DNA from: a virus
Lineage: Duplodnaviria > Heunggongvirae > Uroviricota > Caudoviricetes
Direction: 5' to 3' (one strand)
IMG/VR virus record: IMGVR_UViG_2519899565_000030
DNA length: 4,935 nucleotides
Part shown: one piece after another, positions 1 to 4,935 of the stretch
Numbering within the stretch: the first letter of the stretch is position 1
Layout: each line of letters opens with the position of its first letter
Notes under the pieces: model-generated
Database searches by the model: none
Seen by the model: only the letters and a program-made list of their open reading frames with translations
What the model was told of the DNA's origin: nothing
Position numbers and translations under genes: made by a program

Positions 1-410
1 CTTCCTGGCCGCCAGTAGGGCAACGTTGTTGGTTATGGCCAACGACAGGGAAAGTTATCATGCCGTATTCGACAGCAGATGGCGGCAATAAAGGGATTGA
101 TATCTCAGCTCCACGGGGTACACCTATTTACGCCGCGGGTGCAGGAAAGGTGGTGTATGTGGGCAACCAGCTGCGTGGCTACGGTAATCTCATCATGATT
201 AAACACAGTGAAGATTACATTACGGCTTACGCCCATAATGACACGATGCTGGTAAATAATGGGCAAAGCGTGAAGGCTGGGCAAAAAATCGCCACTATGG
301 GGAGCACGGATGCGGCATCTGTTCGCCTGCATTTCCAGATTCGTTACCGTGCAACGGCAATTGATCCGCTACGTTACTTGCCGCCGCAGGGCAGCAAGCC
401 AAAATGCTGA
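1..410 (+). CDS. ygeR: 5'-truncated CDS: C-terminal part of an M23 (LytM/NlpD-family) peptidase-domain lipoprotein, YgeR/NlpD-like; stop TGA at 408-410
   Basis: The reading frame is open from base 3 to the window edge, so the gene starts upstream. The translation (GGNKGIDI...[58 protein letters not shown]...RLHFQIRY...IDPLRYLP) matches the conserved C-terminal M23 peptidase domain of E. coli NlpD as I recall it. The symbol is inferred from adjacency to a glyU-like tRNA, as I recall for E. coli ygeR; it could equally be another NlpD paralogue. Confidence 0.85.
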
Positions 411-488
411 TGGCGAATTAATCAGCAGTCAGCAGCGCGGCACTTGCTAAGGAGAGCGTAAGGTTTATAATGCCTTACGCATCTCGAA

Positions 489-562
489 GCGGGCGTAGTT
501 CAATGGTAGAACAAGAGCTTCCCAAGCTCTATACGAGGGTTCGATTCCCTTCGCCCGCTCCA
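489..562 (+). tRNA. glyU: tRNA-Gly, anticodon CCC (glyU-like), 74 nt with encoded CCA
   Basis: Cloverleaf read directly: acceptor stem GCGGGCG pairs with CGCCCGC, D-arm GTTC/AATGGTA/GAAC, anticodon stem AGAGC/GCTCT with loop TTCCCAA (anticodon CCC), T-arm GAGGG/TTCGATT/CCCTT, discriminator T, CCA at 560-562. Near-identical to E. coli glyU from memory. Confidence 0.95.
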
Positions 563-696
563 TGACCATTCTTAAAGTCTACTAACTTACTGAATCCTAA
601 GGGATACGGCTTAAAGCCTTCCGATAGTTTTACTCACTGTAACCAACACTGTGACTAACTTTGTTGAAGTAGTGAGCAGACCTAAGGTCTCAGTAC

Positions 697-2975
<2,279 letters not shown>

Positions 2976-2983
2976 GGGGGGGG
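2976..2983. repeat. Homopolymeric G8 tract between P1 and P2; a complementary C6 tract lies at 3018-3023
   Basis: Read directly from the sequence: GGGAAGGGGGGGG upstream of P2 and TCCCCCCGGG downstream of its +1. Confidence 0.9.
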
Positions 2984-3006
2984 ACTAAACTATCACTATA
3001 GGGGAG
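2984..3006 (+). promoter_or_regulatory. P2: phage-type (T7/T3-like) single-subunit RNAP promoter motif, predicted +1 at G3001
   Basis: ACTAAACTATCACTATA|GGGGAG. Positions -8 to +3 (TCACTATAGGG) are identical to the T7 consensus TAATACGACTCACTATAGGGAGA. Positions -12/-11 are A,C as in T3, not C,G as in T7. The 21-mer GACTAAACTATCACTATAGGG (2983-3003) recurs exactly at 3541-3561. Confidence 0.6.
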
Positions 3007-3208
3007 AGACCCTAAGTCCCCCCGGGCTTAATACAGCCACCGACCCACACATTCATTAAGTCTCAGGCTTCCGGTAGCGGACCGATTGGAAACCATCCGC
3101 AATAAGCCTAGTGTTAAATCACCTTGGCCTGAGACCATTCCCTTTAACGTAGCAATCTCTCTCCTTTGACAGGCGGAGAACATCAGACCGCAGCGGAAGT
3201 ATCCGTCT

Positions 3209-3559
3209 ATGCGACCATCGGTGTGCGAGATTGTGAAGAACCAAGACATCATTGCTGAGGTCTGCCATCCATTTGTGGACAGGCGGAAACTCAAAAAGGT
3301 TAGACCAGTGGTGTCTGAGGTTGGAGCTTTGAGCCTGACCAGCAGGCTTGAGGAGACCATGAGTTCATCTTGTTATGGATTGTGTTATCACAATTCCAAT
3401 AAGAAGAACTTTAAGTCCAGCCTCCAGTCCTGTCAGCCCGAAGTATACTACGGTCGCTATGATGTGGTTCTCCATACTTCGGGTCTAACTGGAAGTACTG
3501 AACACTTTCGCGTCAGGTTCTCCGAAGTTCATTCCTGTTTGACTAAACTATCACTATAG
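3209..3559 (+). CDS. Hypothetical small protein (116 aa), uncertain; lies between P2 and P3 and its stop codon TAG is the TAG of the P3 core
   Basis: ORF with a possible SD (GGAAG, 3195-3199) 9 nt before the ATG. No recognisable family and some rare Arg codons. An overlapping antisense ORF exists, so coding status is unproven. Confidence 0.25.
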   Translation: MRPSVCEIVKNQDIIAEVCHPFVDRRKLKKVRPVVSEVGALSLTSRLEETMSSSCYGLCYHNSNKKNFKSSLQSCQPEVYYGRYDVVLHTSGLTGSTEHFRVRFSEVHSCLTKLSL

Positions 3560-3564
3560 GGACC
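3542..3564 (+). promoter_or_regulatory. P3: second exact copy of the phage-type RNAP promoter motif, predicted +1 at G3559; about 306 nt upstream of the Rha-family gene
   Basis: ACTAAACTATCACTATA|GGGACC. Identical to P2 over 3541-3561. Correctly oriented to transcribe the Rha gene and the downstream small ORF. Confidence 0.6.
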
Positions 3565-3864
3565 ATATCTCGCCTCTGACCTCCTGAGAGACGGCAAGCG
3601 AGAAACCGTGGTCCACGCTAGCTTGCTAGCCACCAGCCTCTGGTCAGCCTTTGTGTTCTTTGGTCTCGTGACTTAAGTCTATCACCACACACGCTCGGAC
3701 ATGCTGTCGAACCTTCATCTCTATGGTCATCGCAGACCACTAACCCCAATTACCTCAAGTCATTCTGTTTGCGTCCTGTTGCCTGCTGGTCTCCCTTTAC
3801 GTGGGGGCTTGAGTAGGTCAGTGGGGGTGCGACTTCAGGGTGCAAACAAAAGGAGTACACGTAA

Positions 3865-4593
3865 ATGTCTCAACAAGAAATCAGCGTCATTAACCTCGAC
3901 CAGCTTGTCTCCATGACCTCAGTTGAAATTGCTGAGCTGACAGGCAAGGAGCACCGAAATGTCCTACGTGATATTCGCAATATGGCTGAGGAGCTTAACG
4001 CGCTCAAAACTGAGCAGTGCTCAAAACTGAGCAGTCATATCGGGGTGACTGAAGATGTCTATCTAAACGCGCAGGGGAAACAGCAGCCTCTGTACCGTCT
4101 CGACCGTAAGCATACTTTCATTCTGGTCGCTGGCTATTCCGTTCACCTCCGCGCCAAGTGTTACGACCATATTCAGACGTTAGAGCGTCGAGTCCTTCAA
4201 CTGGAAGACCAGAAGAAGCGAGCAGCCATTCAGTCCGCTAACCGCCGAGGCGTGACTTGGGGCGACTACTGCAAAACCTATGGTCTACCCGCTCAGAAGC
4301 TAATGACCGCACTTCTTCAGCATCGTGGTCTCTTTCGTAAGAACCCAATCAGTAACGAGTGGTCTGTAAATCCAAAGTATTCCGACTGCTTCCGTATCAT
4401 TAAGCCGTCAGACCAGAAGTTCTCAGCAGGTGGTTATAACTTTCGCTTCAACGCTAAGGGATTGGAGGTCTTCGGTAAGCCTGCGATAGTCGATAAACTG
4501 CGAGGCATCCTTATTGCCTTCACTGGCACCGACCAGCAGAAGCAAGAGCATCTCCTGAAGCAAGCCCAATCCGGCAAGCTGGAGGGACTCTAA
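3865..4593 (+). CDS. rha: Rha-family phage regulatory protein (N-terminal Phage_pRha-like domain) with a C-terminal domain of unknown function, 242 aa
   Basis: SD AGGAG (3851-3855) 9 nt before the ATG. N-terminal motifs MTSVEIAELTGKEHRNVLRDIRN ... YLNAQGKQQPLYRLDRKHTFILVAGYS match the Rha domain as I recall it from phage phi80 Rha (IAEAFGKRHDDVLKSIR ... YKNEQGRKQPMYTMTKDGFTFLVMGFTG). Confidence 0.88.
   Translation: MSQQEISVINLDQLVSMTSVEIAELTGKEHRNVLRDIRNMAEELNALKTEQCSKLSSHIGVTEDVYLNAQGKQQPLYRLDRKHTFILVAGYSVHLRAKCYDHIQTLERRVLQLEDQKKRAAIQSANRRGVTWGDYCKTYGLPAQKLMTALLQHRGLFRKNPISNEWSVNPKYSDCFRIIKPSDQKFSAGGYNFRFNAKGLEVFGKPAIVDKLRGILIAFTGTDQQKQEHLLKQAQSGKLEGL
4002..4035 (+). repeat. Perfect tandem direct repeat, 2 x 17 bp (GCTCAAAACTGAGCAGT), inside the Rha CDS
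   Basis: Read directly: 4002-4018 equals 4019-4035. The unit length is not a multiple of 3, so the two copies encode different amino acids (ALKTEQ / CSKLSS) in the variable linker of the Rha domain. Confidence 0.9.
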
Positions 4594-4594
4594 G

Positions 4595-4795
4595 ATGATT
4601 GACCCGCGCACACCTATTGGTCGTGCAACTCTCCGCTACCGTGGTCTGCCTACCCGTCACCTCCTGTCCCTGCTGAGACTTGGAGTCGATAACCCTGATC
4701 GCCCTTACTACAGTCGAGACGAGCTGATAGCGATGCTGGTCGACCGTGATTTGAATAATCAGTTACGTCGAGCCTTTGCGAAACTGGAGTCTTAA
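4595..4795 (+). CDS. Hypothetical small protein (66 aa), apparently translationally coupled to the Rha-family gene
   Basis: SD-like GGAGGGA (4579-4585) about 9 nt before the ATG. The ATG lies 1 nt after the upstream TAA stop. Arg-rich; no recognisable motif. Confidence 0.5.
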   Translation: MIDPRTPIGRATLRYRGLPTRHLLSLLRLGVDNPDRPYYSRDELIAMLVDRDLNNQLRRAFAKLES

Positions 4796-4802
4796 CATCT
4801 CC

Positions 4803-4812
4803 GGAAATTTCC
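4803..4812. promoter_or_regulatory. Perfect 10-bp palindrome GGAAATTTCC in the intergenic region after the 66-aa ORF; possible protein-binding site
   Basis: The sequence is self-complementary. It sits 8 nt after the stop codon and about 115 nt before the next start codon. No T-run follows, so it is not a typical intrinsic terminator. Confidence 0.25.
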
Positions 4813-4925
4813 AGACCTTAACCAACCTTATTTAAAACCTTTTGAGATGACCGATGCGGGGAGACCCGTAGGCATTACTGTGTCTGCGATACCGATAGTC
4901 TCAACTCTCAAGAGGAGTAATTACT

Positions 4926-4935
4926 ATGTCTAGCG
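4926..4935 (+). CDS. Probable 5' start of a further gene running off the window (ATG at 4926)
   Basis: SD AGGAG (4913-4917) 8 nt upstream of the ATG. Only 10 nt of coding sequence are visible. Confidence 0.35.

Follow-up and report, generated by a model that had tools for sequence, protein, structure and literature searches.

The region at positions 2957–3864 of the DNA stretch analysed here (4,935 nt in full, referred to as the window) probably serves a ~6.7 kb integrative satellite of T7-like (Kayfunavirus) phages as an expression region that depends on the phage polymerase. The region, hereafter the gap, begins with phage-type promoters and ends at the gene for a Rha protein. Comparison of homologues strongly supports the presence between its promoters of a highly folded and hitherto undescribed non-coding RNA of ~400–500 bases, designated module A.

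Host element and its probable satellite character

The window is part of an integrative element of ~6.7 kb that E. coli O26:H11 carries at tRNA-Gly. The tRNA-Gly(CCC) gene at 489–562 (+ strand) represents the left attachment site, and related elements have part of the tRNA 3′ end repeated at their right end. The elements span ~6.7 kb between tRNA-Gly or ynfE flanks, and the gene order is identical at these two integration sites and also in Citrobacter, Leclercia, and Rouxiella. The genes encode an integrase, a variable cargo protein, an HK97-fold capsid protein, and a homologue of T7 gp7.3 (39% identity, E = 4e-14). The structure of the capsid protein (329 aa) was predicted by AlphaFold with a pLDDT of only 38 from a shallow alignment and 84 from a deeper one, and the latter model matched 235 capsid or encapsulin structures of the PDB at E ≤ 0.001. 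BLASTP similarity of the 329-aa protein and of a 163-aa protein to gp10A and gp9 of Kayfunavirus EcoDS1 was absent. The genes of the element include none recognisable as coding for a polymerase, a terminase, or a replication function.

The integrase with att sites, the small size, and the incomplete set of virion, lysis, and replication genes are those of a satellite, and the element has the appearance of an as yet undescribed, capsid-forming satellite of T7-like phages. The known satellites belong to temperate phages or to large virulent ones, and to our knowledge the classic T7 group has so far lacked a described example; no published account of a T7-group satellite was found in the literature searched, the coverage of which was incomplete. 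The pairing of a capsid-forming mini-satellite with virulent T7-like phages as helpers would thus itself appear to be undescribed.

A motif resembling a concatemer junction, TCTCCCTATCTGTAT, was found on the + strand at 1205–1219, within the integrase open reading frame (ORF) and outside the gap. It is similar to TTCTTTGAGTCTCTATCTGTAT of EcoDS1, located at the annotated concatemer junction 177–184, with alignment scores of 21–32 versus 19 ± 2.4 for shuffles. The motif is present in every family member, including elements with two integrase types, where it occupies differing positions and reading frames. The window's own element is broken by an IS66-family insertion and may be immobile; intact elements are carried by, for example, E. 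coli ARL09/232 and CT29. A circular or episomal form of the element was considered and rejected: the small whole-element contigs end at att repeats without end overlap, and therefore give no evidence of excision. A scan of genome contigs added only three species, all of them close relatives.

Phage-type promoters

Three phage-type promoters had been proposed in the first-pass annotation, P1 and P2 31 bp apart and P3 inside the region, and exact matches to ACTATAGGG confirmed them. This sequence occurs exactly three times, always on the + strand (at 2964, 2995, and 3553), with transcription starts predicted at G2970 (P1), G3001 (P2), and G3559 (P3). P2 (2984–3006) and P3 (3542–3564) reproduce the Kayfunavirus (K1F/EcoDS1) late promoter exactly, being identical at 22 of 22 nt to the annotated EcoDS1 promoter 20819–20841. 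Both match from −17 to +6 and in consistent orientation, as befits promoters of the Kayfunavirus RNA polymerase. The 19-mer CTAAACTATCACTATAGGG, identical to annotated EcoDS1 promoters, has two copies in 31 kb and none in shuffles; it was found in 221 phage records at 1564 places, or ~7 per record. The sequence CTAAACTATCACTATAGG is common to the 11 annotated EcoDS1 promoters. Every promoter copy detected in 50 loci lies on the + strand of the element.

P1 (2953–2975, + strand, from −17 to +6) overlaps the stop codon of the DUF4145 gene and is only 71% identical to P2. Relatives carry at this position TTATACCCTCACTATAGGGA, a sequence that agrees with promoters in another set of phages classified as Kayfunavirus; by these matches, P1 represents a degenerate version of the second promoter type, on which such phages rely. 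Since the window copy deviates at −8 and at −13 to −17, P1 is probably weak. The G-rich tract GGGGAAGGGGGGGG between P1 and P2 (2970–2983, + strand) varies in length; it counts eight G in the window and about twelve in locus L008, and is shorter or absent in L004, L005, and L028. In several relatives, the P3 position is occupied by a pair of type-2 and type-1 promoters. P3 is predicted to drive Rha and the downstream genes. Sigma-70 promoters were at or below chance frequency both within the gap and across the element as a whole, and the class II pause signal ATCTGTT was absent from the gap, with its sole sites in actS and the integrase gene.

The tandem arrangement of P1 and P2 had been likened to the primary replication origin of T7, which consists of the tandem promoters phi1.1A and phi1.1B followed by an AT-rich stretch of ~60 bp. 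The gap contains the tandem phage promoters, that is, the degenerate P1 and P2 31 bp apart. The AT-rich stretch that this analogy requires after P1/P2 is missing: the GC content is 0.50–0.55 for 100 nt (across 2950–3100), and its minimum of 0.37 was found at 3370–3429, 370 nt downstream. The analogy therefore fails on this defining feature, and the tandem pair seems better explained by two polymerase specificities than by a T7-like origin. The promoters themselves may still act as an origin, given the lack of a recognisable replication gene in the element.

Coding potential

In RefSeq, nothing is annotated between the stop of the DUF4145 gene (2956) and the start of Rha (3865) in over 100 genomes. 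The ORFs of the gap, which include 3209–3559 (+ strand, 116 aa) and 3028–3360 (− strand, 110 aa), gave zero matches to Pfam and PHROG families. The 116-aa ORF is confined to the window's allele, and two relatives are devoid of any ATG-initiated ORF of at least 40 aa. The variable sites are distributed over the three codon positions as 35/21/28, without a third-position bias, and most indels in the gap are 1–2 nt long. The statement of the first-pass annotation that 2957–3864 holds no convincing protein gene thus agrees with the lack of annotation, family matches, and conserved ORFs, and the comparison it proposed for ORF 3209–3559 gave no indication of conservation as a protein. Although the two ORFs of 116 and 110 aa exist in the window, their lack of conservation and family matches, the missing codon-position bias, and the predominance of frameshifting indels make one or more unannotated small proteins encoded in the gap extremely improbable.

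A predicted structured RNA between P2 and P3

The transcript predicted to start at P2 opens with a variable, poorly conserved, and indel-rich segment (3001–3045, + strand) forming a small 5′ stem-loop (−15.4 kcal/mol, z = −1.7). It is followed by the core of module A on the + strand at 3046–3424, supported by RNAalifold and pair counts. The core comprises the domains D1 (3060–3135), D2 (3148–3238), D3 (3244–3316, plus hairpins at 3317–3348), and D4 (3350–3424), all on the + strand. An optional 3′ long hairpin, D5 (3428–3493, + strand), includes the pairing of CCCGAAGUAU (3437–3446) with AUACUUCGGG (3474–3483); its fold has z = −2.9, and compensatory changes were found at several pairs (helices 20–22). 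D5 is missing in the short variants L029, L031, L032, and L038, while L007, L013, and L021 have insertions instead. Invariant single-stranded motifs are represented by GAUUGGAAACCA (3084–3095), UUAACGUAG (3144–3152), UGAAGAAC (3234–3241), and GACAGGCGGA, the last of which occurs in two copies (3168 and 3278).

The covariance analysis across homologues that had been proposed gave a clear result. The predicted pairs were retained at 96.0% in 16 distinct homologues and at 97.3% in 31, and compensatory pairs numbered 34 in the former set versus 13.5 ± 2.1 in shuffles (0 of 500 reaching this value) and 26 in the latter versus 11.6 ± 1.7. Most homologues are fairly close (82%–100% identical) and many compensatory cells trace to two recombining alleles of one helix, so that independent compensatory events are fewer than the cells counted. 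Slid controls yielded 3–11 compensatory pairs with 31 sequences and 3–13 over both sets. The minimum free energy (MFE) of module A corresponded to z = −5.0 on the + strand and −3.3 on the − strand. G·U made up 14.3% of the paired cells, six G·U pairs are near-invariant, and pairing reached 96% on the + strand versus 83% on the − strand. Because the conserved G·U pairs would not pair on the − strand, the sequence assigns the module A RNA to the + strand.

No match to the gap was found among the Rfam 15 covariance models, with thresholds of E ≤ 1 (window) and E ≤ 10 (L007 and Rouxiella L013 copies); the families covered include C4/CI RNA, RNAI, group I and II introns, GOLLD, ROOL, OLE, 6S, tmRNA, and RNase P. 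When the gap was compared by blastn with 50,697 phage records, the promoters were the sole matches. Antisense targets were sought by comparing eight conserved RNA segments with 53 translation-start regions of EcoDS1, where the matches were no better than those of shuffles, and exact reverse-complement k-mers of the conserved segments were likewise not above shuffles. Intrinsic terminators in the gap and the whole element were at or below chance. Since no terminator follows module A, it may, without processing, only ever form the 5′ portion of a long mRNA.

The P3 leader and module B

The transcript predicted to start at P3 has a 5′ stem-loop (3562–3612, + strand), in which TCTCGC (3568–3573) pairs with GCGAGA (3598–3603). 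Relatives carry at the same place a hairpin of other sequence (UUCCGC..GCGGAA or UUUCUGC..GCGGAAA), so the shape of the putative stem-loop is conserved and its sequence is not; the individual z-scores are only −0.7 to −1.7. The palindrome GCTAGCTTGCTAGC (3617–3630, + strand) forms a small hairpin and is common only to the window and the close relative L002 in an alignment of eight loci, and therefore lacks comparative support. Both of these hairpins had been noticed from the sequence, and both do appear in the MFE structure, whereas folding of the complete P3 leader does not exceed that of shuffles (z = +0.76). Strong structure is present at other places, namely 3046–3493 and 3770–3844. The non-coding RNA option of the first-pass annotation, for which the P3-leader hairpins had been cited, is upheld instead for the P2 transcript (3046–3493) by covariation in 16 and 31 homologues, G·U strandedness, and the lack of a coding signal.

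A three-tier long hairpin, module B, is located at 3770–3844 (+ strand), just 5′ of the ribosome-binding site, with stems 3770–3778/3836–3844, 3782–3789/3818–3825, and 3791–3796/3803–3808. It is conserved, its identity still being 80%–84% in Rouxiella and where genes other than Rha follow, and RNAalifold of 11 variants predicted 32 pairs, with compensatory changes in 7. It is followed (3850–3867, + strand) by the Shine-Dalgarno sequence AAGGAG (3850–3855) and the ATG (3865) of Rha (PF09669, 5.5e-17). The hairpins 3770–3844 and 3428–3493 have the form of RNase III-type sites, namely, long irregular hairpins between coding units. The suggestion of a processed leader accordingly receives partial backing from the covariation-supported hairpin next to the Rha ribosome-binding site and from the retained shape of the 5′ stem-loop. 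Module B may instead control translation, since the base of its predicted stem reaches towards the Shine-Dalgarno region.

Pairing between module A (3337–3354) and module B (3774–3791) was also considered. An 11-bp perfect complementarity links 3337–3347 to 3781–3791 (duplex of about −31 kcal/mol), and this pairing is strong in Rha-type elements. It was rejected as unsupported by covariation, because in varying copies of module B the compensating changes occur inside module B while module A stays constant.

Distribution of module A

Module A was found in 163 E. coli genomes, compared with 309 carrying the capsid gene of the element, and its range covers Enterobacteriaceae plus Rouxiella. About half of the related elements are without it, though promoters, leader, and genes are kept. 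A profile search of these elements revealed no module A remnant, and in Citrobacter koseri (L022), the P1/P2 pair is fused directly to a P3-type leader. Module A is thus a cassette flanked by repeated promoters within the variable cargo zone, and, since about half of the elements do without it, it appears to behave as an accessory, infection-induced cassette.

Proposed role and alternative explanations

In the proposed scheme, three co-oriented predicted promoters of the helper's single-subunit RNA polymerase would open the expression region. Transcription from P2 would produce a non-coding + strand RNA of ~380–490 nt with a multi-domain fold, and transcription from P3 would produce a 5′ stem-loop and then the conserved long hairpin, which adjoins the ribosome-binding site of the first gene that follows. 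Module A would be silent until a matching phage brings its polymerase and would then become abundant. It could act in trans as RNA, binding a conserved helper or host component, and thereby favour the satellite or interfere with the phage. The tandem promoters would enable a response to two polymerase specificities and probably also provide entry points for helper-driven replication. The entire parasitic programme seems to run from promoters of the helper's own polymerase, in which two specificities are adjacent. Action in trans as RNA is the most likely mode, because module A is dispensable to the backbone, resides in the variable cargo zone, and has invariant single-stranded motifs from E. 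coli to Rouxiella; the role of an obligatory origin or a mere leader is less likely.

Bacterial RNAs so large and complex are rare and usually prove to be ribozymes or ribonucleoprotein scaffolds. Module A, a new multi-domain RNA of ~400–500 nt, combines unusually clear covariation with the absence of an Rfam relative. It is conceivable, although we propose it only tentatively, that it is the founder of a new class of large structured RNAs: an infection-only effector under a helper-polymerase promoter that acts as RNA (a protein-binding scaffold or decoy, a ribozyme, or a self-assembling particle) in the conflict between a mini-satellite and a virulent T7-like phage. The system is directly testable, since the carriers are sequenced E. 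coli and the helpers would be common K1F-like coliphages. The element is small enough for synthesis and could potentially serve as a T7-inducible, self-packaging chassis.

Module A could alternatively belong to a replication origin, where the helper RNA polymerase at P1/P2 primes the helper DNA polymerase and the RNA stabilises an R-loop or primer, as does RNA II of ColE1. The distance from the P2 start to P3, ~560 nt, is comparable to the length of RNA II, and a replication gene is unrecognised in the element. The combination of phage promoters with a junction-like motif also recalls the plasmids with a T7 origin and concatemer junction that T7 packages, according to the title of Chung and Hinkle (1990) as cited in PMC7697293. 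This reading is rather unlikely: besides the missing AT-rich stretch past P1/P2, with the GC minimum 370 nt further on, the promoters are retained in the roughly half of elements that have no RNA, and therefore the RNA is not the essential origin. Moreover, the invariant loops suggest specific recognition over simple hybrid formation, and the tandem promoters differ in specificity. Less likely still is a cis-acting long leader, in which module A would merely stabilise, process, or time the polycistronic P2-Rha-capsid mRNA by RNase III-type cleavage as in T7. It would account for the absence of a terminator from the stretch that separates module A from P3 or from the genes beyond, for the hairpins of RNase III-like size at 3428–3493 and 3770–3844, and for the complementarity 3337–3347/3781–3791, but this pairing is unsupported by compensating changes. 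In addition, module A lies upstream of the P3 start and would thus be missing from most mRNA; elements without module A have the same leader and genes, and its fold is much more elaborate than known leaders of this kind.

Packaging and replication signals must be present somewhere in the element, and the inverted repeat GGATTGTG-TTATC-CACAATTCC at 3376–3396 and the duplicated GACAGGCGGA could be parts of a DNA-level element, such as a packaging site, a protein-binding array, or a recombination site. Such a role is highly unlikely, since the compensatory changes keep single-strand pairing, a 14% share of G·U cells is unexpected for duplex DNA, and the packaging-type motif is located elsewhere (1205–1219).

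Comparison with known systems

P4 CI RNA (the C4 antisense RNA of Rfam) and PLE SviR are RNAs of ~70–200 nt that are made by the host RNA polymerase and act by antisense pairing. Like them, module A is encoded by a satellite between a promoter and the first genes and is predicted to take part in satellite-helper interplay. In contrast, it is a multi-domain RNA of ~400–500 nt with a helper-polymerase promoter, and both the Rfam and the antisense target searches were empty. With GOLLD and ROOL it shares a length of several hundred nucleotides, a multi-domain fold backed by covariation, and location in phage-related DNA near tRNA genes, but it differs in the lack of an Rfam model match, narrow host range, satellite location, and T7-type promoters. 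The phi29 pRNA is a precedent for a structured RNA partner of an HK97-fold capsid system that works in virion morphogenesis. Module A has no similarity to it and is dispensable in half of the family, and therefore is not an obligatory part of a packaging motor.

The closely spaced tandem phage promoters resemble the T7 primary origin, and the element must use replication enzymes of the helper; unlike that origin, the gap has no AT-rich segment, its promoters differ in specificity, and a conserved RNA structure follows them. The stem-loop directly after the P3 start is similar to the 5′ stem-loops of T7 late mRNAs and to the phi10 leader of EcoDS1. The long irregular hairpins between transcription units or before a gene (3428–3493 and 3770–3844) resemble T7 RNase III sites and are candidates for cleavage, but have no sequence similarity to the phage sites.

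The element is small and integrative, encodes an integrase and an HK97-fold capsid protein of its own, presumably depends on a helper, and has no tail, lysis, terminase, or replication module; in these respects it is similar to cf-PICI and PICMI. At ~6.7 kb, it is far smaller than cf-PICI, and it differs from both in that the presumed helper is a virulent T7-like podophage, as well as in its helper-polymerase promoters, gp7.3 homologue, and junction-like motif.

A non-coding gap within a compact island

The window was identical in the chromosomes of E. coli O26:H11 str. 11368 and about 85 other EHEC. It contained the 3' end of actS (60-410), a tRNA-Gly(CCC) gene (489-562), genes for a 535-aa tyrosine integrase (697-2304) and a DUF4145 protein (2297-2956), an unannotated gap (2957-3864), and a gene for a Rha-family protein (3865-4593) followed by a 66-aa ORF. 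Relatives showed that the window genes are part of a compact island of about 6.7 kb, inserted at tRNA-Gly next to the ETT2 island or within ynfE. The gene order is constant: integrase, variable cargo gene, non-coding stretch, one or two variable regulators (Rha, KilA-N or unknowns), an ORF of about 60 aa, a 163-aa protein, a 329-aa protein, and three small ORFs. The cargo position (2297-2956 and its equivalents) is occupied by DUF4145 or by unrelated proteins of 202, 166 or 122 aa. This slot between integrase and promoters is a swap site, and resembles the defence/cargo hotspots of other satellites. Downstream of the window, an IS66-family element (tnpA, tnpB and an ISCro1-family transposase; 17089-19704 of locus L001) separates the 66-aa ORF from the 163-aa gene and splits the O26:H11 island, a copy that is probably defective. 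Insertions of IS3 or IS4 were seen in other copies (L006, L007, L008 and L053).

The first-pass annotation had recognized no convincing protein gene in 2957-3864, and this was borne out. RefSeq has no annotated features in the gap, and its mechanically listed ORFs have no Pfam or PHROG relatives. The longest, 3209-3559, is not conserved as a protein: it is unique to the allele of the window, and the homologous stretch in two relatives lacks ATG-initiated ORFs of at least 40 aa. Its variable sites are distributed 35/21/28 over the codon positions, and indels are mostly of 1 or 2 nt. The gap is therefore not protein-coding.

Promoters of two types

The motif ACTATAGGG has exactly three occurrences, all on the + strand, with predicted transcription starts at G2970 (P1), G3001 (P2) and G3559 (P3); the coordinates and the 31-bp P1-P2 spacing initially assigned are thus correct. 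An exact repeat of 21 nt is common to P2 and P3. Both are identical over 22 nt to an annotated promoter (20819-20841) of the K1F-like T7-group phage EcoDS1 (Kayfunavirus), and agree with the consensus derived from the eleven promoters annotated in that phage. Matches to their sequence occur in 221 phage records (about seven places per record), almost all of which belong to K1F-like phages of Escherichia, Salmonella, Citrobacter and Enterobacter.

In many relatives the K1F-type promoter is preceded, at a distance of 26-31 bp, by one of a second type, TTATACCCTCACTATAGGGA (L004 11944, L008 6643, L028 5079). This second type occurs on both sides of the conserved core and, as we read the published T3 consensus, is T3-like at -10 to -12. 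It matches a different set of phages classified as Kayfunavirus (GW1, Ro103C3lw, SFP20/21B and Enterobacter IJM phages). Judged from its sequence, P1 (2953-2975) is a decayed copy of this type. It is substituted at -8, a position that matters in T7 promoters, and is probably weak. Since the two types match different phage sets, tandem P1/P2 is best explained by the juxtaposition of two polymerase specificities, which suggests that the element would respond to two helper polymerases. The G tract at 2970-2983 between P1 and P2 looks slippage-prone; its length varies, with eight G in the window, about twelve in L008, and short or absent tracts elsewhere.

A structured RNA between P2 and P3

Comparison of 50 loci from genomes and metagenomes resolved the gap into two conserved modules, A and B. 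Module A occupies the interval from P2 to P3. After 45 variable nt at its start, 3046-3424 is conserved in all copies, including that of Rouxiella (Yersiniaceae), with about 68% identity over the blastn-alignable segment. Not every copy has the 3' hairpin (3428-3493); some stop at about 3422. RNAalifold predicted a five-domain fold. Compensatory changes abound in the alignment, for example of GCGGA/UCCGC to GCAAG/CUUGC, GCAGA/UCUGC or GCGU/ACGC, and of CGCA/UGCG to CACA/UGUG, CUCA/UGAG or GUCA/UGAC; one helix of 7 bp occurs as a whole in two versions, each fully complementary. Among 16 distinct sequences, 96.0% of cells were paired and 34 pairs were compensatory, versus 13.5±2.1 in shuffles (0/500) and 5-13 in slid controls; among 31, the values were 97.3% and 26, versus 11.6±1.7 (0/500) and 3-11, although close relationship and partial mosaicism among the homologues mean that cell counts exceed the number of independent events. 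Of the paired cells, 14.3% are G·U, and six pairs take this form in 90% or more of the sequences; pairing on the complementary strand would therefore reach just 83%. The folding z-score is also lower for the + strand (-5.0) than for the - strand (-3.3), so the folded molecule would be the P2 transcript. Invariant single-stranded motifs are GAUUGGAAACCA, UUAACGUAG, UGAAGAAC and, twice, GACAGGCGGA.

Rfam gave no family match for the window, the Rouxiella copy or the L007 copy, phage records matched the gap only at the promoters, and no terminator defining the RNA 3' end was found. The earlier proposal of a non-coding RNA is strongly supported for module A by covariation, strand asymmetry of G·U pairs and the absence of a coding signal. 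The gap contains a new family of structured RNA along with a leader that is also structured, and helper-phage promoters precede both.

The P3 leader and module B

Five nucleotides separate module B (3770-3844), a long hairpin of three tiers, from the Shine-Dalgarno sequence. Its conservation is 80-84% and extends to copies that precede unrelated genes; across 11 variants, 7 of the 32 pairs predicted for it have undergone compensatory change. The P3 transcript opens with a stem-loop whose shape, not sequence, is repeated in relatives; the phi10 leader of EcoDS1 opens likewise. Both hairpins previously noticed in the P3 leader appear in the minimum-energy fold, but the leader overall is no stabler than shuffles (z = +0.76). 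An inverted repeat of 18 nt, with 11 perfect bp and a duplex energy of about -31 kcal/mol, joins segment 3337-3354 of the RNA core to 3774-3791 in the 5' strand of module B. This complementarity could couple the two modules; covariation does not keep it in elements with other leader types.

Relationship of the island to T7-like phages

An unannotated 79-aa ORF (L004 15453-15692) is a full-length homologue of EcoDS1 gp7.3 (39% identity, E = 4e-14); gp7.3 of the T7 group is a virion/host-range protein. The conserved 329-aa protein (L004 14458-15447; L001 20318-21307, downstream of the window) is annotated as 'hypothetical protein' and has no family assignment. Its model from a deeper alignment (pLDDT 84, pTM 0.78) matched only HK97-fold capsid proteins and encapsulins in PDB (235 matches at E<=0.001), with modest TM-scores (0.3-0.43) and uniformly capsid-type matches. 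Two distant homologues have C-terminal Ig-like domains, which capsid proteins often bear. Given the predicted fold, the island seems to make its own capsid.

The 15-nt TCTCCCTATCTGTAT (1205-1219, + strand, inside the integrase ORF) is found in every family member, within two integrase types at differing positions and reading frames (also L004 9685, L007 2930, L013 5723). It resembles the annotated EcoDS1 concatemer junction (GAGTCTCTATCTGTAT) and may act as a signal for packaging or pausing. Plasmids with a T7 origin and concatemer junction are described as packaged by T7 (Chung and Hinkle 1990, as cited in PMC7697293). Genes for RNA polymerase, DNA replication, terminase, portal, tail or lysis were not recognized in the island. 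Taken together, the helper-type promoters, gp7.3 homologue, capsid fold, junction-like motif and lack of recognizable genes of the kinds just listed make the island look like a capsid-forming mini-satellite of virulent T7-like phages, the helper being assigned by promoter identity. A literature search of incomplete coverage found no published description of a comparable T7-group satellite, and the RNA and leader appear to sit inside an undescribed one.

Possible function of the RNA

The RNA is distributed as a cassette: among E. coli genomes, the capsid gene is present in 309 and module A in just 163. Neither the EcoDS1 genome nor elements lacking module A yielded any RNA remnant in a profile search. 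The Citrobacter koseri element has its type-2/type-1 promoter pair fused directly to a P3-type leader. Gain or loss of the RNA by recombination is possible because repeated promoters flank it.

The RNA would be made exclusively when the matching phage polymerase is present. Because the backbone can do without it, and given its place in the cargo zone and its invariant loops, it most likely acts in trans, binding a conserved helper or host factor. We regard this general explanation of the gap as probable, and hold any specific RNA target with much lower confidence. The first-pass account is thus confirmed in its observation and supported in part in its interpretation. Its analogy of tandem P1/P2 with the T7 primary origin is weakened: the AT-rich stretch is missing, and the pair is better read as two specificities than as a counterpart of phi1.1A/B. 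An origin or primer RNA is improbable, the more so as half of the elements have no RNA, although replication may still start at the promoters themselves. Somewhat less probable still is a leader that acts purely in cis, since P3 bypasses the RNA. That the gap is a DNA-level site or hides an unannotated protein gene is in both cases unlikely, the former deserving very little weight and the latter practically none.

A weak but consistent nhmmer match (E ~0.008) linked positions 259-309 of the RNA-core profile to part of the ynfE-type integrase gene (L052 2650-2702, L051 2460-2512, L022 5639-5691), and may be due to chance. RNA-less elements carry a different insert 3' of the integrase (L051 3592-4090, L052 3776-4190), containing two or three tandem sigma-70-like promoters (CTTGACAT...TATATA), then a phage promoter and a 122-aa gene. 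The tandem promoters recall the early promoters at the T7 left end.

What the first reader, a model, noticed from the sequence alone, without database searches (positions are those of the whole stretch)
3542..4795. Rha-family regulator operon placed directly under a phage-RNAP promoter: possible infection-sensing switch
P3 is oriented to transcribe the Rha-family gene (3865-4593) and the coupled 66-aa ORF (4595-4795). Rha-family and antirepressor-like proteins are known regulators of phage lytic/lysogenic decisions. Driving one from a T7-type promoter would make its expression conditional on the presence of a phage RNAP. In a satellite or island this would be a direct readout of helper-phage infection (induction or abortive defence); in a T7-like prophage it would be a class II-type early/middle gene.
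Basis: inference. Interest (0 to 1): 0.75.

Follow-up and report, generated by a model that had tools for sequence, protein, structure and literature searches.

The report
T7-phage-triggered operon of a mini-satellite
The Rha gene sits behind a perfect copy of a T7-like phage's own promoter inside a 6.4-kb mobile island that also carries its own capsid gene, a copy of the phage's DNA-packaging junction and an anti-T7 defence gene, so the island most likely lies silent until such a phage infects the cell and then parasitises it; no such family turned up in the papers I could search.

Summary
P3 (3542-3564) scores 36.2 bits on a matrix built from the 11 annotated promoters of the Kayfunavirus CR44b. 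The phage's own promoters score 30.8-37.1, and the best score in shuffled windows is 15.7. P3 faces Rha (Pfam 3.5e-18) and the translationally coupled 66-aa gene. No sigma-70-like promoter or terminator lies between them.

The window is E. coli O26:H11 DNA. It holds the left two-thirds of a 6.4-kb island integrated at tRNA-Gly(CCC), with a 17-bp att repeat.

- **Wider family:** related islands occur in about 7% of complete E. coli genomes and in other Enterobacterales. They keep promoters at the same places but swap the specificity box (T7 exact consensus, K11-type, Kayfunavirus, SRT7-type).
- **Other parts of the island:** the known anti-T7 gene RAZR/PD-T7-4, a roughly 440-nt structured RNA with covariation, a conserved leader hairpin, and a helper-matched copy of the phage concatemer-junction motif.

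Best reading: an undescribed capsid-encoding satellite of virulent T7-group phages, induced by the helper's RNA polymerase. Everything functional is inferred, not shown.

The parts
546..562 (+). attL core: the last 17 nt of tRNA-Gly(CCC) (gene 489-562). Left boundary of the island.
   Evidence: The tRNA was found by ARAGORN and Rfam. The same 17-mer, TCCCTTCGCCCGCTCCA, recurs at L001 29632-29648 as attR. Homology with the Buttiauxella island ends exactly there.
697..2304 (+). Tyrosine integrase, 535 aa.
   Evidence: Pfam Phage_integrase 2.8e-18. PHROG 1 integrase 2.4e-44.
1204..1219 (+). Concatemer-junction-like motif GTCTCCCTATCTGTAT (class II pause core ATCTGTA at 1212-1218), embedded in the integrase ORF on the promoter strand.
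   Evidence: It resembles the right edge of the CR44b terminal repeat, GAGTCTCTATCTGTATAG. T7-promoter islands instead carry 20 of 20 nt of T7 nt 148-167. The motif type tracks the promoter type in all 21 islands that have the motif. It sits in different codons and reading frames in the two integrase families.
2297..2956 (+). Cargo defence gene RAZR (= PD-T7-4): a zinc-finger plus DUF4145/HEPN RNase. It overlaps the integrase stop.
   Evidence: PADLOC PD-T7-4 1.3e-102, full length. Pfam DUF4145 1.5e-13. Residues AGN68-70, R146 and H154 are as described for RAZR-Ec in PMC13017515 (sequence). [quoted passage not shown]
2953..2975 (+). P1: a phage-RNA-polymerase promoter-like site of a second specificity (core ACCCACACTATAGGG, +1 about 2970).
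   Evidence: The core equals the promoter consensus ATTAACCCACACTATAGGGAGA of E. coli phage SRT7/P1723 and a 38.5-kb IMG/VR phage. It does not score on the Kayfunavirus matrix.
2984..3006 (+). P2: Kayfunavirus-type promoter, in tandem with P1 (+1 = 3001).
   Evidence: 31.7 bits on the CR44b promoter matrix. Conserved in related islands.
3060..3496 (+). Structured non-coding RNA of about 440 nt between P2 and P3.
   Evidence: Near-invariant across genera yet carrying 1-2 nt indels, so ORF 3209-3559 is not a gene. RNAalifold predicts 145 pairs, 11 of them with compensatory double changes. One helix has all six pairs exchanged in the window copy. No Rfam family matches, and there is no similarity to CR44b.
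3542..3564 (+). P3: Kayfunavirus-type promoter (+1 = 3559) facing the Rha operon. This is the subject of the finding.
   Evidence: 36.2 bits against 30.8-37.1 for the phage's own promoters. It matches CR44b promoters exactly over 22 nt. The position is conserved in other islands with other specificity boxes.
3766..3848 (+). Conserved leader hairpin (3 helices, 26 bp, asymmetric internal loop), ending just before the Shine-Dalgarno sequence AAGGAG (3850-3855).
   Evidence: 98.3% of cells are paired, against 40-52% when the partners are slid. Three pairs show compensatory changes and there are many G-U pairs. The covariance model scores 143 bits on the + strand and 18 on the - strand, and has no hit in the T7-like phage genomes searched. 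It is the most widespread island element, present in 377 of 5426 E. coli genomes.
3865..4593 (+). Rha-family DNA-binding regulator, 242 aa.
   Evidence: Pfam PF09669 3.5e-18. PHROG 10324 2.4e-69. The slot holds a KilA-N protein or other regulators in sister islands.
4595..4795 (+). 66-aa basic protein, translationally coupled to Rha. Function unknown.
   Evidence: It is conserved behind every type of regulator. It forms 41 clusters, all in Enterobacteriaceae and all unnamed. It has no Pfam, PHROG, PADLOC, NCBIfam or phage match.
4796..4925 (+). Conserved intergenic spacer with a predicted hairpin.
   Evidence: 92-95% identical in all islands, including those with a different regulator. Fold z-score -2.1.
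4926..4935 (+). Start of the DUF6971-like (scaffold-like) gene. IS66 separates it from its body right after the start codon (insertion at about 4929).
   Evidence: The IS66 boundaries are L001 24929-27652. The gene continues at L001 27653 with CTG in place of ATG. The intact 163-aa homologue in L040 is 29% identical to a Pfam DUF6971 protein. Downstream lie the 329-aa HK97-fold capsid gene (L001 28217-29206) and a hairpin plus U-run terminator.

Best explanation
The window holds the left part of a roughly 6.4-kb integrative satellite of virulent T7-group phages (family Autographiviridae, subfamily Studiervirinae).

**Proposed sequence of events.**
1. In uninfected cells the right-hand module is silent, because it has no host promoter.
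2. A Kayfunavirus (K1F/CR44b-like) or, through P1, an SRT7-like phage infects and makes its single-subunit RNA polymerase.
3. That enzyme recognises the island's copies of the phage's own promoters.
4. P1 and P2 produce a roughly 440-nt structured RNA.
5. P3 produces one long mRNA. In order it carries a conserved hairpin leader, the Rha-type DNA-binding regulator, the coupled 66-aa protein, a DUF6971-like scaffold-like protein and an HK97-fold capsid protein. It ends at a hairpin plus U-run terminator.

**Inferred roles.**
- The leader hairpin recalls the promoter / RNase III site / gene layout of T7. It probably acts in processing or stabilising the mRNA.
- Rha and the 66-aa protein are the early decision makers. 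They probably act on island excision or on helper gene expression.
- The capsid module builds satellite-sized heads.
- The helper-type concatemer-junction motif inside the integrase gene lets the helper's terminase cut and package island DNA.
- RAZR, next to the integrase, is accessory anti-T7 cargo.

**Shown by sequence analysis:**
- promoter identity;
- strand-specific enrichment of the promoters and exchange of their specificity box;
- RNA covariation;
- the capsid fold;
- att sites;
- matching of the junction motif to the promoter type.

**Inferred only:** transcription by phage polymerase, excision, replication, packaging, and what Rha and the 66-aa protein do.

In strain 11368 IS66 has cut the scaffold-like gene from its start codon. 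This copy probably still senses infection but is likely defective for particle formation.
For: - **Promoter quality:**
- **No host promoter or terminator on the + strand in 2900-4935:**
- **Family-wide enrichment:** 69 CACTATAGG sites lie upstream of the leader on the same strand in 25 of 32 loci. Elsewhere in 295 kb there is 1 on that strand and 0 on the other.
- **Exchange of specificity boxes at fixed positions:**
  - the exact T7 23-mer TAATACGACTCACTATAGGGAGA in E. coli W60 and 14EC001;
  - K11-type AATTAGGGCACACTATAGGGAGA;
  - Kayfunavirus and SRT7-type boxes, often in tandem.
- **Leader hairpin covariation and strand asymmetry:**
- **Island limits and size:** 6.36 kb without IS66, and the same 6.39 kb in Buttiauxella.
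- **Capsid fold of the 329-aa protein:**
  - AlphaFold pTM 0.63;
  - Foldseek finds 175 viral hits at E<=1e-3, mostly named capsid or head proteins;
- **Terminator after the capsid gene:** -19.7 kcal/mol, z -5, followed by UUUAUUUU.
- **Junction motif:** 20 of 20 nt identical to T7 nt 148-167 in T7-promoter islands, and the ATCTGTAT type in Kayfunavirus-promoter islands. It is independent of the integrase reading frame.
- **Cargo:** RAZR senses the T7/T3 portal protein.
- **Own knowledge:** the T7 primary origin is two tandem T7 promoters plus an AT-rich stretch. Plasmids carrying a T7 origin and the concatemer junction are packaged into T7 particles (Chung & Hinkle 1990, cited in PMC4281155).
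Against: - There is no experimental evidence of any kind.
- The island encodes no recognisable replication protein, excisionase, portal or terminase. Every step beyond transcription must be borrowed from the helper or carried out by proteins of unknown function.
- The window's non-coding region has no AT-rich origin-like stretch. Apart from the promoters it has no similarity to the CR44b genome.
- The Kayfunavirus-type junction motif is short and differs from CR44b by a 2-nt indel.
- The junction motif lies upstream of the promoters in the integrated state. Polymerase would reach it only after circularisation or concatemer formation.
- Island-length metagenome contigs have no terminal overlap, so they do not show a free form.
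- The capsid model is of medium confidence (mean pLDDT 65.9). HK97-fold proteins also form encapsulins.
- RAZR is an abortive-infection system, which sits awkwardly with a parasite that needs the helper to finish assembly.
Confidence: 0.62

Rival explanations
1. This is a defence island, not a satellite. The phage-polymerase promoters act as an infection sensor that switches on an abortive or interfering response. Rha, the 66-aa protein, the structured RNA and perhaps an encapsulin-like shell would sequester or poison phage components. The island is never packaged.
For: - The neighbouring gene is the proven anti-T7 abortive-infection RNase RAZR.
- The slot after the integrase varies between islands like a defence hotspot: RAZR, an HNH endonuclease, or hypothetical proteins.
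- The promoter arrays cover several phage genera, as a broad sensor would.
- No replication or packaging gene is recognisable.
Against: - The helper-matched concatemer-junction motif is hard to explain without packaging.
- A scaffold-like gene, a capsid-fold gene and a terminator in T7-like order point to head assembly.
- The constant 6.4-kb size, intact att sites and spread across genera and two integration sites indicate active horizontal mobility.
- None of the operon's proteins matches a PADLOC model.
Confidence: 0.22
2. The promoters are chiefly cis-acting DNA signals: a replication origin primed by phage polymerase, and a packaging entry point as at T7 phiOR. They are not primarily expression signals. 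Rha would be expressed from an undetected host promoter, or only incidentally.
For: - The tandem promoters P1/P2 recall the T7 primary origin phi1.1A/B (own knowledge).
- T7-type sister islands have AT-rich ACTTAAAG/ATTAAAGA repeat arrays after the promoters, like the short repeats at the T7 left end.
- Chung & Hinkle 1990: an origin plus the concatemer junction suffice for packaging.
Against: - P3 lies 306 nt upstream of Rha, in the same orientation, with no terminator and no detectable sigma-70 promoter.
- It is followed by an RNA hairpin with G-U-rich covariation on that strand and a strong Shine-Dalgarno sequence, which shows that the + strand RNA is under selection.
- The two roles are not exclusive.
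Confidence: 0.1
3. This is a remnant of an integrated T7-like prophage, with Rha as a class II-type early/middle gene.
For: - T7-type promoters, a capsid-fold gene followed by a terminator, and an integrase next to a tRNA.
- Integrating T7-like phages exist (own knowledge).
Against: - There is no RNA polymerase, DNA polymerase, primase, portal, tail or terminase gene within the att-bounded 6.4 kb.
- The 66-aa, 163-aa and 329-aa proteins have no tblastn hit in 50,697 phage genomes.
- Profile comparison of the 329-aa family with the CR44b capsid protein gp10A gives probability 0.2%.
- The same compact architecture is conserved in several genera and in about 7% of E. coli genomes.
Confidence: 0.03

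Closest known systems
Capsid-forming PICIs (cf-PICIs, e.g. EcCI2 of E. coli)
   Different: - cf-PICIs are larger and also encode a portal, head-tail connectors, a protease/scaffold and a small terminase. They take only tails, from temperate helpers (abstract of 10.1101/2022.09.08.507074).
- This island has only a scaffold-like and a capsid gene, about 6.4 kb in all.
- Its signals point to virulent T7-group helpers and to the helper's RNA polymerase as the trigger.
PICMIs and PLEs (satellites of virulent phages in Vibrio)
   Same: - All are chromosomal islands induced by infection with a virulent phage rather than by prophage induction.
- PICMIs are similarly minimal, and PLEs restrict their helper (abstracts of PMC10803314 and 10.1101/639039).
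   Different: - The abstract states that PICMIs encode no genes for capsid remodelling and package concatemers.
- From my own knowledge, PLEs are about 18 kb, have their own replication initiator, and are induced by a phage protein acting in trans.
- Here induction would be through cis-encoded copies of the helper's promoters, and a capsid gene is present.
T7 transcription units and packaging signals (phi promoters, RNase III sites, the terminator Tphi after gene 10, the concatemer-junction class II pause site, the origin phi1.1A/B)
   Same: - The island reproduces the T7 layout: a 23-bp promoter, a long hairpin before the gene, a strong Shine-Dalgarno sequence, a capsid gene followed by a hairpin plus U-run terminator, tandem promoters, and the ATCTGT(T/A) junction motif.
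- What each of these signals does in T7 is from my own knowledge (Dunn & Studier 1983; Chung & Hinkle 1990).
   Different: - These are signals on a chromosomal island with no phage genes.
- The hairpin is not homologous to any site in the T7-like genomes searched.
- One island carries promoters for several polymerase specificities.
Helper-embedded PICIs (HE-PICI)
   Same: Expression is coupled in cis to helper late transcription rather than by trans-acting derepression (abstract of PMC10111431).
   Different: HE-PICIs sit inside a helper prophage late gene and are read through. Here the island is at a tRNA or ynfE site, and it imitates the promoters of a virulent helper.
Rha / Ant-type phage regulators
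   Same: The N-terminal Rha DNA-binding domain (PF09669), with a full-length match to PHROG 10324 'anti-repressor Ant'.
   Different: - The best cultured-phage relatives are only about 29% identical.
- The slot is interchangeable with KilA-N and other regulators.
- No repressor gene that an antirepressor could target is present in the island.

Membership tests
T7-group (Studiervirinae) phage RNA polymerase promoter | A 23-bp site (-17 to +6) with the conserved core CACTATAGG(G/A) and a genus-specific box at about -12 to -8, scoring like the phage's own promoters. | tested here: met
   P3 scores 36.2 bits and P2 31.7 bits on the CR44b matrix. The phage's own promoters score 30.8-37.1 and the shuffle maximum is 15.7. 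P3 and P2 are exact 22-mers of the CR44b promoters at 15891 and 20112.
T7-group (Studiervirinae) phage RNA polymerase promoter | Transcription initiates at +1 only in the presence of the cognate phage polymerase. | not testable with these tools
   This needs a reporter assay or RNA-seq during infection.
Rha family regulator (Pfam PF09669) | Rha N-terminal DNA-binding domain above the gathering score. | tested here: met
   66.4 bits against a cut-off of 29.9, residues 17-107. NCBIfam TIGR02681 gives 40.8 bits, below its cut-off of 45.95.
Antirepressor (Ant/KilAC, PF03374) | KilAC C-terminal domain above threshold. | tested here: not met
   15.2 bits against a cut-off of 25.3, E 0.028.
Phage satellite (general) | A small integrative element with an integrase and att sites, lacking most virion and replication genes. 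| tested here: met
   The 17-bp attL/attR repeat, a size of 6.36 kb without IS66, and a content of int, cargo, regulator, two morphogenesis genes and non-coding signals only.
Phage satellite (general) | Helper-dependent induction, replication and packaging into infectious particles. | not testable with these tools
   There are only indirect signs: helper promoters, a junction motif and a capsid gene. Island-length metagenome contigs are inconclusive.
cf-PICI | Encodes its own HK97-fold major capsid protein. | tested here: met
cf-PICI | Also encodes a portal, head-tail connectors and a small terminase (a full head and packaging module). | tested here: not met
   Only four ORFs follow the regulator region. 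None matches portal, terminase or connector families in Pfam or PHROGs.
P4-like satellite | Marker genes psu, delta, sid, the alpha primase and cos. | tested here: not met
   No such Pfam or PHROG matches among the island ORFs.
T7-like prophage | Single-subunit RNA polymerase, DNA polymerase, portal, tail and terminase genes. | tested here: not met
   They are absent between attL and attR. The core proteins have no phage homologues.
RAZR / PD-T7-4 defence system (neighbouring gene 2297-2956) | Full-length match to the PD-T7-4 model, an N-terminal zinc finger, and a DUF4145/HEPN domain with R146 and H154. | tested here: met
   PADLOC 1.3e-102 over 1-209 of 211. The residues were read from the translation and compared with PMC13017515.

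The most novel reading that the evidence does not exclude
A previously undescribed, widespread family of roughly 6.4-kb capsid-encoding satellites of virulent T7-group phages. It is present in about 7% of complete E. coli genomes and also in Shigella, Citrobacter, Leclercia, Buttiauxella, Enterobacter, Klebsiella, Serratia and Rouxiella.

The islands would be induced not by a phage protein acting on a repressor, but by carrying copies of the helper's own promoters. These often form arrays covering several polymerase specificities (T7, K11-type, Kayfunavirus, SRT7-type), so that the helper's RNA polymerase itself is the trigger.

The islands would also use a helper-matched concatemer-junction motif hidden inside the integrase ORF, a new roughly 440-nt structured RNA, and a conserved leader hairpin. 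RAZR and other defence genes ride along as cargo.
Probability: 0.55. Interest if true: 0.9.

Novelty: new variant of a known kind. Interest (0 to 1): 0.85.

Why it matters
- **A gap in the T7 model system.** In the papers I could search, T7-like phages, among the best-studied viruses and widely used in biotechnology and phage therapy, have no reported satellites.
- **A different induction logic.** A satellite that listens directly for the helper's RNA polymerase through copied promoters would differ from the known schemes of derepression by phage proteins or read-through from a prophage.
- **Context for a defence gene.** It would explain why the anti-T7 gene RAZR 'often overlaps an integrase gene'.
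- **New material to work with.** It would supply a new large structured RNA and a minimal capsid system.
- **A practical warning.** Some natural E. coli chromosomes contain perfect T7, K11-type and K1F-type promoters.
- **Relevance to phage therapy.** Such islands could block or be spread by therapeutic Autographiviridae, so they could affect how well those phages work.

Tried and rejected
- **First AlphaFold run** of the 329-aa protein, with 13 close homologues, failed (pLDDT 36.7). It worked only after adding the 30%-identical Klebsiella/Serratia/W60 subfamily.
- **Sequence searches gave nothing** for the 329-aa protein (PDB phmmer), for Rha against PDB, or for the 66-, 163- and 329-aa proteins by tblastn against phages.
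- **Profile comparison** of the 329-aa family with the CR44b capsid protein gp10A found no relation.
- **blastn of the non-coding region** against phage genomes and against CR44b found only the promoters. Mimicry of the Kayfunavirus CCTACAGT end repeats is therefore not supported for this island.
- **Composition profile** found no AT-rich origin-like stretch in the window.
- **Rfam** found only the tRNA.
- **The leader covariance model** has no hit in T7-like genomes, so the hairpin is not a copied phage RNase III site.
- **Contigs of 6.4-6.8 kb** carrying the capsid gene looked like free satellite genomes. Two of them are chromosomal fragments. The others are island-length contigs without terminal overlap, as expected from strain heterogeneity.
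- **A 6,412-bp IMG/VR contig** with a promoter-like 16-mer is unrelated.
- **The ORFs 3209-3559 (+) and 3028-3360 (-)** are rejected as genes, because of frameshifting indels between islands and the absence of any family match.
- **Eight of the ten literature searches** looked for T7-group satellites or chromosomal T7 promoters and found no description. The library is incomplete, so this is not proof of novelty.
Full report
**1. What the window is**

The 4935 bases are 100% identical to E. coli O26:H11 str. 11368 (NC_013361.1 3899184-3904118, reverse strand) and to many other Shiga-toxin-producing strains. 123 of 5426 complete E. coli genomes hold at least 80% of the window.

The layout is as follows:
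- the 3' end of actS (60-410);
- tRNA-Gly(CCC) (489-562);
- a tyrosine integrase (697-2304);
- a DUF4145 gene (2297-2956);
- 908 nt without a credible ORF;
- the Rha gene (3865-4593);
- a 66-aa gene (4595-4795);
- the first codons of another gene (from 4926).

**2.

- ACTATCACTATAGGG occurs exactly at 2989 and 3547, and with three mismatches at 2958. All three sites are on the + strand. Shuffles give 0.14 expected.
- The longer motif AAACTATCACTATAGGG is found in IMG/VR almost only in 39-40 kb contigs. One of these is Citrobacter phage CR44b, genus Kayfunavirus. Their recurrent sites read (A/C)CTAAACTATCACTATAGG(G/A).
- With a matrix from the 11 promoters annotated in CR44b, P3 (3542-3564) scores 36.2 bits and P2 (2984-3006) 31.7 bits. 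The phage's own sites score 30.8-37.1, and the best of 200 shuffled windows scores 15.7.
- P1 has another specificity. Its core ACCCACACTATAGGG is the promoter core of E. coli phage SRT7/P1723 (ATTAACCCACACTATAGGGAGA).
- Rha is a genuine Rha-domain protein (PF09669, 3.5e-18; PHROG 10324, 2.4e-69).
- The 66-aa ORF starts one base after the Rha stop, behind GGAGGGA. It is conserved in 41 unnamed clusters of Enterobacteriaceae.
- Between P3 (+1 = 3559) and the Rha ATG lie 306 nt. They hold no sigma-70-like promoter and no intrinsic terminator on the + strand.

**3. The element is a 6.4-kb att-bounded island**

- The last 17 nt of the tRNA recur at L001 29632-29648. Homology with a Buttiauxella copy stops exactly there.
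- The island measures 9.09 kb in strain 11368. This includes a 2.72-kb IS66 inserted right after the start codon of the gene that begins at window 4926.
- Without IS66 it measures 6.36 kb. The Buttiauxella copy measures 6.39 kb.
- The conserved order is:
  1. int;
  2. a variable cargo gene;
  3. tandem promoters;
  4. non-coding region;
  5. promoter(s);
  6. leader;
  7. regulator;
  8. a small 55-68-aa protein;
  9. a 163-aa protein;
  10. a 329-375-aa protein;
  11. terminator;
  12. attR.

  This order is seen.
- Copies sit at tRNA-Gly(CCC) or inside ynfE.
- They occur in E. coli, Shigella, Citrobacter, Leclercia and Buttiauxella.
- The capsid-like protein family extends to Klebsiella, Serratia and Rouxiella. 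The 66-aa family extends to Enterobacter.
- At least the leader is present in 377 of 5426 complete E. coli genomes.

**4. Promoters are a family trait, and their specificity is exchanged**

- E. coli W60 carries four sites in the same intergenic position: AATTAGGGCACACTATAGGGGGA, the exact T7 consensus TAATACGACTCACTATAGGGAGA, AATTAGGGCACACTATAGGGAGA (which I recall, from my own knowledge, as the phage K11 promoter consensus) and AATTAGGTAGCACTATAGGGAGA.
- Strain 14EC001 has the exact T7 promoter.
- UMNK88 has AAGCACTCACTATAGGGGA plus a Kayfunavirus site.
- Leclercia and CT29 have two tandem pairs, TATACCCTCACTATAGGGA plus a Kayfunavirus site.
- A metagenome scan with a leader pattern brought 35 more stretches.
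- Over all 32 distinct leader-bearing loci with enough upstream sequence, 25 have CACTATAGG within 1.3 kb upstream on the leader strand, 69 sites in all. In the remaining 295 kb there is 1 on that strand and none on the other.
- Three of the seven loci without a site are unrelated chance matches. The others carry variant cores such as CAGTATAGGG.
- In Shigella flexneri and E. coli ECMA0423 an insertion sequence has landed inside P3.
- Position, orientation and the initiating sequence are kept while the recognition box is swapped. That is what selection for recognition by different phage polymerases would produce.

**5. The leader is an RNA element**

- The roughly 108 nt before the Shine-Dalgarno sequence are the most conserved part of the whole family.
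- An alignment of nine islands with four different regulators folds into one long hairpin (window 3766-3848). It has 26 pairs in three helices.
- 98.3% of cells are paired, against 40-52% when the partners are slid.
- Three pairs show compensatory double changes, and many pairs are G-U. In the covariation-score control, 0 of 500 shuffles reach the observed value.
- A covariance model scores 143 bits on the + strand and 18 on the - strand. It hits only islands, not CR44b, SRT7 or other T7-like contigs.
- The order promoter, long hairpin with an internal loop, strong Shine-Dalgarno sequence, gene is the layout of T7 transcription units with RNase III sites (own knowledge: Dunn & Studier 1983). 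Whether RNase III cuts here is untested.

**6. The operon continues into a morphogenesis module**

- The 163-aa protein is 29% identical to a Pfam DUF6971 protein in the W60-type island. It has a charged coiled-coil-like C-terminal half.
- The 329-aa protein is homologous to the 375-aa protein of W60-type islands (hhalign probability 99.6%).
- With the deeper alignment, AlphaFold gave pTM 0.63 with a confident core.
- Foldseek against viral models gave 175 hits at E<=1e-3, mostly named major capsid or head proteins.
- The capsid gene is followed by a strong hairpin plus UUUAUUUU (-19.7 kcal/mol, z -5).
- In T7 the terminator Tphi likewise follows capsid gene 10 (own knowledge).
- None of these proteins has a detectable relative in 50,697 phage genomes. 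The capsid family shows no sequence relation to CR44b gp10A.

**7. Further signals outside the finding's coordinates**

*(a) The cargo gene.*
- The DUF4145 gene is PD-T7-4, renamed RAZR (PADLOC 1.3e-102). It carries AGN68-70, R146 and H154 as published.
- RAZR is an abortive-infection HEPN RNase activated by the portal proteins of T7 and T3 (PMC13017515).
- Vassallo et al. noted that it 'often overlaps an integrase gene' (PMC9519451).

*(b) The structured RNA.*
- The stretch between P2 and P3 is nearly invariant across genera but has frameshifting indels.
- RNAalifold predicts 145 pairs, 11 of them with compensatory changes.
- In one helix all six pairs differ in the window copy (CAATCTC/GAGATTG against GTTATC/GATAAC). 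An inner hairpin is also rebuilt from a different sequence.
- It matches no Rfam family.

*(c) The concatemer-junction motif.*
- Each island carries this motif on the promoter strand, inside the integrase ORF.
- T7-promoter islands match T7 nt 148-167 (CTCTGTGTCCCTATCTGTTA) at 20 of 20 positions. This spans the right edge of the 160-bp terminal repeat and the ATCTGTT class II pause signal.
- Kayfunavirus-promoter islands, including the window at 1204-1219, have TCTCCCTATCTGTAT. This resembles the CR44b repeat edge GAGTCTCTATCTGTATAG.
- Promoter type and motif type agree in all 21 islands that have the motif.
- The motif lies at codon 167-177 in one reading frame in tRNA-Gly-type integrases, and at codon 21 in another frame in ynfE-type integrases.
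- Plasmids with a T7 origin and the concatemer junction are packaged by T7 (Chung & Hinkle 1990, listed in PMC4281155). The role of polymerase pausing at the junction in packaging is from my own knowledge.

**8. Interpretation**

The simplest account of all these features is a satellite of virulent T7-group phages. Its right-hand module is transcribed only by the helper's RNA polymerase.
- Rha and the 66-aa protein are the first products of a polycistronic message that goes on to a scaffold-like and a capsid protein.
- What Rha does is unknown. My best guess is control of island excision or integrase expression, or repression of helper late genes.
  - The basis is that the slot always holds a phage-type DNA-binding regulator (Rha, KilA-N and others).
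  - The island also has no repressor for an antirepressor to target.
- The small basic 66-aa protein could be a recombination directionality factor. This is pure inference.
- In strain 11368 IS66 separates the scaffold-like gene from its ATG and Shine-Dalgarno sequence. This copy probably cannot build heads, while P3, Rha and the 66-aa gene remain intact.

**9. Rivals**

- **A defence-only island.** A polymerase-triggered response without mobilisation is not excluded (0.22). It explains the RAZR cargo and the multi-specific sensors. It does not explain the junction motif or the head module.
- **Promoters as origin and packaging signals.** This reading is compatible with the main model rather than opposed to it.
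- **A T7-like prophage remnant.** This is rejected.
- **Chance.** This is excluded.

**10. Novelty**

- RAZR is known, and the Rha domain is ordinary.
- Eight of the ten full-text searches looked for T7-group satellites or chromosomal T7 promoters. None found a satellite of T7-like phages, chromosomal islands bearing T7-group promoters, or this capsid, DUF6971 or RNA family.
- The library lacks most subscription papers, so prior description cannot be excluded.
- I rate it a new variant of a known kind (phage satellites), with an unusual trigger.

Noticed in passing
window 2297-2956: The DUF4145 gene is the published anti-T7 abortive-infection RNase RAZR (PD-T7-4): PADLOC 1.3e-102, with R146, H154 and AGN68-70 conserved. 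It overlaps the integrase stop codon. In sister islands the same slot holds an HNH endonuclease or hypothetical proteins, like a defence hotspot.
   Followed up: yes
window 3060-3496: A structured non-coding RNA of about 440 nt lies downstream of the tandem promoters P1/P2. It has 145 predicted pairs, 11 with compensatory changes, and one six-pair helix fully exchanged in this copy. No Rfam family matches. The 116-aa ORF 3209-3559 is spurious. The direct repeat GACAGGCGG(A/G) occurs at about 3171 and 3283.
   Followed up: partly
window 1204-1219: GTCTCCCTATCTGTAT inside the integrase ORF resembles the right edge of the Kayfunavirus terminal repeat and the class II pause signal. T7-promoter islands instead carry 20 of 20 nt of the T7 concatemer junction. 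The motif type tracks the promoter type and is independent of the reading frame.
   Followed up: yes
window 2953-2975: P1 is a promoter-like site of a different specificity (SRT7/P1723-type core ACCCACACTATAGGG), in tandem with the Kayfunavirus-type P2. It overlaps the RAZR stop codon.
   Followed up: yes
window 4926-4935; L001 24929-27652: An IS66-family element is inserted right after the ATG of the DUF6971-like gene. It separates the gene from its start codon and Shine-Dalgarno sequence, so this strain's island is probably defective for the head module.
   Followed up: yes
L044 7013-8111 (E. coli W60); L046 7240-7900 (E. coli 14EC001): Sister islands carry the exact 23-bp T7 consensus promoter and K11-type promoters in a natural E. 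coli chromosome. These are followed by AT-rich arrays of ACTTAAAG/ATTAAAGA repeats that recall the short repeats at the T7 left end and the T7 origin. L046 also has three tandem AATACGA(A/C)T(C/T) half-sites before a degenerate promoter.
   Followed up: partly
L038 and L039 about 8423-9673: In E. coli ECMA0423 and Shigella flexneri SFBU1023 a roughly 1.25-kb insertion sequence has landed inside P3, removing its specificity box. These copies also lack RAZR.
   Followed up: partly
L001 29304-29384 and about 29548-29575: Between the terminator and attR lies a 26-aa hydrophobic ORF (MDLHKVYLVVFLLKLGLVVWLWAIRR) with a strong Shine-Dalgarno sequence. There is also a degenerate promoter-like sequence, GTGTGACTATCACTACAACC. 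Both are conserved in Buttiauxella.
   Followed up: no
L086, L087, L090, L095, L098, L105 (metagenome contigs of 6.45-6.75 kb): Several gut metagenome contigs consist of just the island from end to end, without terminal overlap. This is compatible either with strain heterogeneity in assembly or with a free form, and is not decisive.
   Followed up: partly
L045, L047, L069, L070, L042, L043: A second integrase type inserts the same kind of island inside ynfE, splitting that gene.
   Followed up: partly
window 4050-4100 / Rha residues 186-201: The Rha-type and KilA-N-type regulators share only a short C-terminal motif, S-x-GG-x4-FN-x-KGLE (pairwise E 0.003). It may be a common interaction surface.
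   Followed up: no

Follow-up and report, generated by a model that had tools for sequence, protein, structure and literature searches.

A tandem 17-nt duplication in the Rha-family regulator gene of an Escherichia coli anti-phage island: a probable slippage-prone ON-to-OFF site

Several well-known systems are built on short, unstable sequence repeats. The hotspot of the E. coli lacI gene, reportedly described by Farabaugh and colleagues in 1978, is said to consist of three copies of CTGG that change in number by slipped-strand mispairing. The classical contingency loci of Haemophilus, Neisseria, Campylobacter and other genera, studied by Moxon and colleagues, are phase-variable simple sequence repeats, composed of many copies of a 1–8-nt unit, which undergo 1e-2 to 1e-5 switches per generation and are ON every three units. 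Palindromes and quasi-palindromes flanked by direct repeats are hotspots of deletion and duplication, and template-switch mutagenesis has been associated with them in the work of Ripley, Glickman, Sinden and Lovett.

The repeat analysed here is located in a 4,935-nt stretch of DNA (the window), in the gene of a Rha-family (Phage_pRha) regulator. Like the lacI hotspot, it lies in a regulator gene and consists of perfect head-to-tail copies, of which one is recurrently gained or lost; the change occurs in both directions and inactivates the gene by frameshift. It differs from lacI in that its unit is 17 nt long instead of 4 nt, is itself a hairpin and is present in two copies only. Moreover, whereas the lacI repeat is incidental to the reading frame, a functional Rha allele needs the duplication, and the two copies are read in different frames. 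With the contingency loci, the Rha repeat shares an intragenic unit that is not a multiple of three, a copy number that sets the ON or OFF state and is polymorphic among isolates, and a setting of host–parasite conflict. Unlike them, it comprises 17 nt twice, is ON at n = 2 only and has a rate that is probably much lower. As in quasi-palindrome hotspots, a short palindrome is found amid many independent tandem duplications and deletions, and its arms change together, as template switching predicts. In contrast to the laboratory spectra of such hotspots, the Rha family shows standing natural variation, with periods of 17, 29, 33, 36, 39, 45 and 69 nt, and its duplications lie in a tolerant coding loop.

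The encoded protein resembles the Rha phage regulators and antirepressors (PF09669; phrog_10324), with an N-terminal domain scoring well above the Pfam gathering threshold. However, the phage-borne relatives are less than 60% identical to the island Rha and most of them match the N-terminal domain only; the loop module that carries the repeat was observed only in the present family of chromosomal islands. We propose, with good confidence, that the 34 nt represent a duplicated hairpin-forming unit, prone to slippage, that serves as a low-frequency heritable ON-to-OFF site of the island's regulator.

Anatomy of the repeat and its reading frames

The Rha gene (positions 3865–4593, + strand) encodes a protein of 242 aa, and is full length with exactly two units only. 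The Pfam profile PF09669 (Phage_pRha) matches residues 17–107 (E 3.5e-18; 66.4 bits versus a cutoff of 29.9) and takes in profile positions 1–90 of 91, as expected for a member of the Rha family. Because the match spans the repeat, conserved Rha motifs lie in frame before and after it, as an earlier note on this DNA had stated. The whole protein also matches phrog_10324 ('anti-repressor Ant', E 2e-69). A sequence search of the PDB with the protein revealed no relatives, and a protein search of a phage collection found distant Rha domains only. The gene is under purifying selection (dN/dS 0.07–0.32 for the window allele compared with alleles L003 and L002).

The two repeat units, at 4002–4018 and 4019–4035 (both + strand), are identical head-to-tail copies of GCTCAAAACTGAGCAGT, and the flanks add no further match. 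Tandem Repeats Finder reports a period of 17, 2.0 copies, 100 per cent match and a score of 68. Such a perfect adjacent direct repeat (2 x 17 nt, 100% identical) is the substrate expected of a slipped-strand hotspot. The earlier note was right in calling this 17-bp duplication perfect and in placing it beyond chance: by our own arithmetic, 4935 x 4^-17 = ~3e-7 perfect period-17 tandem duplications are expected in 4,935 nt. Each unit carries a palindromic core, GCTCAaaacTGAGC in unit 1 (4002–4015) and its counterpart in unit 2 (4019–4032), where a T-A pair lengthens the stem to 6 bp over 4018–4033. A search that allowed up to three mismatches found no core in the window outside the two units, which argues against an operator set.

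Within the gene, the repeat runs from base 3 of codon 46 to the end of codon 57 (residues 47–57 encoded). Unit 1 is read as (A)LKTEQ in frame 0, and unit 2, which has the same letters, is read as CSKLSS in frame +2. On the upstream side, a conserved part (HRNVLRDIRNMAEELNA; 3952–4001, + strand) encodes the end of a long helix (residues 30–46) of the predicted winged-helix domain; it includes the element CTTAAC, which precedes every frame-0 core in the family. On the downstream side, the 'B-type' module (HIGVTEDVYLNAQGKQQPLYRLDR; 4036–4107, + strand) encodes the predicted beta-hairpin wing in frame +2 relative to the core. Because the B-type module is in frame +2, a bridge of length 2 mod 3 is needed, here one extra 17-nt unit. 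The upstream part of the gene reads the first core in frame 0, the extra unit (17 = 2 mod 3) bridges to the +2 module, and two units are structurally obligatory for full-length Rha.

Since 17 is not a multiple of 3, the copy number sets the frame, as in a contingency locus, and the earlier claim that the gain or loss of one unit frameshifts the gene proved correct. Frame analysis predicts products of 56 aa for one copy, 242 aa for two copies and 60 aa for at least three copies. The third reading frame of the unit contains TGA, and for this reason the gene is ON only at n = 2. Two features of contingency loci are missing: instead of a long array of a 1–8-nt unit there is a 17-nt unit present twice, and instead of an ON state at every third unit any allele with at least three copies stops at 60 aa. 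Programmed ribosomal frameshifting at the repeat was considered and rejected, as the unit has no visible slippery heptamer.

An AlphaFold2 model of Rha comprises a helix at residues 30–46, a coil with pLDDT <50 at residues 49–57 and strands at 61–67 and 73–79. The recognition helix and the wing are predicted to be joined by a disordered loop (residues 47–57), and it is in this modelled loop that the repeat is located. A winged-helix-like fold and a regulator role are predicted for the protein; a Foldseek comparison of the model with the PDB gave no match at E <=0.001 and added nothing beyond 'winged-helix-like'. Binding of Rha to its own core through the recognition helix was considered and dropped, as the same helix variant is found with different cores.

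Copy-number alleles and the age of the layout

There are about 122 full-length records in complete E. coli genomes carrying the window allele, and about 118 of them match as two-copy. A three-copy allele is present in one strain, 7_12_30A, in which the island otherwise aligns to all 4,935 nt of the window with no mismatch and 1 gap; allele L019 differs from the window by the added unit alone (0 mismatches across 4,935 nt). The one-copy allele is carried by strains 104 and E166, in the latter case in two independent assemblies, and is the sole length-variant allele among the full-length matches listed from complete genomes. Both the one-copy and the three-copy alleles are labelled 'frameshifted' in RefSeq. 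The OFF state represents 4/122 records, and approximately 97 per cent of complete genomes are ON.

In a collection of 15 billion proteins, the exact 56-aa product (one copy) was found on 141 contigs and the exact 60-aa product (at least three copies) on 743, a count that may largely reflect one heavily sequenced clone. These one- and three-copy alleles dispose of the possibility, raised in the earlier note, that all homologues are free of length heterogeneity. The intact proteins are present on at least 1000 contigs each; as these counts are lower bounds, the OFF share in this collection is at most about 30 per cent. Diagnostic C-frame ORFs of the one-copy state were detected on 32 contigs in the window background and 10 in the L003 background, and those of at least three copies on nine and two contigs, respectively. 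The one-copy product is found in a third background too (P0127/P0154). Variants of exactly plus or minus one unit are thus recurrent, as at a slipped-strand hotspot, each being present in at least two backgrounds, although recombination could carry copy-number alleles between backgrounds and inflate the count of independent events. The polymorphism is found within a species: E. coli holds one-, two- and three-copy alleles, and the products are seen in Shigella too. A scan of GTDB genomes with the family alignment yielded five loci only. That insertion sequences in the island accompany the OFF alleles was considered and dropped, as the IS66 found beside the three-copy allele is also present in the two-copy O26:H11 reference strain 11368.

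The alleles of the family differ considerably in this region. The period-17 two-core layout is found in L023, L006/L007 and L022, with copies that differ at two to seven of 17 positions. In allele L002 the unit is a different one and its copies are near-identical; L016 from Klebsiella has a 29-nt near-perfect tandem repeat, likewise 2 mod 3. In L010, the downstream B-type module is reached through a single core without one A; this allele (ALKLSSPIG) and the window allele (ALK[TEQCSK]LSSHIG) are exactly 18 nt apart, that is, 17 + 1. Independent tandem duplications of 29, 33, 36, 39, 45 and 69 nt are found in the same loop, around the same covarying palindrome. Across alleles, the cores are spaced 17–45 nt apart and number one to three per allele, and within the single alleles L011 and L022 the cores are unlike one another.

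Judging from this comparison of alleles, the two-core, period-17 layout is old, and it is the perfect identity of the two copies in the window allele that looks recent. Throughout the family, this segment has undergone many tandem duplications of the palindrome, at different periods, and of its states the window repeat is the one most prone to slip. A recent origin of the two-copy arrangement, as suggested in the earlier note, is contradicted by the diverged alleles L023, L006 and L022, which have the same layout. Of the slippage 'compensated elsewhere' that it envisaged, the recent-looking identity of the copies can be retained, but the compensation cannot, the downstream module being permanently read in the +2 frame.

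We infer that the variants arise by slipped-strand mispairing at the repeat during replication, as two identical copies lie side by side and a unit that loops out can fold back upon itself. The site would repeatedly yield one-copy and three-copy loss-of-function alleles, and the OFF state would be potentially reversible, from three copies back to two. With a 17-nt unit present only twice, slippage should be much rarer than at the classical microsatellite switches.

The palindrome and alternative explanations

The palindrome contained in each unit, GCTCA-aaac-TGAGC with a stem of 5–6 bp, was absent from the earlier note. Folded as single-stranded DNA, the hairpin has an energy of about -9.5 kcal/mol (z -2.3 and -3.0 on the two strands). 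As RNA, the 161-nt context folds no more stably than its shuffles (z -1.1). Among 25 distinct cores, 89.6 per cent of the cells are paired and 11 cells show double-sided changes; 0–1 of 500 shuffles reach these values, and slid controls are 6–39 per cent paired. The covariation score of the stem is 0.285 versus 0.184 in shuffles (0/500 reach 0.285), which indicates dyad symmetry among cores that are not phylogenetically independent and for which a mutational origin of this symmetry is possible. Hybrid cores with broken pairs account for 10 per cent of the cells. In the frame-0 core, the stem codons are always Lys AAA (26% gene-wide) and Leu CTC (24%); Pro CCC (11% gene-wide) and Gly GGG (14%) also keep the pairing. 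The palindrome is retained in both reading frames, though the amino acids differ. A scan of the whole window against Rfam (E <=1) detected a tRNA-Gly (489–559) only, which means that the repeat belongs to no known RNA family.

The covariation suggests another explanation, in which the dyad-symmetric core (GCTCAAAACTGAGC) is an embedded cis-element, either an operator or iteron or a functional RNA or DNA hairpin, and the duplication provides two sites that the coding sequence tolerates. This would account for a stem that covaries far above shuffles and slid controls, for the rare codons used in it that preserve pairing, and for the maintenance of the palindrome in both frames; the core may also resemble lambdoid origin iterons, which are located inside the O gene. 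However, an operator or iteron should present conserved sites at regular spacing within one element, and this is not what is found: cores differ inside one allele, are one to three in number and are spaced by 17–45 nt, unlike operator or origin architecture. Further points against a cis-element are the lack of any other core in the window, the hybrids with broken pairs, and hairpins that are short, only marginally more stable than shuffles and without Rfam match. In addition, quasi-palindrome template-switch mutagenesis together with core copying can give a 'compensatory' pattern without selection. We consider a cis-element unlikely. It is also doubtful that the repeat is an adaptive contingency (phase-variation) locus, kept by selection for rapid and reversible switching between ON (two copies) and OFF (one or three), for which a possible benefit would be to escape the burden or self-toxicity of a phage-triggered island in the absence of T7-like phage. 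Several observations are consistent with such a locus. Copy number is polymorphic in both directions in several backgrounds; perfect or near-perfect repeats exist in three contexts, namely window/L003, L002 (different unit) and L016 (29-nt unit); copies elsewhere are diverged, which fits lineages that repeatedly lose a unit and regain the frame by duplicating again; L010 illustrates a third route back into frame (-17 and -1 nt); and an anti-phage island is a plausible setting for on/off variation. On the other hand, a long unit present twice and ON at n = 2 only offers no periodic ON/OFF ladder, the return from one copy to two needs de novo duplication at unit boundaries that show no visible microhomology, the large majority of genomes are ON, and the dN/dS values indicate ordinary purifying selection. 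The on/off site proposed in the earlier note thus stands as a mutational ON/OFF site, in view of the one- and three-copy alleles, and is at most a candidate contingency locus in the strict sense (selected, rapid and reversible).

Two further explanations are less probable still. A one-off, recent 17-nt slippage, compensated by a nearby indel and with its instability now ended, would explain the identity of the two copies, and the 17 + 1 nt between L010 and the window allele shows that a 17-nt change plus a 1-nt A-run change is a viable in-frame path. It is nevertheless very improbable, as the two-core period-17 layout exists in alleles that are 4–30 per cent diverged and have themselves diverged copies (L023, L006 and L022), and as the instability is ongoing, with one- and three-copy derivatives in several backgrounds. 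That the copy-number variants, or the repeat itself, are an assembly or sequencing artefact is hardly credible. Tandem repeats can indeed be assembled wrongly, and several database entries are partial proteins that stop at contig ends within or beside the repeat. Against this, about 118 complete genomes share one and the same two-copy state, the one-copy state is present in strain 104 and in both of the independent E166 assemblies, and each variant is found on hundreds of independent contigs; the inflation of two copies to three by a de Bruijn assembler at the usual k is impossible because the 34-nt stretch has no repeated k-mer for k >=18.

Island context and significance of the site

The Rha gene is located in a small E. 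coli integrative anti-phage island at tRNA-Gly that carries a RAZR gene. The tyrosine integrase gene of the island (697–2304, + strand) adjoins the tRNA-Gly and overlaps by 8 nt the RAZR/PD-T7-4 gene (2297–2956, + strand), which codes for an anti-phage HEPN RNase (DUF4145). Three elements resembling promoters of T7-group phages follow, all on the + strand: GACTAAACTATCACTATAGGGGAG at 2983–3006, a second copy of it at 3541–3564, about 300 nt upstream of the Rha start codon, and a variant, AATGAAACCCACACTATAGGGGAA, at 2952–2975. They have the conserved -17 to +6 sequence, ending CACTATAGGGAGA-like and in one orientation, that is typical of T7-group (Autographiviridae) promoters. The promoter-like element was found in 31 distinct contexts, on the + strand in all of them, and the T7 promoter consensus, TAATACGACTCACTATAGGGAGA, is exact in L010, L011, L014, L015 and L023. 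Positions 2982–3007 of the window match exactly (26/26 nt) the scaffold/major-capsid intergenic region of the Kayfunavirus phage ST38; this promoter match was the only one obtained in a DNA search of the phage collection with the non-coding region. A scan of 2900–4935 for sigma-70 promoters and intrinsic terminators detected nothing above shuffle expectation and no promoter on the + strand. A literature search retrieved RAZR/PD-T7-4, and nothing on the Rha repeat or on islands with T7-type promoters.

Rha appears to be the leading gene downstream of the T7-group phage promoter-like elements in this RAZR-carrying island, and its ON/OFF state may for that reason decide whether a phage-triggered module works. 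A more far-reaching reading, which we advance as a speculation and think rather improbable, is that Rha heads an operon that is silent until the RNA polymerase of an infecting T7-like phage fires the island promoters, the repeat being a selected, hairpin-assisted mutational switch and possibly a cis-acting site too. If this were true, the repeat would let lineages turn a satellite or defence module off and on again, the observed routes back being duplications of 17 or 29 nt that put the gene in frame again, and A-run changes of 1 nt. It would be a new contingency device, with two copies, two reading frames and an ON state at n = 2 only, and the islands under its control, activated by phage RNA polymerase, would form a class that has not been described before.

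The mutational site itself has practical consequences. For annotation, hundreds of database fragments annotated as 'Rha family' (56, 60, 182, 197 and 205 aa) are products of this one site. The copy number of the repeat may serve as a typing marker for O26-type STEC and related lineages. The covarying palindrome, with at least seven different tandem duplications, constitutes a natural data set for the study of hairpin-associated duplication and deletion and of quasi-palindrome mutagenesis. The recurrence of one- and three-copy alleles in E. coli and Shigella indicates that the site is mutationally live, and the repeat represents a natural case of a tandem duplication that is both obligatory for the reading frame and the weakest point of its gene.

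The 17-nt repeat and the reading frame of the Rha gene

The sequence GCTCAAAACTGAGCAGT is present twice at 4002-4035, head-to-tail and without mismatch. It lies in the Rha gene (3865-4593, + strand), which codes for a 242 aa regulator. Tandem Repeats Finder gives a period of 17, 2.0 copies, 100% match and a score of 68; a separate repeat search returned identical coordinates, and reading of the sequence showed that the period-17 identity extends 0 bases into either flank. By our own arithmetic, about 3e-7 perfect period-17 duplications are expected by chance in 4,935 bases. In codon terms, the repeat starts at the third base of codon 46 and ends with codon 57. The match to Pfam Phage_pRha extends over aa 17-107 (66 bits, against a cutoff of 29.9), and the domain therefore crosses the repeat. 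The perfect duplication described in the earlier note, its excess over chance and the presence of the Rha domain on both sides are thus all confirmed.

Alleles with 0 to 5 units were constructed in silico and their products translated. Two copies give the full-length protein of 242 aa, no copy gives 49 aa, one copy 56 aa (...ALKTEQSYRGD*), and three, four or five copies 60 aa (...CSKLSSAQN*), the stop being the same from three copies upwards because of a TGA in the third reading frame of the unit. Among these alleles, the gene is ON (full length) at two copies only, and gain or loss of a unit shifts the frame as had been proposed. Two features are absent from the earlier note. The identical units are translated in different frames, as LKTEQ and then as CSKLSS, and each contains a palindromic core, GCTCA-aaac-TGAGC. 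In single-stranded DNA, the units fold into two neighbouring hairpins at about -9.5 kcal/mol (z = -2.3 for one strand and -3.0 for the other).

An AlphaFold2 model of the protein, built on the family alignment (mean pLDDT 75), has a long helix (30-46), a coil with pLDDT below 50 (49-57) and a beta-hairpin (61-67 and 73-79). The segment encoded by the repeat is thus predicted to be a disordered loop that links the recognition helix to the wing in a winged-helix-like domain, where changes of length can be tolerated.

Copy-number variants in nature

Of 5,426 complete E. coli genomes, 144 have a close homologue, and the full-length allele class is present in 122. Synthetic constructs with one and with three copies served as queries for copy-number variants. 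Strain 7_12_30A is a 100% match to the three-copy one, and the extra unit is the sole difference between its island and the window over 4,935 nt (0 mismatches, 1 gap). Strains 104 and E166, the latter in two independent assemblies, carry one copy; their islands are nearly identical, so they probably share a single event. The Rha gene is annotated as 'frameshifted' in all three strains (in RefSeq for 7_12_30A). The other records, about 118, match as two-copy, and the OFF (frameshifted) state accounts for 4 of the 122 (about 3%).

When about 15 billion proteins were searched for exact sequences, the 60-aa product of three or more copies was found on 743 contigs and the 56-aa product of one copy on 141; the names given for the latter include both E. 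coli and Shigella flexneri. For each of the two intact 242-aa proteins the count is 1000 contigs or more; since these counts are lower bounds, the OFF share of about 30% in this collection is an upper limit.

Recurrence was assessed from the C-terminal-frame ORFs expected from gene callers, computed for each state on the background of the window and on that of L003, a close two-copy relative; the two differ by about 4% of nucleotides. All four diagnostic ORFs (two states on two backgrounds) were found: for one copy on 32 contigs (window) and 10 contigs (L003), and for three or more copies on 9 and 2 contigs, respectively. A one-copy product also occurs on a third background, represented by the proteins P0127 and P0154. 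The total is at least five copy-number events, with gains as well as losses, unless alleles were transferred from one background to another by recombination. Purifying selection acts on the intact gene (dN/dS 0.07-0.32), and the variants therefore represent the breakdown of a functional gene.

Alleles with one unit more or less, and no other difference, have arisen repeatedly. We propose that two identical adjacent units misalign during replication and that the looped-out 17-nt unit folds into its own hairpin of 5-6 bp, on either strand, which would stabilize the slipped intermediate and permit the loss of a unit (2 to 1) as well as the gain of one (2 to 3). Going back from three copies to two should be at least as easy, so that the three-copy OFF state would be reversible; the step from one to two would require a new duplication and should be rare. 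The repeat therefore behaves as a low-frequency heritable ON/OFF mutational site for the Rha regulator.

The textbook slipped-strand hotspot is the CTGG x3 site of lacI, and the repeat appears to work in the same way. The on/off contingency site proposed in the earlier note is a partial fit. The frame-setting repeat and the polymorphism among isolates are shared with contingency loci, but two of their defining features, the long array of short units and the periodic ON states, are lacking. The key feature of such loci, rapid reversible switching with a selective benefit, is hypothetical for this repeat. The repeat has two copies read in two frames, with a hairpin in each unit; the reading frame depends on it, and its instability is recurrent.

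Evolution of the loop in the Rha family

The homologues comprise 499 hits; the 120 inspected are 228 to 261 aa long, and almost all of this variation lies in the repeat-bearing loop. DNA was compared for 22 alleles besides the window. A module with a palindromic core (cores include GCTCAAAACTGAGC, GTCCAAATTTGGGC, GCCCCAATTCTGGGGG, CCCCAAAACTGGGG and GTCCAAAATTGGAC) is present one, two or three times per allele. The 233-aa proteins of loci L004, L005, L008 and L013 have a single core. Near-perfect tandems have periods of 17 nt (window, L003, L002, L023), 29 nt (L016, Klebsiella), 33 nt (L015), 36 nt (L010, L018), 39 nt (L017) and 45 nt (L014). At the protein level, P0158 (265 aa) shows an in-frame 69-nt duplication spanning both cores.

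The downstream module is of two types: type A (LVGEEVYKDAKG...) is preceded by a frame-0 core, and type B (HIGVTEDVYLNAQG...), that of the window, by a core in frame +2. Every type B allele needs a bridge of length 2 mod 3. The bridges seen are an extra 17-nt unit, an extra 29-nt unit and, in L010, a single core minus one A (AAAA to AAA); ALKLSSPIG of L010 and ALK[TEQCSK]LSSHIG of the window differ by exactly 18 nt. The 29-nt tandem, in the same loop of the Klebsiella/Raoultella protein P0090 (L016:3088-3242, 26/26 nt identical), likewise has a period of 2 mod 3, and its copies are translated in two frames (LKTEQPESR / SKLSSQNLG). This duplication bridges the frame independently of the 17-nt one and is probably just as prone to slippage.

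In the period-17 two-core layout, the copies are identical in the window and L003, mismatch at 2/17 positions in L023, are further diverged in L006 and L007, and mismatch at 7/17 positions in L022; L002 has near-identical copies of a different unit, CCCCAAAACTGGGGAGT. The layout is common to alleles with identical and with diverged copies, and the recent event compensated elsewhere, as suggested in the earlier note, is therefore not its history. The layout is ancestral to a clade. The window allele is distinctive in the perfect identity of its copies, which is the slippage-prone state. There are three different sequence contexts with homogeneous copies. The simplest explanation is either that a unit was repeatedly lost and then duplicated anew, which restored the frame, or that neighbouring copies converted each other.

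Further lesions map to the site of the repeat, including that of P0158. The fragment P0135 (54 aa, 32 contigs) departs directly after ALK, within the first core, and P0132 (58 aa) within the second unit; these may be insertions or deletions. In Leclercia adecarboxylata NCTC13032 (L009:3094-3207), a 1-nt insertion just upstream of the core (GGCTGGAGGAGC versus GGCTGAGGAGC) frameshifts the Rha gene, and could reflect a real pseudogene or a sequencing error.

The core itself might be an embedded binding site or a functional hairpin, which is possible but unproven. Among 25 distinct cores, 89.6% of stem cells are paired and 11 cells have double-sided changes; only 0-1 of 500 column shuffles matched the observed pairing or covariation score, and pairing fell to 6-39% when the partner column was slid. 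Stem positions favour codons that are rare elsewhere in Rha genes: AAA for Lys (26% gene-wide) and CTC for Leu (24%) in all frame-0 cores, CCC for Pro (11%) in all those observed and GGG for Gly (14%) in most. The palindrome is preserved in the other reading frame too, with different amino acids. However, the cores are not independent, because they were copied from each other by duplication, and template switching at quasi-palindromes alters the two arms in step even where there is no selection. Moreover, one and the same allele may hold different cores, core number and spacing are variable, no core was found in the window beyond the two units, and no Rfam family matched the repeat or palindrome. 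The pairing and codon pattern argues for a cause at the nucleic-acid level, not necessarily for a function.

The island and its phage-type promoter-like elements

The window covers the left part of a small island that is inserted at tRNA-Gly, adjoining actS. It carries, in order, an integrase gene (697-2304), a DUF4145 gene (2297-2956, + strand), about 900 nt in which no gene was called, the Rha gene and an ORF of 66 aa. A small perfect tandem repeat inside the integrase gene (GGTGAGCA x2, 2044-2059, + strand, TRF score 32) is short enough to arise by chance. The DUF4145 gene matches the PADLOC model of PD-T7-4 (E 1e-102), a published system active against T3 and T7. PD-T7-4, now named RAZR, is an abortive-infection system with a HEPN RNase; its triggers are Gp77 of SECphi27 and the portal proteins of T3, T7 and SECphi18 (PMC13017515). 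The gene overlaps the integrase stop by 8 nt, as RAZR homologues also do (PMC9519451). It is found in only some related islands, and therefore looks like cargo.

Downstream of the Rha gene, islands L011, L015, L016, L017 and L023 carry one of two gene sets, either 163-aa and ~329-aa hypothetical proteins or a DUF6971 protein (136-143 aa) with a 373-379-aa protein. None matched PHROGs or PADLOC; they are candidate effector genes of the island. In the O26:H11 lineage, an IS66-family element (ISCro1 type; L019:5599-8214, L025:6082-8697) lies just past the right end of the window, between the Rha/66-aa ORF pair and the next island genes. It is found in two-copy and three-copy strains alike and may uncouple the downstream genes from the operon.

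In the non-coding stretch, three elements resembling promoters of T7-group phage RNA polymerases and ending in CACTATAGGG are present on the + strand, at 2952-2975, 2983-3006 and 3541-3564. Of 20 related loci, 18 have the motif one to four times at the same place upstream of the Rha gene; its 31 distinct contexts are all on the + strand and directed towards the Rha operon. In several islands the T7 promoter consensus, TAATACGACTCACTATAGGGAGA, is present exactly. Positions 2982-3007 match (26/26 nt) the scaffold/major capsid intergenic region of Salmonella phage ST38 (Kayfunavirus, Autographiviridae), a position equivalent to that of the phi10 late promoter in T7. Two identical 21-nt promoter-like copies (2983-3561) bracket a 558-nt stretch without annotated genes in RefSeq relatives; it contains a mechanical 116-aa ORF (3209-3559) and could represent a small gene or a non-coding RNA transcribed by the phage polymerase.

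A search upstream of the Rha gene gave no sigma-70-like promoter. The Rha gene is therefore probably the first gene transcribed when the RNA polymerase of a T7-like phage reads the island. No description of islands with T7-type promoters was found in the literature searched. The conserved motifs suggest a family of small integrative islands that the RNA polymerase of an invading phage would switch on. This raises the stakes of the ON/OFF state of the Rha gene, whose own role is putative.
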